Positions 1-37,672 of a stretch of DNA of 37,672 bases are shown here, piece by piece (position 1 is the stretch's first letter; every line of letters starts with the position of its first letter). This DNA is from a virus. Taxonomy: Duplodnaviria; Caudoviricetes. The translations under genes were made by a program, and so were the position numbers. Below the pieces are notes generated by a model. That model had not been told where the DNA came from, searched no databases, and saw only the letters and a list, made by a program, of their open reading frames with translations. The DNA lies in the IMG/VR virus record IMGVR_UViG_3300025875_000066, positions 1 through 37,672 of that record; one strand, 5' to 3'.

Positions 1-127
1 ACGGCCGCTCTAAATACCATATTCGGTTCTGACGCCTCTCGAGCCGCCAGCATTTTCGCCGTACAAGGAGCTGACGCCTTTAATAAAATGTCTACCGCTG
101 TTAATAAGCAAGGAGCGGCTACCGACT
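1..127. repeat. Terminal direct repeat, left copy (127 bp; circular assembly overlap)
   Basis: Identical to 37546-37672; lies inside the in-frame tape measure gene. Confidence 0.97.
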
Positions 128-2052
128 TGGCCGCCGCTCAGAACTCAGGCTTTAACGGTGCTCTGGATAACCTTATTTCGACGCTGGAGACCGTCGGTAC
201 TGACTTAGGAACGAAAGTACTCCCTCCACTTACTGACTTCATTAAAACGCTCGCTAATGGCGTTCAGCCAGCCGTAGACTGGGCTATAAATAACTTCCCA
301 GTATTAGCCGCCGCCATGACGACCGTAGCCGTAGCTATCGGAATGTTTAAGCTTATGATGTTTGTCTCGGCTTTACAGGCTGTCGGCTTCGCCGCTACGA
401 ACCTCGGAATAGCTTTCACTTTCCTAGCCGCCCACCCGATCATTCTCGTATTTGCCGCTCTCGCCGGAACGCTAGTATTCCTTCAGTTGAAGTTTGATAT
501 TTTCGGAAAAGCTGTCGGCTTCGCCAAGGGAGTGATAGACGGCTTTAACCCGGCCGTAGAGACTGCTAAGAACTTCCTCGCCGGGCTGGTTAGTGGTGGC
601 CTCGACTTAGCCAACGCCGGAATAGATAAATTTAATCAGGCTCTCGAAGCTTCGAAGCAATTTATTAGCGATCATAAAAACGAAATCTTGATAGCCGCCG
701 GAGTGCTAGCTACTATATTCGGGCCTACGCTTGTTATGCTCGGCGTTCAGGCTCTAATCGCCGGAGGAAAAATCGCCGCTGGTGCTGTAATGGCTGGGGC
801 GGCTTGGGTAAAACAAGCGGCTCTTTCGGCCGGAGCTTGGCTCGTAGCATTACCGGGCGTTGTCGCTCGAGCCGCTTGGACTGGGCTCACTACCGCCGCT
901 CATGCTCTCGTAGCTGGTGGAGCTTGGGTATTACAGGCCGGACGAGCCGGGCTCGCTTGGACTGGCCAGTTTATAGCTATGGTCGCTAAATCTATTTGGG
1001 CTGGCGTTGTTATGGTCGCTCAGGCCGCCGCTATCGGTTGGGCTTGGCTGGCTCGTGGTGCTATGATTGCCCTTCCTTGGATAATTGCCTTCGGCTCTAT
1101 GGTCGTCGGTGCTATTGCCGCCGGGGTTAGTATTGCCGCCGCTGGTATTGCGGCCGCTATTCCTTGGCTTATTGCCTTCGCTCCAGTAATTGCGATCGTG
1201 GCCGCTGTAGCCGCCGCCGCTTGGCTGATTGTAAATAACTGGGGAGTTATTACGGCCTTTATGGGCGACCTCTGGGACAAGGTTCAGGCCGTCGTCGGAG
1301 GCTTCATAAATTGGATAAGAGGAAACTGGCCTTTACTCCTCGCAATTATTACCGGGCCTATCGGTCTCGCCGTACTCTACGTTATTCGCCACTGGGATAG
1401 TATTCGAGACGGAGCGGCCAATATGATAAACGGACTGGTCGGCTTCTTTACCGGGCTTCCGGGTCGTATCGGCCGGGCTGTTGGCAATATGGGAAGCTTA
1501 CTCTACAACTCGGGCCGAGACCTGATTAACGGCTTGTTAAATGGTGCTGGTTCGCTTCTGTCTAATATCGGTAATTTCTTCCTTGATAAAGTCCCGGGCT
1601 GGATAAAAGACCCATTCAAGAAAGCCCTCGGAATTCACTCGCCGAGTACTGTCTTCGCTGGCTTCGGTAGGAATACTATTCAGGGACTCGCTAACGGCCT
1701 TAACGGAGCTCGTAGGCTTATTGGTAACGCTATGGGTAATGTTAGCCGAGCGGTCTCTAGCGGCCTCTCAGTAACGGCCAAGCCTACAATCGACATAGAC
1801 CCACGAAACGACGACCCTTCAGCTCCAAACCCCGGCCCTTCGTTTGGCGGTGCTGGTGCTGGTACGGCGTTAAGCGTTCCTGTCTCTACTGGTAGCGGTG
1901 GCCCTCAAGTAACGGTAAACTTAACCGTAAACGGTAATATAATAGGAAATGCGAGCGGCCTTCGTGAACTAGCCGTAATACTAGCTCAGGAAGTCGAGAA
2001 CGCTCTTAAATCGCAAGGGACGACTGACGTTAATCAGTTGAGGACGGCATAA
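1..2052 (+). CDS. Tape measure protein, C-terminal part (continues from 36649 across the junction; ~982 aa in total)
   Basis: Frame is open from base 1 and continuous with 36649-37545; Ala/Gly-rich, Trp-periodic repeats; LGIHSPSTVF motif typical of TMPs. Confidence 0.93.
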   Translation, partial: TAALNTIFGSDASRAASIFAVQGADAFNKMSTAVNKQGAATDLAAAQNSGFNGALDNLISTLETVGTDLGTKVLPPLTDFIKTLANGVQPAVDWAINNFPVLAAAMTTVAVAIGMFKLMMFVSALQAVGFAATNLGIAFTFLAAHPIILVFAALAGTLVFLQLKFDIFGKAVGFAKGVIDGFNPAVETAKNFLAGLVSGGLDLANAGIDKFNQALEASKQFISDHKNEILIAAGVLATIFGPTLVMLGVQALIAGGKIAAGAVMAGAAWVKQAALSAGAWLVALPGVVARAAWTGLTTAAHALVAGGAWVLQAGRAGLAWTGQFIAMVAKSIWAGVVMVAQAAAIGWAWLARGAMIALPWIIAFGSMVVGAIAAGVSIAAAGIAAAIPWLIAFAPVIAIVAAVAAAAWLIVNNWGVITAFMGDLWDKVQAVVGGFINWIRGNWPLLLAIITGPIGLAVLYVIRHWDSIRDGAANMINGLVGFFTGLPGRIGRAVGNMGSLLYNSGRDLINGLLNGAGSLLSNIGNFFLDKVPGWIKDPFKKALGIHSPSTVFAGFGRNTIQGLANGLNGARRLIGNAMGNVSRAVSSGLSVTAKPTIDIDPRNDDPSAPNPGPSFGGAGAGTALSVPVSTGSGGPQVTVNLTVNGNIIGNASGLRELAVILAQEVENALKSQGTTDVNQLRTA

Positions 2053-2053
2053 T

Positions 2054-2392
2054 ATGACAATAAACGGAAACACAATACCAGACCCCCAAGGCTTACGAGA
2101 GTACTACAACTACGCTCGTAACGATAATCGCTCCCTAAACCACTCTCTCCAACGTAACCAAATGGGGAAAAAGAAAGTGGCCGAGCTGACTTGGACGAAT
2201 ATATTTCCCGACGAGCTGGCGAGTATTCTCGCTTGGGCCGACGCTGGCCCGGCCGTCGTTTATAACAATACTCAAAGTCGTTACGCTGTATGGGGTTTCA
2301 CTGGCTTAGTAACAATTATCGAGGACGGTAGTTATGTTAAGGGCGGTTCGTTTATGACTGATACCTTTAGCGTCCGAATAGAGGAGCAATAA
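2054..2392 (+). CDS. Putative distal tail/minor tail protein (112 aa)
   Basis: Directly after TMP; size and beta-rich pattern. Confidence 0.55.
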   Translation: MTINGNTIPDPQGLREYYNYARNDNRSLNHSLQRNQMGKKKVAELTWTNIFPDELASILAWADAGPAVVYNNTQSRYAVWGFTGLVTIIEDGSYVKGGSFMTDTFSVRIEEQ

Positions 2393-2396
2393 TAAA

Positions 2397-3983
2397 ATGC
2401 AAGTCGTAAGTTCAGCTTTTGAAGCCGCCGCCGCCGCCTCGTATAACGAGCCGAATTTTGGCGTTATGGTTTCTTGGCTAAAGAACTTCGACCCCGGCGT
2501 TCAATTCTTCCAAATTGGCGTTTCTCCTATCGGTGGAAACCACCCTATTAAGGGGAACAATAACGACATAACCCTATTCGATAAATACGACTATGATGTA
2601 GAAACCGAGCAAGTAAATAACCTGACTATCGAACGGACTATTTCGGCCATTCCTATCGGTACTATGTCGGCCCAGCTCGACCTCGAGCTCGACAATACTA
2701 CTAAGCGTTACCTACCGGGCTACGACCCCGAAATAGGCGATCATATCAAGCCGGGCCGCCCGGTTAAGGTAAACTCTGGCTTCGGTCTCGAGACGATACC
2801 CCAGTTCGTCGGCTACACTGGTCGCCCTAAAGTTAGCCTTGGAAAAAGGAAGTTTAACGTACACGCTTTCGACGCTATGGAATTTTTGAATAATTTCGAG
2901 AGTAAGTTGGCCATGCAAGTTAATATTAGTGCTAAGGACTTCATAGCTTTACTACTAACCGAGGCTGGTTTTTCGAGCTCTAATTTCGTACTCGAGGAGA
3001 GCGTTCAAGAGAATATAGCTTTCGTGAACCCTTACGGCCAAAAGTCCGGGCCTATGATCGCCAGCGTAGCCGAAGCCGAAGGTGGTATGTTCTTTTTCGA
3101 CGAGCAAGGTATCGGCCGCTTCTGGAACAGGCTTCATTTCGACCTTAACTCTACGCCTGTCGCTACCCTTAATTATTCCAACTTAATCGACCTTCAGTTT
3201 AAAGACACCCCTGTAATTAACCACGTTCGAGTAACTTCCAAGCCTCGAGCGGTTACGGCGAACCAGCTTATATACCGCCTCGCTCAAGCTGTCGAAATAC
3301 AGCCGGGCGAAATCCTTCGCTATCCGTTCGCCTTTAAGGACGACGACGGCGACCTTCCAGTTACCAGTGTTGATACGCCAACCTATGTAGACCTTCAAGT
3401 TACGAGCTTCTACCGAACAAACGTTAAGAACGACGGTTCAGGCGAGCCAGCTCAGGCTTACGTTTCCATGACTGACTTCGATACTTGGGGTACTGGCGGC
3501 GTTATAGAATTTACGAATAATTCTACCTCTCAAGTTATGTATATTACCGACCTTCAGCTATACGGTACTCCGGCCAAGGTAGTAACCACTATCGTCGAGG
3601 AGTATCTCGATCAGGATAGTATCGACGACAATGGCCTTAACCCTGATAATAGCGGCGTCGTAATGGAAGTTCAGAACGATTATATTCAAGATCGAGGAAC
3701 GGCCCAAGCTTACGCTTTCAATATCGTAAGTCAGTTCGCCAACGTCGGCCGCCAGCTGAGCGGTATTCCTTTCGCTAACCCAGCTTGGCAATTCGGCGAC
3801 GTATTCGCTGTAAATATCGAAGACACTGGCCAAACGCTTACTATGGTTATGCTCGGCAATAAACTAAATATGGATAGAACGACCGCCCTCAGCCAAGAAA
3901 TGACGCTCGAGGAGCGAGTATTTAGGAAATACTTCCAAATCGGGGTTAGCCAAATCGGAGGCCCGGACGCTATTCACGCCTAG
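2397..3983 (+). CDS. Tail tip/baseplate hub-like protein (528 aa)
   Basis: Position; hub-like segments (VAEAEGGMFFFDEQG, NPAWQFGD). Confidence 0.65.
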   Translation: MQVVSSAFEAAAAASYNEPNFGVMVSWLKNFDPGVQFFQIGVSPIGGNHPIKGNNNDITLFDKYDYDVETEQVNNLTIERTISAIPIGTMSAQLDLELDNTTKRYLPGYDPEIGDHIKPGRPVKVNSGFGLETIPQFVGYTGRPKVSLGKRKFNVHAFDAMEFLNNFESKLAMQVNISAKDFIALLLTEAGFSSSNFVLEESVQENIAFVNPYGQKSGPMIASVAEAEGGMFFFDEQGIGRFWNRLHFDLNSTPVATLNYSNLIDLQFKDTPVINHVRVTSKPRAVTANQLIYRLAQAVEIQPGEILRYPFAFKDDDGDLPVTSVDTPTYVDLQVTSFYRTNVKNDGSGEPAQAYVSMTDFDTWGTGGVIEFTNNSTSQVMYITDLQLYGTPAKVVTTIVEEYLDQDSIDDNGLNPDNSGVVMEVQNDYIQDRGTAQAYAFNIVSQFANVGRQLSGIPFANPAWQFGDVFAVNIEDTGQTLTMVMLGNKLNMDRTTALSQEMTLEERVFRKYFQIGVSQIGGPDAIHA

Positions 3984-3986
3984 AAA

Positions 3987-4002
3987 TGCTAAACTATAAG
4001 CA
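3987..4002 (+). promoter_or_regulatory. Extended -10 promoter box TGCTAAACTATAAGCA, copy 1
   Basis: TGn-TAAACT; identical 16-mer at 9123-9138. Confidence 0.6.
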
Positions 4003-4007
4003 GTAAT

Positions 4008-4017
4008 GAGACCTAAC
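4008..4017 (+). promoter_or_regulatory. GAGACCTAAC leader box
   Basis: Recurrent 10-mer; here just upstream of the AAAGGA SD of ORF 4035. Confidence 0.7.
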
Positions 4018-4034
4018 GAAAGGAAAAAATCATA

Positions 4035-4871
4035 ATGACATTAAGCAAAAGAGACGCCCACCTTAAAGACTACTTCTCAGCCGACCAGCTGAAGGGTCTC
4101 GACGAGGCCGAAAAGACTGTACTCTACGAAGAGTTTTCGAATAGCCAGCTTAAAGTTTTGGCCAGTCAAGAAATGGGAACTATTCATACTCAGCTCAAGA
4201 GATATTTAACCGCTGAAAATCATAGGCGACTTAGCCAGATACAGCCCGAAGAGTACGAGCTTCTAAAGCCTTGGTACTTGGAAACTTGCCATACGGTAGA
4301 CGAAATTATTTGTAGTAAATGCGGCGTTCTACTTGGCCTCGAGGTCGATACGATCGACGACGAAATGAACCCCTACCACCACGAAGGAAAGTTTGTCGTC
4401 GCTGTCGGCAATAAGCTTATGAGCTACCGACCACGCCTTGACGGTGTTATGGGCTACCAGTGTGGAAACATTATCGAAACTAAATATAAGTCGGCTTGGG
4501 ATAAGTACGGCGAAGACTTCGCTCAGTTCCAAAAGGACGAGGCTCGAGCTAAAGAGCAACACGAAGACGCTATACTTAAATATAATAATCTCTCGGAAAA
4601 GAAGAGAGAAAAAACCGAACAGCCAGTTTACGAAGGCCCGGTTACTCCCGAGAAACCAGAAGGCGAGCCCTACGAAGAGTGTACGAACGATACTCGTTGG
4701 GCTCAAATTGAAATTGACAATGTTCCTCAAGATCATGTAATGACTTCTATAACAAAAGAGGATAGAATTAAAGTTAAGCAGGAAATGAACGCCACGAACT
4801 ACGCTCCTGATGTAAAAACTACAAAGCGTGGTAAAAAGGTCGAGAGTTTCGAGCTCAGGAAGGTTAAATAG
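4035..4871 (+). CDS. Hypothetical protein with Cys ligands (CSKCG...YQCG...ECTND), 278 aa
   Basis: Long ORF with its own promoter and SD. Confidence 0.8.
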   Translation: MTLSKRDAHLKDYFSADQLKGLDEAEKTVLYEEFSNSQLKVLASQEMGTIHTQLKRYLTAENHRRLSQIQPEEYELLKPWYLETCHTVDEIICSKCGVLLGLEVDTIDDEMNPYHHEGKFVVAVGNKLMSYRPRLDGVMGYQCGNIIETKYKSAWDKYGEDFAQFQKDEARAKEQHEDAILKYNNLSEKKREKTEQPVYEGPVTPEKPEGEPYEECTNDTRWAQIEIDNVPQDHVMTSITKEDRIKVKQEMNATNYAPDVKTTKRGKKVESFELRKVK

Positions 4872-4873
4872 AT

Positions 4874-5425
4874 ATGTATTCAGCAGATAGTTTTACAGCG
4901 TTAGAAATTCCAACCCTAGCCAAAATGAACAAATTATGGAGTAACGACGCCTCTTTTAATAGCGGTGCTGGTATTGGGGATAATGCTATTCTAAATCGAC
5001 ACCTCGCCAGCGGTATCGTAACCCCAGCAGAACTTAACCTCGATGGAAAATTTGCCGAAGTTATAACTGGCCAAACTACGACTTCGAGCTCGTTTACGAA
5101 CCTCGCAACGGTTGGCCCTAGCATTACCGTTACTGTCGGCCAGAATGGTATTTTGCTTATCGGCTGTTCGGCTAGCGTTTCAAACGATACGACTAACAAC
5201 GGTGGGGCTATGGCTATCGACATTACTGGAGCGAATACTTTCGTCGCCAATCAGGGAGATACTGGCTTCGGAATTGCTACTAGCGTACCAACGGACAATA
5301 GCCGAACAGCGTTACTTACAGGTCTAACCCCCGGGCCGACGACACTCGTAGCAAAATACCGCCGTTACGGTGGTGGTGGTACGGCTACCTTTACAGCTCG
5401 TAAAATATGGGCTCTACCTCTTTAG
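4874..5425 (+). CDS. Putative tail fibre/receptor-binding protein (183 aa)
   Basis: Thr/Gly-rich beta-sandwich C-terminus; N-terminal PTLAKMN anchor-like motif. Confidence 0.6.
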   Translation: MYSADSFTALEIPTLAKMNKLWSNDASFNSGAGIGDNAILNRHLASGIVTPAELNLDGKFAEVITGQTTTSSSFTNLATVGPSITVTVGQNGILLIGCSASVSNDTTNNGGAMAIDITGANTFVANQGDTGFGIATSVPTDNSRTALLTGLTPGPTTLVAKYRRYGGGGTATFTARKIWALPL

Positions 5426-5447
5426 TAAATAAGTCTATAATAGGCTT

Positions 5448-6029
5448 ATGAGCGACCTAACATTTCGAAAAAAATCTATCCCCTTCCTCGGCCAAATTTA
5501 TGGTTATAACCGAAATGAGAATAGCGATAACGATATTAGTCAGGCTCTCGACTACGGCGACCTCGCTTATTTAGCCAACCCGACGACACTTAGGCCCGGC
5601 TACGGCGGTTCTTTTTACCCCCAGAAGGATAACTATATTCGTATTCTCCGGCCTATGCGGAGCGAGCTAGTCGGCGTATATTTAAACCTTGCTCTTAAAA
5701 CCGACGTCAGCGAACCAACTCCAGAGATAAGAATTAGCGTAACCAAAACAACTAGCGAAAATGATCTAAGCATAGTCGCCCTTACCTCTGACGAAATAAA
5801 GGCTAAGCATAGGACGCTTCGGGGTTCAGACGCTACGTTTAGCAATACGGCCGGGCAAATGATAGCTATTAACAAGCTCGATCTTACTCCACTCATTCCG
5901 ACTTTTGGAAACCCAGACTTTCGAACCGACTGTTTCGTTCTAGGTATTCATTTTCCAAATACGCCAGTAGCTTCGGGCTTCCACCTTTATAAATTAGAAA
6001 TTAACGCTTCGGCTCTGATTGTGAGTTAA
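5448..6029 (+). CDS. Hypothetical beta-rich protein (193 aa), probable paralog of 7191-7646
   Basis: Shares SIP and KLDLTPxI motifs; TATAAT 6 nt before the ATG. Confidence 0.75.
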   Translation: MSDLTFRKKSIPFLGQIYGYNRNENSDNDISQALDYGDLAYLANPTTLRPGYGGSFYPQKDNYIRILRPMRSELVGVYLNLALKTDVSEPTPEIRISVTKTTSENDLSIVALTSDEIKAKHRTLRGSDATFSNTAGQMIAINKLDLTPLIPTFGNPDFRTDCFVLGIHFPNTPVASGFHLYKLEINASALIVS

Positions 6030-6031
6030 AT

Positions 6032-7189
6032 ATGGACGACGGAAAAAGAGCAATAGGACGCCCCCGAAATACCTTCAAACAAGATTATGAAGTTTTTCTT
6101 GGCGGCGGTATGGGAGCTGGTGGCCTTGCTACGCCGACGGTGGTTACTCGCTATACTTTCTGGGTAGATCATAACCCCTTCGCTACCTTTATTCGTCGGC
6201 TCGTTACACGAAATAATTCTTTCGAAATATATAAAACAGGTATTCCGGTAGGTAGTGGATATTACGACCCGGACGAAAACAGCTTAGCCGACCTATATGT
6301 TAGCTTCGATCAGTCGAACGATCGCCCGGACGAAATGTTTACTAAGTACGAAGAGCTTACCTCGAGGCGTATCGTCTTAGTTCCGGGCTCTCAGCCGCCG
6401 CCATATTTCTTTAATACCACCACTATAAAACAGCCTGTAGACCCTCGCTATATAACCGATCAGGGGAACTTCGTCTACTACGCTTACGGTAGCAACGGCC
6501 AAGGCGTAGCGAAGACAGGGACTAACGACTTCGTGGCTCAGACGTTTGTTCCAACTTCGCCGCTTTTGACAAGCTTATTTTTGAGAGATATTTTCCATAT
6601 AGGCGATTACACAAACCCGGCCAATTTTCGAGATATTATCGTCGAGCTATGGGACGCCAATCGAAATTTCTACGCTAACGTGGGTATCATTCCGAAGGAG
6701 TACGTTCAGGGTTCTAAGCCGAATAACCATACCGACGCCAATGGTAATAAAATTACGACGGCTACCGATACTTGGGTAACGGCCAGCGACAGTAATAAAT
6801 ACTGGATAGAGATACAGGAAGTATGTCTTCGGCCGAAGACACCGATTAAGCTTGTTCCGGGCCAGACCTACTATATCGTTATTCGCCATACGTCGCCGAC
6901 CTCGAGCTTCCTCTATGGTGTTGGAGCTAATACCGGGAGTAATGGGCTTTATAATGAGAATGGCCGCTATATTTATGGCCGGGCTTATAGTGGCGTTGGT
7001 TCGGCTGGTTCGAATACTGTAACCCCAGCCCCTACGAACGTTAGTCTATGCTTCACTACTCAGCGTAACGTCGGCCGGACGGCTATTACTTTCTACTGGG
7101 GGAATGGCGGCTTTTTATGGGCCAGCCCCGACGTAATGCTAGGACAATTTGAATTCGTAAAAGAAGACTTCGATCAGGCGGAAATATAA
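6032..7189 (+). CDS. Putative virion-associated beta-sandwich protein (385 aa)
   Basis: VAQTF...LVPGQTYYIVI pattern seen in adhesin/carbohydrate-binding-like domains. Confidence 0.6.
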   Translation: MDDGKRAIGRPRNTFKQDYEVFLGGGMGAGGLATPTVVTRYTFWVDHNPFATFIRRLVTRNNSFEIYKTGIPVGSGYYDPDENSLADLYVSFDQSNDRPDEMFTKYEELTSRRIVLVPGSQPPPYFFNTTTIKQPVDPRYITDQGNFVYYAYGSNGQGVAKTGTNDFVAQTFVPTSPLLTSLFLRDIFHIGDYTNPANFRDIIVELWDANRNFYANVGIIPKEYVQGSKPNNHTDANGNKITTATDTWVTASDSNKYWIEIQEVCLRPKTPIKLVPGQTYYIVIRHTSPTSSFLYGVGANTGSNGLYNENGRYIYGRAYSGVGSAGSNTVTPAPTNVSLCFTTQRNVGRTAITFYWGNGGFLWASPDVMLGQFEFVKEDFDQAEI

Positions 7190-7190
7190 T

Positions 7191-7646
7191 ATGGATAATG
7201 GAAAAGGTCAAAAATTCCCATACAGCTATAAGACGGTATCTATCCCGGTAAATCGTCAGTATAGCTTTAATAAGCCACGCCTCGAGATAATTAACCCCCA
7301 AAATTTGTATGAGGTAGAGTTGCTTTATACCCATATCCGAATTATTTTTGATAACTCTATAGCTAGTAATTTGAAAATGATTAAAGCCGTTACGGTTACT
7401 GGCCTCGACGAAGACGGTTTTGTAGTTCGTGCCGCTAAGGGTCTTACGCTTAACCGCTCGGCCGTCGGTAATATTTTAGATGTTAAGCTCGATCTTACCC
7501 CTTTCATCTATAAGACTGGTCGCAATCTAATAACTTTCGAAGTTCCGGCGGCTGGGGAATACGCCGATCAGGGTAGCATAATCGGAACGAATATACTTCA
7601 AATCTGGAAAGCTGACATGGCCTATACAGTGAAAGGAATAGCGTAA
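7191..7646 (+). CDS. Hypothetical beta-rich protein (151 aa)
   Basis: Coupled ORF; KLDLTPFI motif. Confidence 0.75.
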   Translation: MDNGKGQKFPYSYKTVSIPVNRQYSFNKPRLEIINPQNLYEVELLYTHIRIIFDNSIASNLKMIKAVTVTGLDEDGFVVRAAKGLTLNRSAVGNILDVKLDLTPFIYKTGRNLITFEVPAAGEYADQGSIIGTNILQIWKADMAYTVKGIA

Positions 7647-8011
7647 TGGTTAAAGTCCCTCAATCCGTCGAGCTTCTGAATTTTGTAGACCCGGACGAAA
7701 AACGCCCGAAGGCCGACAAGCCAATTACTATTTCGAAGTCCGAGCTGAACAAGCGTCTGGAAATGAAGCCCGGAGAAGTCAAGGCGTGGCGAGATAATCA
7801 GCGGCCAGAATTTAAAAAGAAGCGTATTCGAAAAAGGAAATGTCCGTTTTGCGGTTTTCACTTCCGGGGGCTTAAAACTGTTTGTCCTCGCTGTAAGAAC
7901 TGTCAGGCTTGCGGCTCTTACACCGGGCCACAAGGAGACGTAATATGTCCAATTTGTGGGAATACCGATAGAAAAAAAACTGAACTTGTGCCTACTATAA
8001 ATATAGGATAA
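7646..8011 (+). CDS. Basic zinc-ribbon protein with four CxxC (121 aa)
   Basis: CPFC, CPRC, CQAC, CPIC; TAATG overlap. Confidence 0.75.
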   Translation: MVKVPQSVELLNFVDPDEKRPKADKPITISKSELNKRLEMKPGEVKAWRDNQRPEFKKKRIRKRKCPFCGFHFRGLKTVCPRCKNCQACGSYTGPQGDVICPICGNTDRKKTELVPTINIG

Positions 8012-8049
8012 GTAAAAGCTTTCGCCAGTAAAGCATTAAAGGTTACAAT

Positions 8050-8385
8050 ATGGATAGCGTAAGTAATATCAGTGAAGCGAGAACTATGGGCGTCAAAGAC
8101 CAACTGAAACAAATTCAAAATAATACAGATGATAAAAGCATGGCCTTACTAGCTCAGGCTATGGAGTATATGGTTACAAATTTCGAAGAGTTTAAAAAAG
8201 AAACTAACGATAATTTTACCGAGCTAAAGAACAATACTAAAGGGGAGTATACCCCAGTTTCCACTTCTAAAGACCATGAGAAGCGTATAGCTCGGCTGGA
8301 AAAAGCCGCTCTATGGGTGCTCGGAACGACCTTCGGGCTTGTATTCGTGGCCGTTGTGGGTCTAGTATTAGTAAAGGGAAGTTAA
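8050..8385 (+). CDS. Coiled-coil protein with C-terminal TM helix (holin-accessory/XhlA-like)
   Basis: DHEKRIARLE followed by a hydrophobic helix; upstream of the endolysin; start uncertain. Confidence 0.55.
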   Translation: MDSVSNISEARTMGVKDQLKQIQNNTDDKSMALLAQAMEYMVTNFEEFKKETNDNFTELKNNTKGEYTPVSTSKDHEKRIARLEKAALWVLGTTFGLVFVAVVGLVLVKGS

Positions 8386-8390
8386 TAATT

Positions 8391-9128
8391 ATGATGAAAC
8401 ACAAGCTAAGATATGGAATACTCGCCGGGTTCTTCGCCCTTGGTACTTTTGCTATGGTCGCTTATGTAGTTATTCAAGCTATCATTCCGGCCGACGTTGG
8501 AAAATTTAACGAACTCAGGCTCGACACTAAAGAAGTAAAAGCCGGGTCTCTCGTGTTTTATGAGGCTCACGATTGTAAGCCTTCGAATTATCAAGCTGAC
8601 ATTTTCCGAACTATTAGCACTAATACCGTACCTCCTGAAATTACCCTTTCAGCTGGTGCTCGTTTTGACGATCGCCTCCTGTGTCGTAACGCTATTCTTA
8701 TTCCAAGTGAAGCCCCGACCGGGGAATATAGGCTTACTATTACTGTCGAATATTCTATAAATCCATTCCAAACTAAAACCGAAACTTATGTTTCCGACCC
8801 ATTCAAGGTTACGAACGATAACGAAGAATTTAACATTTTACAAGACGCCGTTCGAAACGAACAAGAGCGTCGAACCGATCAGCCTCATACTCCGGCCACT
8901 CCTACAGTTCCCAGCCCAAGCTCTAGCGTACCTGATACTAGCCCTATAGCTAGTCGGCCGACTACCCCAACCCCTCAGCCCAGCACTCCTACCCCAGACC
9001 CCGAAACGGCTATTCCTCAAGGCCCAGTTCAGAGAACCGTAAATGACGTACTGAATGGCGTTGGTAACGGTGTTAATGATATAACCCAACCCCTGTTATG
9101 CAACCCACTGTTGTCAATTTCGTGCTAA
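8391..9128 (+). CDS. Membrane-anchored protein with Ig-like domain and Pro/Thr-rich tail (~245 aa; start revised to ATG 8391)
   Basis: Basic N-terminus, TM helix, beta domain with a Cys pair, PTP linker. Confidence 0.7.
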   Translation: MMKHKLRYGILAGFFALGTFAMVAYVVIQAIIPADVGKFNELRLDTKEVKAGSLVFYEAHDCKPSNYQADIFRTISTNTVPPEITLSAGARFDDRLLCRNAILIPSEAPTGEYRLTITVEYSINPFQTKTETYVSDPFKVTNDNEEFNILQDAVRNEQERRTDQPHTPATPTVPSPSSSVPDTSPIASRPTTPTPQPSTPTPDPETAIPQGPVQRTVNDVLNGVGNGVNDITQPLLCNPLLSISC

Positions 9129-9164
9129 ACTATAAGCACTTACTCGTTAAAAAGGAGACCTAAC
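9123..9164 (+). promoter_or_regulatory. Endolysin promoter (TGCTAAACTATAAGCA) and AAAGGAGACCTAAC RBS box
   Basis: Both recurrent motifs present. Confidence 0.7.
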
Positions 9165-9167
9165 AAA

Positions 9168-10739
9168 ATGAGTTATAAACTAGAATTCCAACAAAGTCCA
9201 AACTATACGCCGGGTAGCCAGACCCAGTATTTTTATGGCCGTCCACGAACGATAGAGTTCGGAGCTGGCCACTGGTGGGACGACCCTTCTCGTGGCCCGA
9301 GCCACCAAGGAGTAGTTAATACGTTTATGAACCCGGCCCGGCAAGCTTCGGCTCATGCTGTTTTATCAGCTGGCCGAGTAACGGAAATGGTACGCCAAGG
9401 AGATGTTTCTTGGGCCACCAATAACGCTAACCCTTATACGTTCTCTATCGAGGTAGACCCTCGTATTACCGTTGGCGGTGCTCAGGCTGAAGCTGTTATG
9501 GCCACTCTCGCCGAGTATATCGCCGACAAGGGCTTTCATAACCTACAATGGTATCCACATAAAAAATGGTGGTCTACGGCTTGTAACCCTATCGACTGGG
9601 GCGAGGTTATGCGGCGAGCTAAGAAGGTTGTCGCTGATCGTAACAAGCCAAAATATAGCTGGCGTCCTATGCAAGTACCCCGAAAGCTGATCGCTAACGG
9701 CGATATTCGTCCCTTGAATTTGGATAACGGCCAGCGTGTCGGCGACGTTATAAAAAAAGGTACGCCGATCGAGTTCGCTACGGCCACCGAATTTAACGGT
9801 TCTACCTTCCTCCGAAGCAAATACTCGACTGCTAATAACCTTAACTACGGTATCGAAATGACTAGCCTTAAAGAATTGTCGCCTGAATATGTAACGAACG
9901 ATCTTCCTATGGTAGAACCCCGAGTTATGGCCGTCTCGAAAGACGTTCGAAAAGTAGACCTCGCTACCATGAAAGAAATAGAAGTAGTACTTACGAAGGG
10001 AACAGAAATTTCGTTTACTCGTAAAACTAAGGTTGGAAATACCGACTTCCTTCGAACGAAGCATGACGTCGGACTTGGCGACTGGAAGGGTATTCCACTG
10101 GCAAGCCTCGAGGAAGTAGTTCCTGAATGGGCTAAGAACCTCGACGACATTACCGACGTTAAGCTTATGGTTCTCCCGGCCGCTGGTACTCCTATTTACG
10201 AACTCAATAGTGGTAAAGAAATTGGTACTATCGCTAAGGGTACTTGGGTAGATATTGCCAAACAAACGAAGGTAGGCGGCCAGACGTACCTAATCAGTAA
10301 ATATTCTGTCGAAAACGTACTTCCTAACGGTGTAAAAATCGAAGACCTTGGCGTTCCTGTCGAGCCTCCTAAGCTCGAGAAACCAGAATGGCTAGAGAAA
10401 TGGGAAGATATTACCGACGTCGTTATGTACGCTCGAGTAAAGACACCTCTCGTAAACCTTATGGACGGTAGCACTATCAAGGAAATAGAAATAAATACGC
10501 CTATCGAAATAGCTTCGGCTACTACTTGGCATGGCCAGAAGTACTTAATTACGAAGTACTCGACCGATAAAAAAGAGGCCGCCGGTATTCCTCTCGCTAA
10601 CTTGAATATGGAAGAGATTAAAGAACCTGAAACCCCAGCCGAGCCAGTACCCGACAAGTCCACCGAGGAGCTCATTAAAGAAAATAATAGTATACTGAAA
10701 ATGATACTTGAACATTTCGGTATTAAAAGTAAGGAGTAA
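9168..10739 (+). CDS. Endolysin: N-acetylmuramoyl-L-alanine amidase (Amidase_2-type) plus four ~80-aa repeats
   Basis: HWW...ASAH...SIE...H...TAC zinc-amidase pattern; four KGT/NT...(F/Y)L..K...G(I/V)...L repeats. Confidence 0.88.
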   Translation: MSYKLEFQQSPNYTPGSQTQYFYGRPRTIEFGAGHWWDDPSRGPSHQGVVNTFMNPARQASAHAVLSAGRVTEMVRQGDVSWATNNANPYTFSIEVDPRITVGGAQAEAVMATLAEYIADKGFHNLQWYPHKKWWSTACNPIDWGEVMRRAKKVVADRNKPKYSWRPMQVPRKLIANGDIRPLNLDNGQRVGDVIKKGTPIEFATATEFNGSTFLRSKYSTANNLNYGIEMTSLKELSPEYVTNDLPMVEPRVMAVSKDVRKVDLATMKEIEVVLTKGTEISFTRKTKVGNTDFLRTKHDVGLGDWKGIPLASLEEVVPEWAKNLDDITDVKLMVLPAAGTPIYELNSGKEIGTIAKGTWVDIAKQTKVGGQTYLISKYSVENVLPNGVKIEDLGVPVEPPKLEKPEWLEKWEDITDVVMYARVKTPLVNLMDGSTIKEIEINTPIEIASATTWHGQKYLITKYSTDKKEAAGIPLANLNMEEIKEPETPAEPVPDKSTEELIKENNSILKMILEHFGIKSKE

Positions 10740-10744
10740 AGATC

Positions 10745-11095
10745 ATGGAACTATTAGCATTAAGAGCAGTATTAGAACCCTTCGTGGCGGTTTTCGCGGC
10801 TATCATACTTTCGGGTACGGCCGTCGTAATTGCTACCCAAATAATGAAGCTGAAGGTTATTCCGCTTCCAGTTCAGAAGTACCCTCGGCTAACGGCCGCT
10901 ATTGCTTCTGGTATCGCCGCTCTCGTCTCGCTGTATAACTCCAGCGTGAACTTCGTCGTCGATAGCGTTTGGGGCTGGCTGGCCCTAGCTGTTGGAACGT
11001 GGATAGTCTCAGCGATCGTATACAATCAGATCGTTAAAGGCTCTCCAGTACTCGAGGTCAATTCGACAAAGCCACCCGAAGGCTCTAAACTATAA
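10745..11095 (+). CDS. Holin-like multi-TM protein (116 aa)
   Basis: Three to four hydrophobic segments; follows the endolysin; AAGGAG SD. Confidence 0.75.
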   Translation: MELLALRAVLEPFVAVFAAIILSGTAVVIATQIMKLKVIPLPVQKYPRLTAAIASGIAALVSLYNSSVNFVVDSVWGWLALAVGTWIVSAIVYNQIVKGSPVLEVNSTKPPEGSKL

Positions 11096-11119
11096 ACGTG
11101 AGATTGAGTTTATAGCCCG

Positions 11120-11148
11120 AAAAGTCGCTGTAAACCAGCGGCTTTTTT
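11120..11148 (+). terminator. Intrinsic terminator ending the late arm
   Basis: AAAAGTCGCTG-taaac-CAGCGGCTTTTTT. Confidence 0.8.
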
Positions 11149-11162
11149 GGTACTATGAAGAC

Positions 11163-11264
11163 TGTCCCTCGTGGACGTTTCCCAGATACTAGAGTTCAGG
11201 AGTTCAGAACTGTAGTAGCAAGTATGGAAAAACAATACCCCTCGTACTTGGCGAGGGGGTTTTT
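11163..11264 (+). ncRNA. Candidate structured small RNA
   Basis: TGGTACTAT extended -10 at 11148-11156; hairpins GTCC/GGAC and TACTAGAGTTC/GAACTGTAGTA; ends at a terminator. Confidence 0.35.
11237..11264 (+). terminator. Intrinsic terminator
   Basis: CCCCTCG-loop-CGAGGGG followed by a T-run. Confidence 0.7.
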
Positions 11265-11278
11265 CTATGTTATAGCTA

Positions 11279-11307
11279 TTGACTTTTGTTCGGTTCTGTG
11301 CTAATAT
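11279..11307 (+). promoter_or_regulatory. Sigma70 promoter TTGACT-17-TAATAT with a TTTGTTCGG box in the spacer
   Basis: Consensus spacing; TG extension; ATG 7 nt downstream. Confidence 0.7.
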
Positions 11308-11314
11308 ACTAAGT

Positions 11315-11500
11315 ATGGAAACAACAAAACAAACAATCATTTTCAAAGTAACGTATTACAATCAGGGTAAATTAAATATTAAGAAGACAATCGTTAGCCA
11401 TGCTGGTTTTTACTGGAAGACTATAGCCGTTCCTTATCTATCAGAGCTCGGCGATAAGATCGACTACTTCTTTCGTTACAATAAGTGGCCCTCTAATTAG
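11315..11500 (+). CDS. Small hypothetical protein (61 aa), probably leaderless
   Basis: ATG at 11315 right after the promoter. Confidence 0.6.
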   Translation: METTKQTIIFKVTYYNQGKLNIKKTIVSHAGFYWKTIAVPYLSELGDKIDYFFRYNKWPSN

Positions 11501-12209
11501 ACGGTGGGAACTGGCTCAGTCCGTGTTTCTTGAAACAGCCGGGGTTCTGAGTAGCCAAGCCACCGCTAGCGGCGTTCGTATTCTTGATTATAGTAGCGTC
11601 CTGAACGGCCGGAGGAGCTAGGTCGGCTCGAGCGTAGCCAGTATTCCAGTAATTCCAAGTAGGAATAGTAAACTGATACGCTCCATAAAAGCCGTTACCA
11701 GTGTTTATAGAATAGTTACCGCCGCTCTCGCATTGTCTGAGTACTCGTAGCCATTCAGCAAGTGAGCCACTATACCCCGAATTCGTAGAGTATTGGGGGC
11801 TAGGAGCGACGCTAGCGGCTTTACGGTCTAGTTCAGCCTGTCGAGCTATTTCGGCTTGTCTGGCGGCCTCCTGAGCGGCTTTCTCGGCGGCTACACGCTC
11901 AGCTTCAATACGAGCGGCCTCAGCCTTCGCCTTCTCTTCGGCTATTCTTTTTTCTTCAGCGATACGCTTAGCTTCGGCCCGGGCCTTGGCTTCGTCTCTA
12001 TTCATTTGATCGACGAGCTTCTGAGCGTCAGTAGAAACTTTACCGAGATTACGTCCAGCTATAGCCTCGATTAGAGACTTATCTATTTTCGGACTATCGG
12101 AAGAGTTGGAGGAATTCAGAGCTAATACTGGTAGGGTAAATACTACGAGCGATACGGCCAACGTCAGAAGAGACGCCCGGAGTAAGTCTAACTTTCGTAA
12201 AATATGCAA
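11493..12209 (-). CDS. Secreted resuscitation-promoting-factor (Rpf)-like lytic transglycosylase with coiled-coil stalk (~238 aa; probable TTG start at 12209)
   Basis: CESGGNYSINTGNGFYGAYQF...W...ADLA...Q Rpf signature; signal-peptide-like N-terminus; TGGTATAAT at 12236-12228. Confidence 0.88.
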   Translation of the reverse strand: MHILRKLDLLRASLLTLAVSLVVFTLPVLALNSSNSSDSPKIDKSLIEAIAGRNLGKVSTDAQKLVDQMNRDEAKARAEAKRIAEEKRIAEEKAKAEAARIEAERVAAEKAAQEAARQAEIARQAELDRKAASVAPSPQYSTNSGYSGSLAEWLRVLRQCESGGNYSINTGNGFYGAYQFTIPTWNYWNTGYARADLAPPAVQDATIIKNTNAASGGLATQNPGCFKKHGLSQFPPSN

Positions 12210-12247
12210 TTTCTCATTTACTAATTTATTATACCACGAGCTTTTTT

Positions 12248-12574
12248 CTAGCTGTCTAGGTTGTGATGATACTTCCGCATATATTCTATTTCGCCTGTTT
12301 GGTAATAGTGCTGGCATTTGTTTTGTAGCTTGGCCCAGTGTCCGGGGTCGCTGAGTACTTTCACGCCTTCGCACTCTCGAATATTGGACTGATCTATACT
12401 CTGGTCGATAGCCGTAACGAGGAGGAAGTACGCTCCCAGAAACCCGAGGACGGCGACGACCGCCCCGGCTAAAAAAGTTTTAATCGTACCTATGATTACT
12501 TTCTTGGCTATAGCCTTCTCTCGTTCATGTTGGCGGCGGCGAATACTTTCGTTTGAGTAATATCCTAATTGCAT
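12248..12574 (-). CDS. Membrane protein (108 aa)
   Basis: Single TM helix; GGAGA SD. Confidence 0.75.
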   Translation of the reverse strand: MQLGYYSNESIRRRQHEREKAIAKKVIIGTIKTFLAGAVVAVLGFLGAYFLLVTAIDQSIDQSNIRECEGVKVLSDPGHWAKLQNKCQHYYQTGEIEYMRKYHHNLDS

Positions 12575-12587
12575 TTTTTTGTTCTCC

Positions 12588-12610
12588 AGCCCGGCCAGTT
12601 TCGCCGGGCT
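12588..12610. other. GC-rich stem-loop abutting the RBS of ORF 12574
   Basis: AGCCCGGC-cagtttc-GCCGGGCT. Confidence 0.6.
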
Positions 12611-12623
12611 CTTAGTATTTATT

Positions 12624-12860
12624 TTATTTGTTCATTTCTTGCTGGAACATTCGACCGAGCTTAGCGTAACAGCTAGTACTATGTCGATAGCCCCGGAGGT
12701 CGTCGTAACGCCAGCCTGTAGGACTATTGGCGTCTCGCTCGATAACGTAATAAAGATTGTCTTCCGGGTTTCGCCAAACGAGGCGGCGAGGTATCTTAAC
12801 CGAGAATGATTTCTTGGCCAGCTCCTCGAGCTTGTTAGAGGTTGGTTTTGCGTCAGACAT
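12624..12860 (-). CDS. Hypothetical protein (78 aa)
   Basis: AAAGGA SD; first gene after the promoter. Confidence 0.75.
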   Translation of the reverse strand: MSDAKPTSNKLEELAKKSFSVKIPRRLVWRNPEDNLYYVIERDANSPTGWRYDDLRGYRHSTSCYAKLGRMFQQEMNK

Positions 12861-12893
12861 ATAGCGTCCTTTCGTTTAGTTGGTTGTACTCTT

Positions 12894-12937
12894 AATTTAC
12901 CGCTTCCGCTTTATTAAGTCAAGGGTTTTTTGTTCGG
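12894..12937 (-). promoter_or_regulatory. Leftward promoter CCGAACAAA...TTGACT-17-TAAATT with CGGAAGCGG
   Basis: Exact 17-bp spacer; shared boxes. Confidence 0.8.
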
Positions 12938-13390
12938 ATTTTTCCACACCCCAAGCCGCTCCATTTTGTCCTGATATTGCTCGACGGTAAGCGAACCCTT
13001 CTCCCTATTACAGAGGCCATGACTTTCTCGTAAGTTCGAGAGCTCGTATTTTAAGTGGCGAAATTCAGCCCGGCCCTTCGGCTTTTCGTGGTCAAGCTCT
13101 ACTTCATTTTTAAACATGGGTACGCCCGGGAGGAGACAGGGAACGATCTTACAATAATAATATCCAGCGTGGTCGGGTGGGTGTAGCCTGAACCATTCTC
13201 GGCGAGTGGCTAACCATTTATAATCTGGTTTCGACCTAATAGCTGTACGTTTGAGCGGTTTATAATCTCGTTTAGCGGCCGAAACAGGAATATAGTTTTT
13301 CTTATTCTTGTTTTTGGGGTTTTCTCTACACTGAAACGACTGGTGGTAAATGCTCTCGCAATATTTACAAGGCTTCGACTTGATCGTCAT
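12914..13390 (-). CDS. HNH endonuclease with N-terminal zinc knuckle
   Basis: LDHEKP...NLRESHGLCNREKG. Confidence 0.85.
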   Translation of the reverse strand: MTIKSKPCKYCESIYHQSFQCRENPKNKNKKNYIPVSAAKRDYKPLKRTAIRSKPDYKWLATRREWFRLHPPDHAGYYYCKIVPCLLPGVPMFKNEVELDHEKPKGRAEFRHLKYELSNLRESHGLCNREKGSLTVEQYQDKMERLGVWKNPNKKPLT

Positions 13391-13393
13391 AAA

Positions 13394-13669
13394 CTAAACG
13401 ATCTCTTCGAGCTCGCTCAGAGGAACGAGGTATAGTTTAACGCCGCCCTTCACTACCTGAACTTTATGGTCGGGGTTTTTAATATCAGCTCCGCTTATGT
13501 AGTAGGGGTTAGGGAAGCTTTTCGTTCCGTCTTTACGAGTGTAGAGAATAACGATTTTGTTATGGGCTCTAATTCGGAAGTCAGCGATACCGACGTAACG
13601 CTGACCTCCATTCCAGATAGGAAACCTAATCTCGATTAGGGCCATTGGAGTAAGTGGGCCGGGTATCAT
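13394..13669 (-). CDS. Hypothetical protein (91 aa)
   Basis: Coupled ORF. Confidence 0.75.
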   Translation of the reverse strand: MIPGPLTPMALIEIRFPIWNGGQRYVGIADFRIRAHNKIVILYTRKDGTKSFPNPYYISGADIKNPDHKVQVVKGGVKLYLVPLSELEEIV

Positions 13670-13812
13670 TATCTATACTCCGAACTTACTGGCTTATCGG
13701 TAACTGAACACCTGAGACGATCGTAACTTTCGTCGTAGTACGTCGGCTCGAGGTGCTCGGGGCATATAGAGCCCCACCAGACCTTAATTTTCTGAACTAT
13801 GGTTAGCTTCAT
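13669..13812 (-). CDS. Small hypothetical protein (47 aa, MKLTIVQKIKVWWGSICPEH...), not in the ORF track
   Basis: Fills the gap; TAATG overlap with the next gene. Confidence 0.6.
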   Translation of the reverse strand: MKLTIVQKIKVWWGSICPEHLEPTYYDESYDRLRCSVTDKPVSSEYR

Positions 13813-14140
13813 GCTTCGCCTTTTCTATACGCTGAGCGGCCTTCTGGAGCTCCTCATATGAGCCGTAAAGTATCAGTTGCTCTACGACGGTTACTAATAT
13901 TTCCGGGGCTTTCTGTTTAGCTAGATTGTCGGCGGCGTCTTTCGAAGCACTCTCGAGCTCAGCCTTGGCCTCCTCGAGCGTCCATTCGCCAGTTTCTACG
14001 CCCTTCATTACCTTAGCGTGATACGCCATAGCCTGACGCTCCCAAATAGTAAATTTGAGAGCTGGATTATTACGGTTAATATTTCGGTTCTTTTTGAGCC
14101 GGGCCGCCCGGCGTTTCTTTTTAGCGTCTCGATCAGCCAT
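13784..14140 (-). CDS. Hypothetical protein with basic N-terminus (118 aa)
   Basis: AAGGGAG SD. Confidence 0.75.
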   Translation of the reverse strand: MADRDAKKKRRAARLKKNRNINRNNPALKFTIWERQAMAYHAKVMKGVETGEWTLEEAKAELESASKDAADNLAKQKAPEILVTVVEQLILYGSYEELQKAAQRIEKAKHEANHSSEN

Positions 14141-14144
14141 AGAA

Positions 14145-14777
14145 TTACTCCCTTATCGGCATTATTACGGCCGTTAATTCTTCCTCTTCGATACCTTCGA
14201 AAGCTTGCATAACTACAGGCTGGAGACCGTCGGGGCTCTCTCGGAAGTGAACCTTTACGAATACTCGAGCGTCTCCGCTCCGAAGTTGCTCGACAATCTG
14301 TTTCAGAATTTTAGCGTCGAGAGTACAAATACGCTCTGGCAATTCCTTATTAGCGAAGCTTTCCATAGCGGTCTCGAAGTCTGAAAATAGATCGAGCTGT
14401 TCTACGAAAGGGAATACTCCACGAACTACGGTTATTTCTTCCTCGGTGGTCTCGTCGATACTGACAGAACGAACAGTAATTTTACCGTCGCTGAAGTAAG
14501 CCCGGTCGCCTTTTTTCATAGTCTTTTCGGCGGCTTCCATGACGCCCCGGGGGATAGCCATTTTATGCTGTTTGGCGTCGAGCTCGCTCGTGATATTACG
14601 CTTAATTAGCTGGTAGCCGTCGCTTGCTACGAGGGTGGTAATATAAACGCCTAGCTTTTCGTCCTTGCGACTTTTGAACATGATACGGTTAGTCGATCGT
14701 TCTGGATAGTCCTTATCGGGCTTAGCGGCCGATTTCCACGCTTTCATCTGGTCTTTAGTGGCTGAAGCGTATTGCAT
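14145..14777 (-). CDS. DNA sliding-clamp (beta) fold-like protein (210 aa)
   Basis: LVASDGYQL resembles the clamp VATDGHRL motif; C-terminal AVIMPIR resembles clamp xxMP(V/I)R. Confidence 0.6.
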   Translation of the reverse strand: MQYASATKDQMKAWKSAAKPDKDYPERSTNRIMFKSRKDEKLGVYITTLVASDGYQLIKRNITSELDAKQHKMAIPRGVMEAAEKTMKKGDRAYFSDGKITVRSVSIDETTEEEITVVRGVFPFVEQLDLFSDFETAMESFANKELPERICTLDAKILKQIVEQLRSGDARVFVKVHFRESPDGLQPVVMQAFEGIEEEELTAVIMPIRE

Positions 14778-14779
14778 TA

Positions 14780-15067
14780 CTAAGCCTCCTTCTCTGGGCC
14801 TTCTGGAGCTGTTTCCCGGCGAGCGGCTATAAGTTTATGTTCCATAAAGTCGAGGTCGATTACAGCTCGAGGAAATGCTTCAGCTTCGCTAGTGAACCCG
14901 AACGTAAAGCCGAGAAGCCCTAGATCGCCGTTCTCGATACCGTCGGCCAGACGCCTAAGAATATCCATAACTTTAACTGGGTCTTGTTCCTGAGCCAGTA
15001 GGCCGTAGTCTTGATAAATACTATCGAGTACGCTTTTTTCTTCGGTTGTTTTCTGATCTTTAGCCAT
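14780..15067 (-). CDS. Hypothetical protein (95 aa)
   Basis: AAGGAG SD; coupled. Confidence 0.75.
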   Translation of the reverse strand: MAKDQKTTEEKSVLDSIYQDYGLLAQEQDPVKVMDILRRLADGIENGDLGLLGFTFGFTSEAEAFPRAVIDLDFMEHKLIAARRETAPEGPEKEA

Positions 15068-15068
15068 G

Positions 15069-15263
15069 CTATTTTTTCTCCTTAGTTGGTTTACGCTTAC
15101 TTACTTTACCGCCCTTCGCTCCGGCCTTCGCCGCTAGCTCCGGGTTATTCTTGAAATTGGTCGGACTTTTTTGGCCGCCGACCGAGCCACCCTTACGAGC
15201 CGCTTCGAGCGTCCGGGGGTCGCCCTTAGTAAATCGGCCTTTATTTAATTTAGTTTCTGTCAT
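15069..15263 (-). CDS. KGG-repeat general-stress-like protein (64 aa)
   Basis: EAARKGG...NFKNNPELAAKAGAKGG. Confidence 0.75.
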   Translation of the reverse strand: MTETKLNKGRFTKGDPRTLEAARKGGSVGGQKSPTNFKNNPELAAKAGAKGGKVSKRKPTKEKK

Positions 15264-15456
15264 TAAAGAGAAACCTCCCTATTACTGGTAATTTATGAAC
15301 GAGGTCTTTCACTCTTTCGGAGACTATAAACACCGCTTCGCCGACGCTATTGTAATGCTCGTTTTGCATGAGGTTATAAAACTCCTCAGTACCGGGCTCT
15401 TTACGATTTTTCCAGTAAAGGAATTTCAGTCGCTTGTCGGTGTTTATATATCTCAT
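15250..15456 (-). CDS. Hypothetical protein (68 aa)
   Basis: Coupled ORF. Confidence 0.7.
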   Translation of the reverse strand: MRYINTDKRLKFLYWKNRKEPGTEEFYNLMQNEHYNSVGEAVFIVSERVKDLVHKLPVIGRFLFNDRN

Positions 15457-15457
15457 A

Positions 15458-16168
15458 TTAACCTCGAGCCGAAAGGCTATCCACTAGCTCGACTTTTACG
15501 CCGGGTATTTGCTGAATGTTCGGGTGTCCGGCCTGAATGAGTGTATCGAGTTGCTTAGCCGCCTTCTGAATAGCTGGCCAAGGCTTAAAGTCCATAAACT
15601 CTTCGACCGTTCCGGGCCGTAGGTATTCGACTGGGATAGCTTTAAGATCGACAATAGTAACCTGTTGGACTTTCTTAAAGGTAGTCGAGCCACCGCTAGC
15701 GGTCTGAGTGGTTTTCTTGACGGTAGGAATTTCGCTAATTTGATTTATAGCTGTCTCTTCAGTGATACGGCCTCGGCCTTCCTTCTCTGAACGAGCTAGA
15801 ATTTTAGCTTGTTTTTCCTCGTCCTCTTTATCGAACTTACGCTTGGCGTCGATCATTTTCTTTTTGATTACGTCGGAAGCTTCGTCGAGAACCTTCAGGG
15901 CTGGCTTAAATAAGCCGTCCACTTTACGACCAGCCTCGAGAATTGGAGCTTTCATATCTACACGCTCGTCTTCGAGAAGCTTGTACTGTTTCTTGATACG
16001 AGTAAGGGCGTCGGCCGCTGGGCCAGCGAGGTCTTCTCGAGTTTTTACTACCATAGCGTTAGCGTTCGCTACGATCTGTTCAGAACCAGCCAGTAGAGCT
16101 TCGCTCAGTTTTGGCGGCTGAATGACTATTGGCTTTTCGGCCACTTCGTTAGTTTGTTCTTTTGCCAT
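15458..16168 (-). CDS. Coiled-coil protein, Gp157/Gam-like (236 aa)
   Basis: Long helix followed by IVDLKAIPVEYL...IPGV. Confidence 0.5.
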   Translation of the reverse strand: MAKEQTNEVAEKPIVIQPPKLSEALLAGSEQIVANANAMVVKTREDLAGPAADALTRIKKQYKLLEDERVDMKAPILEAGRKVDGLFKPALKVLDEASDVIKKKMIDAKRKFDKEDEEKQAKILARSEKEGRGRITEETAINQISEIPTVKKTTQTASGGSTTFKKVQQVTIVDLKAIPVEYLRPGTVEEFMDFKPWPAIQKAAKQLDTLIQAGHPNIQQIPGVKVELVDSLSARG

Positions 16169-16172
16169 AGGT

Positions 16173-16236
16173 GTTAGGTCTCCTTTTTAACGTTTTATGG
16201 TACTTCTATTTTACCGCTTCCGTTTATATATTGCAA
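16173..16236 (-). promoter_or_regulatory. Leftward promoter TTGCAA-17-TAAAAT with CGGAAGCGG, plus AAAGGAGACCTAAC RBS box
   Basis: Exact spacing; shared boxes. Confidence 0.8.
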
Positions 16237-16352
16237 GTGTTTGTTTGGTATTTTGTTTGGAAATTTGCTCGGGTGTTATATACTTAGTTCATAAGCAGTT
16301 TGGCGTCCAAGCTCTTTCGCACCTTATACCCCCTATTCTAACTTATGTTAGG

Positions 16353-16418
16353 AAAATAGATCGCCGCTACGAAGTTTCTACCCTCCACTTAGTAGCATAT
16401 AAAGGCGGTCTATTTTTT
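16353..16418. terminator. Long imperfect hairpin (bidirectional terminator or sRNA)
   Basis: AAAATAGATCGCC/GGCGGTCTATTTT outer stem; GCTAC-AAGT/ACTT-GTAGC inner stem. Confidence 0.55.
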
Positions 16419-17094
16419 ATGGCCGCCTATATTCCGGGGTATTATCGTTCCGGCGTTGCATATATTGAGCCTGTTTTTCGTAACTAAGTTGTGAACGAGC
16501 GGCGTCATGGTATCGGCCAATAGACTTTTTCCAAGCCATAACCGTATCGAAAATATGCTTACATTTATCTATTCCCTTATCCAGATCGCCGACGGCTATC
16601 TTAGCTTCCATTCGAGCGGTCTCGTTGGTCTCGCCCTTTTTACGCTTCCACTTCAGATATTCCTCGGCGAAACGAAGCTCTCGCTGGGTCTTCAGATCAG
16701 AAAGCCATAGTTGCTGATTAGCGAGCCACGCTCCTAAGCGATCGTAGTACGCCGAGAGGTGGTCGAGTACGTCTATAATTCCTTCCGGGTTCAGCTTAGC
16801 GAAGGCGTTCGGGTCTTCTGGGTCTCGGAGTTTTTCTCGAACGTAGCGTTGCTGGGCGACGATCTCGTTACCGAAAGCTAAATGTTCCTCGCTTCGGTAG
16901 GGTTTTTCGTCCTGAATTTCCCCAGTATCGGAGTTAGTAAATTGTACGGTTTGGCCTCGGTCGGTTTGTTCCCCGGCTATCCAGATACATTTCTTACAAG
17001 TTACCTCGTTTTGATTATCAGTAAGCGAAGGCTTCTTAGATTTTTGGCCGCATAATTGGCCACCGAACCGCCCCTTTTTGTGAGTTACAGCCAT
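16417..17094 (-). CDS. Hypothetical protein: N-terminal Cys motif plus long coiled coil (225 aa)
   Basis: LCG...VTCKKC; helical C-terminus. Confidence 0.75.
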   Translation of the reverse strand: MAVTHKKGRFGGQLCGQKSKKPSLTDNQNEVTCKKCIWIAGEQTDRGQTVQFTNSDTGEIQDEKPYRSEEHLAFGNEIVAQQRYVREKLRDPEDPNAFAKLNPEGIIDVLDHLSAYYDRLGAWLANQQLWLSDLKTQRELRFAEEYLKWKRKKGETNETARMEAKIAVGDLDKGIDKCKHIFDTVMAWKKSIGRYHDAARSQLSYEKQAQYMQRRNDNTPEYRRP

Positions 17095-17095
17095 A

Positions 17096-17314
17096 CTATT
17101 CTTCCTCCTCTGGAGGGTTAAATTTTTGCATACCGATAACCCAGTCGGCTACTTGCTCGGTCGTCATGCCTATATTCCTAAAATTATATATGGCTTTCAG
17201 CATTTCCCGGCTGTTTTTATCGGCCAGAAACACCTTAACGAGCACTTCAGAAAAATAGGCTTTTAGGTCGGGCTCTTGCTCGACCATTTTCTTAAAGTCT
17301 ATATCTTCGTACAT
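17096..17314 (-). CDS. Hypothetical protein (72 aa)
   Basis: TAATG coupling. Confidence 0.7.
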   Translation of the reverse strand: MYEDIDFKKMVEQEPDLKAYFSEVLVKVFLADKNSREMLKAIYNFRNIGMTTEQVADWVIGMQKFNPPEEEE

Positions 17315-17532
17315 TACTTTATTTTCTCCAGCATACCGTCTACGATTGGCTGAAGCGTAAGAGCCATGTCTTCGCCGGGTACTCCTGTAGCGGTTTCGAT
17401 ACTTTCAGCGGCGTGTTCGCCTAAAACCTTCCAAGCGGCCGGGGTCATAGTAACGCCGTCGGCTGACAGCTTAGCGAATAACACTACGGCGACGTCCATT
17501 CCGAGGCTAATTAGTTCCTGTTTTTGTTGCAT
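17314..17532 (-). CDS. Hypothetical protein (72 aa)
   Basis: AAGGAG SD. Confidence 0.72.
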   Translation of the reverse strand: MQQKQELISLGMDVAVVLFAKLSADGVTMTPAAWKVLGEHAAESIETATGVPGEDMALTLQPIVDGMLEKIK

Positions 17533-17764
17533 TTGATAGCTCCTTTTCTAAAATTATTTTCTCGGTCTCCGATTTAGTCGTTCCGTTCCGGCGAATTTTC
17601 GTCTTCTGCTCGGTAACGATCGCCTTATCATTCTTAGTATAGAGGCGTTTCGCTATGCTTCCGTAACAGTAAACATAGTCGTCGGGGTCGTCGGGGTCGG
17701 CCCGGTGGACTAGGAAGCGAACCTTAACTTTCTCCAGTTTCGCCCCCTTCAACTTTTTAAGCAT
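17507..17764 (-). CDS. Hypothetical protein (85 aa)
   Basis: TAATG coupling. Confidence 0.7.
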   Translation of the reverse strand: MLKKLKGAKLEKVKVRFLVHRADPDDPDDYVYCYGSIAKRLYTKNDKAIVTEQKTKIRRNGTTKSETEKIILEKELSNATKTGTN

Positions 17765-18411
17765 TACTTTATTTCCGTATACCCGGCTTCCCGGTAAACT
17801 TCAATTCCAGCCATAAGCGTTTCGATACGCTCGATCGCCCAAGCCCGGGCCTTGCCCTTTTCTACGACCGTAATAGGCTTACGAACGTAGTCATGATGGA
17901 GTATTTCGGTACGATCTCTATTCCAGTACTCGCCCATATAGAGCTTTTCCTTAATCGGAATTTTCTTAAATGTCAGTAGCCAAGCGTAAAAATCAAGCTG
18001 AATACTGTCTTTATAGAATTTCCAAAGTGGAGGATAGTTACCGCTCCAGCCAGCCTCGGGCTCTCGAACCATTTTATAGTCGCCTATTAAATATTCGGAC
18101 TGGCTGAGTAGGTCGGGCGTAAAATGAATTACGACGCCGGGGAAGGGTTCGATAGCGAACGACTGTTCGGCGTGGCTAATCGGTATATTGCCGACGCCGA
18201 AGTATTCGGGTACTCGGTTCTCGGCCTTCCCCTCCTCCTCGAGACTTTCATGGCGAGCCCGGCCGAAGTCGAACGCTTCGAGCTCGAGCTTCTTACGCTG
18301 GCCGAAACGTTCCTCGAGAACCCTCTCCATACCGCTATCGGTGCAATTCATTAGCTCCGAGTAGCGAGTATGAAGCTTACCGTCGTCCTTTATTTTATAG
18401 GCGTTAGGCAT
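17764..18411 (-). CDS. PD-(D/E)XK exonuclease, partner of the annealase
   Basis: FTPDLL...IGDYK...QLDFYAW; adjacent to the RecT-like gene. Confidence 0.78.
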   Translation of the reverse strand: MPNAYKIKDDGKLHTRYSELMNCTDSGMERVLEERFGQRKKLELEAFDFGRARHESLEEEGKAENRVPEYFGVGNIPISHAEQSFAIEPFPGVVIHFTPDLLSQSEYLIGDYKMVREPEAGWSGNYPPLWKFYKDSIQLDFYAWLLTFKKIPIKEKLYMGEYWNRDRTEILHHDYVRKPITVVEKGKARAWAIERIETLMAGIEVYREAGYTEIK

Positions 18412-18415
18412 AGCG

Positions 18416-19339
18416 TTATTGGTCGATTACGTCTTGAGCCTTAGCTTTAGTATTGAGGCCAGTTCGAGCCGCTCCAATTTTATCTTTCAAAGTAGGGGCG
18501 TCGGCCGTAAAATCTACGTCAGCCAATACCTCGGCCGTTCCAGCTGTCGGGCCAAACACTTCGGGAACATACGTCTTACAAAGTACGTCTAGGACGTCGT
18601 AGCGGAGTTTTAAGCGTCGGTTCATACCCGGCTTCCAGCCCGGCTTCAGCTTGTTATATTTATCCATTGTATAACCGCTGTCGATCGCTTCGCCGTAGTT
18701 AATTTTTTCAGTATATTTTTCGTCGCCCTTGGTAATGGTCGCCTCGCAATATTGCGTTCGCTCGTCCTTCGGGTCGTCTTGGCCTTCACTAAACGCCAAG
18801 TTCCAGCCATGCTGACGAAGACGGTTTGGAACGGCCTTACCCCAGAGACTAATAGAGCCGTTAATGATAGTGAGGCTCTGAATACTTTCGATCGGCTGAA
18901 GGCCCATTTCTTTACCAGCCTGAAGAGCCATTAGAACCTGTAGCATATTCTCATAAGCTGACGGTACGGCCTTCGAGCTAAAGAAGTCTTGAGCGAGCCC
19001 TTTCATTTGAACGTAGGTATTCGGGTCGAGAATATCGCTCTTCTGAGTATTGGCCAGCGTCATAGCTTTAGGAGCTTCCGGCTGGGCCTGAATTGGTGCT
19101 GGAGCGGCCGCTTGGGGCGTCTCCGGCTCGTCGAAAGTGATTTCGGAGAACTCGACCGATAAACGCTCGCCGTCCTGTCGAATAACCTCAACTTCGGTTT
19201 CGCTCTGGCGATCGAGCATATCGTCGCCGTAAGCTATTACTGTTACTGTAAAGGTCTTACCGTCTTCGACGATAAAGCCTCTTTTACCCAGTACGTCCTT
19301 CATATTCGTTACGACTGGTTCGTTATTTAGTTCTGGCAT
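18416..19339 (-). CDS. RecT-like single-strand annealing protein (307 aa)
   Basis: VPSAY...ALQAGKEMGLQPIESIQSLTIING pattern. Confidence 0.75.
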   Translation of the reverse strand: MPELNNEPVVTNMKDVLGKRGFIVEDGKTFTVTVIAYGDDMLDRQSETEVEVIRQDGERLSVEFSEITFDEPETPQAAAPAPIQAQPEAPKAMTLANTQKSDILDPNTYVQMKGLAQDFFSSKAVPSAYENMLQVLMALQAGKEMGLQPIESIQSLTIINGSISLWGKAVPNRLRQHGWNLAFSEGQDDPKDERTQYCEATITKGDEKYTEKINYGEAIDSGYTMDKYNKLKPGWKPGMNRRLKLRYDVLDVLCKTYVPEVFGPTAGTAEVLADVDFTADAPTLKDKIGAARTGLNTKAKAQDVIDQ

Positions 19340-19341
19340 TT

Positions 19342-19417
19342 GTTAGGTCTCCTTTTAACTTAATGCTGTTTTTAGTATAGTCTTACCGCTTCCGTTTGTA
19401 AAGCTTTTTTTGTTCGG
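19342..19417 (-). promoter_or_regulatory. Leftward promoter CCGAACAAA...TTTACA-17-TATACT with CGGAAGCGGTA, plus AAAGGAGACCTAAC RBS box
   Basis: Exact spacing; all three recurrent boxes. Confidence 0.8.
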
Positions 19418-19583
19418 CTTTACGAGACATACGACGAGTATCGCCGCCGGGTTCGTCATTGTCATAACGACGCTTCTTAAATTTCTTTCGGTGGGGTTGG
19501 CCCTCCGCTTTTTGTAAATGCTGGTGGGTCATTGGCCGAAGCGGACAATTATCAGGACAAGCGACTTCGATATTATTCGCCAT
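19383..19583 (-). CDS. Small basic hypothetical protein (66 aa)
   Basis: Overlap-coupled ORF. Confidence 0.6.
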   Translation of the reverse strand: MANNIEVACPDNCPLRPMTHQHLQKAEGQPHRKKFKKRRYDNDEPGGDTRRMSRKAEQKKLYKRKR

Positions 19584-19827
19584 GAGTACAGTCCCCCGAG
19601 TTACAATCGTGATGTTCCCAACAGGTAGTATTTCCGTCGTCTCGGCCAGCTACTCGACAGTTACAGCCATTTAGTAGAATTTTATTCTGGCCCATACTCG
19701 AGTTCCAAATAAACCCGGCGTCTTCTTTAAGGACTTCGCCGCCGTAAATATGGTGGTCTCGGTGGGCTATTGCTTCCTCCCAACTATCAGTTTTGAAGTC
19801 GCAATTCATACACTCGTAAGCTTTCAC
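19573..19827 (-). CDS. Cys/His-rich zinc-finger protein (84 aa)
   Basis: YECMNCDF...HRDHH; AAGGAGG SD; GTG start. Confidence 0.72.
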   Translation of the reverse strand: MKAYECMNCDFKTDSWEEAIAHRDHHIYGGEVLKEDAGFIWNSSMGQNKILLNGCNCRVAGRDDGNTTCWEHHDCNSGDCTHGE

Positions 19828-19929
19828 TGGGGTATTCCCTCCTTTACTATTCTGGTTTTATTAGGGTCGGTACGATCGAAGACGATTAAATAAGCGTAAC
19901 CTTCGTGTACCCAGCCTCAAGTTGGTAAT

Positions 19930-20364
19930 TTATTCAAGAACTTTATTATGTGAAACGTTTCCGGCGGTATCATTTCCCAGTACGTTATTCGTGTTTTCGA
20001 CGTTCGTAATATTTGTATCTGGTTCTGGTAGCGGTTCGGGCGTCGGGTCGGCTTCAACTTCTGGAGCTGGCTCATTTGGCGTTTCCTCGCTTACTTGTGT
20101 TTGTTTTGGGGTGTCGTTAATGATCGGAGAGCTAACTAATGGAGTATCATTTTCGGGACTTGCCGTAAATGATGTATCGGAATTTTCAGTCTCGGAAACA
20201 GCTTCGATAGCTGGCTCTTCTTTTACTGGTGGCTCAGCCCATTGTCGAGTTTCTCTCGGCCCGGCTGGGATAAGCTGTACGTCGCTATAGGCGGCGGCTA
20301 CGCCAGTCCCGGTTAATACGGCGACGATTGCTATTCCTATAACGATTGGCTTAGTTATTTTCAT
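19930..20364 (-). CDS. Exported/membrane protein with acidic Pro-rich tail (144 aa)
   Basis: Signal/TM N-terminus; EP/TP repeats. Confidence 0.75.
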   Translation of the reverse strand: MKITKPIVIGIAIVAVLTGTGVAAAYSDVQLIPAGPRETRQWAEPPVKEEPAIEAVSETENSDTSFTASPENDTPLVSSPIINDTPKQTQVSEETPNEPAPEVEADPTPEPLPEPDTNITNVENTNNVLGNDTAGNVSHNKVLE

Positions 20365-20380
20365 ACTATTATTATACTCC

Positions 20381-20608
20381 TTATTGAACCGTTAAATGAC
20401 GGCTATAACGTTTCTGTCGATTGCGAGCTTCTCGCTCTTCGTCCCGAACTACTTTACGCTCAGGCTTGAACGTTTCGGGTAGCGGCTGGCTCATACGATC
20501 TAATAAAGTATCGTCGGTCAGGCCGTCAAAGTCCGGCTCGTTTACCATTTTCCGCAAGAGAAAATTCTGGCGGCGGCGGTTTTGTTTGAATGTTTTTAGT
20601 GGGTGCAT
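20381..20608 (-). CDS. Hypothetical basic protein (75 aa), first gene of the leftward arm
   Basis: AAAGGAGACCTAAC RBS. Confidence 0.78.
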   Translation of the reverse strand: MHPLKTFKQNRRRQNFLLRKMVNEPDFDGLTDDTLLDRMSQPLPETFKPERKVVRDEEREARNRQKRYSRHLTVQ

Positions 20609-20611
20609 TTC

Positions 20612-20690
20612 GTTAGGTCTCCTTTTATTTAACTTATGCTATCCCTATACTACCGCTTCCGCTTAGGCTCGTCAAGTACTTTTTGTTCGG
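20612..20690 (-). promoter_or_regulatory. Main leftward promoter CCGAACAAA...TTGACG-17-TAGTAT with CGGAAGCGG, plus RBS box
   Basis: Exact spacing; all three recurrent boxes. Confidence 0.8.
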
Positions 20691-20692
20691 TT

Positions 20693-20701
20693 TTATCCAC
20701 A
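20693..20701 (+). promoter_or_regulatory. Consensus DnaA box TTATCCACA
   Basis: Perfect 9-mer between divergent promoters. Confidence 0.55.
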
Positions 20702-20724
20702 AGCCGTTTAAGGTAAAATAACAG

Positions 20725-20815
20725 TAGCCCGAGCGTTAATTTGTGTGTTAGGTCTCAACTTTACTTCACTACTAACCAGAAGGGCTAGAGAGCCGCCTAC
20801 TTGGGCGGCTTTCGT
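20725..20815 (+). ncRNA. Candidate trans-acting antisense sRNA carrying GUUAGGUCUC
   Basis: TAAAAT -10 at 20714-20719; TAGCCC/GGGCTA closing stem; terminator 20791-20815; seed complementary to the RBS boxes. Confidence 0.6.
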
Positions 20816-20816
20816 T
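20791..20816 (+). terminator. Intrinsic terminator
   Basis: AGCCGCCT-actt-GGGCGGCT-TTCGTT; U.G pair and U-tail favour the plus strand. Confidence 0.65.
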
Positions 20817-21120
20817 ATTGCCCGGTCTTCCTCAGTTCTCGCTTCATACAGGTAATAAAATAGGCCAGCGGACTATTAGCCCGGGCCGACGCTTCCATAG
20901 CGTTATTTATTACAGCTTCCGACAAGTACCAACCAGCCTTTCGAAATAGCGGAGTATGGCTCTCGCTACGGAAGTGGCTAATTAGCCGCTCTACGATACC
21001 GTCTACCTGATTTACGCTCTTATGATTTCTTATGATCTTATGAGAAGATTTCTCTTGAAATTTCTTAGGATCATATGAGGTTCGAGCTGACAAAGTTTGT
21101 TCGATTTTTTGCATTGACAT
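20815..21120 (-). CDS. Putative small replication protein (DnaD/Rep C-terminal-like, 101 aa)
   Basis: ANSPLAYFITCMKREL resembles the xP.AY...(I/L) helix of initiator C-terminal domains; adjacent to DnaA boxes. Confidence 0.45.
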   Translation of the reverse strand: MSMQKIEQTLSARTSYDPKKFQEKSSHKIIRNHKSVNQVDGIVERLISHFRSESHTPLFRKAGWYLSEAVINNAMEASARANSPLAYFITCMKRELRKTGQ

Positions 21121-21142
21121 AGTACCCCCACCCCCCTATAAT
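21114..21142 (+). promoter_or_regulatory. Perfect sigma70 promoter TTGACA-17-TATAAT
   Basis: Exact consensus; overlaps the start of the opposite-strand gene. Confidence 0.85.
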
Positions 21143-21148
21143 AATCAG

Positions 21149-21206
21149 TAGGCTAAGACAAGAGACAACTCTTAACAAAGCTCCCGATTAACCCTCGGGG
21201 GTTTTT
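21149..21206 (+). ncRNA. Candidate ~58-nt countertranscript RNA
   Basis: Between the perfect promoter and the terminator CTCCCGA-ttaaccc-TCGGGGG-TTTTT; no ORF. Confidence 0.65.
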
Positions 21207-21280
21207 AATTTATACCTATTTTCTCGAGGCGACTAGTACGCTTCAAATTGTTACTCGCTTAGTCGGCTAAGACAAAAGAC
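21151..21280. repeat. Direct repeat GGCTAAGACAA(G/A)AGAC x2 (21151-21166, 21265-21280)
   Basis: 15 of 16 bases identical. Confidence 0.85.
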
Positions 21281-21291
21281 GAGCTGTATCT

Positions 21292-21321
21292 ATCATACGT
21301 CAGCTATTGACGTTTTGTAAA
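21292..21321 (-). promoter_or_regulatory. Leftward promoter TTTACA-18-TATGAT with palindrome ACGTCA-N5-TGACGT (21297-21313)
   Basis: Promoter elements plus an inverted repeat. Confidence 0.55.
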
Positions 21322-21339
21322 TACGGTTATGTTCGGGAC

Positions 21340-21380
21340 TGTGTATAAAGCTGGGGAAAACCGGGGGAAAAGGTGGATAA
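21340..21380 (-). other. Tandem DnaA-box-like cluster (candidate replication origin)
   Basis: TGTGTATAA, TGGGGAAAA, GGGGGAAAA, GGTGGATAA in the same orientation. Confidence 0.55.
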
Positions 21381-21400
21381 CTCTCCGAGCATAATCGTTA

Positions 21401-21457
21401 TTGAAAACGCCGAACAAATTTCGTATACTAGGAGTACTAAGCTAAAGGAGACCTAGC
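21401..21457 (+). promoter_or_regulatory. Rightward promoter TTGAAA-17-TATACT with CCGAACAAA in the spacer, plus AAAGGAGACCTAGC RBS box
   Basis: Exact spacing; shared boxes. Confidence 0.8.
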
Positions 21458-21460
21458 GAA

Positions 21461-21778
21461 ATGAAAGACGTAATTTATCTAGTAGCAAATAAGAACCGTA
21501 TCGACCGCTTAATGAGGAGCGTTCCAGAAAACCTTCGTAAAGGCGAACACGCTATGAGGGTCGAAGTAACTATTGACGATCAAGCTTTTAGAAGTCCGTT
21601 ATTAACCAAACAAATTCATGTCGAAGACTGGCGAGAAGGAATAGACGTATCGGACGTCGAATTTAGCGAGCCGTATATCACCGAAGCCGAGGCTAAGATT
21701 ATTCGAGACCGCCGAGAGGCCCAGCTTATCGAGACCCTCCAAGCCAAGGGCTATAAAATTGAAAAGGTAGAAGAGTAA
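21461..21778 (+). CDS. Hypothetical protein (105 aa)
   Basis: Strong SD; first gene of the rightward arm. Confidence 0.8.
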   Translation: MKDVIYLVANKNRIDRLMRSVPENLRKGEHAMRVEVTIDDQAFRSPLLTKQIHVEDWREGIDVSDVEFSEPYITEAEAKIIRDRREAQLIETLQAKGYKIEKVEE

Positions 21779-21779
21779 T

Positions 21780-21968
21780 ATGTTCCCTATGAAAATGATC
21801 GAAGACTATAAAATTCTTAGCCAATATACCGAGCCTCAAAAACTCGAGGACGACGTTAAGAAATATCTAGCTAAAGGCTGGACGTTACTCGGCTCAGTTC
21901 AAGCCCACTACAACGCCCAAGAAGGTAATGTTTATACTCAGGTCGTTATTAAGGTGGCCGAGAAATGA
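21780..21968 (+). CDS. DUF1737-like small protein
   Basis: YKIL...LEDDVKKYLAKGWTLLGS...YTQVVIK. Confidence 0.65.
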   Translation: MFPMKMIEDYKILSQYTEPQKLEDDVKKYLAKGWTLLGSVQAHYNAQEGNVYTQVVIKVAEK

Positions 21969-22336
21969 GTAAAGTTTATACAGTAATGCTTCGACTTCAT
22001 GGCGAGACAACCGGGCTTATGCTTTATCAGGCCCGGGCCAAAAGCCGGAATGGGCTCGTGCTCTTAATGAACGTCCAAGGTCTCGTTCCTAAGTACGATA
22101 TTTTGAGCGTTACCGAACGCCCGGCTCGTGAGTTTGTGCTTGGCGTACTATTTCCTCGAACCGTCCAGACTAATAACGCCGACCTAAAAGAAGCGAATAA
22201 AGACGGCGGCCTGAAGGCTTACTTTAAGCCGCTCGTATGCTGGCTGAAACGAGACCACCCACGACGACGTTACGGCGATCATGGCGAAATTTGCCGACGA
22301 TGTAAAACAGTATTTCCTAATGAGGGGGCGGCGTAA
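21965..22336 (+). CDS. Hypothetical protein with C-terminal C..H..CxxC
   Basis: ATGA coupling. Confidence 0.72.
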   Translation: MSKVYTVMLRLHGETTGLMLYQARAKSRNGLVLLMNVQGLVPKYDILSVTERPAREFVLGVLFPRTVQTNNADLKEANKDGGLKAYFKPLVCWLKRDHPRRRYGDHGEICRRCKTVFPNEGAA

Positions 22337-22503
22337 TGTCTATATACCAACAGCTATTTTTCGCTCTCGTAATTTTCTTTATGTGTTTTCTTGGGGCTTA
22401 CTGGTTTATGCAAAATTGGCAAATTCAACACGCCCTTCTGTGGTACGTTTTCTGTCTTATCCTGCTAATAATTTTATTGTTCAAAAAAGGAACTGACGAA
22501 TGA
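22336..22503 (+). CDS. Small two-TM membrane protein (55 aa, MSIYQQLFFALVIFF...), not in the ORF track
   Basis: TAATG and ATGA overlaps at the two ends; two hydrophobic helices. Confidence 0.7.
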   Translation: MSIYQQLFFALVIFFMCFLGAYWFMQNWQIQHALLWYVFCLILLIILLFKKGTDE

Positions 22504-22748
22504 ATGAAACTCAGAAAAAAATCTTAGCCTATATTCGCCGCTATCATAAACGGAAGGGCTTCGCTCCAACTCAGCGAGAAATAGCTAACTATGCTCAGCG
22601 TTCAGTAAGCACTATTAACGAGGCTCTCGCCGGGCTCGAAGCACTTGGTAAGATCAGCAGGGAAAAAGCTCGCTCCGCTAACTCGGGTAAGGGCCGAACA
22701 ATCATATTACCCGGTTCTAATGTGAACAGTAGGACGATCAACTTATGA
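22500..22748 (+). CDS. LexA-type winged-helix DNA-binding domain without a peptidase domain (82 aa)
   Basis: TQKKILAYI...GFAPTQREIA...SVSTI...L..LE..GKISR...RTI. Confidence 0.82.
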   Translation: MNETQKKILAYIRRYHKRKGFAPTQREIANYAQRSVSTINEALAGLEALGKISREKARSANSGKGRTIILPGSNVNSRTINL

Positions 22749-22752
22749 GCCT

Positions 22753-22843
22753 ATGTTCTATTTTTGTTCGCTCCCCTACCCTGCTTTTGTTCGGAAAAAA
22801 AGCCCCCTAACAGGGGTGGCGGTTTTTTCAAGAGCCGAACAAA
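22753..22843. promoter_or_regulatory. Cluster of TTTGTTCG(G) boxes around a terminator-like hairpin
   Basis: Boxes at 22763, 22786 and 22835; A-run/CCCCT-aac-AGGGG/T-run. Confidence 0.6.
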
Positions 22844-22899
22844 GATAGAAGGGGATTAACACAATAAAATAACCAATAAGTAAAAAAGGTGGTAGAGAT

Positions 22900-23295
22900 A
22901 TGGTAACTCAAACAGAACAAGAACAAATGGATAAATGTCCGATCGACGGAAACTTTTTCGTCCCCAAGGCTGGAAAAAAAGTCTGTTCCGATAAATGTAA
23001 AAGGCTCTGGGATAGTCAGAACCGAAGGCTTCGTAAAGAGCTTATTAAACAGCAACAAGAGCGAGACGTAGCGACGGCCGAAGCCGATCGTGAAGCCGCC
23101 AATGCTCGCCGTCGCCGAGACCGGGCCGAGAAAAAAGCTCAGGAAGCGGCCGCTAATAAAGTCCAATATGAGACGCCACAGGAAGCCGAAGCTTGGACGA
23201 AATTTAAGTTCCCGAATAAGGCTCAGATTATATTTATCGTGGCTCTTCATGTCATAGTAATTTTGCTAATTCTGGGCTTGCCGAATGGAAGCTGA
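22900..23295 (+). CDS. Zinc-finger, coiled-coil and C-terminal TM protein (131 aa)
   Basis: CPID...VCSDKC; hydrophobic tail. Confidence 0.75.
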   Translation: MVTQTEQEQMDKCPIDGNFFVPKAGKKVCSDKCKRLWDSQNRRLRKELIKQQQERDVATAEADREAANARRRRDRAEKKAQEAAANKVQYETPQEAEAWTKFKFPNKAQIIFIVALHVIVILLILGLPNGS

Positions 23296-23446
23296 GCCCG
23301 ATACTACGAACGTCGTTTATATTGACGAATTCCCGGAATTGAAAAAGCGGGTTTGGTTACGACGGCTGAACCGGGAACGCCAACTAGGTAAAGAAGTCGT
23401 CGGTAAAGTATTGGTTCTACCTGAACCGCCGGACGGAGCGGCGTAA
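23285..23446 (+). CDS. Small hypothetical protein (53 aa, MEAEPDTTNVVYIDEFPELKKR...DGAA), not in the ORF track
   Basis: Fills the gap; TAATG coupling. Confidence 0.65.
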   Translation: MEAEPDTTNVVYIDEFPELKKRVWLRRLNRERQLGKEVVGKVLVLPEPPDGAA

Positions 23447-23673
23447 TGCGATACGGTTTACTACGAGCCTCCGAAGAGCTGAAGGAAGAGATCGACAAAT
23501 ATAAAATTTATATCGACGTCGAGGGCGGCTATATCGGCCGGGGAAATGTCGTTATGCCGATACCCTACGGAATGAGCCGGGAAGTTTGTAAGCGAAATAT
23601 TCGAACGTATATTAAACAGGCGAAAGACGAAATCGCCGCTAAGCAATTAGAGAAACAGACGAGGTTAATATGA
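23446..23673 (+). CDS. Hypothetical protein (75 aa)
   Basis: Coupled ORF. Confidence 0.7.
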   Translation: MRYGLLRASEELKEEIDKYKIYIDVEGGYIGRGNVVMPIPYGMSREVCKRNIRTYIKQAKDEIAAKQLEKQTRLI

Positions 23674-23930
23674 GCCAAGGTACAATATGCCACCGACACG
23701 ACAGAAGCAATTACAGGCTGGCCCACGTTCGTCATAATCATTCAGCCTTTAGCGGCTACCACCGAACGTACAGCGACTACAGCTCCGTCGTATGTGTCGC
23801 CCCAGACCCGACTTCCTCGAACCCTAATAATGTTTGTAGCCACCGCTGGAATTCTAAAGCGGCTTGGGTGGATAATTTAGCCCACCTCAGCCCGGCCGAC
23901 GGCTACGCTATGAAGGAGACCTGTTTATGA
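23670..23930 (+). CDS. His/Cys-rich hypothetical protein (86 aa)
   Basis: GAGG SD; ATGA coupling. Confidence 0.72.
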   Translation: MSQGTICHRHDRSNYRLAHVRHNHSAFSGYHRTYSDYSSVVCVAPDPTSSNPNNVCSHRWNSKAAWVDNLAHLSPADGYAMKETCL

Positions 23931-24142
23931 GACAGCCAACCGCCGAAGAAAAAAAGAACTATCGTTATATGACGACTATCGTTATAGACGTTAAACGTAC
24001 CGATAACCAGCCTCTTACCGACGAAGAGAACGCTATGGTCGATAAAATGAGGGTCGCCGCCGAGCAAGCTATCGCCGAAATTATGAAGGCTAACGGCAAT
24101 TCAAATAGTAAACACCTTGGAACAGCGAGGAAAATATACTAA
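23927..24142 (+). CDS. Hypothetical protein (71 aa)
   Basis: AAGGAGACCTG RBS. Confidence 0.72.
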   Translation: MRQPTAEEKKNYRYMTTIVIDVKRTDNQPLTDEENAMVDKMRVAAEQAIAEIMKANGNSNSKHLGTARKIY

Positions 24143-24288
24143 TGCTCTGGCCGCCGATCTATACTTTTGTTCGACCTCTACCAGTAGCCACGCTGGATAT
24201 TTCCAAGAAGCGAAATCGTTTCCAACGCCGGAAGCTAGTATTTGGTAAGGGAACTAAGCCCTTTAGGGGCTGGGACGGTCTCGTATGA
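24142..24288 (+). CDS. Small basic hypothetical protein (48 aa), not in the ORF track
   Basis: TAATG and ATGA overlaps. Confidence 0.55.
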   Translation: MLWPPIYTFVRPLPVATLDISKKRNRFQRRKLVFGKGTKPFRGWDGLV

Positions 24289-24968
24289 AAGAAGCCGATC
24301 TATACGCTCCAGTAAAAAAGTCGTTCAAGGCCGACGGCTACGCCGTTTATGCTGAGGTGGCTTGTAATTATCGTGGTGTAGATATGGTGGCCGAGAAGGG
24401 CGACGAACAAATAGCTATAGAGCTCAAGCTTAGTTTTAACGATAAAGTCGTCCAACAGGCTCGAGACAATAAGCATTTCTTCGATAAATCGTATATAGCG
24501 TTCCCGGTAAAAAAGCCGATCTATTTCAATATGCCGGAGCACCTGTCGAAGCTTCGGGAAAGCGTACAGTGGCGTTATACCGTATGTCAGAAAATGGGTA
24601 TCGGAATACTCGAGGTTTTACCAAGTGGCTTAATATTCGAGGTGCTGGAAGCCGAGGTACTCGAGCGTAATAAACATATTCGACGCTTAGACCTTACCCA
24701 CTATATCGAAGCCGACGATGATGTAGGCGGCCTTCCGTACCAGCGAGGCGTCTCAGAGGGCTATCACGAGCTCGAAGCTATCAAACGCTATGTTACGGAA
24801 CACCCGAACGCTAGCTGGGCCGAAATCTATAAAAATGTCAGCAATCATTACTCAGGGGCTCAGAGTATGGCCGGAGCTATGCGACAGTGGAGGGGCTTTA
24901 GCTTATTGGAATTTAAGAAGGGGCTCGCAACGTATAAACCCGAGCCAGTTCAGGAGAGCATGATATGA
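24285..24968 (+). CDS. PD-(D/E)XK-fold protein, DUF2161/MmcB-like (227 aa)
   Basis: MKEADLY.PVK...GYAVYAEV...VDMVA...IAIELKLSF. Confidence 0.7.
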   Translation: MKEADLYAPVKKSFKADGYAVYAEVACNYRGVDMVAEKGDEQIAIELKLSFNDKVVQQARDNKHFFDKSYIAFPVKKPIYFNMPEHLSKLRESVQWRYTVCQKMGIGILEVLPSGLIFEVLEAEVLERNKHIRRLDLTHYIEADDDVGGLPYQRGVSEGYHELEAIKRYVTEHPNASWAEIYKNVSNHYSGAQSMAGAMRQWRGFSLLEFKKGLATYKPEPVQESMI

Positions 24969-25177
24969 ATATAATTTTCCATAAGGGCTTCGGTAGTAGA
25001 ATTCTTGTCGCCATATTCGGTAAACAGTCCAGCCAGTGTAACTTCTGTTTTAGGAAGGTTACTCAGCGAAACCTTGGAATGATATTCAAGGGCGGTAAAG
25101 AAGAGAGCGATACTATATACGTTTGTTGCAATAATTTAATCTGTCTCCTCGGAGCGGAGGAAGTGAGGAAAGCATGA
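24965..25177 (+). CDS. Small Cys-rich protein (70 aa)
   Basis: CNFC...CCNNLIC; GGAG SD. Confidence 0.68.
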   Translation: MNIIFHKGFGSRILVAIFGKQSSQCNFCFRKVTQRNLGMIFKGGKEESDTIYVCCNNLICLLGAEEVRKA

Positions 25178-25473
25178 AAAAAACAGTAGCACAAGTGGAC
25201 GCCGAGCTTCAGAAATTTAAGGCCGAAGCCGGAGACGTAAAAATCTCGAGTGGTACTTGCTGGAATAGCCGACAGCTCGGAGCGATCATAGAGCGATATA
25301 GTCGTTATGGCGAAATGATTAAATGCGAAATTACTGTAGCGTGGAAACCGGGCCAGCGTGGTTATCATTATGCGATCTACCATAAGGCTCTATTGAACCC
25401 GGAGAGTAGAACGAAAGACGAATACGTTATAGCCGGACTGTCAGGCCATGAGGAAGGTTACGTTCGTAAGTAA
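25174..25473 (+). CDS. Hypothetical protein (99 aa)
   Basis: GAGG SD; ATGA coupling. Confidence 0.72.
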   Translation: MKKTVAQVDAELQKFKAEAGDVKISSGTCWNSRQLGAIIERYSRYGEMIKCEITVAWKPGQRGYHYAIYHKALLNPESRTKDEYVIAGLSGHEEGYVRK

Positions 25474-25499
25474 ATCGAACAAAGTGGTATTATAAAAAC

Positions 25500-26087
25500 A
25501 TGAGTACTAACAAGAGACCTGCAAAAAACGTTAAGTCCGTCCCTTACGATAAAATCAGGGGCGAGTTCGTAGCCGATGAGACTACTACTTATTCGTCGCT
25601 GGCCAAAAAGTACAAGGTTTCTAAATCGTCCGTCGCTCGTAAAGCTAAGATAGAAGACTGGAAAAGTTTGAGACAAGTTGCAACGGAAGACAGCCTAGAA
25701 AGTGTAAAACTTGCTAAAGCCGAACAAATCGCTAACGCTAATAAGCGTCATGTAGAGGGTTCTATCGAAGTACAAGAGGCTATTCTGAATGGTATTCGCT
25801 GGATAAATAAGTTCTCCGACACTCAAACCAAGGGCCGAGGAAAGAATAAAAAAGTTATCGAGAACGTACCCGGCCCGGTACTATTTTCTAAAGCCCTTTC
25901 GGAACTCGTGGGCTCATATCGTCGAGCCGCTGATCTTGAAAGAGCCGCTCTCGGTATCGCTACAACTGTCGGCAAGTTCGGAGATGAAGACGGCGAAGAG
26001 CCTGTTATATTCGACATTATGGGAGGGGTAGCTAATGCCAACAGCTCTACAGGAAAAGCCAAGCCAAGCAAGCCAGCCGCCAGTTAG
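25500..26087 (+). CDS. terS: Terminase small subunit
   Basis: N-terminal HTH (TYSSLAKKYKVSKSSV...EDW); precedes TerL; TGGTATTAT 6 nt upstream. Confidence 0.8.
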   Translation: MSTNKRPAKNVKSVPYDKIRGEFVADETTTYSSLAKKYKVSKSSVARKAKIEDWKSLRQVATEDSLESVKLAKAEQIANANKRHVEGSIEVQEAILNGIRWINKFSDTQTKGRGKNKKVIENVPGPVLFSKALSELVGSYRRAADLERAALGIATTVGKFGDEDGEEPVIFDIMGGVANANSSTGKAKPSKPAAS

Positions 26088-27507
26088 CCCCAAACAAGGG
26101 GAATTTATAACGGCCCTCCGATCATTACGTTATCGCTATATGTTATTCGGCGGTGGTACTGGTGGAGGTAAAAGCTGGCTCGGTGCTCAGCTGTTCGTAA
26201 ATCTGGCTCTAACTCAGCCGGGGACGTCTTACGGTGTCTTCCGAAAGAACCAGACTACTCTAAAGCGAACGACGTACAGGACGTTCCAGAAGTACGTTCG
26301 AAAGCATAAGCTCATAGAGGGTAAGCATTTTACCGTAAATAAAGAGAGTGGTATCACTTGGACGTTTAATAACGGCTCTACGATCGACTTCCTCGAGCTC
26401 GATATTACGAAAGACCCAGAGCTGAATAAGCTCGGTGGTCTCGAACTTACGGCCGCTATGATCGACGAGGCCGACGAAGTAGCAGAACAGGCCTTTAATA
26501 CCTTACGCTTCCGTATCGGACGTAATAACTTCAATGGCGAAAAGGCCTTTATTTACCTAACGTGTAACCCGAACCAGACTTGGGTAAAGCGAATGTTCTA
26601 CGACCCGGCTATGAAGGGCGAGCTCGGAGCTCCGTTCTATTTCCTCGAGAGCCTTATTACCGATAACCCCTATCAGTCAGAAGAGGCCTTACAGTCAGCG
26701 GCCGACCCGACCGCTCCGAAGCAATACGTCGAACGTTACTTTAAGGGGAACTGGAATTACGTCCAGAGCGATAACGCTATTATTCAGCTGATCGAATTCG
26801 AGAACGCCTTTATCGAAGTCAAGCCAGCCAGTACCGTCGAGAAGTTTGTAGGCTTCGACCCTACTCGAGAGGGCGACGATATACCAGCCTTGGCTCTATG
26901 GGAAGGAAACGTTCTAACCGACCTCGTAGCTCATGAAGTGCCGGAGGAAGTGAAAACGGACGCCTTCGACTATGGGGCGTATCATGGCCAGTTTATTATC
27001 GACTATTGTACGGCCCGGGGAATACCAGCCCAGAACGTCGCTATCGACGGCGTGGGTAACGGTGGCTCGGTTATTGACTATTGCAACGGAAAGGGCTTTT
27101 TCGTTCGAACGTACAAGTCAGGCTTTACCGACGGCCTCGAGCAGATCATAGACCCGAACACTCCGACGAACAGCAAGGGCGAAGTATCAGGCCAAAAGAA
27201 ATACGATAATATCCGAAGTCAAACCTACTGGAATATGGCCCGGGGCTTCGCTGGCCGGACGATAAGAATACTCGAAACTATTCCTTACCGGGACGAATTA
27301 CAGAAAGATTTATTAGCTCATACCTATACTACGAACGAGAAAATGCTTATAGTAGAGAGCAAGGAAAAAGTCAAGAAATTACTTCATCGTTCCCCGGACT
27401 TTTCCGACGCCGCCGAAATGGGCTACTGGTGTTCGACCCTACCTAAGAAGGGCGGCCAGATCATAAGCGGCCGAAGCTATAGAGACATCTTAAAAGGTAG
27501 GCGTTAG
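26035..27507 (+). CDS. terL: Terminase large subunit
   Basis: Walker A GGGTGGGKS, Walker B AMIDE, TCNP, nuclease GFDP...SPDFSDA. Confidence 0.95.
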   Translation: MPTALQEKPSQASQPPVSPKQGEFITALRSLRYRYMLFGGGTGGGKSWLGAQLFVNLALTQPGTSYGVFRKNQTTLKRTTYRTFQKYVRKHKLIEGKHFTVNKESGITWTFNNGSTIDFLELDITKDPELNKLGGLELTAAMIDEADEVAEQAFNTLRFRIGRNNFNGEKAFIYLTCNPNQTWVKRMFYDPAMKGELGAPFYFLESLITDNPYQSEEALQSAADPTAPKQYVERYFKGNWNYVQSDNAIIQLIEFENAFIEVKPASTVEKFVGFDPTREGDDIPALALWEGNVLTDLVAHEVPEEVKTDAFDYGAYHGQFIIDYCTARGIPAQNVAIDGVGNGGSVIDYCNGKGFFVRTYKSGFTDGLEQIIDPNTPTNSKGEVSGQKKYDNIRSQTYWNMARGFAGRTIRILETIPYRDELQKDLLAHTYTTNEKMLIVESKEKVKKLLHRSPDFSDAAEMGYWCSTLPKKGGQIISGRSYRDILKGRR

Positions 27508-27518
27508 GATAACCGTAA

Positions 27519-27527
27519 TGCTACAAT
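27519..27527 (+). promoter_or_regulatory. Extended -10 promoter TGCTACAAT
   Basis: Intergenic, upstream of the portal gene. Confidence 0.5.
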
Positions 27528-27553
27528 ATTCATAGAAGAAACGAGGCCAAAAA

Positions 27554-29755
27554 ATGATAACCACGAAATTAGACGATAAATTACTAGCTCGACCCTCTCG
27601 TAAGGACTTAGAGAGCGAACTTGGAACAGCTGGTAAGACTGTCGGTTATTTTCGGGACTTCGATACTGACGAACCGCCTTCCATTCTGAAGCTCGAGCGT
27701 ATGCTTCGTAAGGACGGTACTATTCGGGCCTTGTATCAAATTCTAACGCTCCCTATTCTGGCCAATAAATACCGCTTCGTTCCAGACCCAGCCGACGAAA
27801 CGAAAGAGGGCGAAGATACTAAACACCCCCAGCGAGACCTCGTTCGGGATAACTTCGAGCTACCACCTCACAAGGGCGGTTTATCTATTCCGTTCCAGTC
27901 GGTTATTGCTCGTATGCTTCGAGCTCGGCTTACGGCTTATCAGCCTTTCGAGAAAGTTTGGACGAAGAGCCCCGAAGGTTTTATTGTCTATAGGAAGATC
28001 GCTTTTCGCCCGGCCGACGGCGTAGAAATACTGACCGACGAGAACGGCGGCTTCGCTGGTTTCAAACAGAGCGTTAATAAAAATGGCAAATTCGAAGAGG
28101 TAACTATTCCTACCGATAAGGCTTTTCTCTTCACTGTAAACCAAGACGTAGACCCAGTAAAAGGCGAGAGCGACTTCGTTACCGCTTATTACAGCTACGA
28201 TAAAAAACACCGCCTTTATTACCTCTACGAGCGACAGGCTGAGACCGGGGCTATGCCTCCGAAAGTGCTCAAGCCTACCAGTGGAAATAACGACACGAAG
28301 GAAGTAAAAGAAGCCAACCTTCGAGCGATCGAGGACTTCGGACTTAATACGACCGTCCTGTTACCTGACGGCTATACCCTCGATAGTTTCGATATGGGTA
28401 CAGGACGCCTAGACCCTCTTCCGGGTATCGAGCATTATAACGGCGAAATGGCTCGCTCTGTATTGGCCCAACAGATTTTAATGGGTACTGAAGGGAAGAC
28501 TGGGGCGTATGCTCTATCCGACACCCATAACGATATTCTGATTATGAGCCTCGAAAGCACTATGAGAAATATCGAGCAATTCGTAAACTTCTATCTTATT
28601 CCTCAGCTCCACGAGTACAATTTCGATAAGCCGCTTTATTGCGAATTCAAGTTCGAGGATATGACGGACGAGACCCGGGCTATCGTCGTAGACATCTTTA
28701 CGAAGCTGATCGACAAGCTTCCTTCTGGTATTCCGCTCGAGTTCCTCCAAAAGCTTACAGAGCAAATGGCCGAACGCCTTGGTATCGACGTCGAGAACTT
28801 CGAACCTAATAGCCTAGTCCCGGCTAAATCAGACACGCCAGCCAAAACGGACGCCTCGAAGGGCTCAAAAAAAAAAGAATTAGCTAGCGATAAGTGGCGA
28901 CGCCCGGTATATAATTACGAAAGTAAGGTAGACTTCTCGGGTATCGAAGTCAAAATGGACACGCTCGAAAGCGAGTTTGTGGATAACCTTCGCCCGGTGT
29001 TCAATAAAGTAACCGATAACGCTCTCGACGATCTACGAAAGCTTATCGACGGCGACGACATTTCCAAGCTCGATACGTTGGCTATGAAGTTCCCGAACGA
29101 GTATAAGAATATTCTCAAGGCCACTATGACGGACGGCTACAACTTCGCCAAGAAGGGGGCTAGCGAAGAGCTCGAGAGTAAAGTTCCGGCTACTCCAGTA
29201 ACGTCGAAGGACTTCGTAAATCAGACGGCCCAGAGTATTACCGATAAGCAGTTAGAAGACCTCCGCTTTATCATTACCTCGACCGTAACCGCTGAGCTCC
29301 ACAAGGGCCAGCTATCGAACGAGAAAATTAACCTCTCCGTAGACGACGTAGTTACCCAGCTTCAGGAACAATTCGAAGAGTTCTTTACTGGTAAAATCGC
29401 TCTAACTGGTGGCGTTATTGTCGCCGAAGCTATAAACCGAGGCCGAGATGACGTATTTAGCAAGTATAAAAGCAAAATCTCGAACTATACCTATTCGGCT
29501 ATTCTCGATCGTAAGACTTGCGACTTATGCGGCTCGCTCGACGGTACAGTAGTAGACGAGGCTGGCTATAAGTCCACTCGCTTCGTATGCCCTCTCCATT
29601 ATTTGTGTCGCTGTATTTGGGTAGCAATATTAAAAACCGACCCGAATATTCCCGACATTACCGGCTTTCCCGAGGGTATCGACGAACTAATAGAGAAATA
29701 TCAAACGTTCAGTAAAGAAATTGGTAAGGCTTCACAGTTGCACTACCATAAGTAG
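27554..29755 (+). CDS. Portal protein (Mu gp29/DUF935-like) fused to a MuF head-morphogenesis domain (733 aa)
   Basis: Portal: FEKVW...EMARSVLAQ...GAYALSDTH; MuF: YSAILDRKTCDLCGSLDG...PLHYLCRC. Confidence 0.88.
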   Translation: MITTKLDDKLLARPSRKDLESELGTAGKTVGYFRDFDTDEPPSILKLERMLRKDGTIRALYQILTLPILANKYRFVPDPADETKEGEDTKHPQRDLVRDNFELPPHKGGLSIPFQSVIARMLRARLTAYQPFEKVWTKSPEGFIVYRKIAFRPADGVEILTDENGGFAGFKQSVNKNGKFEEVTIPTDKAFLFTVNQDVDPVKGESDFVTAYYSYDKKHRLYYLYERQAETGAMPPKVLKPTSGNNDTKEVKEANLRAIEDFGLNTTVLLPDGYTLDSFDMGTGRLDPLPGIEHYNGEMARSVLAQQILMGTEGKTGAYALSDTHNDILIMSLESTMRNIEQFVNFYLIPQLHEYNFDKPLYCEFKFEDMTDETRAIVVDIFTKLIDKLPSGIPLEFLQKLTEQMAERLGIDVENFEPNSLVPAKSDTPAKTDASKGSKKKELASDKWRRPVYNYESKVDFSGIEVKMDTLESEFVDNLRPVFNKVTDNALDDLRKLIDGDDISKLDTLAMKFPNEYKNILKATMTDGYNFAKKGASEELESKVPATPVTSKDFVNQTAQSITDKQLEDLRFIITSTVTAELHKGQLSNEKINLSVDDVVTQLQEQFEEFFTGKIALTGGVIVAEAINRGRDDVFSKYKSKISNYTYSAILDRKTCDLCGSLDGTVVDEAGYKSTRFVCPLHYLCRCIWVAILKTDPNIPDITGFPEGIDELIEKYQTFSKEIGKASQLHYHK

Positions 29756-29772
29756 AAAGGTATATTTAGAAT

Positions 29773-31116
29773 ATGAAAGACGACCAACAAGTAAACAGCC
29801 TGAGTATGGGAAAGCGAGACTTCGCTAAAGTTGAAGGTGCTAAAGGTACGCTCTATAAAAAGCAAATTATCAAATTCGGTAATTATGTAGACCCTTGGTT
29901 TCCTGAATGGCCTATGACACTCGATAGCGAGTGGGGCGATATGATTAAGGATAACTTCGATAAGAAAGTCGTCGGCCGAGTAGCAGTCCCAGCGTCTCAT
30001 ACTGACGACCCAGAAAAGAACCGAGGCGAGCTCTTGGCTGTTGAAAACGACGGCGAAGGCTTAAACGGTACGCTCGATATTCGAGACCCCCAAACCGTTC
30101 AAGACATCGAGAACGATCTTATTTGGGACGATAGTATTAGCTTTACGAACAACTATATCGACGAGAAGGGCTTAGGACATGGCCCGGTTCTGTTCCATGT
30201 AGCACTCGTAAACAACCCATACATTACAGGTATGTCGGGCTTCCAAGCCCTCTCTAAAGCGGCGTCTCATATTCGCCATGCCTTTAGCCAAAAACATACT
30301 GGTAGTGCTATAGTATTAAGCAAGCAAGTAAAGGAGTTAAGTAGCATGAAACCAATCAAGAACGAAAAAGAATTTCCAGTAAAAGTAAATTATCAAGACG
30401 CCGAAGGTAAGGACGTCGAGGCTACGATCGAGCCCGGCCAAGAGCTCGAAGTTCCCGAAGCCGTAGCTGAAGGCGTTTCTCAGCAAGTCGCCGCCGCTGA
30501 AGCTCCAGCTCCAGAAGAGACGGCCGACGAAAAAGCCGTTCGTGAGCAAAAAGAACAGGAAGACGCTAACGTAGCCGCTGGCAAAAACCCAGACGGAACA
30601 GAAAAAACTCCTGAAGGTGGCGACGCTACCGCTGTCAATAACGACACTCCTCCAGCTGGCGACACTACTACCACTCCTAACCCTGATAGTGCTACTAACG
30701 ACGGTACTCCAGCCCCTCAGCTATCAAAAGCTGAACGTGAAGAGCTCGAAACTCTCCGTACTGAAAAAGCCGAGACAATGTTTAGTAAATTGCTCGACGA
30801 AGGTAAGGTTGTTCCAGCTCAAAAAGAAGCCATTATTTCTATGGCTAAGACAGCCGGGCCGGAAGCTGTCGCTACTATGTTCTCGAAAGCAGTTAAGGTT
30901 ATTGACTTTAGCGAGCATGGAAGTCAGAATAATGACAAGGGTAGTTCTCAGGGAGACGCTTCGGCTGAGACCGACCTCTCGAAGAACGTCAAACAGTGGG
31001 CTGATCTTTCGCAAGCTGAACGAGAAACTAACCAAAAACTCGGCGTCAGTGAGCAAATGTATAACGAGACTGCTCTGGCAAATCCAGCATATTACCAGAA
31101 ACCCGTTGCAAGTTAA
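29773..31116 (+). CDS. Mu-like prohead protease/scaffold (gpI/gpZ type)
   Basis: H...G.L...SISF...LFHVALVNNPYITGM; C-terminal GKVVPAQKE. Confidence 0.85.
   Translation: MKDDQQVNSLSMGKRDFAKVEGAKGTLYKKQIIKFGNYVDPWFPEWPMTLDSEWGDMIKDNFDKKVVGRVAVPASHTDDPEKNRGELLAVENDGEGLNGTLDIRDPQTVQDIENDLIWDDSISFTNNYIDEKGLGHGPVLFHVALVNNPYITGMSGFQALSKAASHIRHAFSQKHTGSAIVLSKQVKELSSMKPIKNEKEFPVKVNYQDAEGKDVEATIEPGQELEVPEAVAEGVSQQVAAAEAPAPEETADEKAVREQKEQEDANVAAGKNPDGTEKTPEGGDATAVNNDTPPAGDTTTTPNPDSATNDGTPAPQLSKAEREELETLRTEKAETMFSKLLDEGKVVPAQKEAIISMAKTAGPEAVATMFSKAVKVIDFSEHGSQNNDKGSSQGDASAETDLSKNVKQWADLSQAERETNQKLGVSEQMYNETALANPAYYQKPVAS
30346..31116 (+). CDS. Nested in-frame scaffold protein (256 aa)
   Basis: AAGGAG at 30331 before the in-frame ATG; parallels Mu gpZ. 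Confidence 0.65.
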   Translation: MKPIKNEKEFPVKVNYQDAEGKDVEATIEPGQELEVPEAVAEGVSQQVAAAEAPAPEETADEKAVREQKEQEDANVAAGKNPDGTEKTPEGGDATAVNNDTPPAGDTTTTPNPDSATNDGTPAPQLSKAEREELETLRTEKAETMFSKLLDEGKVVPAQKEAIISMAKTAGPEAVATMFSKAVKVIDFSEHGSQNNDKGSSQGDASAETDLSKNVKQWADLSQAERETNQKLGVSEQMYNETALANPAYYQKPVAS

Positions 31117-31148
31117 TTAAAATAATAAGAAGGAAACAGGTATAGATC

Positions 31149-31568
31149 ATGGCAACTCAAACCGCTGACCGTGAACCAAATCGCCAAGAAGGTCTTCAGT
31201 TAGCCCTAAAAGCTAACAATGTGAAGTTCTATCGTGGTGCTCTAGCTATGTTCGACGCTACGAGTGGCCTCGTAGTAAAAGCCGCTGATACAGCTGGCGG
31301 CGTTCTAGCTGGTGTAGTAACTGGCCAAAAAGACCTCTCTGGCGAAGCCGCTGGTGCTGGTCGTGTAGAGCTTTACCGTAAAGGAGTTTTCGAATTCACT
31401 TACGGCCCTGGTGGGGCTACCGACGCTATCGTAGGTGATAGCGTAGTCGTCGCTGACGACCAAACTGTAACAACTGCTGGTGTAGCTACGAACGATGTTG
31501 TCGTAGGCCAGATCGTCGAAGTTGTTTCAGCCACTAAAGTTAGAGTAGAAATCAAGACAGGAGCTTAA
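31149..31568 (+). CDS. Capsid decoration/cement protein (139 aa)
   Basis: Between scaffold and capsid; VELYRKGVFEF...GDSV...DDQTV. Confidence 0.72.
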   Translation: MATQTADREPNRQEGLQLALKANNVKFYRGALAMFDATSGLVVKAADTAGGVLAGVVTGQKDLSGEAAGAGRVELYRKGVFEFTYGPGGATDAIVGDSVVVADDQTVTTAGVATNDVVVGQIVEVVSATKVRVEIKTGA

Positions 31569-31572
31569 TAAG

Positions 31573-32472
31573 ATGAACCCAAATACACTTCGTGAAGGTT
31601 TCCAAACAATCTTCTTAAAGGCTTATAACGCCGCTACTCCTGTTTGGCCTCGTATCGCTACTCCTACCACTTCTACCGGGTCTTCTGAAGACTACGGTTG
31701 GTTGGGTAACGTTCCGGGTATGCGTGAAATGAACGGCGAGCGTATGCCGAAAGGTCTTAGCTCGTACGACTACACTATTAAGAATAAAGAGTTCGAAGGT
31801 ACTGTTGAAGTCCGTCAGACCGACATCGACGACAACAAGATCGCCACTAAGGACGCTCTCGTAGCGGCTCTCGGTGCTCGTGCTCGTCTGTTCCCAGATA
31901 GTCTAGTGTTCGGCTTGATCGAAAGTAACGGTATCTGTTACGACGGCCAGAATTTCTTCGATACTGACCACTCCGAAGGTCTTTCGGGTACTCAGTCTAA
32001 CGACTTGAGTGGCTCGGACATCGGCTCAGCTACAACGCTAACAGAAGAGGTTTACTCTACTGCTAAACAGCGTTTGGCTAGCTTCTTGGACGACCAAGGC
32101 GAGGTTATGTACCCAGAATTAGGCAAGCCGTTAATGCTTGTACCGTTGGCCCTTGAAACCGCCGCTAAGAAACTCTTCCGCTCTACCGTTGGTGGTGGCG
32201 ACGAGAATATCTTCGCTGACGACGCCGACGTTCTGGCTTCTAGCCGTCTTACCAACGCTAAAAGGTTCTACCTCCTAAATGTTACTCAGGGTCTACTTCC
32301 GTTCATTTACCAAGAACGCCAGTTTATCCCTATGGAATATGACGGTGGAGACGCTTCACAGGAAGGTAGCCACGAGCGATTTATGCGACGTCGCCTCCTG
32401 TTCGGCCCTTACCTTCGTGCAAACGCTGGTTACGGCGACTGGCGAACAGCCGTTCGTGTAACGCTCAGCTAG
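31573..32472 (+). CDS. Major capsid protein, Mu gpT-like
   Basis: YGWLG.VPGMRE...YTIKNKEFEGTV...CYDGQNFFDTDH...AGYGDW. Confidence 0.92.
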   Translation: MNPNTLREGFQTIFLKAYNAATPVWPRIATPTTSTGSSEDYGWLGNVPGMREMNGERMPKGLSSYDYTIKNKEFEGTVEVRQTDIDDNKIATKDALVAALGARARLFPDSLVFGLIESNGICYDGQNFFDTDHSEGLSGTQSNDLSGSDIGSATTLTEEVYSTAKQRLASFLDDQGEVMYPELGKPLMLVPLALETAAKKLFRSTVGGGDENIFADDADVLASSRLTNAKRFYLLNVTQGLLPFIYQERQFIPMEYDGGDASQEGSHERFMRRRLLFGPYLRANAGYGDWRTAVRVTLS

Positions 32473-32490
32473 TCCTCTAGTTGGTAGTAA

Positions 32491-32517
32491 GGGAGCTCTT
32501 CGCACCTGAGAGCTCCC
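32491..32517 (+). other. Stem-loop after the capsid gene (stabiliser/attenuator)
   Basis: GGGAGCTCT...AGAGCTCCC; no U-tract. Confidence 0.6.
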
Positions 32518-32557
32518 GAAAGTGCCAAATAGCACGTTAAGGAAGGAGACCATAGTT

Positions 32558-33085
32558 ATGTCTAAACAACAGTATGAAGTAAAATTACTCGGACACGCCG
32601 GGGAACGTCGCCGTCGTGCTGGCCTCGAGTTTGATCGTGGAGTAGCTACAACCGTAGAGCTCGACGCTGAACAGCTCGAAGCTATCAAAAGCGATAGTTT
32701 CTTTTCAGTAAAGCCAGTAGGCGAAGCTGAAGATAATAGTCAAGGTGGCGGCGAGCCTTCTTTAATGGAGCAAAAACGCCCTGTTCTCGATAAAATGGCT
32801 GTAGACTTGGGCCTAGACCCTAAAGACTACAAAAATAAAGAAACTCTTGTTCCAGCGATCGAGGAAGCTCAGGCCGCTAAGTCTAAAGCTGACGAAAAAA
32901 GCGAAGGCAACGACGACGAACACCACGAAGAGGACGTTAAGCTTACCGAGCTTTCCGTCGAAGAATTAACTGTTATTGCTACCGAGCTAGGAATTAACGC
33001 CGAAGAGCTCAAGGGCGAAGACGACGATACTACTAAGCTCCAACTTATCGAAGCTATCGAAGCCAAGAATAACACCGAGGAATAG
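32558..33085 (+). CDS. Mu gp35/HI1506-like protein with helical repeat domains (start revised to ATG 32558)
   Basis: RRRAGLEF...EQLEAIKSD; AAGGAG SD. Confidence 0.7.
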   Translation: MSKQQYEVKLLGHAGERRRRAGLEFDRGVATTVELDAEQLEAIKSDSFFSVKPVGEAEDNSQGGGEPSLMEQKRPVLDKMAVDLGLDPKDYKNKETLVPAIEEAQAAKSKADEKSEGNDDEHHEEDVKLTELSVEELTVIATELGINAEELKGEDDDTTKLQLIEAIEAKNNTEE

Positions 33086-33090
33086 TCTTA

Positions 33091-33777
33091 ATGAGTTACC
33101 TCACTCGCCAATCTGTCCGAGAGGAAGCAGGGTTTCAGGAAGTAGATACTGAAGCCCTTGCTGGCGTTGTAGACGGTAATAACGCTAGTTTCGCTGTCGG
33201 TCGTACTCCGATCGTAGACAACACGAACGACGACGTTTTAGGTATTGCCGACGTTATCGTTCGTGTTAATGGCGTACCAGTCCCGGTATCAAGCGTAGAC
33301 GGCCCTTCGGGTCTCATTGTTTTAGCCTCAGCCCCGGCCGCTCCCAGCGAAGGAGAGAGCGTCGAGGTTACGGCTCAATATGCGAGTTCGCCGCTTCCTG
33401 ATACCTATATAGACGATCTTATTACGGAAGCCGAAGCGATCGTAAACGCTGGCCTGAAGAAATTCGGTAGCGTTCCTCTCAGCCCGGAAGACCCCAACTA
33501 TCCTACGGCCCGGCGAATTGCCAAGCTCTACGCTGGTGGCTTCGCTCTTATTCGTGATTATGGTAAGAATACCGACACCGAGGAAACCTCTAAAGACGGC
33601 TACGAAAAGCTTCGTACGGCCAAGTCGTTACTCGAGCAACTTATCGGAACAGTTAAAGAAAATGGCGGCGGCTCAGCCAGTGGCGGTTCGGCTCTGGTAG
33701 TTAGCGAAGGACACGTTTTCCGACGCCACCACCGAGACCCAAGCTCTCATAACTTCTTTATGCGTAAGGAATACTAG
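33091..33777 (+). CDS. Head-tail adaptor with inserted beta domain (228 aa)
   Basis: MSYLT...I..AEAIVNAGL...VPL; insert GVVDGNNASF...LASAPA. Confidence 0.7.
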   Translation: MSYLTRQSVREEAGFQEVDTEALAGVVDGNNASFAVGRTPIVDNTNDDVLGIADVIVRVNGVPVPVSSVDGPSGLIVLASAPAAPSEGESVEVTAQYASSPLPDTYIDDLITEAEAIVNAGLKKFGSVPLSPEDPNYPTARRIAKLYAGGFALIRDYGKNTDTEETSKDGYEKLRTAKSLLEQLIGTVKENGGGSASGGSALVVSEGHVFRRHHRDPSSHNFFMRKEY

Positions 33778-33778
33778 T

Positions 33779-34207
33779 ATGGCGTTCCGGCTTCAAATGG
33801 GCCTCGAGGGAGAAACCCAGATAGATCGTATTCTCGGTATCACTGTCGAGGGTGTTACTGATTTTAGAGAGCCGCTCGAAGAGAGTAAGGGTATTATCCT
33901 CGACCGAGTACAACAGAACTTCGATAAAAGGGGAGCACTATTCGGCGGCTGGCCAGCTCGTAAGAAAAACGTTCCTTGGCCGTTGCTCGAACAGACCGGG
34001 AAAATGAGGCGTAGTTTCGACGGAGTAGTTACTTCTACCCAGTTAAAAGTTGAAAACAAGGACGATAAATTTAAGTACCACCAAAGTAATAAGCCGAGAA
34101 CTAAGCTCCCTCGGCGTGTTATGCTTACTATAGACGCTCCGACCGCTGTTCTAATCACGAAAGCGTTTCAGCTATACCTCGTAAACTTACTGAGAGGAAG
34201 ACGATAA
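33779..34207 (+). CDS. Virion morphogenesis/neck protein (Mu gpG-like)
   Basis: NFD..G...W...LEQTGKMRRS...YHQ...LPRR. Confidence 0.82.
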   Translation: MAFRLQMGLEGETQIDRILGITVEGVTDFREPLEESKGIILDRVQQNFDKRGALFGGWPARKKNVPWPLLEQTGKMRRSFDGVVTSTQLKVENKDDKFKYHQSNKPRTKLPRRVMLTIDAPTAVLITKAFQLYLVNLLRGRR

Positions 34208-34743
34208 TGGCTAGCCCAAAACCATATAGAGACCCGATTATAACCAAGCTTATTTCTGTATTCGAAGAGCTCGGCCCTAAAGAGCTAAAGGGTAAATATT
34301 ATTACGGTAGCCTTTTCGCACTCCCTCAAAACCAGAACGTTCTTCCGGCCGTATTTATCCACGAGCGACGAGATCAGGGTTCGGCCGAAGGAATTAACCG
34401 GGACAAGAGCCGGAAGACTTATCAGGTAAATGTTTCGGTAGAAATGAAAAAAGACTGGCTTCGTAGTACCAAAGTCGTCGAGGCCCATATGGAACTTCAG
34501 CGTTATTTATGCGGTATGGACGAGAATTACGACTGGCTACCCGATAGCTTTATGAGCATTATTCGAGCTCATCAGGTGCTCGACGGAGAGAAGAAACTGT
34601 ATATTGACCTCGACACTATTACGGACGCTACCGTTCTTCCGGGCGTCGAAGCTCGTGGTACAGGTATATTTACTTACGAGGGAATGATACAATTTCAAGT
34701 AAGACATAACCAAGTTCGGCCGTCGAAACCCCCAGTAGCATAA
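34207..34743 (+). CDS. Putative tail terminator/completion protein
   Basis: Position; LPAVFI motif. Confidence 0.55.
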   Translation: MASPKPYRDPIITKLISVFEELGPKELKGKYYYGSLFALPQNQNVLPAVFIHERRDQGSAEGINRDKSRKTYQVNVSVEMKKDWLRSTKVVEAHMELQRYLCGMDENYDWLPDSFMSIIRAHQVLDGEKKLYIDLDTITDATVLPGVEARGTGIFTYEGMIQFQVRHNQVRPSKPPVA

Positions 34744-34800
34744 GTAGATTGTATTTAGCAAGTGATAAAGGCTATAATTTAAACAAGAGGAGAAAATATC

Positions 34801-35049
34801 ATGGCTACAGAAGAAAAAAATCAAGCGGAAACCCCAGCGGAAAACCTTCCGACTATTAACGATACAGCGGTTCAGTCCGACCTTCCAGAAGCTACGGACG
34901 GTAGTAAGGAAACTCAGGAAGCGACCGAGTTCGAGACGTTTATGGTTACTCTCGGTGGCCGGGTATATTCAGTAAAAGCTCGTAACAGTGTCGAAGCTGG
35001 TAAAAAAGCTCAGGCTAAGTTCGATAAAGAGACGAAGGAGACAAAATAA
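34801..35049 (+). CDS. Small acidic hypothetical protein (82 aa)
   Basis: GAGGAG SD; TATAAT at 34773. Confidence 0.75.
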   Translation: MATEEKNQAETPAENLPTINDTAVQSDLPEATDGSKETQEATEFETFMVTLGGRVYSVKARNSVEAGKKAQAKFDKETKETK

Positions 35050-36044
35050 TGAGTGATTTTATCAGCCGTAACGTAGCCTTCGGCTACCAAAAAGAAGCAG
35101 TTCGTGGAACAGCTATCCAAGACGCCGTTAAATGGGTCGGCAAGCTAGACTTCGACTTTCTCCCAGATATTGAAGCAATCGACAACGAGACAGGCTATAA
35201 CCATATCGCCGGGCTCTCTGGTTCGAACATTATTCGCCGAGGCGGTGCTGGTGGTTTTACCTCCCTTCTTTTCGATAGAGGTATCGGACACCACTTTAAC
35301 CTTCTCTTCGGCCAAGCTCCGACTACTACAACAGTATCGGGAACAGGTAACGAGGGCGTTAAAAAGCACGTTTGGGCTCTTTTAAATAACAACAGCCACC
35401 AAAGTTACACTATTCACACTGTCGAGGGCGACGTAGACCAGCTGAGCTACCCGGGTGCTATCCTCGACGAGACGACTATCGACATCGTTACGGACGACTA
35501 CGCTAAGATCGCCAGCTCGTTTATGAGCCGTAAGGCCCAAGACCCAAGCGGAACTCTTGTACCAGCGTACACCGAAGAGAACGAATTCCTTCCTATCCAC
35601 GCTAGCGTAGCGGTCGCTCTGAAGGGCGAAGACCTCGAGGAAGCCGCCGTAGTCGCTGACGTTACCGAAGCCCACTTTACGGCCAGTAAGAACCCAACTA
35701 AGCGGCCTTCTATCAGTTCTGATAGCTCAGACCCTCGTAACACCGTAATAGCTGGCCAGCTTGAAATTAAGCTGTACTACAACTCGAAGACGTTCAAGGC
35801 GTACCGAGATAATCAGACGAAGCTTGCTATGCGTTTGAAGGTTGAAAACACCGACGTAGAAATCGGAGCTGACCAACACCCGACCGTTATTCTCGACGTT
35901 CCTTACACTAAGGTTAAAGAATGGTCTCCAGACTACGGCGACACTGAAATGAGTACCCAAACTATTACCTGTCCTGTATTCCTCGACCTTGCTACTGGTA
36001 AGTTCATCGAAGGAACGGTTATTAACCTCGAGACTAGCTACTAG
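35049..36044 (+). CDS. Major tail tube protein (331 aa)
   Basis: FGYQKEAVRGT...KKHVW...SYTI...YPGA; precedes the chaperone and TMP; no sheath gene. Confidence 0.8.
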   Translation: MSDFISRNVAFGYQKEAVRGTAIQDAVKWVGKLDFDFLPDIEAIDNETGYNHIAGLSGSNIIRRGGAGGFTSLLFDRGIGHHFNLLFGQAPTTTTVSGTGNEGVKKHVWALLNNNSHQSYTIHTVEGDVDQLSYPGAILDETTIDIVTDDYAKIASSFMSRKAQDPSGTLVPAYTEENEFLPIHASVAVALKGEDLEEAAVVADVTEAHFTASKNPTKRPSISSDSSDPRNTVIAGQLEIKLYYNSKTFKAYRDNQTKLAMRLKVENTDVEIGADQHPTVILDVPYTKVKEWSPDYGDTEMSTQTITCPVFLDLATGKFIEGTVINLETSY

Positions 36045-36061
36045 GCCTCCGAAGACGCTTT

Positions 36062-36100
36062 TGGTATAATACGAATACCATTAAAAAAAGGAGACCTAAC
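36062..36100 (+). promoter_or_regulatory. TGGTATAAT promoter and AAAGGAGACCTAAC RBS box
   Basis: Extended -10 plus the recurrent box. Confidence 0.72.
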
Positions 36101-36101
36101 A

Positions 36102-36467
36102 ATGGCAGAACGAGAAACTGTAGAATTTACTACAAAATCAGGACAAAATAAAGTAGTTCTAAACACCTACTTAACCCGAAGAGAGCGACGTAAAATTAAA
36201 AACGCTCTGTTCGGTGGTAAAGAAATCGCTGTAGACGGTAAGAAGGATATTAAAGCTTCGATTAACATGGAGCTTACCGATGTAGCCGAAGACGAAACGT
36301 TTAACGCTATGATCGTCGAGCTTAATGGTTCGAACGAAAATATTCTTGATCGTATGCTAGAAATGAGCGACGTCGAGGCCGACGAAATTAAGGCTAAGAT
36401 CGACGAACTTACTAGCCCGGCTGACGAAGAAAAAAAAGGCTCTGGCTCGAAGGCTACCGTAAGTTAG
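36102..36467 (+). CDS. Tail assembly chaperone (gpG analogue)
   Basis: Between tube and TMP; A8 slippery run at 36430-36437. Confidence 0.8.
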   Translation: MAERETVEFTTKSGQNKVVLNTYLTRRERRKIKNALFGGKEIAVDGKKDIKASINMELTDVAEDETFNAMIVELNGSNENILDRMLEMSDVEADEIKAKIDELTSPADEEKKGSGSKATVS

Positions 36468-36670
36468 TTGGAGGCGAGCCGTCGAAAAAAATTCCTTCCG
36501 AACTCTACGACGCTCTAATAGTTGAAAAAACTGGTTGGCCGTACGAAGTATTACGAGCACAACCAGAATGGCTATTAGAGGCTTTATCTACTATTATTAT
36601 TACAGATAAGCAAGCCGAAAGAGCCCACAGGAAGGAATTAACGAAGGCATGGACGAACAGCAAGCGTTAG
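36437..36670 (+). CDS. -1 frameshift extension of the tail chaperone (gpGT analogue; fusion ~189 aa)
   Basis: ATG-less open -1 frame RLWLEGYRK...TGWPYEVLRAQPEW...SKR*. Confidence 0.8.
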   Translation, partial: RLWLEGYRKLVGGEPSKKIPSELYDALIVEKTGWPYEVLRAQPEWLLEALSTIIITDKQAERAHRKELTKAWTNSKR

Positions 36671-37672
36671 CGGTAATAATCAAGGCTCAAGATGAGGCCT
36701 CCGCTACTCTGAAAAAAGTTCAGCGTGAGCTTGCTAATACTAAGCAGTCCGTTAAAGATGTTGGAGATCAAAGCGAGAGTTTAAGTCGTCTCAATAACAC
36801 GTTCGACGGTGTTGGGGCGACTGTTTCTCGTTTCGGTATGATCGCTGGGGCGGCTACGGCCGCCGCTGGTATAGCTTCGGTTAAAATGGCTGGAGACTTC
36901 GAGCAATCGTTAAATATTCTAGGAAGTGTTACGTCGGCTACCGATAAGCAAATGGCCCAGCTTAGCGAAACCGCTAGGCAATTAGGCCAAGACGCCGCCC
37001 TTCCGGGTATATCAGCGAAAGACGCCGCCGCCGCTATGACCGAGCTCGGTAAAGCCGGGCTGTCAGTAAATGATATTCTAACCTCCTCTAAGGGAGTGCT
37101 CTCGCTGGCTAAGGCTGGCCAGATCGACGTAGCTTCGGCCGCTACTGTAACGGCCCGGGCTCTAAATGCTTTCGGGCTCGAAGGAAAAGAAGCTTCTCGT
37201 ATTGCCGACCTCCTCTCGGCTGGTGCTAACGCCTCGACAGCCTCGGTACAAGATATGGCTATGGGACTTCAGCAAGTGGGAGCTGGAGCGGCTTCTATGG
37301 GCGTTAGTCTCGACGATACCGTTACGGCCCTCTCTATGTTCTCCAACGCTGGTATTAACGGCTCTGACGCTGGTACTTCATTAAAGACTATGCTCGCCCG
37401 GCTCGTGCCGTCTACGGACGACGCCGCCGAAGCTATGCAAAAACTCGGACTTAATTTTTTCGACGCTAAGGGTAACTTCGTCGGTCTCGAAGACACGTCT
37501 CGCCAGCTACAAGGTGCTTTAGGTAAACTATCCACCGAGCAACGTACGGCCGCTCTAAATACCATATTCGGTTCTGACGCCTCTCGAGCCGCCAGCATTT
37601 TCGCCGTACAAGGAGCTGACGCCTTTAATAAAATGTCTACCGCTGTTAATAAGCAAGGAGCGGCTACCGACT
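36649..37672 (+). CDS. Tape measure protein, N-terminal part (TP901-type core)
   Basis: IIKAQDEAS...FEQS...AMTELGKAG...GSDAGTSLKTML; runs into the terminal repeat. Confidence 0.93.
   Translation, partial: MDEQQALAVIIKAQDEASATLKKVQRELANTKQSVKDVGDQSESLSRLNNTFDGVGATVSRFGMIAGAATAAAGIASVKMAGDFEQSLNILGSVTSATDKQMAQLSETARQLGQDAALPGISAKDAAAAMTELGKAGLSVNDILTSSKGVLSLAKAGQIDVASAATVTARALNAFGLEGKEASRIADLLSAGANASTASVQDMAMGLQQVGAGAASMGVSLDDTVTALSMFSNAGINGSDAGTSLKTMLARLVPSTDDAAEAMQKLGLNFFDAKGNFVGLEDTSRQLQGALGKLSTEQRTAALNTIFGSDASRAASIFAVQGADAFNKMSTAVNKQGAATD
37546..37672. repeat. Terminal direct repeat, right copy
   Basis: Identical to 1-127. Confidence 0.97.

What the first reader, a model, noticed from the sequence alone, without database searches (positions are those of the whole stretch)
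20714..20816. Candidate master antisense sRNA complementary to the RBS of many phage operons
Seen: a -10 (TAAAAT, 20714) is followed by a ~90-nt ORF-free unit closed by a TAGCCC/GGGCTA stem and ending in a plus-strand terminator. It contains UGUGUUAGGUCUC-AA-CUUU. The exact complement GAGACCTAAC lies at or beside the SD of ORFs 4035, 9168 (endolysin), 16168, 19339 (RecT-like), 20608 and 36102 (tail chaperone). Variants occur at 21461 (GAGACCTAGC) and 23927 (GAGACCTG). The target variants are A-to-G changes that still pair as G.U, and CUUU can pair with the AAAG of the SD after a 2-nt bulge. This is the only copy I found that is not ahead of a start codon. Established: P1 C4, P4 CI and P22 Sar are phage regulatory RNAs with few targets. 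Inference: one RNA silences early, middle and late operons together, giving RNA-based repression or immunity in a phage with no recognisable CI or integrase. Caveats: the -35 is weak, and the seed may be partly paired with CTAAC at 20772.
Basis: partly seen in the sequence, partly recalled or inferred. Interest (0 to 1): 0.92.

Follow-up and report, generated by a model that had tools for sequence, protein, structure and literature searches.

The report
Phage RNA reading private RBS tag
An uncultured phage carries the same 10-letter tag at the ribosome-binding sites of seven scattered genes and one antisense copy of it inside a predicted small RNA; tag and antisense copy have changed together across related phages, so the RNA likely blocks translation of all tagged genes at once, although no RNA data or experiment exists yet.

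Summary
GAGACCTAAC occurs 7 times exactly: 6 copies at translation starts and one antisense copy at 20747-20756, inside a folded non-coding unit. Comparative evidence is strong. In 15 related records holding both parts, an antisense copy lies at the same place, beside a divergent promoter. Tag and seed change together through four core variants (GAGAC-CTAAC, -CAAC, -CAGC, -AAAC); 14 of 15 seeds pair 10 bp or more with their own tags, and L295 has one mismatch. Covariation in one lineage's cloverleaf, G-U pairs and U-tracts point to a plus-strand RNA. Best reading: a trans-acting antisense RNA that occludes SD and spacer. The role in immunity or dormancy is inferred only. No integrase or ParA was found in tag-bearing genomes, a DNA operator layer probably also exists, and there are no RNA reads. 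Details that fail: the 6-bp closing stem and the CUUU/AAAG extension are not conserved. It works like P1 c4, but across many transcripts. The tags resemble the unexplained cluster K SAS elements, and Anaya's lone reverse SAS also folds into a hairpin loop.

The parts
20714..20719 (+). -10 hexamer TAAAAT of the predicted small-RNA promoter (weak -35)
   Evidence: Sequence; TAGAAT at the same place in L128; a -10-like hexamer upstream of the seed in all 15 units; not called by the consensus scan
20726..20818 (+). Predicted ~93-nt non-coding RNA: seed-bearing hairpin closed by GCCC/GGGC (20727-30 with 20782-85), then a 3' hairpin; ends inferred
   Evidence: Fold z -4.4; structure and accessibility; one listed change in 20706-20814 in four other runs; homologous unit in L128 with a compensatory C-G to G-C pair and a different terminator
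20747..20756 (+). Seed GUUAGGUCUC, the exact complement of the tag; apical CUC unpaired
   Evidence: TGTTAGGTCTCAACT invariant in L128; covaries with tags
20788..20819 (+). Terminator-like hairpin with a weak U tail, converging on the stop of ORF 21114-20815
   Evidence: clear plus-strand U-tracts after the hairpin in L128, L206, L214, G009; not called
20612..20621 (-). Tag at the RBS of ORF 20608-20381, first gene of the divergent leftward operon
   Evidence: kept in L128 in front of a non-homologous gene
19342..19351 (-). Tag at the RBS of the RecT-like gene 19339-18416
   Evidence: kept in L128
16173..16182 (-). Tag at the RBS of ORF 16168-15458 (PHROG exonuclease-like)
21448..21457 (+). 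Tag variant GAGACCTAGC (G-U with the seed) at the RBS of ORF 21461, first rightward gene; the upstream leader arm changes with it (GUUA to GCUA)
   Evidence: same variant at L128:2827
36091..36100 (+). Tag at the RBS of ORF 36102 (between tail tube and tape measure genes; chaperone by position)
   Evidence: equivalent gene tagged in L128 and, with the T-less tag, in L159
9155..9164 (+). Tag at the RBS of the amidase endolysin 9168-10739
4008..4017 (+). Tag over the ATG of a short upstream ORF (4006-4035) whose stop overlaps the start of ORF 4035
   Evidence: Sequence; 12-bp helix
23916..23923 (+). Weak partial tag (8 bp) before ORF 23927; a 6-bp remnant also lies before ORF 32558
20647..20675 (-). 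Divergent leftward sigma-70-type promoter with an operator-like spacer motif (20652-20664), also found at 19397, 16225 and 12911
   Evidence: palindromic form in L206 at the same promoters

Best explanation
The phage carries a private tag at the ribosome-binding sites of at least seven genes and one antisense copy in a predicted small RNA, which likely pairs with the tagged mRNAs in trans and would block ribosome loading on all of them at once. Predicted steps: host RNA polymerase makes the ~90-nt RNA from a promoter back-to-back with the main leftward promoter. The exposed CUC of the seed meets the tag, which in this clade is predicted to sit in the loop of a weak leader hairpin. A 10-12 bp helix then zips over the GAG of the SD and the spacer, ending 1-4 nt before the AUG. 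Tagged genes are mostly the first gene after a sigma-70-type promoter and span recombination, early unknown, tail and lysis functions. I therefore infer a gatekeeper that keeps host-polymerase-driven phage transcripts silent (dormancy or superinfection block), working beside a DNA-binding protein at the promoter-spacer motif. Shown: tags, antisense copy, synteny, covariation. Inferred: transcription, pairing in vivo, repression (about 0.75), the dormancy or immunity role (about 0.45).
For: (1) Enrichment at starts. (2) L128 (terminase 80%) keeps the 15-nt core while the flanks and terminator diverge, and keeps tags before non-homologous genes. (3) Predict-then-find: L159 showed a T-less tag; a search for a leftward T-less tag followed by its antisense gave 34 hits, and the only 2 of 34 with homology to window proteins (L206, L214) had the full synteny. 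(4) Retrieval by portal protein, blind to the seed (77 loci kept of 273 relatives), gave two more tag types with one syntenic antisense copy each; whole genomes G008 and G009 gave another. (5) Cognate pairing wins: the window seed averages 9.6 and 8.9 bp on GGAGAC starts of its own clade against 5.0-6.0 bp on the other 14 phages; the L274 seed 10.0-11.0 against 6.1-8.4; the G008/9 seeds 8.0-8.3 against 6.0-7.8. The seed types sit in separate supported branches (quick tree), at least 3 concerted changes counted by eye. (6) It is an RNA, on the plus strand: the cloverleaf of 8 distinct sequences has 14 of 23 pairs changed on both sides, 96.6% of cells paired, 17 G-U cells against 6 unpaired; plus-strand U-tracts in four lineages. 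(7) Common tag variants are G-U-tolerated (21448; C-to-U in the L274 group). (8) All 7 tagged leaders rank in the top 8 of 62 in an accessibility-corrected scan, -7.4 to -10.9 kcal/mol (partly circular). (9) Internal genes are tagged too (L214 9348 and 8407), which fits RNA-level action. (10) Near-invariance in four other runs.
Against: No transcript or experiment. The window's own promoter and terminator are weak and were not called; the cloverleaf lineages show no clear U-tract. L295 has a seed with one central mismatch to its own tags (7 bp contiguous). Scaffolds differ between lineages, and the cloverleaf model does not find the window's RNA, so homology rests on position and seed. GUUGG-type seeds also pair with CAGC-type tags through G-U (9.3-11.0 bp), so that pair of lineages is separated by energy only. 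Half of the seed is sequestered (4.6-5.5 kcal/mol). One of four operator-type promoters leads to an untagged gene (12860). Clade members G007, G010 and G013 have no GGAGAC tag, so the system is dispensable in the family. Nothing shows a temperate life: no integrase or ParA in the 7 complete tag-bearing genomes. The leader hairpin is clear only in this clade (5 of 6 and 3 of 4 leaders; 16 of 53 overall).
Confidence: 0.72

Rival explanations
1. Same RNA-RNA pairing and repression, but as a timer or dosage brake in a purely lytic cycle (the RNA builds up and damps the strongest host-polymerase transcripts), not as immunity or dormancy. This rival shares the mechanism and differs in role.
For: No integrase, ParA or HTH_3 repressor found in tag-bearing complete genomes; most tags are on early genes; the converging ORF is not shown to be a replication initiator.
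Against: Endolysin, the tail chaperone-position gene and, in other lineages, the gene before the terminase are tagged; late shut-off of these would work against lysis and assembly. Seed divergence between lineages looks like specificity groups, as for c4 in P1 and P7 (PMC12197685).
Confidence: 0.3
2. The RNA activates: pairing opens the leader hairpin that hides the AUG, so the RNA is an on-switch for tagged genes.
For: Leader hairpins pairing the spacer and AUG in 5 of 6 window and 3 of 4 G002 leaders, with a cis compensatory change at 21448.
Against: The duplex covers 3-4 SD bases and the spacer, which must be single-stranded for 30S loading (established knowledge). The hairpins are weak (-3 to -6 kcal/mol) and mostly absent in other lineages. 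A candidate host-phylum 16S tail has a normal anti-SD.
Confidence: 0.08
3. The tag is a site for a phage or host RNA-binding protein or nuclease (RegA/RegB-like, recalled), and the orphan copy is a sense decoy on a minus-strand RNA (CsrB-like, recalled).
For: The minus strand also folds (z -2.1) and would show the tag in a loop; the tag holds GGAG.
Against: -10 boxes, U-tracts, UUCG and GAAA loops and 17 G-U cells all favour the plus strand. A decoy would carry the SD-like flank or several copies; there is one, with TT in place of AG.
Confidence: 0.08
4. The tag is a DNA operator just downstream of promoters, and the orphan copy is one more operator in the other orientation.
For: Most tags lie 8-20 nt downstream of predicted transcription starts, and the orphan is at a similar distance from its own -10.
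Against: The tag is asymmetric, fixed to SD and ATG and not to the -10, always sense at genes, and present at internal genes. The orphan is always antisense and embedded in a covarying RNA fold. A separate operator-like motif already lies in the promoter spacers.
Confidence: 0.05
5. The tag is an extended Shine-Dalgarno match to an unusual host 16S tail, and the antisense copy is chance.
For: It contains AAAGGAG; the host is unknown.
Against: Four tag variants in one phage family, each with a matching antisense copy at one place. The one Patescibacteria 16S tail read is ordinary. The tag is not enriched in 5 such genomes (0-1 copy each).
Confidence: 0.02

Closest known systems
c4 antisense RNA of phages P1 and P7 (PMC12197685; I read section 7 and passages)
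   Same: Phage-encoded structured RNA, trans-acting through short loop sequences, binds near the ribosome-binding site and blocks translation; sequence differences give heteroimmunity. One lineage here folds a cloverleaf.
   Different: The review gives c4 one target, the ant mRNA. Here 7-9 unlinked transcripts share one tag, with one seed loop. No Rfam match, and no antirepressor target is evident.
Start-associated sequences (SAS/ESAS) of cluster K mycobacteriophages (PMC3203893, PMC11373665, PMC12699233; passages seen)
   Same: Asymmetric repeat over the RBS, 3-9 bp before the start, reaching beyond 16S pairing; linked to promoter-embedded inverted repeats; four of those phages have a single reverse copy not tied to a gene. 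In Anaya that copy (59870-59882, between genes 96 and 97) folds into the apical loop of a long hairpin.
   Different: Different sequence and phage family. Those papers call the SAS role unknown, and the passages I saw give no antisense RNA for it. Anaya's reverse copy has one mismatch, both strands fold there, and none was found in the last 7.3 kb of ZoeJ.
sar RNA of P22 (passage in PMC12197685) and CI RNA of P4 (recalled, not read)
   Same: Phage antisense RNAs that control the lysis-lysogeny balance.
   Different: sar is cis-encoded against one mRNA; CI acts by premature termination of one leader (recalled). Neither reads a dispersed tag.
Multi-target seed-pairing bacterial sRNAs such as GcvB (mentioned in PMC12197685)
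   Same: One short seed represses many mRNAs at their ribosome-binding sites.
   Different: Here the targets are the phage's own genes, pairing is near-perfect, and the target sites appear to have been rewritten in concert with the seed. Hfq dependence is unknown.

Membership tests
c4 / CI antisense RNA families (Rfam) | Match to the covariance model | tested here: not met
   0 matches at gathering score in the window; only 3 sub-threshold unrelated hits in 20600-21460
c4 / CI antisense RNA families (Rfam) | Short loop sequence complementary to a target near an RBS | tested here: met
   (predicted folds; sequence complementarity direct)
c4 / CI antisense RNA families (Rfam) | Cloverleaf fold | tested here: inconclusive
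   Met in the L233/L274 lineages; the window RNA folds as hairpin plus terminator and is not found by that model
c4 / CI antisense RNA families (Rfam) | Target is the antirepressor (icd-ant) mRNA or its own precursor leader | tested here: not met
   Targets are 7 unlinked genes; no antirepressor family among 62 proteins scanned
c4 / CI antisense RNA families (Rfam) | Processing from a precursor and demonstrated repression | not testable with these tools
   No RNA reads or bench data
Cluster K SAS elements | 13-bp consensus of Pope et al. 2011 | tested here: not met
   The window tag shares only the AGGAG core with it (compare)
Cluster K SAS elements | Asymmetric repeat over the RBS a few bases before ATG, sense to the gene | tested here: met
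Cluster K SAS elements | Single opposite-orientation copy away from any start | tested here: met
   20747-20756; one such copy per genome in G003 and G004
Cluster K SAS elements | Associated promoter-embedded 17-bp inverted repeats (ESAS) | tested here: inconclusive
   A different, shorter operator-like motif lies in the spacers of the same promoters
Temperate or plasmid-like phage immunity system | Integrase or partition/replication module | tested here: inconclusive
   No PF00589, PF00239 or PF13614 in 7 complete tag-bearing genomes; the converging ORF gives only weak DnaD/RepB-like leads; a DnaA-box match lies at 20693

The most novel reading that the evidence does not exclude
A general, undescribed phage control scheme: the phage writes a private barcode into the ribosome-binding sites of the gateway gene of each host-polymerase transcript, and one small RNA reads the barcode as master repressor and immunity determinant. 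Barcode and seed co-diverge into specificity groups. The same scheme explains the start-associated sequences of cluster K mycobacteriophages, whose lone reverse copy is the seed loop of such an RNA.
Probability: 0.4. Interest if true: 0.93.

Novelty: new variant of a known kind. Interest (0 to 1): 0.83.

Why it matters
The phage antisense RNAs in the review I read act on one phage mRNA or on host genes. A single RNA gating early, structural and lysis transcripts through a shared tag would be an RNA counterpart of a CI repressor with dispersed operators. It also makes an open question testable: the SAS elements of cluster K mycobacteriophages were described in 2011 and are still called unexplained in 2024 and 2025 papers, and these phages grow on a laboratory strain. 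Natural seed and tag pairs that barely cross-pair are ready-made orthogonal translation switches. Other notes in this scan describe similar arrangements in other phages (69 word matches); they are unchecked AI notes, so they suggest the scheme is recurrent but do not support it.

Tried and rejected
Expression: no RNA holder listed. The runs labelled RNA-Seq are probably DNA and are kept as contigs, so they say nothing on transcription. Exact-pattern scans of viral contigs gave mostly chance hits: 2 of 2 unrelated; 1 close relative, L011, among 118 loci; 3 of 4 inside an unrelated coding region; 32 of 34 unrelated. Single-protein RecT search found nothing; the rep-like alignment found only L128's contig in viral contigs and nothing in genomes. 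No close phage in the GenBank set (best 35%). Rfam: nothing. The cloverleaf model does not detect the window, L128, L206, L214, G008 or G009 units. The converging ORF 21114-20815 is a real conserved gene but its fold search is inconclusive (Foldseek none; best Z 7.1, DnaD domain Z 5.5), so 'plasmid prophage' was not adopted. Host: not determined. The Rpf-like domain is 62% identical to a protein in one of 401 genomes sampled from the phylum of a Moranbacteria MAG (6 of 401 matched), much closer than to mycobacterial Rpf structures; this is a hint only, and no other phylum was sampled. A second predicted target (6032 leader, -9.7 kcal/mol) uses a part of the RNA not kept in L128 and was dropped. 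A 16-codon minus-strand TTG frame through the seed has no SD and was not pursued. The careful tree did not finish; the quick tree is used. Literature: searches (0 papers; 7; 1; 28, 20 listed) showed no paper describing such a multi-target phage RNA by title or abstract start; the library lacks most subscription papers. The seed motifs were not in 6 supplementary files of PMC10690425, but files 1, 2 and 4 could not be searched and may hold this RNA as an unannotated candidate.

Full report
Setting. The window is a complete 37.7-kb phage record with direct terminal repeats. It has a Mu-like head, tail tube and tape measure genes, an amidase endolysin, a RecT-like gene and an Rpf-like transglycosylase. 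No tRNA or Rfam family was found. The finding lies where the leftward early operons and the rightward arm diverge.

The observation. GAGACCTAAC occurs 7 times exactly. With one mismatch there are 10 matches against 2.95 expected, and 0 of 100 shuffles reach that. Six exact copies lie within 30 nt upstream of a start codon (P 1.6e-9); the variant at 21448 is a seventh tagged start. At six genes the tag overlaps the GAG of the SD and ends 1-4 nt before ATG. At 4035 it lies over the ATG of a short upstream ORF whose stop overlaps the gene's start. The remaining exact copy is antisense, at 20747-20756, in a unit that folds with z -4.4. The consensus scan called neither its promoter nor its terminator, so in the window alone these are weak. 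All 7 tagged leaders are among the top 8 of 62 in an accessibility-corrected pairing scan; this is partly circular, because the RNA was chosen for its complementarity.

Close relatives. Contigs of four runs from four studies cover the unit. The only listed change in 20706-20814 is T20786C, in all four. Background divergence in two of them is 7-8%, so about 8 changes were expected (P 0.001-0.003). Two cautions: table 8 counts 1-3 more differences per piece than are listed, and the strains share ancestry. The change breaks the A20726-U20786 pair, so the conserved stem is GCCC/GGGC. L128 (terminase 80% identical) keeps the -10, the stem with one compensatory pair and a 15-nt core, while the rest of the hairpin and the whole terminator differ and a clear U-tract follows on the plus strand. 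It keeps tags at four starts, two of them before genes with no homologue among the window proteins at that place.

Distant relatives. L159 (terminase 50%) has a tag lacking one T at three starts, including the gene after the tail tube; its contig ends before the RNA locus. I predicted the matching antisense unit and searched for it. Of 34 hits only L206 and L214 are related to the window (portal 36%), and both show the same order: tagged leftward gene, promoter with a spacer motif, divergent -10, antisense seed in a hairpin with a U-tract, converging small gene. That search required the seed, so I then retrieved the family by portal protein alone (273 relatives, 77 loci kept). A scan for 8-mers repeated at starts flagged a GGAGAC tag in 13 of the 76 new loci and generic SD-like or GC-rich words in 3. 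L233-L235 carry GGAGACCAACC and L274, L278, L282, L284, L285, L305 carry GGAGACCAG(C/T)C, each with the exact antisense at the same place. Whole genomes added GGAGACAAAC in G008 and G009, with the antisense in the loop of a terminator-like hairpin after TATACT. In complete G003 and G004, 8 of 9 copies of the 9-mer are at starts and the ninth is the seed.

Covariation. Fifteen records with both parts were scored (L284 left out, its unit matches L285). In 14 the seed pairs 10 bp or more with at least one own tag. L295 has one central mismatch. The matrix is block-diagonal: the window seed gives 9.6 and 8.9 bp on average on its own clade and 5.0-6.0 bp on the other 14 phages. The GUUGG-type seeds also fit CAGC tags through G-U and are separated by energy only. 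The four core types lie on separate supported branches of a quick portal tree, so at least three concerted changes, counted by eye. Tagged contigs that end before the locus (L159, L129, L269, L275, L279, L281) are uninformative. G007, G010 and G013 belong to the clade but have no such tag; G007 is the only one of 9 complete genomes with an integrase.

It is an RNA, on the plus strand. Nine units (8 distinct) of the L233 and L274 lineages fit a four-helix cloverleaf with the seed in a 7-nt loop: 96.6% of cells paired, 14 of 23 pairs changed on both sides, 17 G-U cells against 6 unpaired. I drew the structure from these sequences, so the slide control is biased. The window's scaffold differs and the model does not find it; homology rests on position and seed. 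A -10-like hexamer lies upstream of the seed in all 15 units. In the 13 where my pattern found the divergent -35, the two are 33-34, 44-46 or 56 nt apart, steps of about one helical turn (-10 chosen by eye among candidates). That suggests coupling of the two promoters. In the window and L128, L206 and L214 the middle of the seed (CUC or UCUC) is exposed and full opening costs 4.6-5.5 kcal/mol.

Mechanism. In this clade the tagged leaders are predicted to fold weak hairpins that hold SD and tag in a loop (5 of 6 and 3 of 4 leaders at p <= 0.1 against shuffled upstream arms; 16 of 53 over all lineages), with a cis compensatory change at 21448. The likely path is loop-loop contact, then a 10-12 bp helix over SD and spacer. 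Such a helix blocks 30S loading (established knowledge), so I commit to repression. Most tagged genes follow a sigma-70-type or extended -10 promoter and include endolysin and a tail gene. I infer a gatekeeper for host-polymerase transcripts, most simply serving dormancy or superinfection exclusion. This role is the weakest step. No integrase, ParA or HTH_3 protein was found in the tag-bearing complete genomes, and the converging gene is not shown to be an initiator. An operator-like motif in four promoter spacers and a LexA-type gene present only in the window and G002 among 10 records point to a protein layer as well.

Comparison. It works like P1/P7 c4 (loop pairing near an RBS, specificity by sequence; PMC12197685, section read) but is not a member: no Rfam match and no antirepressor target. 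The tags match the description of cluster K SAS elements, including the lone reverse copy (PMC3203893, passages), whose role is called unknown in PMC11373665 and PMC12699233 (passages). In the right half of Anaya I found 15 forward sites and one reverse site; the reverse one lies between genes 96 and 97, and its plus-strand reading is displayed in the apical loop of a long hairpin (z -2.2, 7 of 300 shuffles). The minus strand folds as well, and the last 7.3 kb of ZoeJ has no reverse site, so this is a lead from one genome. My literature searches showed no description of such a multi-target phage RNA; three supplementary files of PMC10690425 were not searchable.

Verdict. A real, co-evolving RNA-and-tag system. 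Translational repression in trans is likely (about 0.72-0.75); the immunity or dormancy role is plausible (about 0.45). New variant of a known kind, interest 0.83.

Noticed in passing
window 21114-21320: A second small-RNA candidate: perfect TTGACA-17-TATAAT promoter (21114-21142, +) and terminator (21177-21210), antisense to the ~180-nt leader of ORF 21114-20815. A direct repeat at about 21152 and 21266 changes in concert in L128. It looks like plasmid-type antisense or attenuation control; a similar promoter and terminator stand at the same place in L206 and L214.
   Followed up: partly
window 20815-21114 (-): Conserved 99-aa four-helix protein of an unnamed viral family (93 sequences aligned), with TCTTATGA-type repeats in its 5' part and a DnaA-box match at 20693; weak DnaD/RepB C-terminal leads only.
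   Followed up: partly
window 12899-12911, 16213-16225, 19385-19397, 20652-20664: Operator-like motif in the -35/-10 spacer of four leftward promoters; palindromic in L206 and different in other lineages. A second motif, CGAACAAA, lies near many promoters. The binding proteins are unknown.
   Followed up: partly
window 4006-4037 and 9123-9135: The promoters before ORF 4035 and the endolysin share a 16-nt sequence around an extended -10; a 9-codon upstream ORF is coupled to ORF 4035 by a stop-start overlap.
   Followed up: no
L333:29773-29907 (Anaya 59870-59882): The lone reverse SAS of cluster K phage Anaya folds into the apical loop of a long intergenic hairpin, the same anatomy as the window RNA.
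   Followed up: partly
L295:338-432: A unit whose seed has one central mismatch to its own tags, followed by a second partial seed copy; natural escape variant or sequence error.
   Followed up: partly
G007 (L314-L316) and G013 (L324): Clade members without the GGAGAC tag have other repeated start motifs (TAAGCAGGA x4 in G007, AAAGGAAC at four starts in G013); G007 has a serine integrase. No antisense partner was looked for in depth.
   Followed up: no
window 11493-12374 (-): Rpf-like transglycosylase whose catalytic domain is 62% identical to a protein in a genome of the Moranbacteria phylum sample; a hint at a Patescibacteria host or donor.
   Followed up: partly
L016:10004 and 10383, L038:8633 and 8926: Phages with no homology to the window carry two GGAGACCTAAC copies at starts each; not examined for an antisense copy beyond the fetched stretch.
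   Followed up: no
L206:249-3533, 8577-11973: The distant relative L206 encodes a PD-(D/E)XK nuclease fused to an FtsK domain, a KwaB-like protein, a DNA methylase and a SAM synthetase.
   Followed up: no
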